A DNA stretch of 64,000 nucleotides from Lobosporangium transversale. Taxonomy: Eukaryota. This document shows positions 1 through 64,000 of this stretch, piece after piece (the first letter of the stretch is position 1; each line of letters begins with the position of its first letter). Made by a program: the position numbers and the translations under genes. The notes below the pieces were generated by a model. The model searched no databases, had not been told where the DNA came from, and saw nothing but the letters and a program-made list of their open reading frames with translations. The stretch covers positions 372,001 through 436,000 of the forward strand of contig NW_019028993.1 of NCBI RefSeq assembly GCF_002105155.1, read 5' to 3'.

Positions 1-797
1 TGACCATTTGGTAAGTCAATATGCTCCAACAACTGTTTGCCATGTTCTCCAATGATCTGCATCTTTTTGCCGAGCTCAATGATAGCGTTCAATTGTTCAG
101 TATATGCACCCTTGATGAGTTCTCGTTTCAACTTCTGTAATTTTGTCTCTGTGGGTGCACTATCCCTTTGAATGTCATCCAGTTCCTTTTGTAACAACAT
201 GGCCTTTGCCGAGCGCAAACGACTCTTCGATGCATCCAAGATCTTGTTCTGGAGTTCGACTTGACGACGGCCCATTTCACAAAGTGAATCGTCCTTTGTC
301 CGCAGATATTTGACCTTTTCACGGAACGATTCATATTGGGTTCCAAACCGGATTTCATAGTCACTGATCTTTCGGATGAGTAGGTTGAGCTTCAATAGAA
401 CATCACCAAGGTCTTCAGTCTGTAAGATTAAAAAAAGAAAAAAAAAAAAAAAAAAATCATTCACACGCAAAAACAAGGTGTCAGTGCTCGTGTCGTATTG
501 TGCACCATTACTAACGCCATCACCATTCGCCATTCCCATCTACATCCCTCTTTCAAAGCCCATCACCTATTCATTTGACAATCCTTTGTACATTTATATT
601 TACAAACATTTATCCCCCTTTACCTGAGCTTTGCTCCAAACCATCATATGCTTGCACTCCTCAACACGGACTTTGGAGACAACAGCAAGACTGTCGATCA
701 ATCGACGTTGCTCGCCTATTGCGTTTGTCAATGGACTGAGAAATGATCCAGCGGCACGACGTGCACTCTCCTGAAGATGGGAACCTAGATAATCCAT
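1..797 (-). CDS. Pil1/Lsp1-like eisosome BAR-domain protein (2+ exons, runs off window start)
   Basis: ATG 797, MDYLGSHLQ...WSKAQ, then a GT-AG intron (~623-420), then TEDLGDVLLKLNLLIRKISDYEIRFGTQYESFREKVKYLR...ELIKGAYTEQLNAIIELGKKMQIIGEHGKQLLEHID. This parallels the Pil1 helices (DVSDITDKLGVLIYE...FDSIIEHSEKIALIAGYGKALLELLDD) as I recall them. Confidence 0.75.
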
Positions 798-1308
798 CGT
801 TCCTGTGTTACTATTATTATTTGGTTTTTTTCTTATTTGTTCTCTTTCCTTCTACAATAAAAAAAAAAAAGTTGAAACGCTTTGTTGAAAAAAAAAGTGG
901 AAAAAGTAAGAAAAAAAAACGAGAGGCGAGTATCAAGTATCAAGAAGGAAGGAAATAAAAAGTGTGAGAAGAAAAGAGAAGAAAGTAAAAGAGCAATTCA
1001 GGCCCAATTCAGGCCAAGGGCTTTTTTTTTTTTTTTTTTTTTTCCATGCAGTGGAGTTTTTAGGCGGGCTGTGCCTTCGCCTCTTGGCTTGGCTCATGTC
1101 AGCAAATCACAGAACACAGAAAATCTTTTTTCTGCTCAGCTGGCTCAGGAGTTTCTCCCAATTCCCCAAGCCAAAGTGTCAAATTTTAAAAAAAGAAACA
1201 TTTGTAAGCCAAGATCATCATCATCTATAATTAATAAACACTTTATTTTCGTTCAGATTTTGAATATTCATGTAGATCGAATAAATAAATAATAAAACGC
1301 CTTTTTTT

Positions 1309-2135
1309 TTAGACGTCACCAGGTTGGAACTTGAGACTGATGCTATTGACGCAATGACGTTCATCAGTTGGATTTCCAAAGCCTTCACCCTTAAACACAT
1401 GGCCCAAGTGACCTCCGCAGGCATTGCAGACAATCTCCACGCGATGGCCATCTGGATCAGGGTGTCGACCCACAGCACCTAAAGAAAAAAATAAAAGAAT
1501 GTAAGTTTTATATTACTTAATATTTTATTCACCTTTCTGGTCCACAAACTAATTAGAAAAAAAAAAAAAAAAAAAAAAAACTTACCAGGAATGGCATCGT
1601 AGAATGAACACCATCCACAAGCATCAAACTTGGTTCCAGAAGTGTATAAAGGAGTTTGACATCCTGCACATCGATAAACACCTTCTTCTCTAGTCTTGGT
1701 GTATTCACCCGAATAGGGCATCTCTGTACCCTTCTGACGAAGTACTCGGAATTGTTCAGGCGTGAGAACGGCACGCCATTCTTCCTCTGTCTTTTGTTGG
1801 GTCATTTTTTCCTTTTGAAACTGTTGAGACGCCGGAATGGCAGTCGAAAACGAAGATGTAGAGTTGCCCGTGGTGGCTGACTTTTTATTGAAAGAAGAAG
1901 AAGTAAAAGGTTGCGATCGGCTCGAGAACCAAGAATAAGTCCGCTGTTGTTGTTGAGGAGAATAGATCCCTGAGATACTTTTTTTTTGTCTTGAGAATCG
2001 CGAGGCTAAAGTTGTTTTCGCTCTTGTACCAAGAACTGTTAAGATACTATTCGGCTGTTGAAGTCGAGTGTTGGAGAAATGTGTGAGAGAGGAAGAGGAA
2101 GAAGTGATCAGGGCTCGTACAGTGATTCGACTCAT
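1309..2135 (-). CDS. msrB: Peptide methionine-R-sulfoxide reductase MsrB with N-terminal mitochondrial-type presequence (2 exons)
   Basis: [22 protein letters not shown], Zn-binding CAGC and CNAC, GHLGHVF, catalytic RHCVNS. Intron 1585-1479; stop TAA 1309-1311. Confidence 0.95.
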
Positions 2136-3198
2136 TTTATACAATTAGTAACGAAAGAACAAAATAGAAGCTATTTACTTTTTCCACCGAAAATTGAGGT
2201 AAAAGGCAAAGGAATGGATTCTTTTTTTTTTTTTTTATTTTTGCGACATTTCCCTTTTGAACAGAAAAAAGTCTTGCATCATTCTGCGCAATGGCGAAAC
2301 TTTGACTGCATTTGGCATGATCATTAATAATTACATGGCTGTGGCGCAGTGTAGCTTTCCATGCTCCAAAATCGCACATCGTCCTAATTTATTCGCCACA
2401 TTTTCATATCAGTAAAAATAGAGAGATAGCAGGATGAAAATATAAAACAGAAAAAAGAATCCTCTGCATGAATCTTCAGTTGTGAGTTGTGAGTGAGGAG
2501 ACTTCAGGACTTGCATGTTTTATCGATTCTTCGAGGCATATTAATTGTCAGATCAACTCCCCATTATTATTAGTCCATTTTCTACATGCTGTATCTGGGT
2601 TGGAGACAGTGAGATAAGCTGGAAGTGAAGCAGCGGCGATTTTTGAGAAGCCTGCTTGACCAAGTGCTCTGCGATGCACTGCTACCTCAGACATCCTTCA
2701 CCATTTATTCTAGAATCTCGAGCATCAATAAAAGCTTGATTACACACAGCTACAGAAAGGATAATGCACATCCAAACACATATCAGTTTTGTATACACAT
2801 ATGCATAAAAAAAAAAAGATGCCAACCATAGTCACCCTTCATTGCTTTCTCACAAAAAAAAAAAAACCCCCTTGGTTGACATAGAAATCTTTTAATTTAA
2901 TAACAAAAGTTTAGCTGTTACAGTTATAGTGGAGAAAGAAAGAAGAAAAAACACCAATGGATAGGATAATATGTCTGTCAGGTCGCTCATCTGTGTTGCT
3001 TATAAAGACACGATGTTTGGATAATTGTTCGGTTATCATGTTTGGAAAGGAGGATATTGTTTTAGACACATTCGGATAACTTGTAGGATAATTTTATTAA
3101 CTTAAATTGAAAAAAGCTGAATTCAAATATTAAAACCACTGTTTTGTTTTTTTTTAAACGAGCACCGTAGAATTATTCTTTTGAACAGAATCCTGTCA

Positions 3199-4809
3199 AT
3201 GAATAAATCAAAAAAGTCAAGTAAACCGCCCTGTCGAATTTGCCGATCCAGGAAATGGCGAAAGAACAGTCTTGGATTCTATGTCTGCGAATTTGGACAT
3301 CAAATGGAGGCATGTCGTCCTCTTCCTTTACCATTGAGAACTTGTAAAAGGGATTTTCGGCCTTAAGCAATAAAACACGGCTAAAAACCTATTTAATATT
3401 CTTTTTTTAGGGGTTTCAAGAGGAAGAGGGTGAATTCGATGCCAATGCTGGTAGTATGCATCATAGAAAGCTAAAGGTCAAAAAACGGAAACGCAAGGTT
3501 AAAGAGCTGACAGGTATCACAGAACAGCAAAATCCTGATCTTTAGTTCAAATAAGTGCTATTGCTGTGAGGAGGAATTGTTCATTGATCATGAAACCTGT
3601 TCGATGGAAGCTCTTTTTATAGTCTTTGTCGGAGCACATGCGGACTATTTGTTAGTTCAGTCAGCACAGCTTATATTTCGACATCAAATTCATGACATGA
3701 TTCATCATCTTGGGTTCCCACCCGAGTTGGAATCTGTTGCACGTGAATACTGGACACTTTACATGTCACTTCTTACAGTATTTCAGGACAAATGGCAGTT
3801 ATCAGGGATAAAGTCGTTATCCACTGACACTACAGTTAATGAGAACGAAATGGATAGTGATAATGAGCATTCGGGAACACAGAGAGAGCAAACAGATGTT
3901 GAATCTGGACAGGAGTTGAATCCTGACAGGTTTAAAGACAAGACAGCCGCTCCAGAGTCTAGACCTGATCAGCTGGATACAATGAATGAATATCATGATA
4001 ATCATGATTCATCAGAAGAAAGCGAGATTGAGGATGATTCTGAGAATGATGATGCAGTACCGCCATCACCAGGAGTTCAGGATGAGGATCTACCTGAGGA
4101 AGAAAATGGAAATGACGGGTCCAAAACCAAATATCGTTACTATCGTAGGAGTAATGGACTTAAGTTCTCGATGTCATATTTGATTGCCATTTGCTATATA
4201 TCAGCGCATCATTTGCGCATACCCGTCGTCTTTGAAGACTTTTATCGGTGAGGACCCATCAATAGGGCAGGATATTCGCTGATGAATAAAGATAAAAAAA
4301 AAAAAAAAAAAAAAAAGAGTATCTGCCCTTACATAATTCCATGAAATCTTTTTTTTTTTTTCTTTTTTCTATTCGATAGATGGACTAGGGATAGGAAAAT
4401 TGTTTACTATAATGCAGTTGACACGCTACCAAAAGAAATGGGGTGTCGATTAGTGGGTGAACAGCGCATACTCTTGATACCAAAGGTAATAATGGCCGAG
4501 AATGAATCTGTTACCGATCAGTTTAGTCATATAACGAGTTTATGATAATGACATATTGCAATTGACTCTGTTCTCCTTCATATTTGTATTTGGGCGAAAT
4601 ACAGCACAGGAAACGAGATGTCTTTGAGTCAGCCACGACACGTTTACTAGAGTGGTTCAGGAAGAAATTCGGAATAACTCCACCACGTGCAAACATGCCT
4701 CCTTTTGTCTTCCGGTTTATTCAGGAACTTATGCTGCCTGGTAATAACATACTCATTTGCCTTGATGACATGAATACGAACAAAGTCATTTGATAATAAT
4801 TTTTTTTCT

Positions 4810-4840
<31 letters not shown>

Positions 4841-5925
4841 GGAATGATTTTTAGTGGAAATATATTCGCCTGCCATCTATCAATCAAAGAGATTGTTTGC
4901 GACTATTACTAGACTTCGTAAAGCTACCTATTTACCAATAGGTCACTGGAAAATGGGCTATAATCCTCCAGTAATAGATCCTATCTACGCCATGGCTATA
5001 GTGATCATTATGGCTAAATTTCTGTTTTCTCTGGATGGAAAGAGCCGGTAAAGTATCGTTTTACAAAAAAAAAAAAAAAAAAAAAAAAAAAGTAGAGACG
5101 GGATAACATACGGTATTGATTAATGAATGTCCCCTTCTCGACCAATTCTACTGAATATATAGAGCAGTTGGTGATCCACTTAGCTGGCCCGGCTCACTTC
5201 CCAGGGAGGATCAGTGGCTCCGTATGATGGATATCTATGATAGCGCACAAGCTCAAACGACAGTGCCAGTCTGGTCTGGGTAATGTCTCAAAAAATAGCA
5301 GACTTGCTTTGAACGAACTTTTTTTTTTTTTTTTTTTTTTTGCTAATAAGATGAATTATCTGTTCTTTCTACAACAGAGAATTTGAAGAGCTTATTCAAG
5401 TCAACCCAGACCTTTACGCCGAATACGTGAAAAATGAAATGCGACCACCTTCTAAACCAAGTAATAATAATAATAAACTTGCTCTTATTTCTTTAGGCTG
5501 AACTGACGAACTGACTTCTTTATTTTCTCTTTATCATTCATGCTCTAGAACCTATTATATCCAGTGTACTTGAATTTTTTCAAGAGACGACTGGTTATCC
5601 ACAGGAATCAGAAAAATACTCGGGACAAGATCAAATATCACCAGCATTAGAGGCCTTTATCAAAAAGCTTTATTCTAGTGCGATACTTCCAGATGAAGAG
5701 ACGTCAATTGATCCGCATCGACCTCCTCCTTTGAGGTTAGGCGAGGGTTTTGTTCACTATAAGGCAGACCACCTGAGCAACTACCTTGGGAATTATGGCA
5801 GGGTTTTGAGTTATGGCTGCGAAGTCCTTGGGATAGACCCAAACGTCCTACAACAAGAAATATCAGCAGTAGAGGACCTTCTCTTCAAAAATCAACCCAA
5901 GCAAATCCGGGTGACTGCGATTTGA
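3199..5925 (+). CDS. RRN7: RNA polymerase I initiation factor Rrn7/TAF1B-like (multi-exon)
   Basis: N-terminal zinc ribbon CRICRSRKW..G.YVCEFGHQMEG, then cyclin-like helical segments (LGFPPELESVAREYWTLY; LIAICYISAHHLRIPVVFEDFYRW; FRFIQELMLP). Several GT-AG introns; the first intron appears to be GC-AG. Confidence 0.85.
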
Positions 5926-6006
5926 AATAAAAAAATATCTAAATCGAAATAAACAGCCTTTTGTTTCTTTCTTACTCCTGCCTCTTATAAAAAAAAAAAA
6001 AAAAAA

Positions 6007-6101
6007 ATGCTGCCTCCTATGATGACCCGTTACCATCGACGGATTCGTCGCGCCAAATTGAGGGCGAGGTCAGGTTAGTTCAAATTCTCTCTCCTCCATT
6101 A

Positions 6102-6132
<31 letters not shown>

Positions 6133-7225
6133 CCTGTCATGTCACATTGTCAACCAGGGATTACCTCTCAATTCTTTTTTTTTTTTTTTTTTTTTTTTTT
6201 TTATTATTATTAAAAAATAAATTAAAGAATTGGATATTTTTCAATGGGATAAGCACCAATTCGCCCAACATGACTTTACTATCCCCGATTCATACGATAC
6301 CCTTGAGCGAATCGATTATGACAAAGTCTCGAGGGAAGAGTTTATTGAATTGTATGAAGAAAAATACAAGCCTGTAGTGATCCGCGGTGTTATGGAAGAC
6401 TGGGATGCCTGCAAGAATTGGAATAAAGAGGTAATAATAATAACAATAGTAATAATAATAATTAAAATAGAATACTCCTTCCTTTCTCTTGCGCCTATAA
6501 AAGTAGTACTTTTTCATCTTTATCAGTAATATAAATTATAAACTCATGATCCTTTTTTTTCTTTGTCCTATTTGTAAAGACATTCCTTAGAAAATATTAT
6601 TCTCAGCCATTTAAAGTCGGCGAGGACGATGACGGTAATAATGTCTATGTTAAAATGAAATACTTTCTCAAATATGCAGAGACGGATGGACTCAAGGACG
6701 ATTCACCACTTTATATTTTCGATTCGGGATTTGTAAAACGTAAATTGACACCAGTACAGAAACGACGGATTTCTGGATCTGCCTCGTCATCCTCTTCATC
6801 ATCGTCGGGAAGAAGAAGGAAAAAGACTGCGACGAAACCTTCGCCCTCCTCCCCTTCTTTGATGTCAAAAGGAGGAAATGATGGTAGCGATGGTGGAGTA
6901 GCAACAGCAGACTTTTCAAGCAGCGCTAATGAGTGGATGACAAATGGTGTGACCCCTGGATCGAAAAGGGCTCGCTCACGCTCCAATTCGCCTTCAAGTG
7001 GTTCGAATAAAATTATCCGTGTATTTGGGAAGCGTAATAATGAGAATGGCAGCAGCAACAGTTACAACAGCGATAGTCGAATAGGAACCCCCATGCCGCT
7101 TAGTACAGGTGGACGACCATCAAAGCGGGAAGAAGAACATGCAAGCACTTTACTGAATGACTTTATGGTTCCTAAGTACTTTAAAGATGATCTTTTCCAG
7201 TATGGAGATTTAAATATATATAATA

Positions 7226-7274
<49 letters not shown>

Positions 7275-7309
7275 TTTCCCATTGGATACCAGTCTAGTTT
7301 ACTAATGCG

Positions 7310-7341
<32 letters not shown>

Positions 7342-7914
7342 GGTGTTTACTAGGCTAGCAGGAGATCGTAGGAGACCGCCATACCGCTGGTTTGTGATGG
7401 GCGGACCAAGAAGTGGCACTGGAATCCACATTGATCCACTAGGTAAGGCCCCCTGCTTGTATTGTAAAAATAATACTTAAAAAAAAAAAAGAGGAAAAAA
7501 TACTAACAGTGGCTTGGTGTAACATAAAATATTTCAGGGACTTCTGCTTGGAACACACTCACGACGGGACACAAGCGATGGTGTCTTTTCCCTCCAGGAA
7601 TACCCAAAGCCATTTATGATCCACCGATGAAGCCTTTCGATCGTGAGGCTGTCTCATGGTTTCATCATGTCTATCCACGCTTCGCAGCAAATGACTTTGA
7701 GCTTGGCAAGAAGTATGGTATGATTCAAGTCATTCAACGCCCTGGTGAAACCATGTTTGTTCCAGGCGGATGGCCACATATCGTGATGAATCTTGGTAAA
7801 TATGTGTCTATACGAGATAATTTTTATTATTATTATTGCTGTTCTTGTTAATGCTGTTGTTGTATGACAAAGCGTTGAGCGATATACAATCTTACTTTCC
7901 TTCCTTTATTTTTA

Positions 7915-7947
<33 letters not shown>

Positions 7948-8352
7948 TGCTTAGACTTTACAATCGCGATCACACAGAACTTCTGTTCTCCAGCCAATTT
8001 CGAAGGAGTATGGCTTTATACACGACATGCGCGTCCTAAGCTAGCCAGGAAATTCCGATCTGAAATCGAACGGCTGTATAACAAGACAGGACGATGCTAT
8101 TATAAGAACTTGCTAGACAAATGTAGGTCACTTGCATATGTTCCGATGCTTCCAATGTCTACTGATGATAGTAGTAGTTCAAGCAGCTCGAGTTCGGACT
8201 CAAGTGATGATAGTGATGTGAGTTCGACTGAAAGCGAGAGCGATGTCGGTGAAATTTGTATGTGCCACAAGTGTAAGAAACGAAGAAGAAAAGAAGCACG
8301 TCGAGCTAGCAAGGACAATGACAAGAAAACTGAGAAAGTTACAGAATTGTAA
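6007..8352 (+). CDS. JMJD6: JmjC oxygenase, JMJD6/PSR-like (multi-exon)
   Basis: [91 protein letters not shown], and a poly-Ser C-terminal tail as in animal JMJD6. Confidence 0.93.
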
Positions 8353-9018
8353 AATCGGATTTAAAAAAGTACAGTACTGTACATTGCAAGAAATAAAGGC
8401 CCGAGGCAAAAGGAAAATTAATAAAAATAAAAGTGGAACCAGTTTGGCATACCGAAGTGCCAAAATTTATTATGTTTGTCATTGAACGACAACGACATTT
8501 CATTGGGGCGAGGTGAGACCTTTTTTTATTTTTTATTTTTTGCTTGTTAGTTTGTGTCTCTCCTAACGACCTTTCAGGAGGCTGTGCATGAGCAAGTCTG
8601 GGGAATAAGTATTGATGGATCAGAAAAGAAGTATAGTGAAATAATTAGCGGTGATCGAGGCTCCAGCTTTTATATTTCTTCTAGCCTCCGGATCATTTAG
8701 TATTCCTCCCACATCATCATTGCTAATCCTTTATGAGTACCCCCTATAATCGCATCGAATATCTCATAATCAATACGCCTCATTACCACAAATATCGCGT
8801 ATGCAATGTTTCCTCCAATCCCTTTTACAATTCACCAGCGTAGATTTATCAAAACGCACTGTTCGCGTTGAATATGTCATAAGTTACACAACGCCCAAAT
8901 GTTCCGTTCTTTGCTTCGCCCAACTAATGTGAGAATGGTTATGAAGCATTAGAGAACGCGCTTGTGTATAAAAAAAAAAATTAGTTTGTTTATGACTATA
9001 ACAGCAAAATGGAGGGCG

Positions 9019-9050
<32 letters not shown>

Positions 9051-9055
9051 CTCAT

Positions 9056-9711
9056 CTAAGCAACAATAATGCGCATTGTGTTGGTATTTCCATATCCAGA
9101 ACGGAATCCTTGGATGACAATGACAGACTCTCCGGGCTTCAATAGGCCAACCTGGATGGCCTGATTCATACCCCACCGTAATCGTTTGTCGACATCCTCT
9201 TGCCAATCTGCAACCTTGGGCTCCGTATAGAGAAATGGATAGCATCCACGGGAAAGATGAATGGCGCGTGCAGTTGTTGCTTTACGTGTCACGATGATGA
9301 TATTAGCCTGTGGACGATACTTGGAGACCAAGCGAGCAGTGTCACCCGAAGTAGAAAGCACAACAATTGCTCCTGCATTCTGCTCATGGGCAGCAGAGAC
9401 AGCTGATGAAGCCACAGTCTCTGTGGTCTCAATGGGACGCTTCTGAAGCATACGCAGCTCGTTAAACAGTGGTGGGTAACAGATCGTAGACTCTGCTAAG
9501 ATACAAGTCTCATGCATAGTATGGACAGCCTCGAGTGGATATGAGCCCTTGGCAGTCTCTCCAGAGAGCATGACGCAGTCAGCTCCGTCTAAGACAGCAT
9601 TTGCAACGTCAGAGACCTCTGCACGAGTTGGACGTGGATTATACTATGAAAGCAGAAAAAAATTGATGAGCAAGCCAGAAATGAACTATCGATCCTTTTG
9701 CGCGATGATTT

Positions 9712-9751
<40 letters not shown>

Positions 9752-11589
9752 ATACGGTCATAGATTCCAACATCTGGGTTGCACAAATGACAGGCTTGCC
9801 TGCCAAGTTACACTTGGAGATCATCATCTTTTGAGCAATAAAGACCTGAGCACAAGGAATCTCGATTCCAAGATCGCCACGGGCGACCATTACACCGTCT
9901 GTCACTTCCAAGATCTCACCAAAGTTCTTGACTCCTTGATGGTTCTCAATTTTGCTGATAATCCGAATGTGCTTCCCTTGCTCACCCAAAACCTTACGGA
10001 TCTCCAGAACATCGTCTGCACGACGGATGAAGGATGCAAAAATAATATCGACGTTGTTCTTTACACCAAACATGAGATCTTGTTTATCCTTCTCCGAGAG
10101 TGCGGGTAAATCTACATCGGTCTTGGGTAAGTTTACACCCTTTCGAGAGCACAGCTTTCCATTATTGATGGCCTCGACAGTGATATGATCCTCCTCAACG
10201 GTCAAGACTCTGAAGGACAAGACACCATCATCGACATAGATCACTTTTCCAGGAACGATCACTTTGGTCAAATTCTTGTAGTCGATGTACATCACCTCTC
10301 CTGTGCAGCATTCAGCATATTTGCTATCGGTAGAGAAAACCATCCTATGACCAGCAGTAATGGGGACTTCAACATCATCCTTCATCAATCCTGTACGGAT
10401 CTCTGGACCCTTAGTATCCAAGGCAATGCCAATGGGGCGACCAGGGTGTTCTATCGATATAATAATATATACAATGAGGACATATTAGAACCCAAGCTAG
10501 CTATTTTTTTTTTTATTTTTTATTTTTTTTTTGGTTCCACGAACTCTTCTGCATTCGGGATATCTCGTGCAATAGTGCCATTCTATACCATGTATTTCAA
10601 GGAATAATAAAGAGGAACATCCCCCCATCCATCCGAACGTCCATCAAAAAAAAAAAAAAAAAAAAAAAAAATCGCCATTTTTTAAGCGGGCAATCAAATT
10701 GAAAGAGGCTAACGTTAAAAATTACAGAAAAAGCAGAGAACAGCATATTTTCACCAACAATCGCGGTATTTTTTTTTTTTTTTTTTTTTTTTTGAAGAGA
10801 TAAGATCCTCACCCCTAAACATACACAGACATATACAGACACACCCTTGTCTTTTTTTTTCTTTTTTTTTCTTTTTTTTTTCTTTTTCTTTTTGTCATGT
10901 TTCGTTCGATCCATGCTCGAGTCAAGAGTCCAATAATAATTCGGATCATTTGTGAAACTTACCGGCACAACTTTTACGAGTGTTGTCAATGACGGATTGG
11001 TGGTACTCATATGATCCGTGGGAAAAATTCTACAGATGAATTAAAAAAAAAAAAATGAATAAAGGAGAACAAAAAAAAGTCTTCAACCTCCATCCAAAGG
11101 AGAATAAAAAGAATATGATGTAGCATGGCATGACGCTTGAATCCATGTAATTATTCACTAGTAATGGTTCCACTGGAAGGCACTTTTTTTTTTTTCAATC
11201 GTGATTCCAGCCCCTTTTATTTTTTACATCGGACAGGACAGAGATAACTCCATGATCCATTGAGGGAATGCTGTTACTTGAAGCAAAATAAAGTTAAATG
11301 CACATAAACGTGTAAGTTATTGCTAAACTCACCATGCGGACAATGTTCATTCCAACTTCACGTAACTTGGTAATCATCTCGACCGAGTTGGTTTTTGGAC
11401 CTATCATTCCCCGAGGAAGCTGTAAGTACTTAGCGAAGTGCAAAAAAAAAGAGAGAAATGAGAGACACCGATCTTTTGATACATACCAATGGTACAAATG
11501 ATGGACGTCTTGCGAGTGTTATTAGGCTGATTATCAATGTCGAGAGACGACATCCACCCGAGACTGGAATTGATACTGTCTTCAATCAT
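9056..11589 (-). CDS. pyk: Pyruvate kinase (5 exons)
   Basis: [88 protein letters not shown]. Confidence 0.98.
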
Positions 11590-12410
11590 CGGAGCTATGA
11601 TACTTTGCGTTTGATAGAGAAATAAAATAAAATATGAAGGCTTGGTTGCTGAGGAGAGGAATGAATGAAGCGAAATGAGAAGAGGAAAAAAAAAAAAAAG
11701 TGAACCAAGTTGATTGTTGGGGCTCTTATATGGCCACATCCGCTCCATGTCTCCAAAAAAGGACCAACAGTGCTTTTCTTTTGTAATCAATTAGTTCGCA
11801 CAATCTTTAGCCCCATGCCACGCCCGATTTATCTTAACTGCTCGGGCGGAGCCTTGGACTTTATTTTATTTATTTACTTATTTGCTTATCTCTATAATTT
11901 ATTTATCTTATCAACTCAGTTTGTTTAGTCCCAGTTGAGCCTAGAGTACAACTGAACATGCAACGGAGTAACAGAGCAATGGATCAGCGTTATGGTCGAC
12001 CACAAAAAATTTTGACAACTGTCAAACAATTGCTTTCTATTTGATTAATACACTTGAGATATGCACGTATTCTACACTGCTCGTAAAGGGAAAACCCGAT
12101 CTGACCTCTTCCACAGAAAGAATGATTGTGCAAGTTATTCGCAAGACCAAAAAATAGAGAGTGAGCGCGCGAATTAATCGACTTTCTCCAAAGTTACCTG
12201 TGTGACTGCGAGAATTTGTTTACATGAAAACAAAAAGGAGCCTTGATCACATTACCTACTGAAGTCTTAATCTCTTCCTCATTCGATCCTTCCGGCATTT
12301 TGGACTACTCCCGCTCTCAGTGACAGCAAAAAAGGAAGAGTGATCCCTTAGCAAGCTAGAATAGAAATAGTATTCGCAGTTGGAGATCAACATCCTGTTA
12401 CGTAAGCTTC

Positions 12411-13290
12411 ATGTTGTCCACCATTTCTCGCCAGGCTCTTAGAGCCTCCCATGTCAGGGCAATGCAGTCTGTCGGCAGCATCAGGTATCAAAAAAGAAAA
12501 AAGATACAACTTTAGTTTGGGAAAAAGGAAAACAGGACATTTTAAAAAAGAAGGATTTTTATTACCCTTCCTAATTCCACTTGCTTGTGTCAATTAATTC
12601 TACTAAACATTATAGATATTATTCTGCAGGCAGCAATGACAACAGTAACAATAACAACGATACAAACAATACAGAGAATAAATCAGAAAGTTCAGAATCG
12701 CTTTTGAGCATCCTTTCCTCAACTTCGGGAACAAAAACAACACCATCATCATCATCACCATCATCTGATCGTCCTAGCAGCAGCAGTGCACCTATGAGTA
12801 GAGGATCTGAACTCATTTTGGAGACCCTATCCCGAGCCACAAACCGTCAACAACAATCATTGAAGCGTTCTACCGGCTTTTTGAACTCAAAGAGTGGTGG
12901 TGGACTAGGAGATTTCGGCCGTCATTTGTTCAGCGAAGTTCAACCTTGCTCACATAATATACATATTCATGCAACGATGAACAACACGATTATCACCTTA
13001 TCTGATTCGAATGGAGACCCTATCACAACTCAAAGTGCAGGAACTGCAGGATTGAAGAAATCAGCCCGTGCGGGACCTGAAGCTGGTTACCAAGCCATGA
13101 TGAAAGTGATTGAAAAGGTTGAAGAGAAGAACGTACAGATTCTTAGCCTTCATGTGCTGATGAAGGGCTTTGGACCAGGTCGCGATTCTGCTTTCAAGGC
13201 TATCCGTGCAAAAACTAATTGGGATATCAAGAGGATATCTGACACTACCCCTATTCCTTTCAATGGATGCAGACCACCCAAGGCACGTCG

Positions 13291-13297
<7 letters not shown>
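12411..13297 (+). CDS. Mitochondrial ribosomal protein uS11m (2 exons)
   Basis: Presequence-like exon 1 MLSTISRQALRASHVRAMQSVGSIR, an intron at ~12485-12616, then the S11 domain HIHATMNNTIITL...KGFGPGR...ISDTTPIPFNGCRPPKARRL. Confidence 0.93.
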
Positions 13298-13326
<29 letters not shown>

Positions 13327-13869
13327 AGATCAATTAAGATTCACATTGAATAAGCGGAGGCGTTGAAGGCGCTTTAATAGAAATAAGGAAAGGATAGTTT
13401 TTTAACAAATATAAATGTAGTCATTCGACATGTTCTTTTTTTTTCGAAACCTGGAAGTATCTAAAATGTGGAACAATTCTTACCTACCTGCTAATAACTT
13501 GCAAAGTTGCCTTTTAGTCACTGTGTTTATTGCAATACTGTGACTAAGAGCTTCGTATCTGGAATGCAAAACGAAATATTTAAAAATTCTTCAAAGCATA
13601 ACGGGTAATATGAGCAGCAGAGCTACCGTTGATTTGTCCTTTCTAGCAACGTCGCCTAGCGTTTATTGTCCATCATTCTTATTTCCTTGATGTCAAAGAT
13701 CATGTTGATTGCATAGATCATTTTACATGGATAGGACAACTAACTTATTTTGAATTAAGGATATCAATTATGTTTTTTATTTGTGCTTGTGTAGATTATT
13801 GATCAATGACCGGTGGACTGATGCGATACTTTTCCAAGTGAAAAGGAAAGGAGGAATGGAATGATGCTA

Positions 13870-15045
13870 TTAGAGACGGGAAGCGGCCACGGTTTCCATA
13901 ACAACTCTATAGCGAGGACGACCTTCTTTTGAGTGCTTGAGCGCAGCATTAGCGTCACTCATTGGCATCTTCTCGATCCAAGGACGAACGTTCTTCTCGG
14001 CTGCAAACTGTAACATGTCCTCGTTGTCCTTCCTACTACCAATCAATGATCCAACCACAGCGACATCACGGTAGATCAAGGGCAAACCAGGTACACATAT
14101 GGGCTTGTTAGGCACGCACAAGACCACAAACTTGCCATGGTTGGCCACGAGGGATAAGTATTGACCCCAGTCAGCGTCGTCAGGCAAACCAGTACAAAGG
14201 ACAATATCTAATAACTCAGCAGCTGCTTTTATCTCCTCAGGTTTACTGAAATTCAGGAATCTTGTAGCACCGAGTTGTTTGGCCTCCTTACGTTTGCTCT
14301 CACCGGTGGAGATCGCAACGACTTCATCGCAGTTCATAGCTCTAGCCCACTGGATACCCAAGTGACCGAGACCACCGATGCCGATGATACCGACTTTCTT
14401 ACCAGGGCCAGCACCAAGATGCTTAAGGGGAGTATAAGTGGTCAGACCAGCACACATTAGCGGACCAGCTAATTTTGAATGGTAGATTAAAATATTGTTA
14501 ATTTTTTTCTTTAATATTATTTTTACTATTTCTATTTTCGCGTGTGTTTTACCTTCAGCAGGCAAGATCTGTGGGGGGATCTTGTAGACAAACTTGCTGT
14601 CCAGACGGATACGATCAGCAAAGCCACCGTAGCTGATGCCATTGCGTCCGTTCTTGTACGTGTCATCGAAGATAAAGGTTTTCTTCTTACAGAACTGGTC
14701 TAGATCTTTTTTACATTCATTGCATTGACCGCATGCTTCGATCAATCCACCAGCGCCAACAATATCACCGACCTGATGACGACTGCTTTTGCCAGCAACG
14801 ATCACTTTCCCAACGAGTTCGTGTCCGGCGATGCAAGGTCCATGCTTCAATGGGCCCCAATCGCCATTGATGGTGTGGGTATCTGAGGCGCAGATACCAC
14901 AGTGAGTGATCTCAATTTCGACATCCTCCGGACGCAATGGCTGAGGATGGTATGAGTAAGGCTTGACAGTGAGGTCTCCAGTAGAAGCCCATCCGGTGAA
15001 AGTGACAGATGTGTCCTCGGAGACCTTGGTATTAGAAACAGTCAT
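13870..15045 (-). CDS. NADPH-dependent zinc alcohol dehydrogenase, CAD/Adh6-like (one 84-nt intron 14552-14469)
   Basis: CGICASD, GHE, structural-Zn CGQCNEC..C, PLMCAGLT, GIGGLGH, RYRVV. Confidence 0.95.
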   Translation of the reverse strand: MTVSNTKVSEDTSVTFTGWASTGDLTVKPYSYHPQPLRPEDVEIEITHCGICASDTHTINGDWGPLKHGPCIAGHELVGKVIVAGKSSRHQVGDIVGAGGLIEACGQCNECKKDLDQFCKKKTFIFDDTYKNGRNGISYGGFADRIRLDSKFVYKIPPQILPAEGKTHAKIEIVKIILKKKINNILIYHSKLAGPLMCAGLTTYTPLKHLGAGPGKKVGIIGIGGLGHLGIQWARAMNCDEVVAISTGESKRKEAKQLGATRFLNFSKPEEIKAAAELLDIVLCTGLPDDADWGQYLSLVANHGKFVVLCVPNKPICVPGLPLIYRDVAVVGSLIGSRKDNEDMLQFAAEKNVRPWIEKMPMSDANAALKHSKEGRPRYRVVMETVAASRL

Positions 15046-16855
15046 GGTTATTCTTTCTTATGTATTAGGAAGTGTGGATTTAGTTTGGAAATGGATATAG
15101 AATTGGATTTGGACTTGGGATAATGTCTTTTTTCTTTGTTATGGTGTGTTATGTTGAGGTTGAAAAAAAATAAAGATTGGTGGTCGACGTTCAGCTTTTA
15201 TACCTCTTTCTACCTGTCTGCCTGTCTATACTTTTACTTCAATGCTCATTTGAGATACTGTCCGTCTTGGTTTGTCAGTAACTCATAGTTAAAACTATTT
15301 GTATCGAGGAGCCAATTAGTGCGCTTGTTTAGCTACATCGTAGATGCTGTCAATTCACCTGCCGTTTTTAATAAGCCTTTGCTGGTTCTAGAGTGCGCTA
15401 CTAAACTTTACTTTTGACCTTTTTGTCATTAAAGAATAATGGTTACGTATCCCCGATCTTAGAATTCTATTTCGTTTGCCCGATCTTTGCATGATTGATT
15501 AGAAAAAAAAAAAAAAAAACCTTATCTGGAGCAACGAGGGGCGTCTTGACTGCGGAACAGGAGCTATAAAGTTGTAGAGCGTAATGGTATACATACAACG
15601 TGAATACCATTTTTAGGTTCGTGCTATAATTTTCCCATTTTTCCATTTGGAAAGCCGGACCAATCCAAATAGAGAATTCGTTGATGTTTTGGCAAAACTA
15701 ATATCCGCTGCATGCATGCATGCATGTTAGTTACAAATAACGAAACCGAGCTCAGAAAACGATTTTTCTGAAAATAAAAAAAAAGGAGGCCTGCGTTGCT
15801 TGCCTATTGGATTAATTGGATTAATTGTAAGATAGATTACTTTGGGTCAATCAAGAAGAACAAAAGCGTCAACACTATGAAGGACTTTCAAATATGCAAC
15901 CTTCAGTTTGCAAAAAATGGTATCCCTTCCCTTTTTTTGTCAGTTATGCACTTTATCAAAAAAAATGAGGCTCTTCACGAGCCTGCGCAGCTTATGTGCG
16001 GTGCACTCACGCTCATTGACAAATTCTGTCATATAGGTCACAAGGGAATGATTTTCCTTCTAAGTGATTTGTGCCGCTTAGAAATTTCTCACTTTGGTCC
16101 CAGTCTGTCATTGAGCGTTAGTGCGTTGTACATAAGCCACACAGGCTGGTGACGAGTTTATAAAATCCACTTTGACAAAAAGTTCGACCAGACCGTATGA
16201 CTGTGCAATAATGTCTAGCAAGGTTTTTAAAATTATATTTGAGCTTCCCCAACTCATACATTGCTGTCTTGACATAACGAGGATTGCAACCGTTATGATC
16301 AGCATGGAGATGTATGTCGAGTATATGCATATGATATCAGAATGAGTTCAATCTTTGCGTAGGATATAATACTTTGCTTGTTTACCAGAAGCAAAACGCC
16401 GCTCTTAGAGAGTCACAGAGGAGTCGAAGAGTGGTATAAATTTTTAGTTTAAGGGTCCATTTCTACGTTACGCAAAGCTTAAGCTGCAAGTCAACATGCA
16501 GAAACAGGGCAGACAAAAAGCCAGAAGCAAAAACAGCAGAGGAAAAAGGAGTGCGACTTTCTTGTTAAAAATGACTTTCCCTCCGTCTGTGGACCTCTTT
16601 CTATACGGTAATTTATAATTTATATTTTAGATCAGATTATTTTTCTTTTACAGCAGCTCTCACAACGTACAGCATTGATATTTCTAAGAGACAAAGAGTA
16701 GTTCATAATAGTATATGTTTACAATGTTTATTATTCCTAGCCTCATCTCTTTAGTATCGAGAGTAAGAGGTTCGTGATTTCAACCACTAGCCGACTCGAA
16801 TTATCCCTGAGGCTAACTTCATTCTATGAGTGGTATCCTTGCTTGTTCACTCCAT

Positions 16856-17282
16856 TTAAGGCTTGATTGGGGGAATTCTAATATGAATATCGTCGGTGAA
16901 AGTGGGGTCCTTTGGCCCATCCGCCTCGGTGATGCTTTGAGGAGGAATTTTGATATGAGAGTTGGGAATTGGAGGGATCTTGATATGGATGCTATCAGCA
17001 GACTCAGCGACTGGAGGGATTTTAATATGGGTGCCGTCGGTGGAGATGGAGTTCTTTGCTCCATCCGACTCGGCGATTGGCATCTTGATTGGGCCAGCTA
17101 TAGAGTTAAATAGGACAAGATGGTAATGAGCTGAATGTTTAGCATACCCGAACAGTGTACAAATACAACACACAAACACAAGCATGCACATCCACATGGA
17201 CAGGTGTAAAAACCTTACCTTCGGTGGACATAACCAAGGCGGCAACGGTCATGGAAAGGGCGGCAGTGATTGAGAGCTTCAT
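16856..17282 (-). CDS. Secreted repeat-peptide precursor A (101 aa; exons 17282-17219 and 17097-16856)
   Basis: Spliced translation: MKLSITAALSMTVAALVMSTEAGPIKMPIAESDGAKNSISTDGTHIKIPPVAESADSIHIKIPPIPNSHIKIPPQSITEADGPKDPTFTDDIHIRIPPIKP*. GTAAG...TATAG intron, hydrophobic signal peptide, upstream TATA, paralog at 20898. Confidence 0.85.
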
Positions 17283-17368
17283 GATGTGAAATGGATAGTG
17301 GAGATTTAAGGAGCTATTTACAGTGTTGTAAGGTGCTTGAAGAAGAGAGAAGGAAAAAGAGCAAAAGG

Positions 17369-18582
17369 GTCTGGTTTTATATGAAAAAATACATGGATGG
17401 TGAAGCACTTGGTACACCGAGCTTGACACACCGAGCAACCAATAGGTATCTTCAAGTCAAAGATACTTTCCTGTTTGGCTATCTATACTCTATCTCAGTA
17501 ACATCAGGGATCTGAAACACTCACTAGATGTAGAACAGATCGCTTGTGCCGCTATGACAATGTAGTGGGACTATTAAGATATGTAGTCAAAACGCTTGTT
17601 TCACACATTTATGGCTATTCACGTTTTATGGCGCGTGACATGCTCCTCTAACAGTCGTCAATTGAAGTCAAACAGCATTAGTCGAAGTGATACGCTTATG
17701 AAACACCCAATCACGCAAGTCTTGTCGTCATACAAAATTAATGAGGCAGATAAGGTAAACGCAGGATGGGCAGCATATAAATCCTGTAGCTAGAAAGACA
17801 TAGCACGCATGTAGGATAGTTGGGGTAGTTGAGCAGCAGGATGCAGTCATGTATTACAAAACCAAGCAGACGAAGCTGCTTACCTTTGCTGCCACTATCA
17901 TGATCGATGCATTTGTCTTTGGGATGCTCAATCAGGGTCTAACTGTTCACACTATAGAGGCACAAGGCCAATGCGACAGTATTCCAGTCTTGGGGTTTTT
18001 TTTTACCCCTTGGTAGCCAATTGGCCTGTCTTTACTTGCACATATTCTACAGAAGAATAATAATAGCAGGTATGCTACCCCTATCTACTGATTACTAGAT
18101 TTGATTGTTTAAAATGTTTCTAATGATGAACCTAGTTGAATCAGAATTACTCGAGAAACTTCCTGTTTGACTTAAAAATCACAAAGCTTATCTAGGCAAT
18201 CCGTCCAATAGCTAAGATATAACACTTATCTAGGGCTGAAAACTAGAACACGAGCTTAAAGCTCGACTCCATCCTTCTCAATCTGGGGAAATGGAGTTGC
18301 CCTTGTTTCGGGTTAAATAATCTAAACATTTTCACGGTAAATGCGGCTTACAGCGTCCATGATGAAATGAAGCCAAAGTACGCTAGGAAAATCATACCTC
18401 AAGTAGTGAGGCGGTTCAACACTGAATCGAAAAGCCTGCAATCCCTTGGGGCGATTGAAAGCATATCGTTAAAAACCTTTAGAGTCTCCTAGTTGCTTTG
18501 GTTGAATAGCTATCGAGTTTCTATACTGAGGATGTTTAGCGCAGATGTGCCTAGACAAATATTCAGCAACAGGTTACAAAGG
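17369..18582. repeat. Left arm of 1214-bp inverted repeat (promoter of precursor A)
   Basis: Reverse complement of 19599-20812. The coordinate sum is 38181 at both ends and at the identical spurious ORFs 17596-17793 / 20388-20585, so there is no net indel. No mismatch in the segments I compared. Confidence 0.97.
17375..17381 (-). promoter_or_regulatory. TATA box of precursor A
   Basis: TATAAAA on the minus strand ~92 nt upstream of ATG 17282, followed by a pyrimidine-rich leader. Confidence 0.65.
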
Positions 18583-18628
18583 CAAGCTCTACATGGAGAA
18601 AGCGTTGTAATAACCTGCTTACCGGGGG

Positions 18629-18661
<33 letters not shown>

Positions 18662-19598
18662 ACCAGGATGATAGCCACCACAAGTGCAGCTTTGCCATAT
18701 ATAGCCAAGACTATGTTGTTATATATATCAGAACACCTGGATTTACCAGAGGTTCAAGGACAAGCAGCTGTTGCTGAGGTGGGGAGGATGACAACAGAGA
18801 AAGAGAAAGTGACCAAGCGGATAGCCTAGCTAGCCTTGCATTTTAGTCTGAATTGAAAACTTATTCATTGCTTGATAATAAATTAAAGACAATATCTATA
18901 CGTTAATTCTAGTTTTCGTAGATGTGTATTAGAATGAAGTCGATAATCTGACTACTGATAAAATGAGAAAATTATTATACGATGGGCATGTAAAGCGCAT
19001 AAGTCGAGCCTGAATCTTCCAGAAAATGTACATGAGAGGTATTGTAAACGATGCTAGGTGAATGCTGCACAGAAGGAGGAGCTCTTATTCAGTGTACGCG
19101 TGAACATATCGAGATTAAAAGTTTGGTTTTTTGTATTTGCTGAAGGGAAAGTGATACGCTTCGGGTGGAGCTTTTTTCACGAAAGGGCCTACCTGTAAGA
19201 TCAAAGCTGGCTTCACAAGTTCTCTGACTAGAGATAGCATGTCGTGCTCCAATCACTAGTGCTTCATGAACTGGGCTTGCTGCAAGCGTATCCTTTAGCC
19301 TCAGCTAGAACACCATCCAGTGGGAACATGAGTCTAGACTGCAGCTGGGAGTGTTTGAACCTCTTAGGTAGGGGTTCTTGGATTTGCAAGAGTGGACCTG
19401 GCCCTACCGTGTATTCAAACATAAAACATCATTTCTTGAAGATCTGTTGACATCTCGATATATGGTGACCTCATTTACTCATAGTAAACACCAAATAAGC
19501 ATAAGGGAACCATAATCTCTATTGATACTTATAATTATTCAGAGATTCGAAAATATTTAATAGGATTTCTTCATCTTCAAGCAGAAGCTAGATAGGAA

Positions 19599-20812
19599 CC
19601 TTTGTAACCTGTTGCTGAATATTTGTCTAGGCACATCTGCGCTAAACATCCTCAGTATAGAAACTCGATAGCTATTCAACCAAAGCAACTAGGAGACTCT
19701 AAAGGTTTTTAACGATATGCTTTCAATCGCCCCAAGGGATTGCAGGCTTTTCGATTCAGTGTTGAACCGCCTCACTACTTGAGGTATGATTTTCCTAGCG
19801 TACTTTGGCTTCATTTCATCATGGACGCTGTAAGCCGCATTTACCGTGAAAATGTTTAGATTATTTAACCCGAAACAAGGGCAACTCCATTTCCCCAGAT
19901 TGAGAAGGATGGAGTCGAGCTTTAAGCTCGTGTTCTAGTTTTCAGCCCTAGATAAGTGTTATATCTTAGCTATTGGACGGATTGCCTAGATAAGCTTTGT
20001 GATTTTTAAGTCAAACAGGAAGTTTCTCGAGTAATTCTGATTCAACTAGGTTCATCATTAGAAACATTTTAAACAATCAAATCTAGTAATCAGTAGATAG
20101 GGGTAGCATACCTGCTATTATTATTCTTCTGTAGAATATGTGCAAGTAAAGACAGGCCAATTGGCTACCAAGGGGTAAAAAAAAACCCCAAGACTGGAAT
20201 ACTGTCGCATTGGCCTTGTGCCTCTATAGTGTGAACAGTTAGACCCTGATTGAGCATCCCAAAGACAAATGCATCGATCATGATAGTGGCAGCAAAGGTA
20301 AGCAGCTTCGTCTGCTTGGTTTTGTAATACATGACTGCATCCTGCTGCTCAACTACCCCAACTATCCTACATGCGTGCTATGTCTTTCTAGCTACAGGAT
20401 TTATATGCTGCCCATCCTGCGTTTACCTTATCTGCCTCATTAATTTTGTATGACGACAAGACTTGCGTGATTGGGTGTTTCATAAGCGTATCACTTCGAC
20501 TAATGCTGTTTGACTTCAATTGACGACTGTTAGAGGAGCATGTCACGCGCCATAAAACGTGAATAGCCATAAATGTGTGAAACAAGCGTTTTGACTACAT
20601 ATCTTAATAGTCCCACTACATTGTCATAGCGGCACAAGCGATCTGTTCTACATCTAGTGAGTGTTTCAGATCCCTGATGTTACTGAGATAGAGTATAGAT
20701 AGCCAAACAGGAAAGTATCTTTGACTTGAAGATACCTATTGGTTGCTCGGTGTGTCAAGCTCGGTGTACCAAGTGCTTCACCATCCATGTATTTTTTCAT
20801 ATAAAACCAGAC
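19599..20812. repeat. Right arm of 1214-bp inverted repeat (promoter of precursor B)
   Basis: Reverse complement of 17369-18582. The arms are separated by a unique 1016-bp spacer (18583-19598). Confidence 0.97.
20800..20806 (+). promoter_or_regulatory. TATA box of precursor B
   Basis: TATAAAA ~91 nt upstream of ATG 20898. Confidence 0.65.
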
Positions 20813-20897
20813 TCTTTTACTCCTCTTCCTTTTCTTCTTTCAAACACATCACAACACTGTAAAAAGCTCCTCAGGTCTTCTCTATCCATTTCACATC

Positions 20898-21595
20898 ATG
20901 AAGCTCTCAATCACCGCCGCCCTTTCCGTGGCTGCTGCCGCCTTGGTTATGTCTACCGAAGGTAAGATCTTTACACCTGTCCATACTCCTGTGCATGTTT
21001 GCGTCTGCGTGTTTTGTATTTATACACTGTTCAAGTATGCTAATAGTCAGCTCATTACCATCTTGTCCTATTTAACTCTATAGCTGGCCCAATCAAGAAG
21101 ATCCCACTCGCCACAGTCAAGGAGGCATCTGGACCTCATCTCACTGACTCGGCCAAAGAGGAATCTAGATGGAAGCTCATTGAACTCAAGGGACCTCATC
21201 TCGTTGATGACTCTGTCGAGGAGGATTCTAAATGGGGCACAATTATATATGGATCGAGTCACGGGCCATTCAAGGGACCTCATCTCGTTGATGACTCGGC
21301 CAAGGAGGCTAGACACCCCATCTGGTACAAGGGACCTCATCTCATTGATGACTCAGTCAAGGAGGCTTCTGGGCCTCATCTCGTTGACTCGGTCAAAGAG
21401 GAATCTAGACGGTTCCCCATTGAATTCAAGGGACCTCGTTTCGATGATGACTCGGCCAAGGAGGCTAGATATGATTATGGAGTCAAGCCACTCAAGGGAC
21501 CTCGTTTCGATGATGACTCAGTCAAGGAGGATAGGCATATCAAGGTCCCAATCGGTCCAATCAAGAAGGCATCTGGACCTCATCTCGCTGACTAG
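20898..21595 (+). CDS. Secreted multi-core repeat-peptide precursor B (191 aa; exons 20898-20961 and 21084-21595)
   Basis: Spliced translation: MKLSITAALSVAAAALVMSTEAGPIKKIPLATVKEASGPHLTDSAKEESRWKLIELKGPHLVDDSVEEDSKWGTIIYGSSHGPFKGPHLVDDSAKEARHPIWYKGPHLIDDSVKEASGPHLVDSVKEESRRFPIEFKGPRFDDDSAKEARYDYGVKPLKGPRFDDDSVKEDRHIKVPIGPIKKASGPHLAD*. GTAAG...TATAG intron in the same phase and position as in paralog A. Confidence 0.88.
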
Positions 21596-22110
21596 ATCAT
21601 GAAGGCGTCACGCCCCATCGGGAAATAGACAGCTCATTCAAGGCTTCTAGGATCCAGAGAAGGGGCAATTCATGGGGATCGACTTATGGAATGAAATCAG
21701 TCTTAGGAATGATGTTAACTGTGTACAGGAATAACGACTCTCAATACTAAACATGTTAAGACCAGAAATAAATGTAAATATTATAAATTACTTTTTGCCT
21801 CTTAAAAATATCAATGCTGTATATTGTGAGAGCTGTGAGGAAAAACAATATGACCTAAATTACAACAAGGAGCTTCGTAATATGATATATTCGTGGGTTA
21901 CTGGATCACTGGATCTCAAAGGGAAAAATAGAAAAGAAAAGAAACATAATGAAAAGTAATGAAAAAGAATAGAGAATTAGAAAAAAAAAAAAAAAAAAAA
22001 AAAAAGTAAAAAAGGATAATAGAAAAAAGTAAGGATAAGAATATTAAAAAATGGAAAAAAGTAACCCTGTCTCTTTACCTATCTCTTTACCAATTCTTCC
22101 ATATTTTTTA

Positions 22111-22183
22111 TCTGTTCTTACCTGTTCTTACCTGTTCTTACCTGTTCTTACCTGTTCTTACCTGTTCTTACCTGCTCTTACCT
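22111..22183. repeat. 10-bp minisatellite (CCTGTTCTTA)~7
   Basis: Direct reading of tandem units. Confidence 0.95.
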
Positions 22184-22632
22184 ATTTTATATGCTTACCT
22201 TATTTATTTATTTCATTATTGTTATTATCACTTTCTATTTACTAAAGTCGTAAGGATCCGTGGTTGTGTGCTAAGCAACATCACGGCCATGGCACGAGAC
22301 ATTACAAAAAAATCACAAGTCTTGAATAAATACGTTTTAAGCCCGTCCAAAAATGACCAGAGCTCGATGATGGGTTCCTTCAAACGCCATCCATGGCCTC
22401 CATGATATAACCAGGCTTCAATGATTGGCTTGTTCCACCCATTGGTACGCATGCATGATTAAATTGATTGGACACTTAAAGACGTTGAATATTTCTGTGC
22501 CATGAGTATGGCTATCAAGAGAATGAAATTATCATACGCACTCTTTTTTATTTCATTGGCAGTGCTGATATGTAATATAGTTGATCGGTTTCTTCTAAAT
22601 TGTTCAAAAGTCCAATCCATCTATGCGTTCCA

Positions 22633-22730
22633 AAAAATAAAAATAAAAATAAAAATAAAAATAAAAATAAAAATAAAAATAAAAATAAAAATAAAAATAA
22701 AAATAAAAATAAAAATAAAAATAAAAATAA
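22633..22730. repeat. (AAAAAT)~16 hexamer microsatellite
   Basis: Direct reading; it generates the spurious KIKIKI / NKNKNK / FYFYFY ORFs. Confidence 0.95.
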
Positions 22731-24932
22731 GGGACTTGCGCCAGTGGCGCACAGGCCAAGATGTTGGTACTTCTTTTGGGCTTAATCATTTAGTGCACCC
22801 CTTGGACTGTAAAACGGGCAAATTTACTCATTTAGCTTTCATCAACTCATGGCTAGGCCAGATCCAGTTTTCCGTGCTTTCTACGAGCAGGAAACAACCG
22901 GCTACTGGCATCTTATCGACCATATCAGGTCATAATTATGGTGGGTAGAAGCAATGCCGGTGCTCCGACCTACTCGATTTGCATGCTTAGGAAGCTAATA
23001 AAAAAGACTAAAATAATCAACCAGCAAAACTAATCAGAAAAAAAAAAAAGAAAAAAACCAGCAAAAGCCATTTATCAAGCCTATACTCATCACGATGCAC
23101 TACATCCATCTTTAAATAACCTCGGCTCCTCTGGACATCCCCCAACTTTGACCTTGTTCTATCCAGACTAAAGACAAGCAAAACATCAGTGGCTGTCTCT
23201 ATTATTCTCTACCTCCTTTCCGGCTCCTTTTTCACTAGAGGTACGTTACGAATCTCCATATTGATCTAAAAACGGCTGACATTCGAGATTTAGAAAATCG
23301 TTTGATTGCAGGCTCGAATCTTTGTCTCCAGCAGAGAATAGCATTAGGCCATTTTGTTAGGTGGTATTCATAGATTTCGCACTAGTGTACATTGTCACCG
23401 TAACAACCGCACCAGCTCCCTAGAATCAGTTCTACTACGGTTAAAATACAACCGCAGATGCATGGTGTATTTGATCGTGATGCGATTGGTGCCGGAAATA
23501 TTGGTGGGATGTGTCTCGCACATATACCATCTCGAATGCGGTCCGGAAAGCCCAAACCCAGTATGGCAGTAGCGAGAACTGCGAGGGGTTCCCTCATTAG
23601 CGCTGTTAAGCGCTCGAGGCAACAATGATTGGGAGACTGATTCTCCCTTCACAGAATTGTAAGTGAAACAATCATAGTTTTTGTATGCTTTGTATGCTCG
23701 AGCAATAGCCATCAATGTTTGAACTAACTTTGACTTGTTGTGTGTGCACTTCTGTTCCTTGCAGGGATCCTACCCAAGATGAGAGGTTTCAAACGTCAGT
23801 GGAAAAAGATGAAGCTATTACACTATCAACTGAGTGGTCATGACATTATATCGCTGTTGAACAATGGCATAGGCAATCTGTCTCCCTTTCAAGAAACACA
23901 GGATGAACCAACAGAAAAGGGTCGATTCGACACCCTCCGAGCATGTGCCTATCTATCGCTTTATGATATTTGCCAAGTACAGTGGTCATCATAAGTTGTT
24001 CAATAAATCTGAAATCCGGACATTCTCATTTCTCTTCTCTCTTTTGATCTTGTATGTCGACAATGTAGCTGCGGTAATGGATTCGGTCATCACCAGTGTC
24101 TCTTCTGCTGTAGTGTCAATAAAGCCTTTTCCTTGATAGACAACCAAGATGGATGCCAATTGTTGGCTCCTCATTGAAAGATATATGGAGTAAATTAACT
24201 CTGCTTTATTGGACAATTGTGCTAGTTGATTCGGTTATCCGTTTGGGAAAATGGATATGGTTCCAGAGACTCGTATAACATTGAGGACAGCTATGTTGTT
24301 ATAAATGTCAATCAAATCCAGACCGTTCGTTAAACGTAGGCTCTTAAGGACATGAACTAAGGATGAACTTGGCAGGATAGCTAATGATAAAATGAGAGGA
24401 GCCTTGCGCGGTGACTCTGTAAGAGTGTAGGGATAAAAAAAAATGTAAAGTTTTCTACAAAGACAACAGGCCTAAATGAAATTGCAGACTGCATTGGATC
24501 ATCTCCAGGTAGTGTCTCCTTCAGTCTTAGGCGGAGGGAGAGAGGGCTCTAAAGAGCCAGGCTAGGCAGTGCTATACAAGGTGTAGAAATGCCGTGTTTT
24601 GTATAAAGACTTTATCAACTAACACGGGCGCTTATACATCTGCTTTTTTGAAGCGTATTAAAAGTTAAAACATTGTTTTTTCCAGCGCAACCCTCCAGAC
24701 GCTCGTGATCCATTGCGCACGTGATCGGCGGAGCCAAAAAAAACACGATGTGTGCTCACACCTTCTCACGTTCATCCTCATGCATCTTTTTTTTTCTTTC
24801 TCTTTTATACACGACACTCTATTCCATTTGAATAATCAGCACACGACAGCCATCCTCTAACAGCCTTTATTGTTTCATTGTTTTTCTCCTTCTCCTTCTC
24901 AAGCCTCAAGTTCATATATTCCTTGAAGAACC

Positions 24933-26760
24933 ATGAAGAAAAAAGTAAATGCCTTTTTCTATCCCTCTTCTTCCTCCAAGAGAATAAAAATACATTATTG
25001 AAAAAAAGAAAAAGAAAAAGAAAAAAGCTTACACGAGGATGCATGTCTTTACTAAAAAAAAAAAAAAAAAAAAAAAAAAATGATTTTTAGGTGCTATTGA
25101 TGGGAAAGAGTGGGTCAGGCAAGACCTCCATGCGCTCCATCATTTTCTCAAATTATATTGCAAGAGACACTCGTCGTCTTGGTGCAACCAGTAAGGAAAC
25201 ATGCATACACGTAAAAAAAAAAAAAAAAAAAAAAGGGCATTCTAATGCATGTGCATATTTGTTCGTCTACATTTTTTTTTTGTTTTTTTTTTATGATTGC
25301 TACAGCTGTAACTAAGAAACTAAACATAATCAATTAACTGTTGTTTTTTTGATAGTTGATGTCGAGAATTCACACGTCCGCTTTCTTGGAAACTTGGTAT
25401 TGAACTTGTGGGATTGTGGAGGGTGAGTCAATTACAAATTGGAAAGAGAGCTTATTTTATGGCAAAGCAAAAAAAAGGTCAAAGATTTTTTTTTTTTCTT
25501 CAGCTTGCTTTTTTTCATCAAGTGTCAATCAATTGCATAAAAAAACTAATTGGCGTTCTTCTTATTATTATTAATATTTTTAAAAAAAAAAAAATTGTAC
25601 GACACAGTCAGGAGGCATTCATGGAAAATTACTTTGCATCGCAACGTGATCATATCTTTAAAAACGTCGAAGTGTTAATTTATGTCTTCGATGTGGAAAG
25701 CAGGGATGTTGAAAAGGATATGCATTATTATCAATCATGCTTGGAAGCCATCATGACCAATTCCAAAGATGCAAAGATCTTTTGTTTAATTCATAAGATG
25801 GATCTTGTACAGGAGGATCAACGTGATAAGATCTATAATGAACGTGTCCTCGAATTACAGACACGATCTTTGCCTCTTCAAGTGATACCCTTCAGGACTT
25901 CAATTTGGGATGAGACATTGTACAAGGTATATATCAGCTGCCAGCCTTAACGAGTATTACCAGGCACTATCATTTCATCATCAATAAGCTTTTTCATAAT
26001 CAATGGTTCTAATTTTTTTTTTTTTTTTTTTATTTAAAATTTTTTTTATCGTGCTCATAGGCATGGTCATCCATTGTGTATTCACTGATCCCAAATGTTC
26101 AACTTTTGGAGAGTCATTTGGACAACTTTTGTAGGATTTGTGAAGCGGATGAAATTGTCCTGTTTGAACGAATGACATTCTTGGTGATTGCACATTCCAC
26201 ACGTATTGATTATGGTGATGTGCATCGGTTTGAAAAAATCAGCAACATTATCAAGCAATTCAAGCTGTCGTGCTCGTATGTGTGCCCTCCTTTTTTTTTT
26301 TGTCTTCTTTATTTTTTGCTCGCCTTTTACAAAAAAAAAAAAAAGAAAAAGAAAAAGCTTTTGTGTGCAAATGGTCATTTAATCCAACATTGGCATGCTG
26401 TTTTAACACACCTTTTATTAATGTAATGGATGAATGATATTTTACAGTAGGACACAGGGTAGCTTCCAAAGCATGGAAGTACGACATTCCAACTTTGCAG
26501 GATTTATCGATTACTTGACAGGCAATACATATGTTATGGTTATCATGTCGGACCCAACTATCCGTAAGGCCCTTACTCCTTTAACACCTCTGAAATGGAA
26601 GTCTGATCTGATCACTCATATCCTAACCTTTTTTTTTTTTTTTTTTTTTTCCCCTTTTGGTTCATGGTTACCCTGAATAGAATCTGCTGCAACTCTTATG
26701 AACATCAGTGTTGCCAGAAAGCATTTTGAAAAATTGGAAGGAGCACAGTTCTCAAAGTAG
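24933..26760 (+). CDS. GTR1: Rag GTPase Gtr1/RagA (multi-exon, 12-nt first coding exon)
   Basis: [96 protein letters not shown]; stop TAG 26758-26760. Confidence 0.97.
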
Positions 26761-27089
26761 ACGAAGCTCAATAAATATATATATAATTGTATCAATTGAT
26801 TTTTTTAAAGAGCGCGCAGCCTATGATATAATTTAAACAAACCTGTGCACGTGTTCAGCAATTCAATAAATATATATTTGTGTGTGTATAGAGTATTTTA
26901 TATGTTTATTTAATTCTACAAATTTTACAAACCACGACATTCTATCCATATGCAGACAACCTGTTGTTCTGGGTTTCTTTTTTTTTTTTTTTTCTTATTT
27001 CTTTTTACAATGTAATGGGAATGATGGGAAAGGAAGAAGAGGGTGAAATGATGATTATTATTACTCTTTTTTTTTTTTTTTTTTTTTTT

Positions 27090-28786
27090 TTAAGCCTTGG
27101 CAACCTTGGCGATCAAAACTTCAACGACGCTAGGATCAGCCAAAGTGGAGATGTCGCCTAATGAATCAGCTTCACCAGCAATGATCTTGCGCAGAATACG
27201 GCGCATCAACTTGCCAGAACGAGTCTTTGGCAGATCCTCAACCAAGTAGATCTTCTTGGGAGCAGCAAATGGTCCGATGACCTTGCGGACCTGAAGAATC
27301 AGCTCCTTGGTGAGATCAGTGGAGTGTTGAGAGATACCGGGCTTCAAGCAGACAAAGGCATGAATACACTGGCCGGTGACATCATCCGGAGCGCCAATGA
27401 CGGCTGTCTCTGCAACGGAGTGATGCATGATCAATGCAGATTCAATCTCAGCAGTTGACAAACGATGTCCTGAAACGTTGATCACATCATCTACACGACC
27501 ACGAATCCAGATGTATCCATCGCCATCACGGGAGGCACCATCACCTGTAAAGTAAAAACCATGGTAGGGCTTCAAGTAAGTCTCCAAGTAACGTTGGTGG
27601 TTGCCGTAGACTGTGCGAGCCATTGAGGGCCAGGCTTTCTTGACAGCCAACACTCCTGTGACATCATTGCCGACAAGCTCCTTGCCAGTGACTGGATCCA
27701 AGATTGCGAGATCAATACCAAAGAAAGGAACAGTGGCGGAACCAGGCTTGGTGGGGATAGCTCCGGGGAGTGGTGTGACAATGTGTGAACCAGTCTCGGT
27801 CTGCCAGTAGGTGTCCACAATGGCGCAGCGTCCTTTACCGACCTTGTCATTGTACCAGTGCCAGGCCTCTGGGTTGATAGGCTCTCCAACGGTGCCGAGG
27901 ACACGGAGGCTGGAGAGATCATGTCCCTCGACCCATTCATCACCAAGGCGGCGGAGGGCACGAATGGCTGTAGGGGCAGTGTAGAACTGAGTGACCTTGT
28001 GCTTAGCGATCAATTCCCAGTAGCGAGCAGGGGTAGGGTATGTTGGGATCGACTCGAACAAGACTGTGGTTGCGCCCAAGGCCAGGGGTCCATACACAAT
28101 GTAAGAGTGACCAGTAATCCAGCCGACATCAGCCATGCAGGCAAAGATGTCATTAGGATGGTAGTCAAAAACATACTTGACAGTGGCAGCGGCCCCCAAG
28201 AGATAGCCAGCGGTGGTATGCAAGACACCCTTGGGCTGACCGGTCGAACCGGAGGTATAGAGAAGGAATAAAGGATCCTCAGAGCTCATGGGCTCTGGGG
28301 TAAGGTAAGTCATGCGCTTGGAGGTTTCCTCGTTCCACCAATAGTCACGACCAGGGGTCATGGGGACATCAGCACCAGTACGTTGGCAGACAATGACGGT
28401 CTCAACTGAAGGGCAGGCCTTGAGGGCCTCATCGACAATGCGCTTGGTCTCGATGGTCTTGCCTCCACGTTTACCCTGATCCGCAGTCAGGACCAAGCGG
28501 CAGCCGGCATCTTGGACACGGTCGCGGAGAGCCTCAGCAGAGAAACCGGCGAAAATGACAGAGTGAAGAGCACCGATACGGGCACAGGCCAAGAAAGCGA
28601 TAACGGCCTCGGGAATCATAGGCATGTAGATGGCTACAGTGTCTCCCTTCTTGATGCCACGGGCACGGAGAACACCAGCGAGCTGTGAGACATCGCGAAG
28701 AAGTGCACCATAGGTGATATTCTCGGATTGGTTGGGTTCATCAGCCTCATAAATAATGGCAACCTTAAAAAGAAAAAAGAAAAAAG

Positions 28787-28817
<31 letters not shown>

Positions 28818-29904
28818 AACAACAACAACCGAGGATAAAGTTAGAGATCAAGGCGATTGATTGTATCCTGATGATATGCTTTTAAATATGTCAATATAAA
28901 CATACTCTGTTTGGATCAGCAAAAGCATGACGATCAACACAGTTGTAGGAGGCGTTCAATTGACCATCAAGGAACCAGGCGGCATCACCATGTTCAAGTC
29001 CACCATGCTTGACGGTGGTGAAGGGCTTTGACCACGTGAGGAGCTCATTGGCCAGCTAAGACAAAAGGGAAGAGTATGAAATATTTTATCAAGATTAGTT
29101 TCTATTGAAAGAGACATTGAGGGGAGAAGGGGGTCATAGAGTATCGTAGGTCATAGAATATCATGGAATGGAAATAAGATGATTGGAGAAAGCAAATGTC
29201 AGGGAAATTGGCTTGGGCTCAAGTGAGCAAACGACTGGCCACAAGGAACCAGAAATCCAACATTTCAAGATCTGTGACCAATTGATAAGACCATTATTTA
29301 TCTATAGGACGTACAGCAGAACAAAAGGGGAGGGGAGAAAAAAAAACCATTGGGGAAAAGAAGGAAGATATCTCTCCTAGATCCATTTCCTCGATCCATT
29401 GTTCACATTAACAAGGAAGAAAAAAGAAAAAAAAAAAAAGAAAAAAAAAACTTTTCATTTCCCAAAAGAAATGGATACATCCACTTTGAGAAAACACACG
29501 GGTTTTGTTCGCCATTATCAAGCGAGATGAGCCTGGATAGCCTGCTTTGTGCTTTTTTTTTTTGTGAAGGACCAAATCCAGATTTGTAAATCTGCCAGCC
29601 AGGGGCTAGCAAGATATTAGTCCGCAAGCTTTCCAGTCATCTGCAATGCTTCCCAGGGGGGAGGGTTCTCTCATATCTTGATTACGCACGTATATACTGT
29701 GGCATTCTAAGAATCCCATGATTGATTGGGAATAACAAAATTGCCACTTTTTTATACCTTTCCAAAGAACTTTTCAGGATTCTCAATACTCTCGCGGTGC
29801 ATCTCCTTGTACTGCTCTACAGACTTGACATAGGGCTCAGGGCATTGGGATGCATCGTGGAGTCTGGCAGGGACGGGGTACAGGGTATTTTCTCCTTCGG
29901 ACAT
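27090..29904 (-). CDS. acs: Acetyl-CoA synthetase (3 coding exons; ~700-nt first coding intron)
   Basis: [74 protein letters not shown] 29904. Confidence 0.98.
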
Positions 29905-30965
29905 TTTTATTTACTTTCCTATAACAAGAATAATAATAATAAAGGGGACAACATTAATATCATTAGGAACAAACTTGCAAAGAAATGTTCACAACACCCA
30001 TCGCGATGGTTGTGAACTGCTCATTCACTCATTCGCTCAATTTGCTCATTCATGTTCATTCCTCGACAAACTTACCTTGACGTGTTTTTTTTTTTTTCTA
30101 TTTGAATGCGAGGATTAAAAGATTGTTTATATGTACAAGATATATAAGAAATAAAGAGAGTGAAGAGTGGAGAGAGGAGAGAGGAAAGATAAAGATGAGC
30201 TAGAGCACAAGAAAAGGAAAGAAAAGAAAAGAAGAAAGAAAAAAGAGAGAAGGTGAATGTTGTTGTGCCTCTTTTATACGACTGGCATTGGACCTCGATT
30301 GTTTTGGTCGTCTATAAGGATATATTCAATTCTATTGTTCAACCTTATATTGCGGTTGCAACAATTAACAATTATTTTTTCTTATGTATTATGTATATAC
30401 TTGACACATTTGTTTTATCTAAGCATTTCACAATCTCTATCTCCATCCCTCTTTCTCACCCGCAGATACAGACATTGCAATGTTGACCAACGCCTCATCT
30501 TTCTTCCCCTGCCACACACACACCCTTATCGTACGCACGTTAAAACAAACATAAAAATCGTTAGGCATATTTGATTGAGAAGAAAAAAAAATCTTCATTC
30601 CTTTCCTTATTCATATTCTCCATAAAACATCAAGCACCAGCTTCATCGGATTTCAATTCCGTCATCCTTTGTTCCTGATCTCAAGCCTATTCTGGCCTAG
30701 GGGGGGGGTCTCATCACAGGTTTCATTTGCTTCCTAAGAGCCCTTCATTCCCCAAAATGATTGTCATCACTACAAAGAAATTTTTTTTTAGTAACCGAGT
30801 TGGGAAACAATTGCTTAGAGGCAAATGTCCATTTTAATTTTTGATCCTCACCCCTCCACAACAAGCTATACATCCAAACAGTACTCCATTGATGTTGGTA
30901 TATAATAAGGGATATAAAACTCAACCTTATTATTCTATTTGCTATTATATTATATAGCCCGTTTC

Positions 30966-31129
30966 ATTTGGTCGCGATACCTTATATTTTTTGAATACTT
31001 TCGAGTGTATTGGCAGCCAATTAGCTCGCTTGTTACGAGTATTGTTGCAAGTCCGTCACGTAGTGAGATGCCACCAGAACAATTCAATCATCGTTTTTAG
31101 ATTAAAAATATAAGGTATCGTGACCAAAT
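30966..31129. repeat. Short inverted repeat, 26-bp arms around 112 bp (MITE-like or hairpin)
   Basis: ATTTGGTCGCGATACCTTATATTTTT (30966-30991) versus AAAAATATAAGGTATCGTGACCAAAT (31104-31129): 25/26 complementary. Confidence 0.8.
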
Positions 31130-33091
31130 AAAATTGGCGATATTTATAAAGCGATATTTTTTATATAATAGGAACCGACTTTCAATTAGAAAGGTGGAAG
31201 GATTCAATTCACTCGGCCATGTTGGATATTGTATTTATACAAATATATACATATAAAACTATAAATCATCACAACAACCTCTTTTCGCTGTTGGCGTTAA
31301 GCTTTTGCCTTTATGCCCCGATTTATCCTTTACCCATCCTCTCTTCTCCATCTCACATTTATACCTCTGTCGTAATGAGCAAAAAAAAAAATAGGAGATC
31401 GCGTACTCCAAGTGGTTACTCATTTTTCAGAAAGTGGGAAGGCAGGTCCATATTGAGTAAGAGAAGCGCTTTTTTTTTTTTTTTTTTTTTTTTTTAACCG
31501 GATCGGATAAAAACAAGTATGCGGTCCAGTCGGATCCAAAATAGAAAACTAAAGGGATTACATTACATTGTGAACAATAACATGTTCCTGATACCATGCG
31601 TCATCCAAGGTCCTTCTTTGTGGACAGATCTTTTTATTCATTCATTCCTTGCTTTGCATCGACATTCATCTTTGCTTCTTTCTTTTCACACTCCTCCACA
31701 TTCCCGATCTATCGTAGGTCTGGTTATTGATGTGTTTCTCCTTCTTGTGTCTCTCTGACTTGCTTTGTCTTATATATACATACATGCCCAGGGAATCAAT
31801 ACTTGCCCAATGGAGTACAAAGGAATGGGTCCATTATACACAATGTATATATTATAAAAAATAAATATTCAATATATTTATATATAATTAATATATTATT
31901 TACTATTGTTATCATTATTACTGGCCTGACTATAGTACAACATTGCCTTATCTTTAAACTTTGATCCTCTGAAGGCTCATCGTTCTGCATTATCTGTCAC
32001 TCACCCCATTGTCCATTGGCAGTCCAAATCCTTGATCCAGACTTTTTTTATATGTCTCGTGGTGGGAAGAGGGGTTTCTTTTTTTTTTTTAAAAAAAAAA
32101 GGGGGATGATCGGTTGGTAATCTCTATGGGGAGGGAAAAAAAAGAAAGAAAAGGATACATATTTATTGGATATATCGGACACAAGGGAAACCAGACAGGT
32201 ATGCCGCGTGGCTGGAGAGACACACTTTCCGTTTCATACGCTACAAAAGATAACCTTCATTCTATCGAATTTTGCAGCCTGTTATTCAAATCAAGGAACC
32301 AGGTTGTTACAGCATTGTCATTACAGCGCTAAATTAAATCTTTTCCTCACTTCAAGGGTTTGATCCTCTTTTTTCCTTTCGGATGTTTTTTTTTTTTTGA
32401 TTCTTCATTTGTCAATAAGCTTTGATGTGTGCCCAACTAGTAATGCACATCTTATCCTCCACATCCCCCACACCTTCACAGGCACATCCCCCATACGTCA
32501 GCCTATAGTCATAGGACTACAAACTCTCTTTTTTTTTTTTTTTTTTTTTTTTTTTCATTCGGAAAATTGGTTGTCAGGGCCATCAGAAGGCAAACACTGT
32601 TGTTAAATTCAATCTAAAATATAAGGTGGCTTTTCATTTCGTAGAAATGGCACTTGTCTTTTCACTCACCCTTCCTCTTCTCCACTCTCTGCTTCTCTGC
32701 TCTGTGCTCTGCACAATCCCCATGCGGCTGAAGGAAAAATTCTTTTTAAACTCTATAAACTAAAGTCATTGGTAGACTAGCCCATTGCGACACTTTTTTA
32801 TTTTTATGGTTTGCAATTAGGTTCACAGCCCACATTAAAATCTTTGTCTTGTAGTCAAGCAAACCCTTGAATAAAAAGATAGATATATAATGGACATCAT
32901 CATATGTGTGTGTTGTTGTTGCATTTGTGTATTGGCTGGCTTTTTTACGATTGGACAAAACGGCATTAGACCTAAGCAATTTATAGTCTAGACATTCGAT
33001 CTACCCGTGGAACCCTTAGAATGAAGGAAAAATAAATAACAGTAATAATAAAAGCTTGTTATTATTGTTGGCATAGCATAACAATATGAAT

Positions 33092-33122
<31 letters not shown>

Positions 33123-33336
33123 GTTTTTTTCGGATTACTTTTTTTGAGGTTGTTTGTTGTGGAGGAAATGAGATTTTCCTTTGGCGAAACGCGCATGTTG
33201 TGCATGAGTTTTGTGCTGTAGTACCACTTGTTGCACCCTTGTACAACTCAAAGCCCCGTGGTACATGTGCTAATATGAAAAAAAAGAGCTTTTTGTAGCC
33301 AGGAAAGAAAAAAAACAACCTTCATCAAGAATACCG

Positions 33337-33368
<32 letters not shown>

Positions 33369-34505
33369 TTTTCACCCCGTGGCTCATGCATGTATATACA
33401 ACAAGCTAATAGGTTCCCCTGCTCCTCCTCCTCCTCCTCTTCCCTAATTCGATACATTCGGAAATGAATAAGAGGTTAGCTATATACAACTACATGGCAC
33501 TCTCCTACACAATGATAAGAAGCGGATGATAACGGATTGAAAAGGAAAAATAAAAAACGCACTCCACTTGGAGGACCAAAGTGGTCTAATCGACAATATG
33601 ACGCGTGTATCTACGCGCCTTTTTTTTATAATCGCGCACACGGACACACCATCTCCTCCTGAATTAAGTTTTACTAAAAAGCTGGTGATACCCTTTGTCT
33701 CCACAATTAATTATTTCTTCCTCTCTACTTTGCTCATTCGTACCGTCCTCTTTTGTCGCCTATCTTTCCAAACACACACATATTACCACCATCACCACCA
33801 TAACCACCCAAGGTGATGAGGAACTATAAGAACATGCTATTCAGCAATATTGTCGATTATATGGGTTTGATCGAGTCCAAAGAAATGAGGTTTCAGTTAT
33901 GAGTTATCAGACAGCTTCCCACATCTCCGAGTCGACTTCTTTTGCAAGTTCAATCCCATTTAGAGAATCTCTCTATAAACCTTAAAGCACAGGTCAGAAT
34001 CAGATGTGACGTGACTTTGACAGGACCCTTTTGCTTTGCACGTTTGTAACATTCTCCCAGACAACCGATGAGGTCGTGCCCCAAAGACAAGATACTCGTA
34101 CCAACGTATTTGCATAGTTGTATATTCCATTGACTACGGATTCCATGTGAAAAAACGCGTACCACAAATACACAATGCAATACACAGACACACATTGCAC
34201 AGACGCGTTCTTCACTCCTCGAACCAAGAGAGAGGGAGGGGGAACACAATCTTAGGGGAACACAAGCAATTCGTGAGAGAAGTCTCGTTCGGCTCGCTTT
34301 ACGTTCTTGCATTTAACTCGCTCGCATTCATTTATACATTCACTCATTCAGCCATCCATTCATTTATTTCGTCGTCATTCATCTCTTTTACGAATTTCTC
34401 TCTCACTTTCTTTCTCTTCTGCTGCTTCTGTTTTCATTCATATACTGCCACACACATACTCTCCAGAGCTAAGGAAACAAAAAATATAAGTGTATATTAA
34501 GAGCC

Positions 34506-36448
34506 ATGTCAGCTGTCAGAGTAGCTCAGTCCTCAAAGGGATCGATCAGGTCATTGATCTCACTCATGAATAAGTCTTGTACCTGTCCTGCACATTCCCA
34601 TGCTCGCGCTGTCCAAAGACAACAGCAACAGCAACAGCAACAACAGACACTTCAGAGTCAACAGCCACATGATCACACTTCCAAACACCATCATCACACT
34701 CAAGAATGCGGTCATGACCACCTTCAAAGTGATAAAGAATATGCATTCGAAATGGCTTCCTCTACCATGCGCTTTGGTGAAGGGGTGACCAGAGAGGTGG
34801 GTCAGGATCTGGCCAATATGAAAGCGCAAAAGGTGCTTGTCATGACCGATCCCAACATTGCAAAGTTGCCTGTAATGAAGACTGTAGTCGAGTCTCTCAA
34901 GGCGAATGGTGTCCCATTCGTAATCTATGACCGTACAAGGGTCGAACCATCCGACCAAAGCTTCCAGGACGCCATTGACTTTGCTAAGCAACATAAACCA
35001 GACGTCTTTTTGGCAGTAGGTGGTGGCTCTGTCATGGATACCTGCAAAGCAGCCAACCTGTATATGCATTATCCTGAAGCAGACCTACTTGAGTTTGTGA
35101 ATTCGCCGATCGGGAAGGGCAGCGTGATCCACAAGACATTATCGCCATTGATTGCTGGTAAAGTGAAGAGTGGAGTTGTGAGTGAAAAAAAAAAAAAAAA
35201 AAAAAAAAAATGGGACAGGGAACAAGCACCGTGGGAATATCACACATAAATTTCTCAAATCAATTTTTCTGCCCCTCCAATAGTTCCAACAACAGCTGGC
35301 ACAGGAAGTGAGACCACGGGGACGGCCATCTTTGATTACAAACCACTGAATGTGAAGACAGGCATTGCCAATCGTAAATTGCGACCCACCCTGGGAATTG
35401 TCGATCCACTCAACACACAGACCATGCCCCGCCAAGTCAAAATTGCTTCAGGTCTGGATGTACTGTGCCATGCGCTCGAATCCTACACAGCCATACCTTA
35501 TAACGAACGCACCCCCCGTCCTACTAACCCAGCAGAACGACCAGCGTATCAAGGATCCAACCCAATTTCGGACATTTGGTCCTTGGAAGCCCTTAGATTG
35601 ACTGTCAAGTACTTGGCACGATCTGCTAATGATCCTTTGGATAAGGAGGCCAATGCTGAAATGTGTCTAGCTGCCTCTGCTGCCGGAACTGGATTTGGCT
35701 CTGCGGGTGTTCATGTAATGTAAAAATATTAAAAAAAAAATGTCGCAAAAAATATTTCCCTCGGATAAATCACTAACCAAAATTTATTTTTCCTCCCCCC
35801 AAACTTCATGAAGCTCTGTCATGGAATGAGCTATCGTAAGTTACGCATTTTTTCTTTTTTTTTCTTTTTCTTTCTTAGGCAAGGTCTAGCTAGAGTTAGG
35901 ATTTTTATTCATCAATTTAAACCCTTTTTTTGAATTATAGCCATTAGTGGACTTAACAAAAGCTACAAACATCCAGAGTACAATGTCGATCACAAGATCG
36001 TTCCCCATGGTAATGAAATGGCAACTAAATGTGATCCATCCTGCTCCCTTTGCATGGCCGTTTATATTCCATTAATTTTTTTTTTTTTTTTTTTTTTTTC
36101 CCCACTTTAGGAATCTCCGTGGCGGTAACAGCACCAGCAGTCTTCCGGTACACGGGCGAGGCATGTCCTGATCGCCATTTCAAGGCGGCTGAGATCTTTG
36201 GCGCAGATGTTTCATCCAAGGTGCGGAAGGCCGAGAGTGCAGGACCCTTATTAGCCGAACAATTGACAAAGTTTTTGGAGAACCTAGGCGTACCCAATGG
36301 ATTGGAGGCCTTGGGTTACACCAAGGACGATATCCCAGCCTTGGTCAAGGGAACGCTGCCTCAACACCGCGTGACTAAACTGGCTCCATTAGAAACGGGT
36401 TCTGAAGCATTGGAGAAGATCTTTGCAGATGCCATGAAGAACTATTAA
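34506..36448 (+). CDS. ADHFE1: Hydroxyacid-oxoacid transhydrogenase (iron-containing ADH family, mitochondrial; includes 22-nt microexon 35814-35835)
   Basis: KEYAFEMASSTMRFGEG, VGGGSVMDTCKAANL, PTTAGTGSETT, GLDVLCHALESYTA, PAYQGSNPISD, GVH|LCHGMSYP, PHG. Confidence 0.96.
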
Positions 36449-36457
36449 TCATAAGTC

Positions 36458-36488
<31 letters not shown>

Positions 36489-36667
36489 GGACGGATCAGA
36501 AAATGCATATCGTAAGATAAAAAGAAAAGATGAAAAAATAAAATCATATTCTAGTCTACTTTATTTATTTACTTATTTTTTTATTCAGCGAATATTATAT
36601 ACAAGTTGTTCCTTGGTCTAAATACAATGGAAAATGCTCAAGCTGCTTCTTTTTTCTGATGCAGCCT

Positions 36668-39000
36668 TCATATTTGCCCTCCCTCAGTAGCTGTAGTCCT
36701 TGTCACGGTTGTTGATGATGAAGAGGAAGAAGTAAATGTCGACGTGGAGGAAACATGATGACTTTCCGACGTTACAGCGATGCTAGACCTGTTCAGAGAA
36801 GGCAACGCCGAATGAGGCACAGTTTCGGTCCGTGAAGTTGAGGACACATTTAAACTACTGTTAAGATCATGCTGCTGCTGCTGCTGCTGTTGTTGTTGTT
36901 GTTGTTCTAAAGCTGTCTGTGACGAAGAGATGGACTGAGATGAAACCATTTCAACAGCAGCAGCAGCAGCGGTGCTATTACTGCTACTGCTGTTAGTGCC
37001 AATTGTAGTAGTAATGGTAGTGGTAGTAGCAGTAGTAGCTATCCTAGATGAGCTTTGATGGTGATACTGGTATTGCTCGTTCCTCGAGCTACTATGACAG
37101 GCATGAGATTCAGAAGAGCTGCTTGACATTGTGCTTGTCTTCGTCTCTAATACAGATACAGCCGTGCCATCACTGGACTGAACAATCGACTCTGTATACG
37201 TCTCAGCAGGCACCACCACCCCTTCACCACTGTCATCCTGATAGCTTATTTCCTCCACCACAACCTCGACCGGCGCTACTGATGGTGATGGTGATGGTGA
37301 TGGTGATGGTGATGGTGATGGTGACGACTCGGGTACAAGCGGATCGACATGGCTCGGTGGCTTAATGGAGGATATACCACTTTCACCTGGAACAATAGTT
37401 TCAGAGTCCGACAGTTTCTCACTCCCTGAACTGTTAGCGCTGCTACCACTGTTGATACCATGTTCCGCCTCAACGATAACGACTATTGAGTCTTCCTCCT
37501 CCTTCATAGGTGGTGATTGCGGTAGTTGGAGTTGAGGATGTGGCTGAGGTGGTAGTTTCAATGGCAACTTGTGATGGCTTTGGCTAGCAGTGGCTCCAAC
37601 GACGACAAAGTCGCTGTCTTCAATCTCCTTTTCCTCATAATCCTCGTAGAGAACTTCTTCTGCTGTCTTTCTCCTTAGACAGAGGCAGCCCACCAGATAG
37701 GTATACCAATCCATCTGGGAAATATGTTGTGAAAAACGCTGACCTGCCAATGCGTGGGGTCTCTTCCCAAAAGGTCGACCATAGATCCTAAAGACAGCTT
37801 CACGACTGACCCACAAAGGCTTTGCATGATGCCAGAATTCCCATGCGATCCCTACACAGGCCAAGAGGAGACAGCCCCCCAACATGAGATACACCCGAGA
37901 ATTCGGATGGTAGACTAGAGATTTCCCCGCAATTTCAAAGATGACCAACATCTCTCTGTACCCGACCTGTGCAAACTCATCGACCCCATACATGAACAAG
38001 AACGCTCCTCCGAAACTGGTCCCAATGATGATGGAGATTCGTTCAAAGAATGTGGCAATGGCTGCACCAATGAGGATAAAGATTGCTAAAAGTGTGTACC
38101 GGCCCGCACCGGACATCGTATGGTTCGTCGCTGCAATGATCACAACCGCGACTGCAAAGCCTCCGAACCCTCCAGAAAACGTTACCCCGAGGTCCCAGAA
38201 ACGGAATGACAAGATCGCTCCGACAATTCCTGCCAAGAACCACATCCAGAAATAATAGTATTCAGGTTTGAGGAGCAGATACGTGATGTTCCAATTCAGA
38301 GTCACCATGAGAATGATGACCGCAAAAGCTATGAAATATATATACAAATATACATATAATATATATATACATGTAAGTTAGTAATTGAATAAAAAGTGTG
38401 AGCAGGATGATGACAGAGTGGAGTGGTCTTTTGGAGGAGCTCTGCCTACTCTACCCCCAAAATTCAGGGAGCAAAATAAAAAAAATAAAAATAAAAAGTT
38501 TTTTTTTTTTTTTTTTTTTTGCATTTCATTTCAAAGAACTTACCCCAGGATACGAATCCGGTTACGACCAGGGTCGCGCGGATGAGTCTGAAGCCAAAGA
38601 AGACCTGGACGAGACCCAAGGCGATGAGGATGATCCCAAGGATGGCATTCTCGGAGGTCACTCTGGTTTTCTGACCAACGTCCAAGATCACTGGACCGTC
38701 AAAGCCGTTTATAGGATTATGTGTTCCGTTCATGAATTGAGCTGCCCCAACTCGATGGCCTTCATCAAGTGCGATGATTGGGTATGCATTCGTTGTAGAA
38801 GCCATCATGGATGTCGTCACACAGAAAAGGATACAAAGTTGAAGAAGGAAATTACTTGAAGGTGGGCGCAGCTCATATTGTTGTTGTTGTTGTTGTTCAT
38901 AATGATCTTTTTGTTTATGATTTTGTTTGTACATGTGGTGGGAAGATATTGAGAGGGACGTGCATCTCCTCCTCAATTGCACTGATGGTGATAGATTCAT
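36668..39000 (-). CDS. DUF4203 (TM7S3/TM198-like) multi-pass membrane protein with low-complexity C-terminal tail
   Basis: ILGIILIALGLVQVFFGFRLIRATLVVTGF, GGFGGF, IIGTSFGGAFLFMYGVDEF; one intron at ~38545-38330. The start codon is uncertain. Confidence 0.8.
37281..37323. repeat. (GATGGT)7 coding hexamer repeat encoding a (Ser-Pro)n tract
   Basis: Direct reading; SPSPSPSP in the DUF4203 protein frame. Confidence 0.9.
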
Positions 39001-39073
39001 CCGTTAACTCTTTCTGTTCTGTTCCTGAAATAAATAAAAAAAAAAAAAAAAAAATACGGGTTTTAGCGTGATC

Positions 39074-39108
<35 letters not shown>

Positions 39109-40058
39109 AGAGGAGGGGGGGGGGAAAAAAACTGAATGCTGTTATTTGTCCGTTTGTTAAAAGTCGAAAAGGGTTTATGGCATTAATGTATTTCACAATC
39201 TTCCAAAGAAACTTTCTAGAATTGAAGAAGAGTTAAATGGAAGGTTTAGAGCGATTTTATCAATAATTGAGGAAATGGAGAAAATGGAGGAGGGTTAATA
39301 TATATTTCTGTGCTGGAGAAGAAAAGTTTTATAAGAGCACGCTTTTAGGTCAAAGAGTGTAAGAAAGAAAGAAAGAAAGAAATGAAAGGCAAAGATGAGA
39401 AGGGATAGGAAGGGGGAAGAGAAAAAAAAGAAAATCGACGAAGGCAACAGAAAAAAAATTTTTTTTTTTTTTCTTGATGAAGAATAGAAAGGAAAAGAAA
39501 GGATTCGGGATTCATGTATATACATGTACTGCATGTCCACATGCAAAATGAACAACTTCATTTGGAGCACAGCTTCCGAATGTACGGAATTGATTTCATC
39601 CGTGGAAACAAACAAACAAAAAAACAGCTCAACTGCATATTGATAATCCGACATCGTTGTCAATTGTCTGGACCGCAGGATGAAAAAAAAAAAAAAAAAA
39701 AAAAAAAAAGAAAACGAGCATGAAGAGGAGGCTTTCATGCGGACTGACCAAACATGGTAGTATGAGTGGAATCGACCTTTTTATTCAAGTCTCCAACGCC
39801 AATTGGTTGATCAGGGGTTAAAGAATAAAAAAGAAAAAGACTAGAGACGAGCAAATCTTCCTCGTAACGACATTCGGATTAACGATTTTCTTTTCTTTTT
39901 TTTTTCTTTTTTTTTTTTTGAGCCTCAGCCATGAACATTGGGCTGATAAAAAAAAATAAAAAAAAAAGAGCAAATATATATATATTTACTATCATATGTT
40001 GGACCAGAAAGTTATATGCGTAGTCTAGTTGCACATCGAAATGGGCTTGTGACGTCCA

Positions 40059-41279
40059 TCAGTTTGCGATCTGGGACTTGGTAATTATCTCATAAATGGG
40101 ATGGTTGACGCCCAAAGCAAAACGAAGCGAAGCCTTGCTGTAATACTCCCGATCAATATTCTCAATGTTATCTATAATGGTGTCCAGCAGGTGAGACTGG
40201 CCGACAGTGCTGCCTGGAACATGAGCTGTCACATATGTTATATGGACATGGAAGTGATCTAGACACACATACATACATATACATATACACACACGGCAAT
40301 ATTTGGCATTAATATTTACGCGCTTCATAATATTACTAACAGAAGAGGTGAGAACATTTGGATATCGGAAACTTACAGTAACTGGGATGGTAGTGTACAA
40401 ACATGCGGATTTCATCAGAGGCTACACCGGGGAATTTTTCAGGGACCATAGCCAGAACCTTGTCTCGAATATTTTTAAGCATGGGCAGATGCTCTGGCCT
40501 AAGATCGCGCAGGGAACGTACATCCGACCTCTGTGAGATGGCCAATAAATAGAGCGAGGACAATGTTCGTTTGTCCCATTTACTACAATCGCAGAAGGAA
40601 TGATTGTTTCAACAAATTAATATAAAAATTAAAAATTAAAAGCGACAATCTCAAAGCTGATCTTGACAATATACCTGTCAGGCAAAATAATGAATCCCGT
40701 ATTGGGATCGTTATCTCGAAAGAGGACATTCTCTTGCTCTTTAAGACCACTTAGAATATTCTCCACCCATTGGATTCTGCTCTTGGGCTGACTCTCGATC
40801 CATGGTAATACAGCCGTCCTGTAGACCTCAGCAGTCTCTGTGATCATCTTACGAGTTTGGTGCGAGTACTTGGCAATATGCTATGTTATTCAAACAATGT
40901 TACGCGTCGCGTCAATATTAAAGTTCGCTAAAGAGAATGATTGATTTTGTTTTTACTGTGCCAAGTTCCTTACAGCCTCAGTGGCCGGATAAATAACGGT
41001 CATTTTCAGATCAGGGTCATTGCTTTTTCCCGGAGAGAGGATGGCATTCCACCAATTGTAAATGTCATTACTGCCAGTGGAGATTAGATCCGAGATGCGT
41101 TGAGTAATGTCACTGTCAGTGGTTTGTATTGCGAAATGAGTCTTTTCAATGAGCAAGATGGCAGGCTGTACAAGACTATTGTCTGTTGGTGATGGTAATG
41201 TGCCGAGAATAGCGATCGTCTTGAGGACAGGGTCCTCATTGAGCATTCGAGTGAAGACAAAGTCTGAAAGGCCGTGCAT
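40059..41279 (-). CDS. DCS1: Scavenger mRNA decapping enzyme DcpS (HIT family, 4 exons)
   Basis: AILLIEKTHF, NDIYNW, TVIYPATEA|HIAKY, WVENILSG, GFIILPD, RSLRDL, HYHPSY|YHFHVH HIT motif, HLLDTIIDNIE. Confidence 0.95.
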
Positions 41280-42224
41280 GGTCAGTGTAGATGCGAAAAG
41301 AGACTTGAACAAAAAGGAGTTTCGCGACGCAACCTCAGGAAAGTGAGTGAAATTGAGGGGAACAACAAGCAACACTGCGGATGTGACACGACAGGCACAA
41401 TGGACTCAATCTTGGCAGGCCGAAGCAACGAGGCCCACAATACCATGTTCAATTAAAACTCGATTGCATTGGGTTTACAAACTTCGGCCGTCAGTATTTT
41501 GCCCTATCCTTTGTAAGCTTAAACATTCCTATTCGGACTGCAAGGCTAGTTCTATGAGTCTGAAGGCCTTTATTTGTGTTACAGCCAAAAAACTGCAGAG
41601 CCGTAATCCCATTATGAGCGTTCATCCGCAATCGACAGATAACAGTTATGGACAATTGCTCAGGTAGGCCCCAAATACCAAATATCCGAATGAACGGTTC
41701 AAATATTGTAATAACATCTTAGGGTCACCACCAGCCTGAGTGAGAGAGTAGTGTCTGCAAGAGCAAGCCACATTTGCCTTTCAGGATGTGCATCTGCACC
41801 CTCAGGCTGGTGACGAGCCTAATAACATCTCATTAGAAGCATAAAGTATAATATATAAATTAGCTCTCGTATTCTAGACAAAGCCACTTTGGTATCCACA
41901 CCTTTTTTCTAAAAAAGACAGAACAACAGAACACAGCTCCGCCTAGAAAAAAAAAAAAAGAAAGAAAGAAAGAAAAGAAAAGAAAAAAGAAAGGTCTTTA
42001 TTTTCTTTGTTTCATTCGTTCTCATTCCACTTTCAATTCATTCCTTGTCGTACCATCTCGATTGCTGCACTGCTCTGTTCTGTATGCTTATTTGTACCCG
42101 TTGAATACAAATTTTGATAAACCAATAATCAATTAAAGAAGAAGAACAGCTTTTTTTTTGTGCCTAAATTTTTGGTGGCAACTGACGACGAATATAATTT
42201 GAACACACAAAATCTCTTTCCAGT

Positions 42225-44615
42225 ATGGATGGTAAACCTCTTATCCCTCTCTCCTTACTCGCCACCTCCGTCTTCCAACGAGACAGGAACCCACCCTCCT
42301 CTTCAAGTTCTACCTCAACCCAAGTCCCTGCTCCAGCCTCAACTCAACCTCCAGTGTCAACGCAGGCCACCACTTCAGCCACACCCTCCGAAATGATGCC
42401 CCAGCGAGGAGAAGATAGTCGTCAAAAGAGGCCCAGAAGTAGTCAATCACCTGATTTATCCAGGAGATTACGAAAAAAGTCGACAAAAGAAGAAGATTCC
42501 TCTTCAGCAGAATCAACCTCGGACTCTGAGTCGTCCAGCTCTGAGGATTCGGATCATGAACAGCTACAAACGACGAATGCCTCTGCACTCAAGATGCATG
42601 GTGTTATTCATGATCTGATGCTTGAGGTATGGGTTTCTTGATTATGACTGCATAAGGACATGTGTTCATGCTTTTAATTGTCTGCACAAATCTCATTGGC
42701 ATTGTACTTTTTTAAATGTATCAACTAGTTGGAGCGCACTCGAACCAAACATGCAAAATACAGTGATAAAGTCAAAACCTCATCTAAAAAAATTAGGGAT
42801 CTTAGCAGAAAACTCGAGAGACGTTTCCGTCATATGAGTGAGCATACGCTGGTCGCGAGTCCTGGCTCGGATCGGACATCCCTTACAAGACGGCCTAGTA
42901 TTCCAAACAGCAATGACAGAGTCACATTGGCATCATTTGTTAGAAATACTGTTTCTATGACAACAACAAAGAGAACTCAAGGCTTGCCACAACCACCTTC
43001 TCCATCCCGATCAGCTCAATCTCATCGTGAGCAGACTCAGAGACCTGTATTCTCAACGTCCGACCGAGATAGAGTTCCGAAAAGAGAGCACTCTACTGCC
43101 GGGCCATCCTTGCATGACGACCGCATCAGGATTGCTGCGTCTAATGTCGTGGAGACTTTTACAAACATTCATGCCGATATCCGTAATAAGGCTTTTGCGA
43201 GGAAGCCAAGAAATATGGTTATGCATTCTTCAATTGCTGGAGCTGATATGGAAGAGGTTATGGTGGCTAACTCCTTGGATGGGTACGCTGCATGGTTTAT
43301 TTTTATTTCTTTAATACGCGTTAGTAATGCGGATCAAATTGCTACTTGTACTTGTACTAAGAGTGGATATCGTACGCTATGTGTATTTGTAGGTCTATTC
43401 AATTCTGGGATCTCGAGAACCGTCATCTGATCTCGACAATTCCTCGAAGCCACCTGAACCAACCATGGTGTGAGGATATGTGCTGGGTGGGTCAAAATAC
43501 GCTAGCTATAGCAAGTGCTCACAAGGAAGGTGTCCCACTCCAGCATCAATTGGCACTTGTTCATGTTGAGAAAGCCAAACCGTATAGATCAGCCTTAGGG
43601 ATGAGTGCTACCTCGATCTCTTGGACAATTCAACCTTTAAGAGAATCACCTCATGATGGGAGCAGAGGTGGTATTGTGTGTGTTAGCTCTTTAATTGAAG
43701 ATATGAATGGGATGTCTCTGGTTACTGCTGGTGTGGATAAGCAAATTGTAAGTTTAGTCTTTTGCGGTACTTTGCATGAGACTCGTTTATGATGATAAAA
43801 TGTCAGGGCTCAAGGATTTCTTGTATTAATTTTTTTTTTTTTTTTTTTTTTGTGTTTATTTAATTTTTATTTTTATTTTTTTTTTTTTCTCACTTGCAGG
43901 TCAAATGGCAGTTTGCATCACAATATACGGACGGAAATCGTACTCCGATCCAACAAAGCCCCCTTCATAATAAGCACACTAGTACGATACAAGCTTTATG
44001 CTATGCTTCGCAAAGCAATGTCCTCTATTCGGGAGGGTGCGACTGTAGAGTTATTGGCTTTGACATGGTCCGATCAGAGATTGTAGTGGAGTACAAAAAC
44101 AAGGATGGTCGAATCAATTCCATCCTGCAGAATCCTGTGGATCCGAATTTGTTTTTGATAAGCCAAGCTACAACGCATAACCAGCTGTTGCTGCATGATA
44201 CCCGAGTAAGGTTTGAAACGCCAGTTCTCGAGTTCGGGTTTGACAGTGCGGACAGACTTTCAAAGCAGATATTGCCATCTTGGCACCCTGCTGGTGCTAT
44301 CGTTAGCAGTGGAATGCAGATTGAATCCAAGATCAATATCTGGGATATTCGATGGAAGGATGTCCATCGAGGTGCAGGCCAATCAATTGATGTTCATGGT
44401 AAGAATTAACGTTTTGACAAAAAGTGAGCCATTAAAAGAAAAAGAAAGAAATTAGTCTTTAGGAGTCAATTGACTAGCATTGCAAACACTGCAAACGCTT
44501 GTGAACATAGAGAAACGCGTCTTCAAAGCAGCCTTTCACCCAAAGCGATCGCTTATGACCTCGATGAGCTCAGATGGAAGTCTTGGATTTATGTAAGCAT
44601 TCAAAGCTAGGACAA

Positions 44616-44646
<31 letters not shown>

Positions 44647-44766
44647 CTTTTCTTAAAAAATTTTTTGTTTGTATCTGGGATTCTATGATTCTAATCCAGT
44701 ATTTTTTTCTTTTTCCTTACTTTCAGCGATTTCCGATTGAACCCTGACACAGTTGTCCATCAGTAA
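42225..44766 (+). CDS. WD40-repeat protein with disordered Ser-rich N-terminus (multi-exon)
   Basis: SLDG|SIQFWD, LVTAGVDKQI|VKW, HTSTIQALCY..LYSGGCD, INIWDIR, H|EKRVFKAAFHP..SSDGSLGF; stop TAA 44764-44766. Confidence 0.8.
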
Positions 44767-45819
44767 AGTTCAAGATACACTTTTTTTTTTTTTTTTTTTT
44801 TTCATGCATGATAACTGCTATAGTAATCTGAATAAATAAAGAACCATCTTTTGACGACGATGCTGTGCCTTTAAGATTGGCTTGTGTGATGTAGTTGAGT
44901 TTAATTAGATCCAGCACAAATAAGAAGACGAGCACAGATCTCATGTCATGTGGAGTGGTCGTCAGCAAATTAAGACCAGACATGGTCAATTATCTGTATT
45001 TTCATATTACTCCCGATCTTTTCATGACCATCTCGAGATCTATACAGCCCCTCGCCAACACAAACCGAAAGGCAAAGCTCTTCTCTTTTTTCTTTCTTCC
45101 GTCACACTCACGCAGAAAAAAAAAAAAAAAAGCATCGACCATTGTTCCTGTGGTGTATCTGTTGCATCCTTTATTCCTTTTAGTCCTTTTTGGTTTTCCT
45201 CATCTTGCTGTCGATCCATTTTCCTTTCATCCCACCTGCTTCTTTCGTTTCTGTAGTCATTCTGTTCCTTTCATTTACCTTCACTCTCCCTTTCTTTCTT
45301 TCTCTCTTCTTCTTCTTTGCACAGGTAACAAACCTCCTCTTCTGACTTTGCCTGACACGATTGCCTCCATTCTCATGCAAATCACATGTACACATGTACA
45401 CATTCTTCTTTGCAACCCCTTTTCCTGGTGTCTTTTTTTTTTTTTTTTTTTTTTTTTCCTCTCCTATTCTTCTTTGTACTTTGCACTCCCTAGACCAATT
45501 CTTTCTCTCTCTCTCTCTCTTTTTTTTTTTTTTTTTTTTTTTTCTTTCCCAATGCATGCATTTGAGATATCCCAAAAGAAAAAAAAAAAAAAAAAAAGCC
45601 CCGTACACTCCGTAACATCATACAGACGCATACTTCATAAATCACAACATCATAATCTTTTCTATCCTGTCAGTGCTCTCATCTTTTGCAGCCTGTCCCC
45701 CACTTGCATCTCTTAATATTCCCTTGAAAAGACACGTCCCCCTTTCTTCCTTCTCCTCACACACAAGAATGTAATGTACATGTAGAATTTCTCACCTCTA
45801 TTCCTATTTATTACTTTTA

Positions 45820-46036
45820 CTTTTATTATTGTTATTGTTATTGTTATTGTTATTATTATTAGTAGTTATTATCATTATTACTATCATTATTAGTTATTAT
45901 TATTATTAGTTATTATTATTATTAGTTATTATTATTATTATTATGATGATGGTACCTCCTACTTCTCTTTTGCCACCACCATTGCAATCCTTCTTTGACC
46001 AGTAGACCAGTAGACCAGTAGACCAGTAGGCCAGTT
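45820..46036. repeat. (ATT/GTT)n microsatellite followed by (GACCAGTA)4 tandem repeat (45997-46028)
   Basis: Direct reading; lies upstream of the GATA-factor CDS. Confidence 0.9.
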
Positions 46037-46979
46037 AGTGAGAAAGAAAAGAAAAAAGAAAAGAAAAAGAAAAAACAAAGTCAAAAAGAAAGCCTTCAAT
46101 ATCAGCCAAACTGTTGCACTGTTGACTCCTTTGGGTTTAGTAGCAATTTTCAATGGCAGGAACCAAAAAAACACATTTGCGTTGCCCCGAATGTCGATTG
46201 CTTGTCCAACATTATCAGGGACTCTTCCCCACACACAGGTTGCCCCTGTTTATCTGCTTTCCTGTTTTATCTTCCTCTTTTCCTGTTTACCCAATTCTCA
46301 TTTTCCTGCAGCTCACCTTAATACAAAGTAGAATCAATGGCTTGGTTATTCATCTACACACAAACACCCTCTTTGTTCTCTATCCGTTCTTGAAAGGACG
46401 TTGACCAACCAACACATTCCATCGTCAAAAAATACTTTTCTTTATTCATTTCATTTCCTCCTTCATTTCATTTTCTTCCTTCCTTCCTTCATATAATCAT
46501 TTTCTTCCATTTTCATCATTGCAAATTGCATCTCCCTTCGCTTCCATCCCCCCCCCCCTTTTTTTTTTGTCTTGTAAGCATACGCCCTTTTTCATATTTG
46601 CAATTCATCCTCAGCCTCCACTGAAATTTCCTTCGCTGTCCGTTTTCTTCTCTCCACTGAAACCTCCCCAACAGGAATTAAAAAATAAAAAAAATAATAC
46701 TCGTTAAAATCCTTAATGCACAATCAAGGATCCAACATTTTCAGTCTTTTCTTTTTTTAGAGTTGATTGATGTTGCCATTAAACACAATCACTTTCTATC
46801 CATCCTTGTCCTCCTATTACACTTTGCCCTTGCCACTTGTTCTAACCATCCTTACCCTTCGTTCTTTTTCTTTTTTTTCCTCAAAACTTGTTCCTTCTAG
46901 GCAGTGGTTTTGTTCTGGCCTATTCCACATCCATTGCTAAAGACAGGAATAAACCACTGACAACCAGCATTCCACCGCC

Positions 46980-49900
46980 ATGAATCATAATTCACCACAC
47001 TACCCAACTTCACCAGGCTACGATCACGCCTCGCCCACGCCCTCTTCTCCCTCATCCCCCGCACCCTCTCACGACGGCAGCTATAGGTCTGGCTCCAAGG
47101 GCAAAAAACCCGCCTCTGCAGCTCGCCTCCCTGAGTCTCTACTCTCCTCCACCATTGATTTCCCAAAACCAAAACCAAGGAAAAAGCACCCTTCCGAGGT
47201 GGGATCGCCAGGCCCTATATCCGGAACTGACTATCATAATGTCCATCCTACGAGTGAGGCTACTAATGAGGAGACTTCTGAAGAGGACGAGGCTGTCAAG
47301 CAGGCGAAAGAGGATCCATTAGCTGCTCAAGTCTGGCGCTTGTATACCAAGGCAAAAGACTCTTTGCCTAACGGGAAACGGCTTGAGAATCTCACCTGGC
47401 GTATGATGGCTATGACATTGCATAAGAAGAATAAGGAAAAGGAAGACAAGGAGCGGGAACAAAGTATGGAGCTGGAATGTCCTGTCCCCGCTGGTCAACC
47501 AAGGTATATTAAATATCACATTGAGCCATGTTGTCCATCATGAAAAGCATGATGCCTTGATTACAGCGTTTTAGGAAGAGCGACCCTCCAGTCATCTGCA
47601 TTGATCCTTTTTACTCATTATTATCTCTATGATTGTGTCGTATTTACTGATAAAATTGTAGTCATATGGATACCATGAGCTCCAAACCCATGCCTAGCAT
47701 GAGCATCGCCATTCCTGCACCAAATCATCACGGTACTACCTCAGGATTTTATGATGCGACTATGCAATCCGACTCTGACGACGACCACGGCTCCCAATCG
47801 AACGCGTCTTCTACAGCGTCTTCGCCCAGAGAGATGAGGTTTAGTGGTATTCCAACGATGACACCCATCAAGAGTCCTCCAAGCTCACAGAAAAATGGTT
47901 TCAAATTTTCATCTGTTTCCCCTTCCTCCCGCCAAAAGAAATCGTCTGTCAGCAACAACATCAACGTCACCAACACTAACAATAGCTATTTCAATAATAA
48001 TAATTCCAACCAGCCAAGCAGAAGCCCCACAACAGGGTCGTTTATGAATGGAGTGACACCCTCACCAACCAACTCCATCTCTATAGATTTTGGCGCTGGT
48101 GCTGGCACTACATTCAACTCTGTTGGAAGTAATAGAAGCTCTGGAAGCAGTAGTAGGCCGACCCTTTCTCGAAGCTCTACAGGAAGTAAATCTGGACATT
48201 CAAGTTCACGCAATAGCACACACCGACTATCAAGTTACCAGGGCAAGGTAAATTAAATGCAAGCATATGTAAATTTATTGTCCTATGCTCATACTACAGT
48301 TACTATCCTCTATTCTAACTTTTTTTTTTTTTTTTTTTTTTTTTTCTTAAAAAAAAAAACAGGCGTCGTCGGGATCAGCAACAGATAAAATTACTCAGTC
48401 ACAGGCGGCCAAACAAACAAACCTCCAGTCAGTAGCAGCAGGCACATTCCGCAGCCCTATGCCCAACCCATACCTCGGAAGCATCAATATCCCTCACGAT
48501 GCTTCATCAGGTGACTCAGACTTTGAATCTTCCCGTCCTTCCTCCCCAACAACAGTCTTCCCCACCCAATCCTCAGAGAGACCAAAAGTCAAATCAAAAG
48601 CCAGATCAAAATCTGGAGATGAAGTACCTGTTAAGCAAGAGTCTCCGACCCAAAAGAAGCTCTTGGTAAATCCATCCAGTGCTCCTTCCTTTGGTATTAA
48701 GACTGAAAGTGTACCTGACTACACTACAGATGACAATCTTTTAGGCGCGAATACCCTTGCCACGTCAAATCAAAATATTTTTTATCCCGACTATTTACTC
48801 GCTGCAGCTGCTCAACAGCAGCAGCAACAACAACAACAACAGCAACAGCAACAGCAGCAACAGCAGCATCTTTTACAGCAACAGCTTCTTCAGCAGCAGT
48901 TACAACAAGGGACTAATGCGTTTGGTGAAGTAAATTATGGAGATTTGATCTCCATGATGAACTTTGGGGGAGTTGATGGTACATCTGGGTTTATCCAGGA
49001 TCCCGAGCTTTTGGACGCACGGTTTTTCAATGCGGCAAATGATTTGAATGCTACCTCTCAAACAGGACAGCCTTCCGGGTTCATCGACCCGGCACAGCTG
49101 CTGCCTTTTACCAGCCAGCCGGGCACTTTCTTTAGCGAACAGACGGCTTCCTTTGATTCAAATGGGATTGCTATCAGTCAATCGACTCCTTCGGACAGTG
49201 TTATGAGAGAAGATGCGAATATGGACACAGATGAGGCTGAGAAACCACCAATATCAATACCCCCAAGCTCATTAAGCTCTAACCACCAGGAACCTGCATG
49301 GACCACTGACAGTCCACCCATCACTAAAAAGACACCACCAACATCATCAAGCTCATCTATCGTTCCTGGAAAGCGCTCTCGTGCACATGCTCGTCAGTCT
49401 GCAGAAATAAAAGCTGATACTTCAACGGCCAAAGCATTTTCCGAGGAATCCTCTGAGAAACCTGCTAATTCTACACCGAATAACAATCCTTCTGAAACAT
49501 CAACTTCGACCCCCAACTCGAGCTCAACCTCGATCTCGACTTCTAATTCCGCTACAGATAATGCATCTTCTGTACCACTGATACCCACAAAATGTACCAA
49601 CTGCAGTACTCAGAACACACCTCTTTGGCGTCGTAACCCAGAAGGTCTGCCACTTTGCAATGCCTGTGGTCTCTTCCTGAAGTTGCATGGCGTTGTCCGC
49701 CCGCTCAGTCTCAAAACAGACGTTATCAAGAAACGAAACCGAAACAATGCGAATGCCAGTAACAGCACGAGCCAAAACGGAGCTAATGCTAGTACTGGGC
49801 AGACAGCTGGAGTAAATGGAGAATCCACTGATGGATCTAGCTCTGTTTCTACGCAAGCTTCAAAATCCTCAGACGACCTGCATGCACCGAACAAGCCAAC

Positions 49901-50371
49901 GAAGAATGCACAGCGGCGTAAAAGTATAGAGCTCAACTCGGCAACTAGTACTCAAGACAAGAAGGAGTCAATGAATCTCAATCTCCCAAACTCGGGTCCT
50001 CTGAACTCTTCGAACGCTAGTTCTGCACCAACCACGCCTACAGGAGCAGCGCTAAATGTCGGTACAGATGGCTCGAATCAAGTGAATGGAATGAGTGGAA
50101 TCAGCACATCGATACCAACAACAATGAGTTCTGGGACCACAACGTTCACTTCGACACATACGTTCCCCAAGCGTCAACGAAGGTACTCTTCAGAATCCAA
50201 AGCGATGGCTAGTGCAGCCCAGGCACAAAATGCAGAGAGTCAATCAGCACGGCCCTTGTCTGCTAAGCAAAAACAGCAGCAGCAGCAAAAGCAGCAGATT
50301 AAACAACAACAGCAGCAACAGCAGCATTCGAATACAGGTCATCAGGGATACCCATCCTCTCAAAGTATCTT

Positions 50372-50404
<33 letters not shown>

Positions 50405-51189
50405 AGCTGTTTCAGAGCAACAAAGGCTATCATCGCAGCAGCAAGATCAGATGCAGACTGGTCTAGGATCAATAACAGCAGGGTTGGAGACCAATCAACT
50501 TCAATTGCCTTATGCATTCACAACTCTGCCGCTCTCTCAACAACAGCAAGGCGTTGCAACATTGGAGCGTGCGCAGCAACTGATGTACCAGGATATGTTG
50601 AACCGTCGCCGTCAGCAGCAGGAACAGCAACTTCATGAGCAGCAACAACGTCAACAGCAACTCCAGCAACAGCAACTCCAACAGCAACAGCAACAGGCAA
50701 TCATGGCCTACCTGAAGCGTCAGCAGCAAATCCAAAGCATGGATAGCTCTCTTACACCCCAGCAGCAACAACAGATCCAGTTCCTTCATCAACAACAGCA
50801 GCTTTTGCTGCAGCAGCAGCAGCAACAACAACAACCTCCCATCATGACCACGACCAATGGCAAGATGATGAGTGCAGCACCATTTGGGCCAACCGTGATG
50901 ACTGGTCTTGAAAATGTTTTGGGAAGTGGGTCTGGAGGTATTAGTGGACTGACAGTAGGAGTGCAGAATCCGATGGCGATGTTTAATGGGGACTGGTCCA
51001 ATTTGGATCTGAGTACAACTGCTGCGGCTGCGGCTGCAGCAGGTGTGACTTCACCATCATTGCAAACTAGTGCGGGAGCTCAACTGGGTATTTCCACAGG
51101 GATGATGTCGATAGAGCAGCAGCAGCAGGCACATGCTATGCTCGTTGCACAATACCGGGCCAAGATTGCTGGAGCTGGCCAAAATCATT

Positions 51190-51191
<2 letters not shown>
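46980..51191 (+). CDS. areA: AreA/Nit2-like GATA nitrogen regulator (DUF1752 + single GATA finger, poly-Q tracts; 3 coding exons)
   Basis: [36 protein letters not shown] (DUF1752) and [50 protein letters not shown]. Confidence 0.92.
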
Positions 51192-51226
<35 letters not shown>

Positions 51227-51533
51227 AAAAGAAAAAAAAAAAAAAAAGAAAAAGACGAGGGTTCCTTCACTTACCCAGCTTCATTTACTTATTCATTCAT
51301 TTTTCATCCTTTTTTAAACACATCAACCTCCACTTGTATTTTCATCCGCCATTTTTTTTTATTGTTTTTGGTCTAACCTGTTGTATATTTTTATTGAACA
51401 ACATAAACGTAATCTATCTAAACAAAAAAAAAAAAAGAAAAAAAAAAAAAAGTTCTATTGTATATACATTGTCTAAACAAAGCTAGAAGTATACTCGATA
51501 AATATGAACAATCATCAAGAAGGTATGACTGTC

Positions 51534-53249
51534 TTATGCCTCTTGCTCTTGTTGCTGCTGTTGTAACAATTGCTGTTGTTGTTGTCTTTTCTTTTCGAGT
51601 CTCCATTTGTTGAGACCCATACCGCCGGTGCAGAGCATGACGAGAGAGGCACCCAAGACGCTGAAGAAATCGGGATTTTCATGCTGAATGGTGATCTGGA
51701 ATATGAATGCGAATACAATATCGTTCATGCGCATCAAAGTTCCTGGTCCCAGAGGCGCCAATTGTAGGCTGAACATTAGGAAAAAAAAAAAAAAAAAAAA
51801 AAGTCATCGTATTAGAATTAAGATTCGTGTTTGTACACGCTATCATTTTTCAAAAAAAATAAAAAATAAAAAAAAAAGAAAAAGAAAAAGAAAAAAAAAA
51901 AAACTTACCCCGAGTTCAAAAGAACCTGTCCAATAAATGCAACGACACCGAGGGTGATAATGCCTGTCCACACAAGAGTACCTTGTGGTGCTTTGTAGCC
52001 ACCTTGGAGAGCATATAGACCGATCATGCTTACAAAGCAGCTCACAACACCAAAGTAGACGACGTGTTGCATGGAATGGGCACCTTGTTTTCCAATCTTG
52101 CGAACAATCACATATGCCTAAATAAAGGAAACAAAAAAAGGGAGAAAAAAAAAAAAAAAAAAAAAAAAAAAGTTAACAGGAGACCTTCAGATCCCGCAAG
52201 ATGCTTAAAAGTCCGAACGTCATGGGAAAATATGCATGTTGATGTGCAAAAAATACATGTACAGGAAATCAAGAGAGAAAAGAGGTCGGATTTTTTTTTT
52301 TTTGCGCAGTATGCAGATCAAAGAATTGCTTTTGTTTCGGAGAAAGATTGGGTTTGTCTTTTGCATCGCCAGATCCGCTAGTGCCTGCCGTATTTTGTGT
52401 GTTGACAAATCCAGCTCAGCATAGCATATTAAATGACCCTTTTTTTTACTATTAGTGCTATTGGAATCTCCCCTTTTCCCTTTTTTTTTTTTTTTTTTTT
52501 TTTTTATTGTAAAAATGACTTACCACAGCGGAGCACATTGCTCCACAAATCCCAGCCAAAGCACCATAGAGTCGATGATGATCTTCTCCTTGTCTCTGTA
52601 GCAACATCATCATGACAGCGGACGAACTATTGTCGCTGAAGCTCTTTGGATCCTGATGAAACAGGACTGAGGGCTTCGCGACCAAGATGACTCCAATCAT
52701 CGAAACCACAGAAGCCAACATATCCAATGGACCGAAAGGCTCTTTGAGAACAATCCTACCCAAGATCGCCGTGAAGACAGGTCCCAAAAAGAAGATGACG
52801 GTCGCATCTGCCAGAGGCATGACACTCAACGCATAAAAGAAAAACCCCAATCCACAGGATCCTGCCAATCCACGACAGAACAACAAAAACCGAACGCCTT
52901 TATTTCCAAAGGGTGAAACATTGAGGCATCGACAGGCTATAACACCAAGAAATGTTTGCACAACACCTCGAAAGAAAACAATCTCAAAAGAAGGAATGGT
53001 CTTCGCGGTCAGAGAGACCAACAGGGACATAAAACTGAAAAATAAGGCGGAAAGGGTCATATAAAAAAGACCCCTCGTCTCTTGATGGCGTTGTAGAGCT
53101 GCTGCTACTGCTGTAGTTCTATCTTTAGTAGCTTCAGGTGAAGCAGAAACCACAGTACTTGAGGAAGTTAAAGTGGAGGGGGTATAGGGTGTATCGTTGG
53201 CATTGGGTTTGCTATGTAAAAGAGGGCTAGATTCACTATGGGCTGTCAT
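51534..53249 (-). CDS. EamA/DMT-family transporter (SLC35G-like; 3 exons)
   Basis: GLFYMTLSALFFSFM, FEIVFFRG, RGLAG, MPLADATVIFFLGPVFTAILGRIVLKEP, IVRKIG, AFIGQVLLN|SGLQL. Confidence 0.9.
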
Positions 53250-53481
53250 GATTCAAAGGAGGTGAAATAGATACGGTGACCTTGTGGATGAAAGAAACAA
53301 AAAAAAAGAAAAAGAAAAAAAAAAAAGAAAAGAAAAAAAGGAATGAGTGGAGAAAACGAGAAGTCAAGTCGTTGCTTCGAGTGGTGGAAAAGGCAAAACT
53401 TTAACGCTCCTCCAAAGGCAAGGATGCAAGGTAAGTAGACAATGATCATGTGACTGACTTTGCCACCCTTTGACCTGAAAT

Positions 53482-53514
<33 letters not shown>

Positions 53515-53846
53515 GGTTTACCCGTTGTCACATGAGATCCTCAACAATGACAGTGATGTGTGAAGGTCGCACAGGGCTCCCTGGCGGATTAATACATATG
53601 GTGGCGCCTCTTCATTTATTCGCCCGCATCGGTGTATCAAATCTATGTACGATACGAAAAACCGCAATAAATTTTGTCCTGGGCCATCCTTCCTTCTTTT
53701 CATTTACTCATTTTTACTTCATTTCATTCCATTGGAAGTTCAATTCGTTCTCTCGTTTCTGTACTCTTATTTTAATATCTTTCAGAAACGTGGCAACTGT
53801 GCATCCCATTAAAATCTTGACTGATATTCAATAACTACCTGACTTT

Positions 53847-56789
53847 ATGAGTCGCTTCTCCAGTATCGGCACGACCACTACAATGTACAACAGTGGGTCT
53901 TCATTCACGCACAGTTCTACACCCCACCCGAAAAGCGATCTGATCATGGCTCCAAAACGTTCACTTCCTCCACCACCCCCTATTCCTTCATCAACAGCTA
54001 CACCACCAAAACGACCAGTACCATCTCTCCCTACAACAACTGATGATGAACGATTACCCCAGGCTGCAGCTACGTCTCCAAAGCGATCGCTGCCTCCACC
54101 ACCAACGCCACCCACCAGTAGAGAGCACAGTAGCATAGCACCGCCGCCCCGGTCATTACCACGCCCGCTCTCTGTTGTCTCTCTTACCAAGCCCAATCGA
54201 CCTATACCCTCTATCCCAGCACCATCTCATACCCACATCGAAAGCGAAGATAATGAGAAAACTCTCCATGCTCCTACAACTCCTGAGACCCCAACCGGGA
54301 TTGCGCCAGTACCATCGCCGCGTCGTCTCAGTATTATTGAAGGACTGGCCAAACCACCAATCATTCGTCCGTCATCCATGGTTTCTGTCAATTCAATCCG
54401 AACATCTGAAAAACATACCTCTTCTATTTATGAAGAAGACGAAGAGGAGCATGGACCAGTGAAGGTGCAAGAGCAAGAGCAAGGGCCAAGGGAGGATAAC
54501 GCACCAATGTCTCCGATACATTCAACGACTATGCCTGCTGTACCTTGGTTAGCTGAACTGGAAAACAGGCGAGCTGGATTGAATTCTACTAAGAAACCGC
54601 CAGCCGAGCATTCAAGTCATATCTCTTCAGATTCTGCTCAAACACCTCTCGAATCTTCGAAACGAGTCATCTCCACTTCAAAATCACCTCAAACCTTAGT
54701 AACGAATGGATATCAGAAAAATCTGGTCCCTGTGCCCTCAACACACGTTCATTCACTAAAACACACAACACCCACATCTCCAAAGCCAGTACCAGTATCA
54801 ATAACCACGTCCTCCGTCACACAGACAACCGGTGTAGTTCTACCTAAACGCGCCGTGCCCCGATCCCCAGTTACTCCAAGGTCGTCAGAGTCAACGCAGG
54901 GAGACAAACTATCACCTATTCCTAACCGGTCGGGATCAAACATTTTGAAGAAGATTGAGGAGCTACATCTAAATGAAGAATCACCTGCACCTCCACACCC
55001 ACCCTTGCCACCTTCCAAACCACGAAGATTACCCTGCATTACTCCAGTTCGTGATGATCAGACAGCGGAGCGTGTGCAACAAACGCAGTTCAAGATCGAG
55101 CCGCCTCTTCCTATCCCAGCACCTATACCACCATCTCTTCCACAAAGGCGCCCAACTATATCACAAAAACCAACTCCTCCTCCCCCTCCTCCTCCACGCC
55201 CTACGCTGCCGCAACGTCCTGAAACACTGCAACACCCCGAACCTCTTCAACGTCCAGAACTGCCTCGGCGACCAGAGTTACCTCAGCGTCCCCCTCTACC
55301 AAAGCGCCCTGGACAGCAAATGCAGCAGCAGCAGACTACGACACATAGCCATCATTCATCCTCACAGTCTTTCTCGAGCGTACAAACCTCAACAACCACA
55401 GTTAACGGGTTTTCCAGTCATTTTTCACAAAAGGCTTCAGTATCATGCACGTCATTGATTGAGCTTCAGTCAGGCGAAGATGCTGTCAGTGCACTCAATC
55501 GAACTTCACCAATGTTTACACCAGAATTCAATGGTGAGAGACTAGATCTAAGCCTAGCAGATTTTTCAGCGATGGACGACCATGCCAGGTCATGTCCACG
55601 GTCCGAAGAGGAAAGCATTGCTAGACTCTCTTACTATTTGACATCGCCCTTCCAAGGTGACCAAGTGGCACAACTGAGGACGATCTTTACATGGCTCGCT
55701 ACTAATATTGAGTATAACATGAAGGGACTATTATCCGGTAACTTTGGCGATAACTCTGCCGAGACCGTCCTCCGAACCAAGACTGGAGTCTGTGCAGGGT
55801 TTTCAAATCTTTTCATGGCTCTTGCGGCTCCGGCACAGTTGGGTGTGACACAGGTGACGGGTGTTGCTCGTGGATATGGGGTCGAGGTTGGAGGTGACTC
55901 GTTGGGTGCAGGACATGCGTGGAATGCGGTAACGATTTCAGGAGAATGCCTATTAATTGATTCGACATGGGGTGCAGGAGCAGATGATCCGACAACGGGA
56001 ATGAGCAAGATGTTTAAACCACAGTACTTCCTGATACGCCCAGAGTGGTTAATCTATAGTCATTGGCCAAATCAACCACAAGATCAATTTCTGAACCCAC
56101 CTATTCATGTGGATGTGTATCGCGCGCTGCCTTTCCGAATGATAGATTCATGGACGCTGGGTATTGTCCCAATCGGAGTGAATAGCACGCACACGGTGTA
56201 TACAGATAATGATTACTTTGAGCTTGAAATCTTGCTTGAGAAACAAGCATGGAATGGAGCAACTGCGTTCATGGCATCTCACCTGGACTGGAAGACTACA
56301 GGCGAAAGAATCAAGGCAGCTCGTCACTGGACTCGTGAAGATGAGAAGGGTATCATCATGACAATCAAATGTATTTGCCCCACACCAGGATTCGGGACAC
56401 TGATGGTCTATGGAATGCCTGCGACTAGCACTGAAGGTCACTCAATCAACGTTCTGCAGTACAAGATCGTGAATAATGGTAGTGGGGCAAACGCAATGCC
56501 CATGATGGAGACGTATGATGTACTGGGGTTTTCGTTTTCAATCATGGAGCCTATTACAGCACGCGTTCAAAGTGGTGTTACACAGACCATCCGCGTCAAG
56601 ATCTTTAATGTACAGAAGGGAGAAACGGCGCCTAGGCCCGTATTGGTGGGCGGGTTTATGCCTGATCCGATGAAGGAGATAGGACAAGGATTGTATGAGT
56701 TACAGAAGACACTGAGGCCTGGCGAATACAAGATTGGGTTCATGAAGGGCATCTCCATGGGTCTCCTTGGTGTCTTCCATGCAGTATAG
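53847..56789 (+). CDS. Transglutaminase-like (KY peptidase / Cyk3-type domain) protein with long Pro-rich N-terminus, single exon
   Basis: LRTIFTWLATNIEY, GVCAGFSNLF (Cys), HAWNAV (His), LIDSTWGAG (Asp), YFLIRPEWLIYSHWP. Confidence 0.9.
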   Translation: MSRFSSIGTTTTMYNSGSSFTHSSTPHPKSDLIMAPKRSLPPPPPIPSSTATPPKRPVPSLPTTTDDERLPQAAATSPKRSLPPPPTPPTSREHSSIAPPPRSLPRPLSVVSLTKPNRPIPSIPAPSHTHIESEDNEKTLHAPTTPETPTGIAPVPSPRRLSIIEGLAKPPIIRPSSMVSVNSIRTSEKHTSSIYEEDEEEHGPVKVQEQEQGPREDNAPMSPIHSTTMPAVPWLAELENRRAGLNSTKKPPAEHSSHISSDSAQTPLESSKRVISTSKSPQTLVTNGYQKNLVPVPSTHVHSLKHTTPTSPKPVPVSITTSSVTQTTGVVLPKRAVPRSPVTPRSSESTQGDKLSPIPNRSGSNILKKIEELHLNEESPAPPHPPLPPSKPRRLPCITPVRDDQTAERVQQTQFKIEPPLPIPAPIPPSLPQRRPTISQKPTPPPPPPPRPTLPQRPETLQHPEPLQRPELPRRPELPQRPPLPKRPGQQMQQQQTTTHSHHSSSQSFSSVQTSTTTVNGFSSHFSQKASVSCTSLIELQSGEDAVSALNRTSPMFTPEFNGERLDLSLADFSAMDDHARSCPRSEEESIARLSYYLTSPFQGDQVAQLRTIFTWLATNIEYNMKGLLSGNFGDNSAETVLRTKTGVCAGFSNLFMALAAPAQLGVTQVTGVARGYGVEVGGDSLGAGHAWNAVTISGECLLIDSTWGAGADDPTTGMSKMFKPQYFLIRPEWLIYSHWPNQPQDQFLNPPIHVDVYRALPFRMIDSWTLGIVPIGVNSTHTVYTDNDYFELEILLEKQAWNGATAFMASHLDWKTTGERIKAARHWTREDEKGIIMTIKCICPTPGFGTLMVYGMPATSTEGHSINVLQYKIVNNGSGANAMPMMETYDVLGFSFSIMEPITARVQSGVTQTIRVKIFNVQKGETAPRPVLVGGFMPDPMKEIGQGLYELQKTLRPGEYKIGFMKGISMGLLGVFHAV

Positions 56790-56914
56790 AGTTTTTTGTA
56801 TTAAGCTGCTTTGATAAAACAAAAATTAATTTGAAATATTTGAATTGATATTATTATTATTCTATTATTCTATTATTCTATTAATGTGATCATTATGATT
56901 GTTATTGAAATTAA

Positions 56915-57469
56915 TTATCTCCTATCTTTGATATGATCGACAAACGTTTGGACCAATGATGGTGGCTAATAAAGAGAAAGAAGAAAGGAATTTAGACTTA
57001 TGAATCGATGATCAAACGTGCATGGGTTTATAGCCACAAAGTTTTTTTATTTTTTTATTTTTTTATTTTTTTTTTATTTATTTATTTATTTATTTTTTTT
57101 TTTAAAGGACGGTATACTTACATCTGCAACAATGGCGAAGCGATTATCCCAGTCGACGATCAGCGGTTTCTTTAATAACCCTGGTTTACCATCCAAAGCC
57201 AGTTGCGCTTCTTTAATAGTGGATACCTTTGGAGCATCCTCCTTGAGAATCAACGATGCTCCTTTTGCCTCGGATCCATTGCCGAGATAGCGAATAATAT
57301 CAGCTACTTGAGCATGCGTTGGAGGGATCTTCTTTGATTGAACCACATCCACGTCAAACTTGTGTGTAATAGCTGCTCTCTTCAGAAGCCGCAAGGATTC
57401 TTTTGAGAGCTTGCAGGTAGGGTCATGAAAAATGGTAATCATGGTACTCTTCGGAAGCCGGAATGACAT
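56915..57469 (-). CDS. Fmp46/DUF1687-like mitochondrial thioredoxin-fold protein (2 exons)
   Basis: MSFRLPKS..ITIFHDP, PPTHAQVADIIRYLG, LKKPLIVDWDN; last exon PPSLVQTFVDHIKDRR*. Confidence 0.8.
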
Positions 57470-57878
57470 TTTGAAAAGGAAAGGAATGTTTCTTTTTTGT
57501 TGTTGTTATTGTTGTTGTGAAATGAGAACAAAGCAAGTTTAAAAAAAAAAAAAAAATGAACGCATGAATTCGAAAATGATTTTTCCTTTTAGGAAAAGGG
57601 GATCTAGATCATGTGACCAACACATAACGTAGATGTGTGATATGTATGTTTTTGTTTTTTCTTGCATAATGGGATCTTATCTGATATGAAGGCAATATTT
57701 TTAATGAAGACAACAAGATGAGAAAGAAAATAGTACAACGTTTTCTATCCGTACAAATAGACGAAGAAAGAAGGGATCGGATAGAGATATTTCTCCACCG
57801 CGAGAAAGAACAAGTTGAATAAACTAATAAACTCGTAAAGTATATGTTAAAGAAAAAAAAAAAAGAAAACCTCCTCAT

Positions 57879-58517
57879 TTAATCAGATTCCTCATCCTCA
57901 TCCTCCTCGTCATCCTGGGCCTTCTTAGCATCGTAGGCAGCCTTCTCGGTGGCATACTTGGCCTTGGCTTTCTCGTGCTTTACAACGTAAGGCTAATTTT
58001 TGTTTTTGACAAGCAAAAAAAAAAAAAAAAAAAAATTTAGCAACACGCGACGCGTCACAAAAACAAAAAAAAGTCAAAACGGATTTAAGCAATTTGGGTC
58101 AACTTACAGCCTTCTGGTCTTCAGTGTATGCCCTCCACTGCTCTCCGAGAAGACGTCCGATCTCACCTAAAAAAATAAAAAGGAATGAACGCGTCAGCGA
58201 ACATATGCAGCCAGCCACATATTCAGTTAGAAAGCCTTATTCACTATACTTCAAAAAAAAAAAAAAAAGGCTATTTTTTTTTTTTTTTTTTTGCTTTTTC
58301 ACCGTATTTCACGATGGATCCTGAATGACTTACCGAAGGATGAATCAGGGTTTTGAGCCTTCACCTTCTCGCGCCATTCCTCACAGAACAAGAGGTAGGC
58401 AGACATAGGATTCTTGGGAGCATTGGGGTCCTTCTTGGCCTTTCTCTTCCTCTTCTTGACTTCCTCGTTCTTGCCACGCTTTGACACTTTGGCGTCTTTC
58501 TTTGCGACCTTGGGCAT
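57879..58517 (-). CDS. NHP6: Nhp6-like HMG-box chromatin protein (3 coding exons)
   Basis: [42 protein letters not shown]...[15 protein letters not shown], acidic tail [11 protein letters not shown]. Confidence 0.93.
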
Positions 58518-58590
58518 TATGCGTTATCTATAATAGTCAATTTTTTTTATTTTTTATTTGGTTTGTCAGTCATCTCAGCTCCCAGATCAG

Positions 58591-58622
<32 letters not shown>

Positions 58623-61199
58623 GTCACCAGACAGACACCCACGCAAAAGCATGTTTGCAAAATTGACGTGGATATGTTATTTATTCCAAGTGCAATATTT
58701 GATTTTTTTTGTGTGAAGCAAGAAGCTCCGAAATATTGTGTGGGAGTGGATGTAGGAGTGTATATGTATGTCTGTCTGTCTTTTTATATTTTTTTATTTA
58801 GCCTTTTATGACGGGTTAGGGATGAGAAAGTGAGATGAGAATGAGGGATGGTGGCTCGGGTATGGGGATGAGCCTTGGTCCGTTCCAGCAGTGAGGATGA
58901 ATGATATGGATATGAATTTTCTCCTCTCGATCGCCTCTTTAGTTGGCGATAATAAAAATCAAGCCTGTGTCTTGTGGTTGTTTAACATATTACGAGCATA
59001 TGGAGGATATGATTACTTACAATATGGAGTTTTCCTTGGGAGTAGAGTGGAGTGAGTATATGTGGTAGTATAGAGAGAGAGTGTGGAAGTAGTAGAGAGA
59101 AGAGAGAAAAAAATTCAGCGGGGGGAATGCGGGTTTTGGCTGTCCTTTTGTGAGAGAGCAGACAGATGGCCCAGCAAAAATTGAGCGAGGGGCATTTGTA
59201 CCAGCGTGACCTATACTGAGACTATAGTTACATTATTGCGCTCTATTTGGACAGGATCTTTCGACACTGTGCTACTTGCACTCCTACTTTCTCTTACTTT
59301 TCTTACACTCACAAACTGACTGACTTCGATTGAGTATTTTATTACTATGTTGAACTATTCTGTAGATTGTATGAATTGTGTATATGTGATCGTAGTCAAC
59401 ACCGCACCACACACATGCACAATTCAACTGAGCCAAAAAAAAAAAAAAATTTTAAGAGAGGGGAGAGTGCACTGTGATTCGTTCTTCCTGTGTGTGTATA
59501 TGTGTGGTATATGTGAGTGCTATTTCTGCAGGCTCGTCTCATTCAAATCCACTACTGCTGGCTGTATGCAATCGCTGCTGTCTCCAACAATGTCCTTTTT
59601 TTGGCTTGCAGACAAGGTTGACATACATTCATTCATACACAGATCCATCCCTTTCCTCCTACAAAAAAATAAATAAATAATATAACAGAACAGTGATTGG
59701 GACTAGACCAAGCTGGTGAACCTATTATATGTCATATACAGGCAATTCATTATACTATATCTCACTCATAATAGCACTCAGTAGCATAATAACAATTATA
59801 TATTTTATTCCAATACTTCCGTGCGAATCTAACGACCAAGGGGGTAGGGCGAACGAGGAACAAAGAGAAAATGTCTGGAGCAAGGATACGGCAGAGAACG
59901 GATAAATACACAAGCCCTCGCCAATTCTATCATAATGTGTACTCTATTATTCTTATTCTCTTAATATCGCTGCGGCTCACCATATTATAACCTTGAACAT
60001 TCACATTCACACACAAATCAACACATTTGCATACAAACAATGGGATCACTCCATGTATACACCATGTACTGGCACTTCCCTGTCCATCTTTCCTTTCTAC
60101 ACCCATAAACATCTACGCACAACTTCACAAAGACCGAGGAAGGAAATATGAATGTATTTGTGAGCTTCTTTTTTTTTTTTTTTCCTTGCACCAAGGAGTT
60201 TTCAAATCAAGTGGGCAATGATAAATTGTCTTGGACACATACCACATTTTGTTTAAATGTACAAAAGTGATTGAATCTTGTTCTTGTCATAGATAAACAA
60301 TATCCCGTTCAATATTACGTTTTCCCCATGTCTGCTGTAAAAAAAAATACAGTGTAACCTTTACGTTAGATGCAGTTAGAACACAATGCTCAGTAAAGGT
60401 TCTTACATGTGTTTAGTTCCAATATGTAGTCAGTAAAATCAGTCCTGATCACTTTAGTACCGAATACGCGGAGCGTCAACAAAGACATCGTGGGGCGCAT
60501 AAATATAAACTATTTTGTCATTGACTCAACCAACCTCCACAAATGTGAACACACAGGTGCATGGCACGTACGTATGATAAGATTAAATGAAGACGGTTGA
60601 TTACGCTTGCATTTTCTTCTTCATCTAAGAGCTAATAAACAACATGATCTAAGGGCCCTAAGTACATGTAAACGACGAAACTCTAAATCTCGGTTTTGTT
60701 TTTGAGGAATCCCATTCTCATTAATTCGCAGAAAGGTGATGATAAAACGTTATGCGATAATAAATGTTTTCAAATATCTCATCCGAGACAATTTTACTTT
60801 TACGATGCTGAACAACTGTCGGTGACCATTTCTTATGGTGACTTTTTCAGAGTCATTTAAAAATGAGCTGAGAATGACGAATGAAAGGTAGAGAGGAAAG
60901 GATCCTTCATTCTCAGATAGTCCAAAAGATGGCGCAATTCATTAGACAAGTCCAGATTCCCAGTATGATTTCTCAGTATGATCAATTGGAGCCTTGGCTA
61001 TCAATCAACTCCTTGAGCAGCCAAGTGCCTTGTGTCTGTAGGCCTATGTGGAGAACATGTTGATCCTGCGACATGTTACATCCTTTGCTTGTGAAACAGA
61101 GCGTCACAAACACTCCTTTTTTTTTTTTTTTTTTTTTCACTGAATGCTTCATCTTTGACCACGCATCTACTTCAAAATTCATTTTAAACTTTTCTCGTC

Positions 61200-61678
61200 A
61201 TGTCCGAGAATCGAGGCATTGATTATCAGCCGCTTCATTCAGAGGTACTGGACTCTCCGGCATACCGTCTTGGTAACCCACCACACACACCAGGAGCAGA
61301 CCAGTCACCTTTTGGCGGACAAGGGGGCCCGGACGGAGAGGACGATGAAGAGCGTGAAGGGACCCATGCATCAGAGATCCAGGAGTTAGTTAGGCCATCA
61401 GAGCGAGAGTTCGACGAACATCTTCGTCAACAACAAATTTTTAGGATAGATTCACAGGATCATGACAGAAGTAATGAAAAATCAAACGAAGAGGACACTG
61501 AAGATTGGACCATTAGGATACAGGCGTTCTTTTGTGCAGTCGTGCTTGGTGTTTCAACTCACTTTACATTGCGCATCACAGGGCCACTGAAAGATGTGCT
61601 CAAGGAGGTATAAATGAACTTTACTTACTATGTGTGTGGATGTGTAGGCTTCTATAGGATAAGATTGCTAATGGTCAA

Positions 61679-61710
<32 letters not shown>

Positions 61711-62726
61711 TTTTTTTTATTGTAGAACATGAACATTACCAACACACAATTCTCACTATTACAGTCATCGTTAACATTGTTCCCCACACTTATCCCACTT
61801 ATTGGAGGCCTGTTAATCGAGCGCTATGGGACAGGGCCTAGTTCGATCGCATTTACCTCGATTGTCATTTTAGGACAGCTTATTGCGATTTTGGGTTGCT
61901 GGACGCGCTCTATCAGAACCATGATTATAGGATATTGTCTATTTGGGTATGACATCAAGTTGCATATAATGTTAATAAGGCCTGGTGAAGGAGTTCTAAC
62001 TGCTTTTATTGCATAACCTGGAGCAATGATGGTTCTGGCACTAAAAATGAATGCTTATACGCTTTATTATCTATCCACAACCTTTAATAACGTATGAAAT
62101 AATACAGCCTAGGAGCAGCCCCTATTACTATCATCCAAGAAACTATTTGGGTTAGGTATTTCCGGAAGCATAACCTTGCTTTTGTCTTGGCATTGGGGTT
62201 GACTAGTGGAAAAGTGGTACGGCATACTGACTGGCCGTCTTTTTTTTAGCTATGATCTTGGCTGTTGGCAGAAAAGCAGAAAAGCAAAAAAGCTCACAGA
62301 ACTCTTATTTGTGGCGGGGTTTGATCTTTCGAAATGAAAGGCAGGATTCTTAGCGCTTGCAACATCGGTTCCTCTAAGTACTTTACAGCCTTTTGGATTC
62401 GTCACGCCCTTCGTAGTAGCATTGATTATATCCGTAATTGCATGGGTGATGAATATTGTGTTTTTGTTACTTCTTAAAAAACCGAAGAAGGACGCCGACA
62501 CTATGACCAAAATTACGATCCTACTGAAAGAGAAACGGACACATCTTGGCTGGAGAGAAGTATATGGGTTCTCCACTTTATTGTGGTCATTGCTGACGAT
62601 CAGTTTCCTGGTCGGGGCAAGCTGGAACCCGTTCATGCATCAAGCAAGGTACAGTCCCTGATGGCAGTAAATTAAAGCAGATTGAAAAACACTGCTGAGG
62701 ACGTACAGACTGACACGCGTCCCTTC

Positions 62727-62763
<37 letters not shown>

Positions 62764-63934
62764 AATCGTGATCTATAGTAACATCGTAAAGCATCGCTAC
62801 GACCTTGACGACAAACAAGCAGCCTGGGAAGCCTCAATTATCTTGGCAGTTCCTCCGATTATTTATCCTTTCCTTGGAACATTCATTGATAATGTTGGAA
62901 AGCGTGCATGGTTACTTTTAGTGACAGCGGGCCTAATCATTAGCACACACCTTATTCTTCTCGTACCCTTCACGACTTACGCCATTCCCCCAACCATACC
63001 CATGTTCCTATTCGCGCTTTCTCTGTCACTGGGGACTCTCTCTATTGTCACTAGTATGCCTGTGCTTACAAAACATGTTCCTACAGGCCTGGGACTACAT
63101 CGTTCTATTGATAGCATTGGTGCCACTCTGTTCGGAACCATTGTAGGGATGATGCAAGATTTTACGGCTGTCGAAGAAGATGGCATGGGAATATCCGAAA
63201 GCTTTTTCGATCGCCTTTATCATCACTTTTTCCCGCCTCAAGAAGACAAACTACAGCAGGAGCGCGAAGACATCCAACTATTAGGCCTATTTCTATTTGT
63301 AGGAATTGTATTATTCCTTGCATGCTCAGTGTTTGTGTGGGGCGATTACCATTGGACTGATGGAGAAGGCGGCAAGACAGGCCTTGTCAATGGCGTATAT
63401 AACAAGGATGGGTCTTCAAGTCGAGTCCCGTCGAAACGTTCAAGAAGGAACCGAAGGCGACGGCGAAGGAGCCACGAAGTCCTGGAAGCTATGACTATGG
63501 AGCCCATCTTTGAGTTAGAGGACGAGCCGGATGCGGAAGAGATGTCAATGACTGAAATTGGAACAAAGGACCCTGGATCCCCTCGACCCGCTGCTCAGCA
63601 AAGGATGGGAGCAAGTGTAGTTAATAATTTATCACAATCACCATCATCAAGCCAATATCCTGCAGCTCGAAATCGCGACCAAGATGGCGATAGAGATATA
63701 ATATATGGCCATGACCGGGTACGACATGAAAGCGATCGTCTGCGCGAGGATTATTCGTCTTCCTCAGACGAATCGGACGAAGAGAGTGGGGAGCATCGAT
63801 TCGGTGTACACATTGAAAGTGGCGAGGACGATGTGCCACAGTATAAAAAAAGACAAGCGCATTTTTGGATAATGGTGTGGTCTGTGCTACTTGTGACAAG
63901 TTGGGCCGTGTTTGGAATTGGTGTATCACAATAG
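61200..63934 (+). CDS. Major facilitator superfamily transporter (MFSD1-like; multi-exon)
   Basis: QFSLLQSSLTLFPTLIPLIGGLLIERYG, G.CLFG|LG..PITIIQET, PFLGTFIDNVGKR; multiple hydrophobic helices. Confidence 0.88.
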
Positions 63935-64000
63935 AGGGCTATAACAATAAAAAGTCACTTTTTTATATTTCTCCCCTTTTTACTCTTTACAGAAGTTTGC

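What the first reader, a model, noticed from the sequence alone, without database searches (positions are those of the whole stretch)
16856..17282. Precursor A: signal peptide plus four H-I-(K/R)-I-P-P units between acidic spacers
After splicing, a 101-aa secreted protein carries THIKIPPV, IHIKIPPI, SHIKIPPQ and IHIRIPPIKP, mostly separated by D/E/S/T-rich linkers, with no Cys and no KR site. Here the cationic Pro-rich unit is conserved and the spacers vary, the opposite of paralog B. B's last core (HIKVPIGPIK) resembles this unit, which links the two genes. Inference: a multicopy precursor for one short peptide.
Basis: partly seen in the sequence, partly recalled or inferred. Interest (0 to 1): 0.7.

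Follow-up and report, generated by a model that had tools for sequence, protein, structure and literature searches.

The report
Orphan fungal repeat-peptide precursor gene
A soil fungus carries a small orphan gene whose protein is predicted to be secreted and holds four copies of a six-residue, proline-ended unit; it is likely cut into short peptides by a route other than the usual fungal one, though no such peptide has been detected yet.

Summary
Splicing 17218-17098 gives a 101-aa protein identical to an unnamed Lobosporangium transversale (Mortierellaceae) gene model. It has a signal-like N-terminus, four HI(K/R)IPP units (0 of 3000 shuffles reach four), no Cys and no dibasic site. The units differ by five synonymous changes and one K>R. 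A and neighbour B are a head-to-head inverted duplication. Their upstream 1,214 bp are 100% identical up to just past the TATA-like box, while the genes have diverged. One public RNA-type run holds a further, non-identical copy with tandem IHIKIPP-VAESADS units and three more signal-exon relatives, so this is a small family. No homologue outside the species, no Pfam or PDB match, and no tailoring enzyme nearby was found. A fails the KEP definition and lacks the single Arg that precedes most of B's cores. Best reading (0.45): a Kex2-independent multicopy precursor of short linear Pro-Pro-ended peptides. Rivals: an intact disordered multivalent protein (0.25), an unprocessed offshoot of B (0.15), sponge-like cyclic heptapeptides (0.08). 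Processing, product and function are untested. New variant of a known kind.

The parts
17219..17282 (-). Gene A exon 1: predicted signal peptide (codons 1-21 and first base of Ala22)
   Evidence: 58 of 64 nt identical to B exon 1; SignalP not run
17098..17218 (-). Gene A intron, 121 nt, GT..AG, branch-like TTAAC starting 12 nt from the end; alternative in-frame acceptor at 17131 (+11 aa)
   Evidence: matches database gene model P0001; not bridged by RNA
16856..17097 (-). Gene A exon 2: 79-aa mature region with four units, ends in TAA
17012..17029 (-). Unit 1 HIKIPP
16970..16987 (-). Unit 2 HIKIPP
16940..16957 (-). Unit 3 HIKIPP (follows unit 2 after a 4-residue non-acidic linker)
16868..16885 (-). 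Unit 4 HIRIPP, followed by IKP and stop
17078..17095 (-). N-terminal GPIKMP, a possible fifth, degenerate cationic Pro unit; B starts GPIKKIP
   Evidence: sequence; resemblance judged by eye
17369..18582 (-). Upstream arm of A, 1,214 bp, 100% identical to the arm upstream of B; includes the TATA-like TATAAAA at 17381-17375 and ends 6 nt past it
18583..19598 (.). Unique 1,016-bp spacer between the inverted arms
19599..20812 (+). Upstream arm of B, perfect inverted copy of 17369-18582
20898..21595 (+). Paralog B, 191 aa: exon 1 20898-20961, intron 20962-21083, exon 2 21084-21595; conserved acidic/KGPHL-type flanks around six variable cores, last core HIKVPIGPIK at 21536-21565
   Evidence: identical to P0002, which is on record under two locus-tag series
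16620..16710 (-). 3' block shared with B (21779-21865), 74 of 91 columns identical; likely 3'-end signal

Best explanation
Gene A encodes a 101-aa protein with four HI(K/R)IPP units that is predicted to be secreted and is likely cut, without Kex2-type dibasic sites, into short linear cationic peptides ending in Pro-Pro that would act outside the cell. Shown: the gene structure, the repeats, their codon pattern, the paralogy with B and the shared promoter. Inferred: (1) the 22-aa leader takes it into the ER and is removed after T-E-A; (2) the acidic, unfolded spacers neutralise the cationic units in transit (mature net charge -2 without His); (3) the spacers are opened by a late-Golgi or secreted endoprotease (lone Lys36/Lys83 or the Asp/Ser stretches) and trimmed, with a post-proline cut or stall at Pro-Pro setting the C-terminus; (4) the 6-8-residue product is likely a sequence-specific ligand or peptidase inhibitor used in antagonism or signalling, because the exact hexamer, not just its composition, is kept; (5) A and B would be co-expressed from their identical promoters as a peptide cocktail. 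The protease and the target are not identified.
For: Four units, 0 of 3000 shuffles. Among the four units 5 of 6 variable positions are synonymous and the sixth is K>R (binomial p=0.003 at 4 of 18 synonymous sites, inflated because units were picked by amino-acid identity). Internal control: in the duplicated 22-codon module, 9 of 16 spacer codons change amino acid against 1 of 6 core codons. Linker lengths of 8, 4 and 18 residues show that spacing is free. No fold predicted (Atlas pLDDT 0.28), no Cys. Paralog B has the classic layout of fixed flanks and variable cores, with single Arg/Lys before the cores, and monobasic cleavage of fungal repeat precursors has been seen by peptidomics (PMC9769878, passages). 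A relative in run X1 repeats core plus spacer in tandem, with two synonymous differences from A in that spacer. Multi-core precursors of Pro-ended peptides that are really processed exist in sponges (PMC10945851, Results) and snakes (PMC5657115, passages).
Against: No peptide or protein data. No dibasic site, no Arg outside the fourth core, and no common motif flanking the four units (before: DGT, DSI, PNS, DDI; after: VAE, IPN, QSI, IKP). A lacks the SVKEDR element that precedes B's matching core. The core-versus-spacer contrast is only borderline (Fisher p=0.057 on changes, p=0.16 on codons). No protease or tailoring enzyme among the 10 flanking frames and 34 of 52 nearby frames scanned. No orthologue in other species to test conservation.
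Confidence: 0.45

Rival explanations
1. A is secreted and stays intact as a disordered, possibly O-glycosylated protein in which HI(K/R)IPP is a repeated binding or self-assembly motif (multivalent ligand, metal-binding or hyphal surface coat). The alternating I-H-I-K-I pattern could form an amphipathic strand.
For: No recognisable cleavage motif; 12 Ser/Thr in 79 residues; conserved motif with free spacers also fits multivalent linear motifs; the Ustilago repeat protein Rep1 gives amyloid-like fibrils (PMC9769878, passage); the designed peptide IHIHIQI appears in the catalytic-amyloid literature (search listing only; its zinc binding is recalled).
Against: Paralog B has hypervariable cores between fixed flanks, hard to explain for an intact structural protein. 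Pro-Pro after a five-residue strand disfavours beta assembly (general knowledge). No anchor-like C-terminus or Cys.
Confidence: 0.25
2. A is a drifting offshoot of a B-like precursor that lost its monobasic processing sites; its repeats come from recent internal duplication and have little function of their own.
For: A's last module aligns with B's last module but without SVKEDR (local score reached by 10 of 2000 shuffles, segment chosen after inspection). The spacer pair has 9 amino-acid changes in 16 codons. A's 90% cluster has one member on one contig, whereas B's sequence is on two.
Against: Open frame, intact splice sites and signal exon; 5 synonymous versus 1 conservative change in the cores; promoter identical to B's; a related copy with more units is present in an RNA-type run.
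Confidence: 0.15
3. The 7-mers (T/I/S)HI(K/R)IPP are excised and head-to-tail cyclised in the secretory pathway, like sponge proline-rich macrocyclic peptides, making this a ribosomal cyclic-peptide family of an early-diverging fungus.
For: Size and Pro-Pro end match sponge cores such as VYPYKPP and IYPFPPP; signal peptide, multi-core layout and an intron after the signal are shared (PMC10945851). B's cores could also be read as ending in KGP. The X1 relative has a constant spacer that could be a recognition sequence.
Against: Sponge precursors have one near-identical recognition sequence; A's flanks differ at every unit. No DUF3328 protein or prolyl oligopeptidase among frames scanned. No paper tying Mortierella to ribosomal cyclic peptides surfaced.
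Confidence: 0.08

Closest known systems
KEX2-processed repeat proteins (KEPs; Le Marquer 2019 PMC6339444, Umemura 2020 PMC7329392, Vogt 2022 PMC9769878)
   Same: Fungal, signal peptide, three or more short internal repeats, no fold, lineage-restricted sequence, acidic spacers.
   Different: No KR/KK/RK/RR site at all in A; units are 6-7 aa; no XA/XP Ste13 run before the cores. A and B are absent from Umemura's tables, where this species has a count of 0.
Sponge proline-rich macrocyclic peptide (PRMP) precursors (PMC10945851)
   Same: Signal peptide, intron after the signal, multiple about 7-residue cores ending in Pro or Pro-Pro, growth by tandem duplication, similar cores grouped in one precursor.
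   Different: Animal, unrelated in sequence; one conserved recognition motif (FMPDEVKKQ) that A lacks; cyclic products shown by MS there, nothing shown here.
Snake bradykinin-potentiating peptide precursors (PMC5657115)
   Same: Multi-peptide precursor; products end in Ile-Pro-Pro, some in KIPP.
   Different: BPPs start with pyroglutamate from Gln and carry further prolines; A's units are not preceded by Gln. Convergence on a Pro-Pro end at most; no homology.
Dikaritin-type fungal RiPP precursors (ustiloxin, epichloecyclin)
   Same: Secreted multi-core precursor layout, closer for B than for A.
   Different: Need Kex2 sites and nearby DUF3328 genes; neither found here. A's cores have no Tyr/Phe for cross-linking (requirement recalled).
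Ustilago maydis Rep1 repellent precursor
   Same: Secreted repeat protein whose units could be amphipathic.
   Different: Rep1 is a KEP with much longer peptides (length recalled); A's units are six residues with a Pro-Pro cap.

Membership tests
KEP (Umemura 2020 definition) | ER signal peptide | tested here: inconclusive
   Hydrophobic residues 1-21 and T-E-A end (by eye); SignalP not available.
KEP (Umemura 2020 definition) | Three or more tandem repeats | tested here: met
   Four units, 0 of 3000 shuffles.
KEP (Umemura 2020 definition) | Repeats of 8 aa or more lying between Kex2 sites (KR, KK, RK, RR) | tested here: not met
   No dibasic pair in A; B has only KK26, RR130, KK182. Definition read in Methods.
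KEP (Umemura 2020 definition) | Peptides released in vivo | not testable with these tools
   Needs peptidomics.
Dikaritin RiPP | DUF3328/UstYa gene near the precursor | tested here: not met
   No such Pfam hit in 10 flanking frames or 34 of 52 frames of 60 aa or more at 15.1-25.1 kb; not every exon of the window was scanned.
Sponge-type PRMP precursor | Cores of about 7 aa ending in Pro | tested here: met
   (T/I/S)HI(K/R)IPP, if the cut is after PP.
Sponge-type PRMP precursor | One conserved recognition sequence between cores | tested here: not met
   Three different linkers in A; a constant linker is seen only in the X1 relative and in B.
Sponge-type PRMP precursor | Head-to-tail cyclic product | not testable with these tools
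   Needs LC-MS/MS.
Bradykinin-potentiating peptides | N-terminal pyroglutamate (Gln before core) | tested here: not met
   Units are preceded by T, I, S, I; pattern from PMC5657115.
Bradykinin-potentiating peptides | C-terminal Ile-Pro-Pro | tested here: inconclusive
   IPP ends each unit, but the cut position is unknown.

The most novel reading that the evidence does not exclude
A, B and their unseen relatives are the precursors of a first ribosomal peptide natural-product family of the Mortierellaceae: Pro-ended cores excised by a Kex2-independent, post-proline secretory protease and cyclised (for A, cyclo-IHIKIPP and kin), convergent with sponge PRMPs and invisible to every KEP survey that demands dibasic sites.
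Probability: 0.1. Interest if true: 0.8.

Novelty: new variant of a known kind. Interest (0 to 1): 0.4.

Why it matters
Published surveys of fungal repeat-peptide precursors require dibasic sites, and this species scored zero in the larger one. If A is processed, those surveys miss a class of precursors, and early-diverging soil fungi make ribosomal peptides by another protease route. The prediction is cheap to test: a handful of exact masses in culture fluid. The 1.2-kb perfect promoter palindrome driving two diverged precursors is a side curiosity about how such genes stay co-regulated. If A stays intact, it is one more orphan secreted repeat protein and matters little.

Tried and rejected
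No whole genome is held for this window, so the family could not be listed by tBLASTn. Word-index searches with mature A found only A at 43-139 aa (1 of 1 candidate) and 0 of 14 candidates at 140-2000 aa; mature B found only B (1 of 1613 candidates). phmmer on 1.84 billion representatives gave A plus two long low-complexity proteins (E about 1e-4), read and rejected as chance. Pfam 0 families for A and B; PDB 0 at E<=10; Rfam 0 at 15-25 kb. Metagenome scans: 0 of 250 and 0 of 84 pattern hits confirmed. ESM Atlas: best 0.79 for A and 0.88 for B (unnamed fungal clusters); an alpha-mating-factor cluster at 0.79 for B; all under 0.9, leads only. No RNA holder is listed as such, and run X1 has no contig 99% alike to A itself, nor one bridging its intron (0 of 9 laid); contigs are filtered, so this says nothing on A's expression, and contig depth was not used to rank genes. 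Assembly artefact for the inverted repeat was rejected by inference: the arms have a unique 1-kb spacer and lead into two different genes (83-88% identical per 100 nt). No other HI[KR][IV]P frame in the window besides A's four and B's one. Paper searches for the motifs and locus tag listed only unrelated titles (15 of 25 listed); 30 of 33 papers naming the species were listed and none concerns these genes by title or abstract start; searches gave no Mortierellaceae peptide-precursor paper. Earlier scan notes by place and by sequence were empty. No fold or complex job was sent: a 79-aa disordered orphan without an alignment would not be informative. bioRxiv supplements are closed and subscription papers are not searched, so an unseen listing of these genes is possible.

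Full report
Observation. On the minus strand an ATG at 17282 opens a 64-nt exon, followed by a 121-nt GT..AG intron (17218-17098) and a 242-nt exon ending in TAA at 16856. The spliced product is 101 aa and is letter-identical to P0001, a hypothetical protein of Lobosporangium transversale (ORZ18313.1, XP_021882108.1). Unspliced, the frame stops after 47 aa. The protein has a hydrophobic N-terminus ending in T-E-A, no Cys, no dibasic pair and four units: HIKIPP three times and HIRIPP once. No shuffle of 3000 gave four such copies. Two of the three linkers are acidic; the one between units 2 and 3 is four residues and neutral. One addition: a second acceptor at 17131 is in frame and would add 11 residues; B has the same alternative, and the last 37 nt of the two introns are identical while the whole introns agree at 104 of 123 columns. 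The repeats are unaffected either way.

Selection on the unit. Across the four units six of 18 nucleotide columns vary; five changes are synonymous and one is K>R. This test is biased, because the units were chosen for amino-acid identity. A fairer control is internal: units 1 and 4 sit in two copies of a 22-codon module (50 of 66 nt identical), in which 9 of 16 spacer codons but only 1 of 6 core codons change amino acid. The contrast is in the expected direction but borderline (Fisher p=0.057 on change counts, with two-base codons split by eye; p=0.16 on codons). Three acidic residues are among the seven spacer positions kept.

Surroundings. A faces away from paralog B (plus strand, 20898-21595, 191 aa, identical to P0002). 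The two arose by inverted duplication: 17083-18582 matches 19599-21098 at 97%. The identity is uneven. From 18582 to 17369 (1,214 bp) the arms are 100% identical, ending 6 nt past a TATA-like TATAAAA; then the leader (69 of 86), exon 1 (58 of 64), intron (104 of 123) and a 3' block (74 of 91) are diverged. A recent copy-over of the promoter between old paralogs is the simplest reading (inference), and it predicts co-expression. B has fixed flanks (acidic run, then single Arg or Lys; KGP(H/R)(L/F) after) around six variable cores. The mature parts of A and B are only weakly alike overall (50 of 2000 shuffles reach the score; BLASTP E 0.02-0.07), but A's last module lines up with B's last module apart from B's SVKEDR just before the core. 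So A lacks the basic residue that could release B's core. Neighbours are housekeeping genes (alcohol dehydrogenase, ribosomal S11, Gtr1/RagA, AMP-binding enzyme). No protease, DUF3328 or other tailoring family was found in 10 flanking frames or in 34 of the 52 stop-to-stop frames of 60 aa or more at 15.1-25.1 kb (the 18 left out were mirror copies, frames over A or B, and simple repeats).

A wider family. One public run, X1, was listed (RNA status is the tool's guess; it may not be independent of the window's source). It behaves like RNA of this species: two contigs match the neighbouring dehydrogenase gene with no differing letters and one skips an 84-nt intron. At 80% likeness 9 contigs were laid on A, 8 shown. 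Five lie on the repeats with 2-9 differences each; all four that cover 16994 carry a change there, and three carry one at 16991, both synonymous (read). The loose ends of the longest translate to AESADS upstream and IPPVAE downstream, so that sequence holds more tandem core-plus-VAESADS units than A does. Because the dehydrogenase shows no differences, a further paralog is more likely than an allele (inference). Three other contigs match the signal exon (4-12 differences) and run on into different sequences; two loose ends read by eye as APNSVDANP and FTPNVEAAP, whose VDA and VEA agree with a cut after A's TEA. None of these relatives turned up in the protein searches. Whether A itself is transcribed is open.

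Relatives elsewhere. None found: (details under Tried and rejected). The family is an orphan as far as these collections reach; short low-complexity repeats are hard to detect, so distant kin are not excluded.

How it likely works. Shown: gene, repeats, codon pattern, paralogy, identical promoters. Inferred: ER import and signal removal; acidic unfolded spacers that mask cationic units; opening of the spacers by a protease other than dibasic-specific Kex2; a C-terminus set at Pro-Pro; release of several near-identical 6-8-residue peptides. Exact conservation of the hexamer points to a specific protein target rather than a bulk property, so an antagonistic or signalling ligand, possibly a peptidase inhibitor, is my choice (0.45 for processing to linear peptides; the target is a guess). 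The main weakness is the absence of any common cleavage motif in A. An intact multivalent or surface protein (0.25), an unprocessed offshoot of B (0.15) and cyclic heptapeptides (0.08) remain.

Comparison with known systems. It works like a KEP in layout but is not one: Umemura's rule needs three or more repeats of 8 aa or more between KR/KK/RK/RR sites (PMC7329392, Methods section 13; also outline and passages). Her supplementary tables list the species with a count of 0 and hold neither accession nor motif (3 files searched; I take that column to be the KEP count). Le Marquer's pipeline also demands KEX2 sites (PMC6339444, passages). Vogt et al. saw products cut after single Arg or ending in Lys (PMC9769878, passages), which makes processing of B plausible but does not help A. 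Sponge PRMP precursors (PMC10945851, abstract and Results) share signal, post-signal intron, multi-core layout and Pro-ended 7-mers, but have one conserved recognition motif. Snake BPPs end in IPP, some in KIPP, but start with pyroglutamate (PMC5657115, passages). These are analogies, not homologies. Three earlier scan notes on dibasic-site precursors in other fungi show only that the general layout is common; I did not test them.

Verdict. A real, orphan, secreted-type repeat gene in a small lineage-specific family; a variant of the fungal multicopy peptide precursor that lacks the defining Kex2 sites. Nothing here shows a product or function. Interest 0.4; 0.8 if cyclic or otherwise modified peptides are found.

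Noticed in passing
window 17369-18582 and 19599-20812: Perfect 1,214-bp inverted repeat forming the upstream regions of A and B, stopping 6 nt past the TATA-like box while everything downstream is about 80-90% identical; suggests recent promoter conversion. No Pfam or Rfam feature found in it.
   Followed up: partly
window 17098-17134 and 21047-21083: Last 37 nt of the A and B introns are identical and contain an in-frame alternative acceptor adding the same 11 residues to both proteins.
   Followed up: partly
window 21084-21595: Paralog B is the better candidate for a processed precursor: six different cores between fixed acidic/single-basic and KGP(H/R)(L/F) flanks; identical protein under two locus-tag series. 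Its expression was not examined.
   Followed up: partly
run X1 contigs laid on window 17227-17304: Three further signal-exon relatives with different downstream sequence; one has by far the largest depth figure of the contigs laid (1532, a poor measure of expression).
   Followed up: partly
window 17218-17190: The start of A's intron reads in frame as VFTP (B: IFTP), like the FTP in one relative's signal-peptide end; the intron may have arisen from former coding sequence. By eye only, may be chance.
   Followed up: no
window 21086-21592: B's repeated ASGP flank recalls the SGP motif of plant PIP/CLE-type peptides (recalled, untested).
   Followed up: no
window 53835-56789: 984-aa frame with a long Pro-rich N-terminal part and a transglutaminase-like core plus KY-like Ig domain; probably a Cyk3/KY-type protein (name recalled).
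   Followed up: no
window 22633-22730: Perfect hexanucleotide microsatellite of about 98 nt in the 3.5-kb stretch between B and the Gtr1/RagA gene, where no Pfam family was found.
   Followed up: no

Follow-up and report, generated by a model that had tools for sequence, protein, structure and literature searches.

A putative young chimeric gene with the promoter of its paralog in a repeat-peptide family of Lobosporangium transversale

Template switches between diverged repeats yield chimeric genes in yeast (PMC4215184). In the experiments covered by the accessible text of that paper (Anand et al. 2014), a strand that has been copying one template moves over to a diverged paralog where the two share a short block, and a chimeric gene results; the setting is an induced break in yeast, break-induced replication and engineered URA3 pieces. 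The accessible sections on S. eubayanus MALT434 (PMC6448821) and on chimeras of D. yakuba (PMC5460883) likewise describe new genes built from pieces of a family, with regulatory and coding parts reshuffled. Palindromes of sex chromosomes, in the available parts of two reports (10.1101/800185, PMC8600007), have arms of more than 10 kb that are >99% identical around a unique spacer. Among small secreted products, KEPs, as presented in the accessible sections of PMC6339444 and PMC7329392, combine a signal peptide, repeated short motifs separated by KR, RR or KK, a lack of cysteine and restriction to particular lineages. Our comparison with the literature also took in the accessible part of 10.1101/2025.01.14.632981.

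Here we describe two genes of the soil fungus Lobosporangium transversale, L and R, that are transcribed away from a common spacer and whose upstream regions form a perfect inverted repeat (Table 1). Coordinates refer to the window, the whole 64-kb stretch of DNA that was analysed. Like the products of the yeast experiments, L would owe its origin to a change of template between diverged paralogs within a short stretch common to both; unlike them, it would be a natural, fixed product, deduced from sequence, and the first leg of the copying would have been an inverted promoter copy. The breakpoints of MALT434 lie within a protein domain, whereas the switch in L would lie at the TATA box, and the D. 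yakuba chimeras come from tandem duplication, whereas L would join an inverted copy to a whole transcript from one donor. The arms resemble those of sex-chromosome palindromes in their identity around a unique spacer (1214 of 1214 letters match), but they are only 1.2 kb long and the genes lie outside the identical part.

Table 1. Features of the L/R locus, in window coordinates
Feature	Position	Strand	Description
Outer junction	16622..16623	.	Family homology of L ends; L' goes on with sequence like the R 3' flank
Body of L (leader, exons, intron, 3' UTR)	16623..17405	-	783 bp; near-identical to the putative L' outside the window, from contig depths
Gene L CDS	16856..17282	-	Exon 1 17282-17219, intron 17218-17098, exon 2 17097-16856; 101 aa
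TATA zone	17369..17405	-	37 bp; apparently identical in L, R and L' and putative template-switch site, from deduced depth
Left arm	17369..18582	-	Inverted exact copy of the R upstream region; predicted promoter of gene L
Inner junction of left arm	18582..18583	.	Abrupt; no microhomology, no target-site duplication
Unique spacer	18583..19598	.	1016 bp, separating the arms; 28-nt A tract at 18629-18656; two ends unlike
Right arm	19599..20812	+	R upstream region with TATA box; putative template of the left arm, from sequence comparison
Gene R CDS	20898..21595	+	Exon 1 20898-20961, intron 20962-21083, exon 2 21084-21595; 191 aa
R 3' flank match	21861..21890	-	21/30 to the 30-nt loose end of L'

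Exact comparison of the left arm with the reverse complement of the right arm gave the maximal exact extent of the repeat; the pair reaches 1237 nt once mismatches are tolerated. The identity stops 6 bp downstream of each TATAAAA box (20800-20806 on the + strand and 17381-17375 on the - strand). Past the arm, L and R are 81% identical in the leader (69 matches, 16 mismatches and 1 gap), 91% in exon 1 (58/64), 87% in the intron (104 matches, 16 mismatches and 3 gaps) and 81% across the 91 columns of a 3' UTR block, and exon 2 is for the most part unalignable. The original prediction had described arms free of mismatches and net indels in the parts compared, a drop in identity six bases past TATAAAA and a collapse in the repeat exons, and the alignments agree with this description throughout. 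At 13% divergence, the probability of finding no mismatch in 1214 positions is about 4e-74, which rules out chance as the source of the identity, and the 95% upper bound on arm divergence is 0.25%. The arm identity is recent, and the earlier claim that a single old duplication is insufficient to explain the locus holds.

No further copy of the arm was found within the 64-kb window, which contains no N. The two ends of the spacer align with a local score of 28, against a mean of 20.8 and a maximum of 30 for shuffled sequence. Arms and spacer contain no ORF of 150 aa, and Rfam returned for the arms a sub-threshold match only (E 0.99), present in both.

Seven public sequencing runs were available, of which four contain most of the stretch. 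We used the contigs of X1, X3 and X4; run X5, with three short low-depth pieces, was left out. The comparison covered the left side of the locus (flank, L and left arm) and a contig of R-type exon 1 and intron. Contigs drop one side of a bubble, and their depth is a rough guide and no copy number. In all three runs, positions 17416-18582 (1167 bp) form one unbroken contig with no other letter, and the ratio of arm depth to single-copy depth is 2.0, 2.5 and, in X4, 1.5-1.6. The X1 arm contig (2131 nt) has a depth of 191.3; the expectation is 190.3 for an arm at two copies joined to 964 nt of spacer at one, 257 for three copies and 123.5 for one. Counted from the right arm, 964 nt ends inside the A tract of the spacer. 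Contig coverage in X4 continues beyond the left inner junction, and in X1 and X3 positions 18583-18620 are uncovered (the bin depth is that of the arm contig alone), a hole that proves nothing. The arm and 1070 bp of flank show no differences among the three runs, which may represent one strain or clones.

It is very improbable that the arms truly differ and that their identity reflects a collapsed consensus, since the arm contigs carry no other letter and lie at about twice the flank depth. A few arm differences could hide, as contigs lose one side of a bubble, and X1 may be the source sample; differences of the kind that separate L from its near-identical relative (see below) do, however, appear in the same tables.

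The body of L lies at two-copy depth. Against an X1 flank depth of 123.5, we obtained 264 for 16640-16997, 253 for 16995-17112, 296 for 17105-17295, 262 for 17269-17366 and 268 for 17376-17445; in X4 the body depths were 16.9, 20.4, 22 and 20 against a flank of 11.2. Exon 1 and the intron of R form a separate single-copy X1 contig (depth 120.5), which differs from L by 22 substitutions and 3 gaps, exactly the L/R count, and carries the R allele at 10 of the 11 listed letters checked. Because the L body is at two-copy depth and the 5' part of R is a contig of its own, a near-identical third copy, L', would lie outside the window; it is known to us through contig depth and 30-nt loose ends, and the window itself contains no such copy. 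L and L' are about 99.6% identical over 783 bp, with one indel (16639) and one or two substitutions: a synonymous change at 16949, where another letter is read in all three runs, and a change at 16784 in two of the three. For the L protein (P0002), GenBank lists a single accession, on a single contig, and L' is not in the protein collection. Either L' would be absent from the assembly or it would lack annotation, and this makes a mis-join conceivable.

The depth of the TATA zone was deduced by subtracting the listed contigs from three depth bins, which yields contigs at 17337-17398 and 17369-17405, although neighbouring end points fit almost equally well. In X1 the deduced depth is 238, about two copies, for 17337-17398 and 353, or 2.9x, for 17369-17405, the latter from two separate bins (352.8 and 352.7); in X4 both bins give 31.6, or 3.0x, for 17369-17405. 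At 17376-17445 the depth is again that of two copies. The X1 values forecast a differently binned depth (523.2 predicted, 523.2 seen); in X4 the prediction of 44.3 misses the observed 46.4. We infer that L equals L' downstream of the TATA zone and R upstream of it, with the 37-bp zone common to all three. Beside this zone, at 17416, begins a contig of single-copy depth with roughly 85% identity to the arm; it is likely the promoter of L', although none of the listed contigs bridges it to L'. The TATA block is not the longest that L and R share, as there are also blocks of 52 bp at the end of the intron and 33 bp at the start codon. A switch at the TATA block may be due to chance, or it may have persisted because the resulting gene is functional. 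The 52-bp block itself (17083-17134), which spans the end of the intron and the start of exon 2 inside sequence of 87% identity, reflects either strong constraint or a short conversion tract.

At the outer end of the L cassette, a loose end lies just before 16623 in both of two runs, and a flank contig (15600-16669) crosses the junction with no differences in three of three; the flank-to-body junction of L is present in all three deep runs. The loose end of L' matches the R 3' flank within 1-2 bases of register, and no other 30-mer on either strand of the window scores as high (the runner-up has 19); the flank of L itself reaches 11/30. Since the L' loose end resembles the R 3' flank and the flank of L does not, R and L' have the appearance of old paralogs of full length, and L that of a gene truncated at 16623 and 18582. 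The letter at 16625, which lies 2 bp from the outer junction, is of the L' type in L and not of the R type. The outer junction is AT-rich with an ambiguous overlap of 2-6 bases, as read by eye, and the inner junction has zero shared letters. Neither a target-site duplication nor a terminal repeat was found at the cassette ends.

Given these observations, we lean, with slightly better than even confidence, towards L being a young chimera that arose by template switching and combines the promoter of R with the body of L'. A leftward-moving strand in the spacer, which may come from repair or replication, would have turned back and copied the R promoter, creating the inner junction. Within the 37-bp identity at the TATA box, L' would have become the new template; in the non-coding 5' part of its transcript, this old paralog is 81-87% identical to R. 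The strand would then have copied 783 bp of L', including the intron and 3' UTR, and rejoined the left flank in AT-rich sequence at the outer junction. The predicted outcome is a clean promoter swap, with L'-type peptides under R regulation. The arms would be identical because they are young; conversion between them or inversion of the spacer is possible now, but neither is required.

In a chimera, adjacent segments should each be near-identical to a different donor and meet within a block that the donors share. The arm matches the R upstream region, the body matches L', the putative donor, and the two meet within the zone for which three copies are deduced. The coding difference between L and R is most simply inherited from the old paralog, rather than produced by diversification behind a converting palindrome, because the L body is near-identical to L' and meets the arm identity within 37 bp. 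The two or three differences between L and L' are confined to the 783-bp body, with the arm free of them; such a distribution has a probability of 0.16 (two differences) or 0.06 (three) under one event and is a weak hint of two.

Two steps could also have produced the locus: an inverted duplication of the whole of R with 1.2 kb of upstream sequence, after which L' converted the new body. The depth pattern would be the same, the abrupt inner junction is accounted for, and the body-only differences could reflect separate timing. The conversion tract must, however, reach within 2 bases of a non-homologous junction without leaving an R-type base, and this order of events would make the body the younger of the two tracts, although the differences lie in it. 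We consider this route unlikely, though a serious candidate, and it ends in the same product, a young promoter-swapped gene. Likewise unlikely, but worth keeping in view, is an old palindrome whose promoters are matched by repeated arm-to-arm conversion, with L and L' homogenised separately. Arms of 100% identity that adjoin transcribed DNA of 81-91% identity are what such a process would leave, and arm-to-arm conversion is known in sex-chromosome palindromes from the accessible parts of the reports cited above (10.1101/800185, PMC8600007). Two conversion tracts would nevertheless have to meet in one 37-bp window, each reaching the end of homology; no diverged remnant is found inside the inner junction; and L lacks the family 3' flank common to R and L', a truncation that conversion leaves unexplained. 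Nor is the cargo of L diverging from L'. The original prediction had conversion homogenising the promoters while the peptide cargo diversifies, a view that the near-identity of the two bodies over 783 bp does not support.

A further alternative is a mis-join in the assembly across the 783-bp repeat of L and L', for instance through the collapse of two nearby direct copies. In that case the arms would be real, but the flank to the left of L would come from the other copy, and the polarity argument would be lost. The lack of L' in the protein collection and the second letter at 16949 in every run are consistent with such an error, as is the fact that none of the listed contigs spans the body from flank to arm. 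We judge it distinctly unlikely: the window has no N, both proteins lie on one public contig of 828,589 bp, which suggests long-range data, and a single event suffices for the assembled order, whereas the alternative calls for an error on top of two or more events. The arms on either side of the unique spacer, long and inverted, might also mark a foldback or Mutator-like transposon with long terminal inverted repeats. This origin is extremely improbable, as homology extends outward into the paralogous genes, the arm has a depth of about two copies and no dispersed family, segments of the arm match other paralog promoters, and the cassette shows none of the marks expected of an element (target-site duplication, terminal repeat or an ORF of 150 aa). 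A phase-variation switch was rejected by reasoning, since a crossover between identical arms would merely flip the spacer.

Both genes have two exons. The L protein contains four HI[KR]IPP units and no dibasic site. The R protein contains eight acidic units led by GP[HR][LF], six of them followed by variable hydrophobic cores, and its only dibasic sites are KK26, RR130 and KK182. Neither protein has a cysteine. In each, a signal peptide is predicted from a hydrophobic region that covers residues 8-18 (Kyte-Doolittle 2.4 and 2.2, with nothing later above 0.5). From the sequence pattern, we predict that the products are secreted precursors of repeat peptides, with processing probably at single basic residues. 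They resemble KEPs, as far as the accessible descriptions go (PMC6339444, PMC7329392), in the predicted signal peptide, the repeated short motifs (eight internal units in R and four in L), the lack of cysteine and the restricted lineage. KEP repeats are, however, separated by KR, RR or KK, whereas R has three dibasic sites for its eight units and L none, which places L and R outside the KEPs. In the accessible part of the KEP survey, Table S1 gives 0 for Lobosporangium transversale and Table 1 gives 0/357 for DUF3328 near KEPs of Mucoromycota (PMC7329392). DUF3328, a mark of dikaritin-type RiPPs, was absent from the matches of the 11 sequences scanned, which take in a minority of the 35 long ORFs. 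The neighbouring genes are ordinary (zinc dehydrogenase, ribosomal S11, Gtr1/RagA and an AMP-binding enzyme).

Letter for letter, the R and L proteins are P0001 and P0002, hypothetical proteins of Lobosporangium transversale with consecutive accessions. A second public assembly of the species has an annotation for the R protein and none for the L protein, which fits either a two-copy body that breaks short-read assembly or the absence of L there. Homolog searches found nothing beyond these two proteins; L-type lengths of 141-177, as well as short paralogs that have a different exon 2, lay outside their scope, and further family members may sit in the protein collection. Pfam has no family for either protein, and a PDB sequence search gave 0 matches. 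Matches in the ESM Atlas were all below 0.9, with one alpha-factor cluster at 0.79, and are leads only; confidence in the Atlas models is very low (pLDDT 0.42 and 0.28). Among metagenome contigs, 225 pattern matches yielded 0 confirmed cases, and no related locus was found there. The peptide family appears undescribed, as judged from a search that found no published account of the locus or the family and had subscription journals, as well as bioRxiv supplements, largely outside its reach.

The summed contig depth of exon 1 is 7-8x that of the flank in three runs, which suggests a peptide family of about seven members. Some promoter-like contigs are near two-copy depth and one exon-1 class is near three-copy depth, and recent copying seems common within the family. 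Contigs of other paralog promoters join across 17732-17809 and 18194-18261 (X1 depths of 243 and 207, near two copies), and promoter homology within the family persists for 900 bp or more upstream of the TATA box. The X1 summed depth reaches about 2400 at 16950-17020; the acidic spacer unit of L seems to be present many times over in other members of the family. We speculate, tentatively and as a rather unlikely reading, that the family shuffles promoters and peptide cassettes as modules through recurrent recombination at the conserved TATA block, with L as one instance; the two-copy promoters and the three-copy exon-1 class would then be further swaps.

Several repeats occur in the flanks. 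To the left of L, a 51-bp inverted pair (15971-16021 and 16106-16156) has 78% identity, and the X1 summed contig depth at 16125 is about 5020, some 40x the flank. The pair is a small dispersed repeat and possibly the relic of a miniature transposon. A second contig of single-copy depth matches 15600-15700 with one inserted base at 15685, which marks a short two-copy element of the left flank. To the right of R there are tandem arrays at 22108-22183 (a 10-mer, 7.6 copies) and 22633-22730 (a perfect 6-mer, 16.3 copies).

A chimeric gene with a promoter swap is already known as a kind of event, and a single recent rearrangement holds little surprise for a specialist in genome evolution; the peptide family lies outside the KEP definition. 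If the shuffling of modules were true, the family would be a combinatorial system of regulation by cargo in an early-diverging fungus. If the chimeric origin of L is right, the locus is a clean natural promoter swap among paralogs, the genome retains both donors, and L should follow the expression of R yet make the peptide of L'. Identical promoters beside diverged genes need not, then, imply concerted evolution.

Follow-up and report, generated by a model that had tools for sequence, protein, structure and literature searches.

The question raised by this locus is what kind of precursor, if any, is encoded by a small gene, here called gene B, within a 64,000-nt stretch of the Lobosporangium transversale genome (contig NW_019028993.1; the window below). 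In the product, a predicted signal peptide is followed by short variable segments (cores) set between repeated acidic linkers, and the original prediction regarded it as a RiPP-like precursor. Gene B is composed of the following elements.

20800..20806, plus strand: TATA-like box of B, recognised by its sequence
20898..20961, plus strand: exon 1 of B, 64 nt, encoding a predicted signal peptide (residues 1–22), with the intron interrupting its last codon; exon 1 of paralogue A matches at 58 of 64 nt
20962..21083, plus strand: phase-1 intron of B, GT..AG, 122 nt, as in the annotated model P0003; aligned with the intron of A, 104 of 123 columns agree
21084..21595, plus strand: exon 2 of B, the cassette array, in which a duplicated block is present twice at 240-nt spacing and followed by the beginning of another copy

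Translation from the ATG at 20898 across the joined exons (20898–20961 and 21084–21595) confirmed the predicted spliced product of 191 residues, which coincides letter for letter with P0003, a hypothetical protein of L. transversale in NCBI and UniRef (one cluster member, two contigs). The predicted 20961/21084 junction is supported by the annotation and by paralogy. An alternative in-frame acceptor at 21050, directly 3' of a branch-site-like motif at 21040, would give a form of 202 residues, with 11 residues added after the leader and the array unaltered. The final 36 nt of the introns of A and B are identical and the rest is about 80% alike (21021–21083; 17098–17160); the identical ends are flanked by two in-frame acceptors and might be translated in an alternative splice form. 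The leader has Lys at position 2, a hydropathy peak of 2.37 over 11 residues, and a small residue at the predicted −1 position, as judged by inspection rather than by SignalP, and from this leader we infer that B is probably secreted. The product contains neither Cys nor an N-glycosylation motif, and its Atlas structure model (pLDDT 0.42, pTM 0.21) shows no confident fold. The region 15000–25100 gave no match in Rfam. All six cores named in the original prediction were located in exon 2.

21170..21187, plus strand: core 1, WKLIEL, homologous to core 4
21233..21271, plus strand: core 2, WGTIIYGSSHGPF, homologous to core 5
21314..21328, plus strand: core 3, HPIWY, with the decayed seventh cassette as its homolog
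21410..21427, plus strand: core 4, RFPIEF, homologous to core 1
21470..21493, plus strand: core 5, YDYGVKPL, homologous to core 2
21536..21562, plus strand: core 6, HIKVPIGPI, resembling the HIKIPP cores of A

The six cores are all different, hydrophobic, and 5–13 residues long. Repeated 4-mers in B number 45; 2000 shuffled versions had 0.33 on average and never more than 4. Within the mature protein, the 47 core residues include 10 of the 12 aromatic residues and only 3 of the 31 Asp/Glu residues, the other 28 being found in the linkers. The net charge of the core-bearing units is 0 in four of six, −3 in one, and +1 in one. The array layout originally proposed is retained, except that it omitted an N-terminal unit (residues 23–37), which is homologous to the start of A. 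Each core is preceded by R/K and followed by K (6/6, in agreement with the original prediction), and the two empty cassettes carry neither residue. The lack of a KR site also holds, but the protein does possess one RR (residues 130–131, where core 4 starts with R) and two KK pairs (residues 26–27 and 182–183), and RR and KK are also scored as sites in screens for KEPs. One of the six cores opens at a dibasic pair and one closes at such a pair.

All six cores end with L, F, Y, or I ahead of K, so that conservation extends into the core, and GPHL/GPRF is followed by different residues in different copies (T, V, I, D, or A), as might happen at a boundary. These features are those expected if the products keep a tail, namely a variable N-terminus joined to hydrophobic-K-GP(H/R)(L/F), and are freed from the acidic spacers in the manner of neuropeptides, a basic-site protease cutting at the linker-end R/K only. 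We consider such products quite improbable: their release requires an unusual cut or trimming on the N-side of acidic residues, no Gly follows the motif for amidation, the motif is missing from A except for one weak GP stretch, and the empty cassettes would give only a tiny tail peptide.

The paralogue and the duplicated upstream DNA are as follows.

16856..17282, minus strand: paralogue A, 101 residues, annotated as P0004; exon 1 17282–17219, intron 17218–17098, exon 2 17097–16856
17369..18582, minus strand: upstream arm of A, identical to the arm of B
19599..20812, plus strand: upstream (promoter) arm of B, an exact inverted copy of the A arm over 1,214 nt

A and B are arranged head to head, and the 1,214-nt identity of the arms stops just past the TATA-like box. 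Beyond the arms, 51 of 63 nt are identical in the 5' region, next to the 58/64 of exon 1 and the 104/123 of the intron, and the bodies are scarcely alignable; the intron, the TATA box, and the 3' region are conserved between the two genes. In sequencing run X4, the arm assembles into a contig of its own with a depth roughly double that of single-copy pieces, in keeping with a real duplication. The identity of the arms suggests recent gene conversion or recombination, by which the 1,016-nt spacer could be inverted. The shared identical arms also suggest that A and B may be held under common regulation. The inner arm junction is covered in X4 and lacks coverage in X1 and X3; as a long poly-A next to it was skipped in the analysis, this difference between runs was set aside. 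In DNA runs X1, X3, and X4, contigs over A (16640–17295) are roughly twice as deep as those over B, and two other letters occur there in X3 and X4, which is a hint of, rather than a count for, a second near-identical copy of A elsewhere. A diverged third copy of part of the arm (17416–17861 / 20320–20765) was found as a 554-nt contig in X1 and X4, and is perhaps the promoter of another family member.

A possesses a leader of the B type and four HIK/RIPP cores between variable spacers, three of which are acidic and one short and uncharged. Its pattern is opposite to that of B, the cores being near-constant and the acidic spacers variable, and none of the four cores has a basic residue ahead of it. 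The expectation that homologs would display conserved linkers and variable cores is partly contradicted by A, the sole full-length homolog, which is reversed in pattern and devoid of the basic residue.

The array of B arose by recent block duplication. Its DNA repeats at a spacing of 240 nt; each of the two full blocks contains three cassettes, and a further block is begun. Core pairs 1/4 and 2/5 are homologous at the DNA level, their scores being reached in 0 and 1 of 500 shuffles, respectively. These two pairs stand out among the 15 tested; pair 2/6 comes third (7/500), and the remaining positional pair, 3/6, was not significant (49/500). The cores called hypervariable in the original prediction are indeed more variable than the linkers, but two of the pairs are homologous in DNA. 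Cores 1 and 4 are separated by 6 differences in 18 nt, every one of them non-synonymous. In the linkers of these blocks, 18 of 132 nt differ (Fisher p=0.044), and in the adjacent linkers taken alone 9 of 81 nt do (p=0.028); both are post hoc values for a single pair, the only alignable one. Pairs 2/5 and 3/6 differ in length. Pairwise comparison of five long linkers gave a pN of 0.113 and a pS of 0.104, with no sign of purifying selection. Because the linkers resemble each other through recent duplication or homogenisation, their likeness is no proof of constraint at the protein level; nor can this similarity, which lies in the DNA with roughly equal dN and dS, alone establish recognition by an enzyme. 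The persistent difference among the cores is the point that needs explanation.

The end of the array gives a further view of its turnover.

21593..21637, plus strand: decayed seventh cassette, starting at the stop codon, with 29 of 45 nt identical to cassette 3

After cassette 3 itself, this segment is the best ungapped match to cassette 3 in the window. The stop codon of B occupies the position of a Ser codon in the live linkers, and the linker of the dead cassette differs from four live linkers at 7–10 of 18 nt, while live linkers differ from one another at 0–5. The terminal linker stub was considered as a minimal or designed follower, and this was rejected, the stub being a nonsense change inside the array. 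Other letters in exon 2 of B were absent from X1, X3, and X4, all of which are flagged as possible sources of the window and hence are not independent, and no allelic hypervariability was seen among them. X5 and X6 were left out of this comparison, their changes being almost only C>T and G>A (bisulfite-like).

The nonsense change that shortens the array, together with gene-poor surroundings and dispersed repeats, could also be taken to mean that B originated by a recent duplication in its family and is now largely silent or decaying. We assign this the slightest probability of the explanations considered, given that the 191-codon frame is intact while the other frames are stop-rich (22 stops) or share the codon structure of the array, that the intron, the TATA box, and the 3' region are conserved with A, and that the dead cassette is more decayed than the live ones.

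The A/B pair lies in about 10 kb without any other recognised gene, between an alcohol dehydrogenase (ADH) gene and a Gtr1/RagA gene. The window contains 97 stop-to-stop ORFs of at least 100 residues, and in the 74 of them compared with Pfam no DUF3328, tyrosinase, peptidase, or methyltransferase was detected; the other 23 ORFs mostly overlap longer frames. The families detected were pyruvate kinase, ribosomal S11, AMP-binding enzyme, Fe-ADH, GATA factor, and others, with a JmjC protein about 12 kb away. In a true RiPP system, an unlinked secretory protease or cyclase would recognise the linker and macrocyclise or modify each core, as for cyanobactins or orbitides. Enzymes of eukaryotic RiPPs need not be clustered, and the variable cores, orbitide-like in size and composition, the near-constant linkers, and the presence of Tyr in three of the six cores are in keeping with such a system. 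However, no tailoring family occurs in the 74 scanned ORFs, the invariant Pro flanks are absent from the cores, the terminal stub is a nonsense change, the linkers display no protein-level constraint, and our literature search found no paper tying RiPPs to Mortierellaceae. This origin of the products is therefore very unlikely. The designation of the precursor as RiPP-like is not supported, considering also the opposite pattern of A, and the likeness of the linkers, seen at the DNA level, is not sufficient to mark them as recognition sequences.

Relatives of the two genes were sought in several collections. A search with exon 2 of B confirmed 1 match among 181 candidates (proteins of 93–298 residues), that with exon 2 of A 1 of 1 (44–140 residues), and that with the B leader 1 of 12 (105–335 residues); each found only genes of the window, within limits of length and annotation in which longer or unannotated paralogs could not appear. 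A profile of A and B against 1.84 billion representatives hit only A and B at E up to 0.001, and Pfam, NCBIfam, and PDB gave no match. Four pattern matches in viral contigs and 62 in prokaryotic contigs all failed confirmation, and metagenome contigs contained no match for the leader pattern or the degenerate linker pattern. Feature hits in the Atlas were all below 0.9, the nearest neighbours being small fungal proteins that include alpha-factor precursors (0.79, a lead only), and its structure hits, which rest on a low-confidence model, were not counted as support. The literature covered, which excludes subscription journals and bioRxiv supplements, holds no description of B or of a RiPP class in Mortierellaceae. 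The original statement that the family is unrecognised agrees with these results, no known family and no homolog outside the species having appeared in the searches.

Sequencing run X7 provided insight into the wider family. It behaves as RNA: an 84-nt ADH intron retained in DNA run X3 is skipped, and the depth over the non-coding arms is zero. Three X7 contigs match the leader region with other letters at 4/41, 8/74, and 12/93 positions, and the two of them with loose ends listed continue unlike A or B. For one of these leader paralogs, DNA runs X3 and X4 have the same exon end, followed by an intron donor that shares 11 of 12 nt, and the phase, with the donor of B, and X7 is spliced there, as aligned by eye. 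The leader paralogs and the spliced contig lead us to conclude that one leader exon is common to several genes with different bodies, some of which are transcribed and spliced. One contig among the leader-exon paralogs in X7 (17228–17303; 20861–20953) has a depth of 1532. Variant copies of the core-plus-spacer unit of A were found in X7, X4, and X1, and a joint in X1 returns on itself in the fashion of a tandem array; these variants (16950–17038) are indicative of a further gene that is transcribed and contains the unit in tandem. X7 contains no contig over exon 2 of B or its junction, and no RNA source is listed for B, which is uninformative on its expression either way.

Among known systems, KEPs (PMC6339444, PMC7329392, PMC9769878) share with B a signal peptide, short internal repeats, the lack of a fold, and several small linear peptides predicted as products, and some of them contain more than one type of repeat. 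B differs in that it has no KR and has dibasic pairs at three places only, not between most repeats, whereas KEPs are defined by dibasic sites between repeats. It also differs in that the acidic spacer is the repeated part and the cores are different. In a survey of 1461 genomes, Table S1 records 0 KEPs for L. transversale (PMC7329392), as anticipated by the original suggestion that screens for Kex2-processed repeats could miss B. Neither motif searched occurs in three supplement files available for the same survey, and the name L. transversale is absent from four available supplements of PMC6339444, where 11 KEPs are listed for Mortierella elongata.

The dikaritin precursors UstA, PhomA, and GigA resemble B in having a signal peptide and cores flanked by acidic and basic motifs, UstA carrying ED and KR motifs (PMC6514808). 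Unlike these, B has no KR, no DUF3328 or tyrosinase in the scanned ORFs of the window, and no near-identical cores, and it is not from Dikarya. MSDIN (amatoxin) and orbitide precursors also combine hypervariable cores with conserved flanks (PMC6514808). The cores of B are flanked by R/K and K, unlike the invariant Pro for POPB in MSDIN precursors. Cyanobactin precursors of the PatE type likewise have hypervariable cores and conserved flanks and, like orbitide precursors, contain multiple cores, which provides an analogy to B only. B differs from MSDIN, orbitide, and cyanobactin precursors alike in that no cyclase gene was found nearby in the scanned ORFs, no sequence similarity was found, and nothing in B is indicative of cyclisation. 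The precursors of apidaecin, frog skin peptides, and cnidarian neuropeptides have a conserved leader, divergent bodies, and acidic spacers balancing basic or hydrophobic peptides. A conserved leader shared by paralogs with divergent bodies is also known for conotoxin precursors, again only by analogy to the B family (PMC6514808). B has no homology to these animal precursors, and lacks a Cys framework and a Gly for amidation.

From these comparisons, B is likely to be a member of an unreported KEP-like precursor family without Kex2 sites, so far found in one species. As to its fate, we propose, at about even chances, that B encodes a multi-peptide precursor of a lineage-specific family, predicted to be secreted and KEP-like but without dibasic sites, from which cleavage at single basic residues would release linear peptides that take part in biotic interaction. 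In this scheme, the identical upstream arms would bring about co-expression of A and B, and the signal peptide would be removed from B. A monobasic protease of the late secretory pathway would then cleave after the linker-end R/K and the core-end K. A yapsin-like protease is proposed because one site has Lys (Kex2 also cuts some mono-Arg sites); yapsins are monobasic for Lys or Arg and Kex2 is Arg-specific (PMC6624476). The C-terminal Lys would be trimmed by a Kex1-like carboxypeptidase, releasing about six different short hydrophobic linear peptides, and the acidic linkers may serve as spacers that neutralise the cores. The released peptides might mediate interactions with other organisms, a role that has been proposed for the peptides of KEPs (PMC9769878). 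In the same report, expression of KEPs in Pichia yielded some products that appear to have been cleaved behind a single Arg, and others ending in Lys.

The proposed cut sites of B are followed by W, H, R, or Y, unlike the small or acidic P1'/P2' residues that Kex2 favours (PMC2515848). A monobasic protease without selectivity would, in addition, cut inside cores 1, 4, and 6 and inside all linkers, and the selectivity of the cut in B is unexplained. Since A has no basic residue before its cores, one cleavage rule does not serve A and B, and A needs another route. We further considered that A and B together form an unrecognised Kex2-independent peptide-library system of Mortierellaceae, in which a shared leader exon and homogenised promoters would yield many peptides, possibly cyclised or modified, through a secretory protease recognising the linker; we hold this broader system to be improbable. 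If it were true, it would be the first RiPP-like class of the lineage, invisible to current mining rules.

It is also conceivable, though rather doubtful in our judgement, that A and B act uncut as disordered secreted or wall-bound repeat proteins, in coating, adhesion, or metal binding via His and Asp/Glu, the array reflecting ordinary repeat turnover. The two proteins have no canonical processing sites in common, dN is about equal to dS in the linkers, and the decayed cassette and the tandem HIKIPP-type paralog are indicative of unstable repeats. Set against this are the strict association of the R/K pairs with filled and never with empty cassettes, the sorting of aromatic and acidic residues between cores and linkers, and the faster non-synonymous change in one core pair.

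Mining of fungal peptides relies on dibasic Kex2 sites and on clustered DUF3328 genes, and the precursor-like genes of the A/B family, in a species scored with no KEPs, conform to neither rule. If peptides are indeed set free from B, the number of peptide precursors in early-diverging fungi is underestimated by these screens, and more should come to light when only a signal peptide and repeats are required. The B locus further presents a possible route by which a peptide cocktail is diversified, through block duplication, faster change of the cores, and loss of an end cassette, and the A/B locus places two different precursors under identical upstream DNA.

Several other features of the surroundings were observed. 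Short dispersed repeats flank A and B at about 16100–16160, 22300–22500, 22750–22900, and 23380–23500, with many partial contigs, and simple repeats lie at 22108–22183 and 22633–22730, the A/B region being a gene-poor island. At 53835–56789, a frame of 984 residues, unrelated to B, contains a long Pro-rich region and a C-terminal transglutaminase-like/KY-like part.
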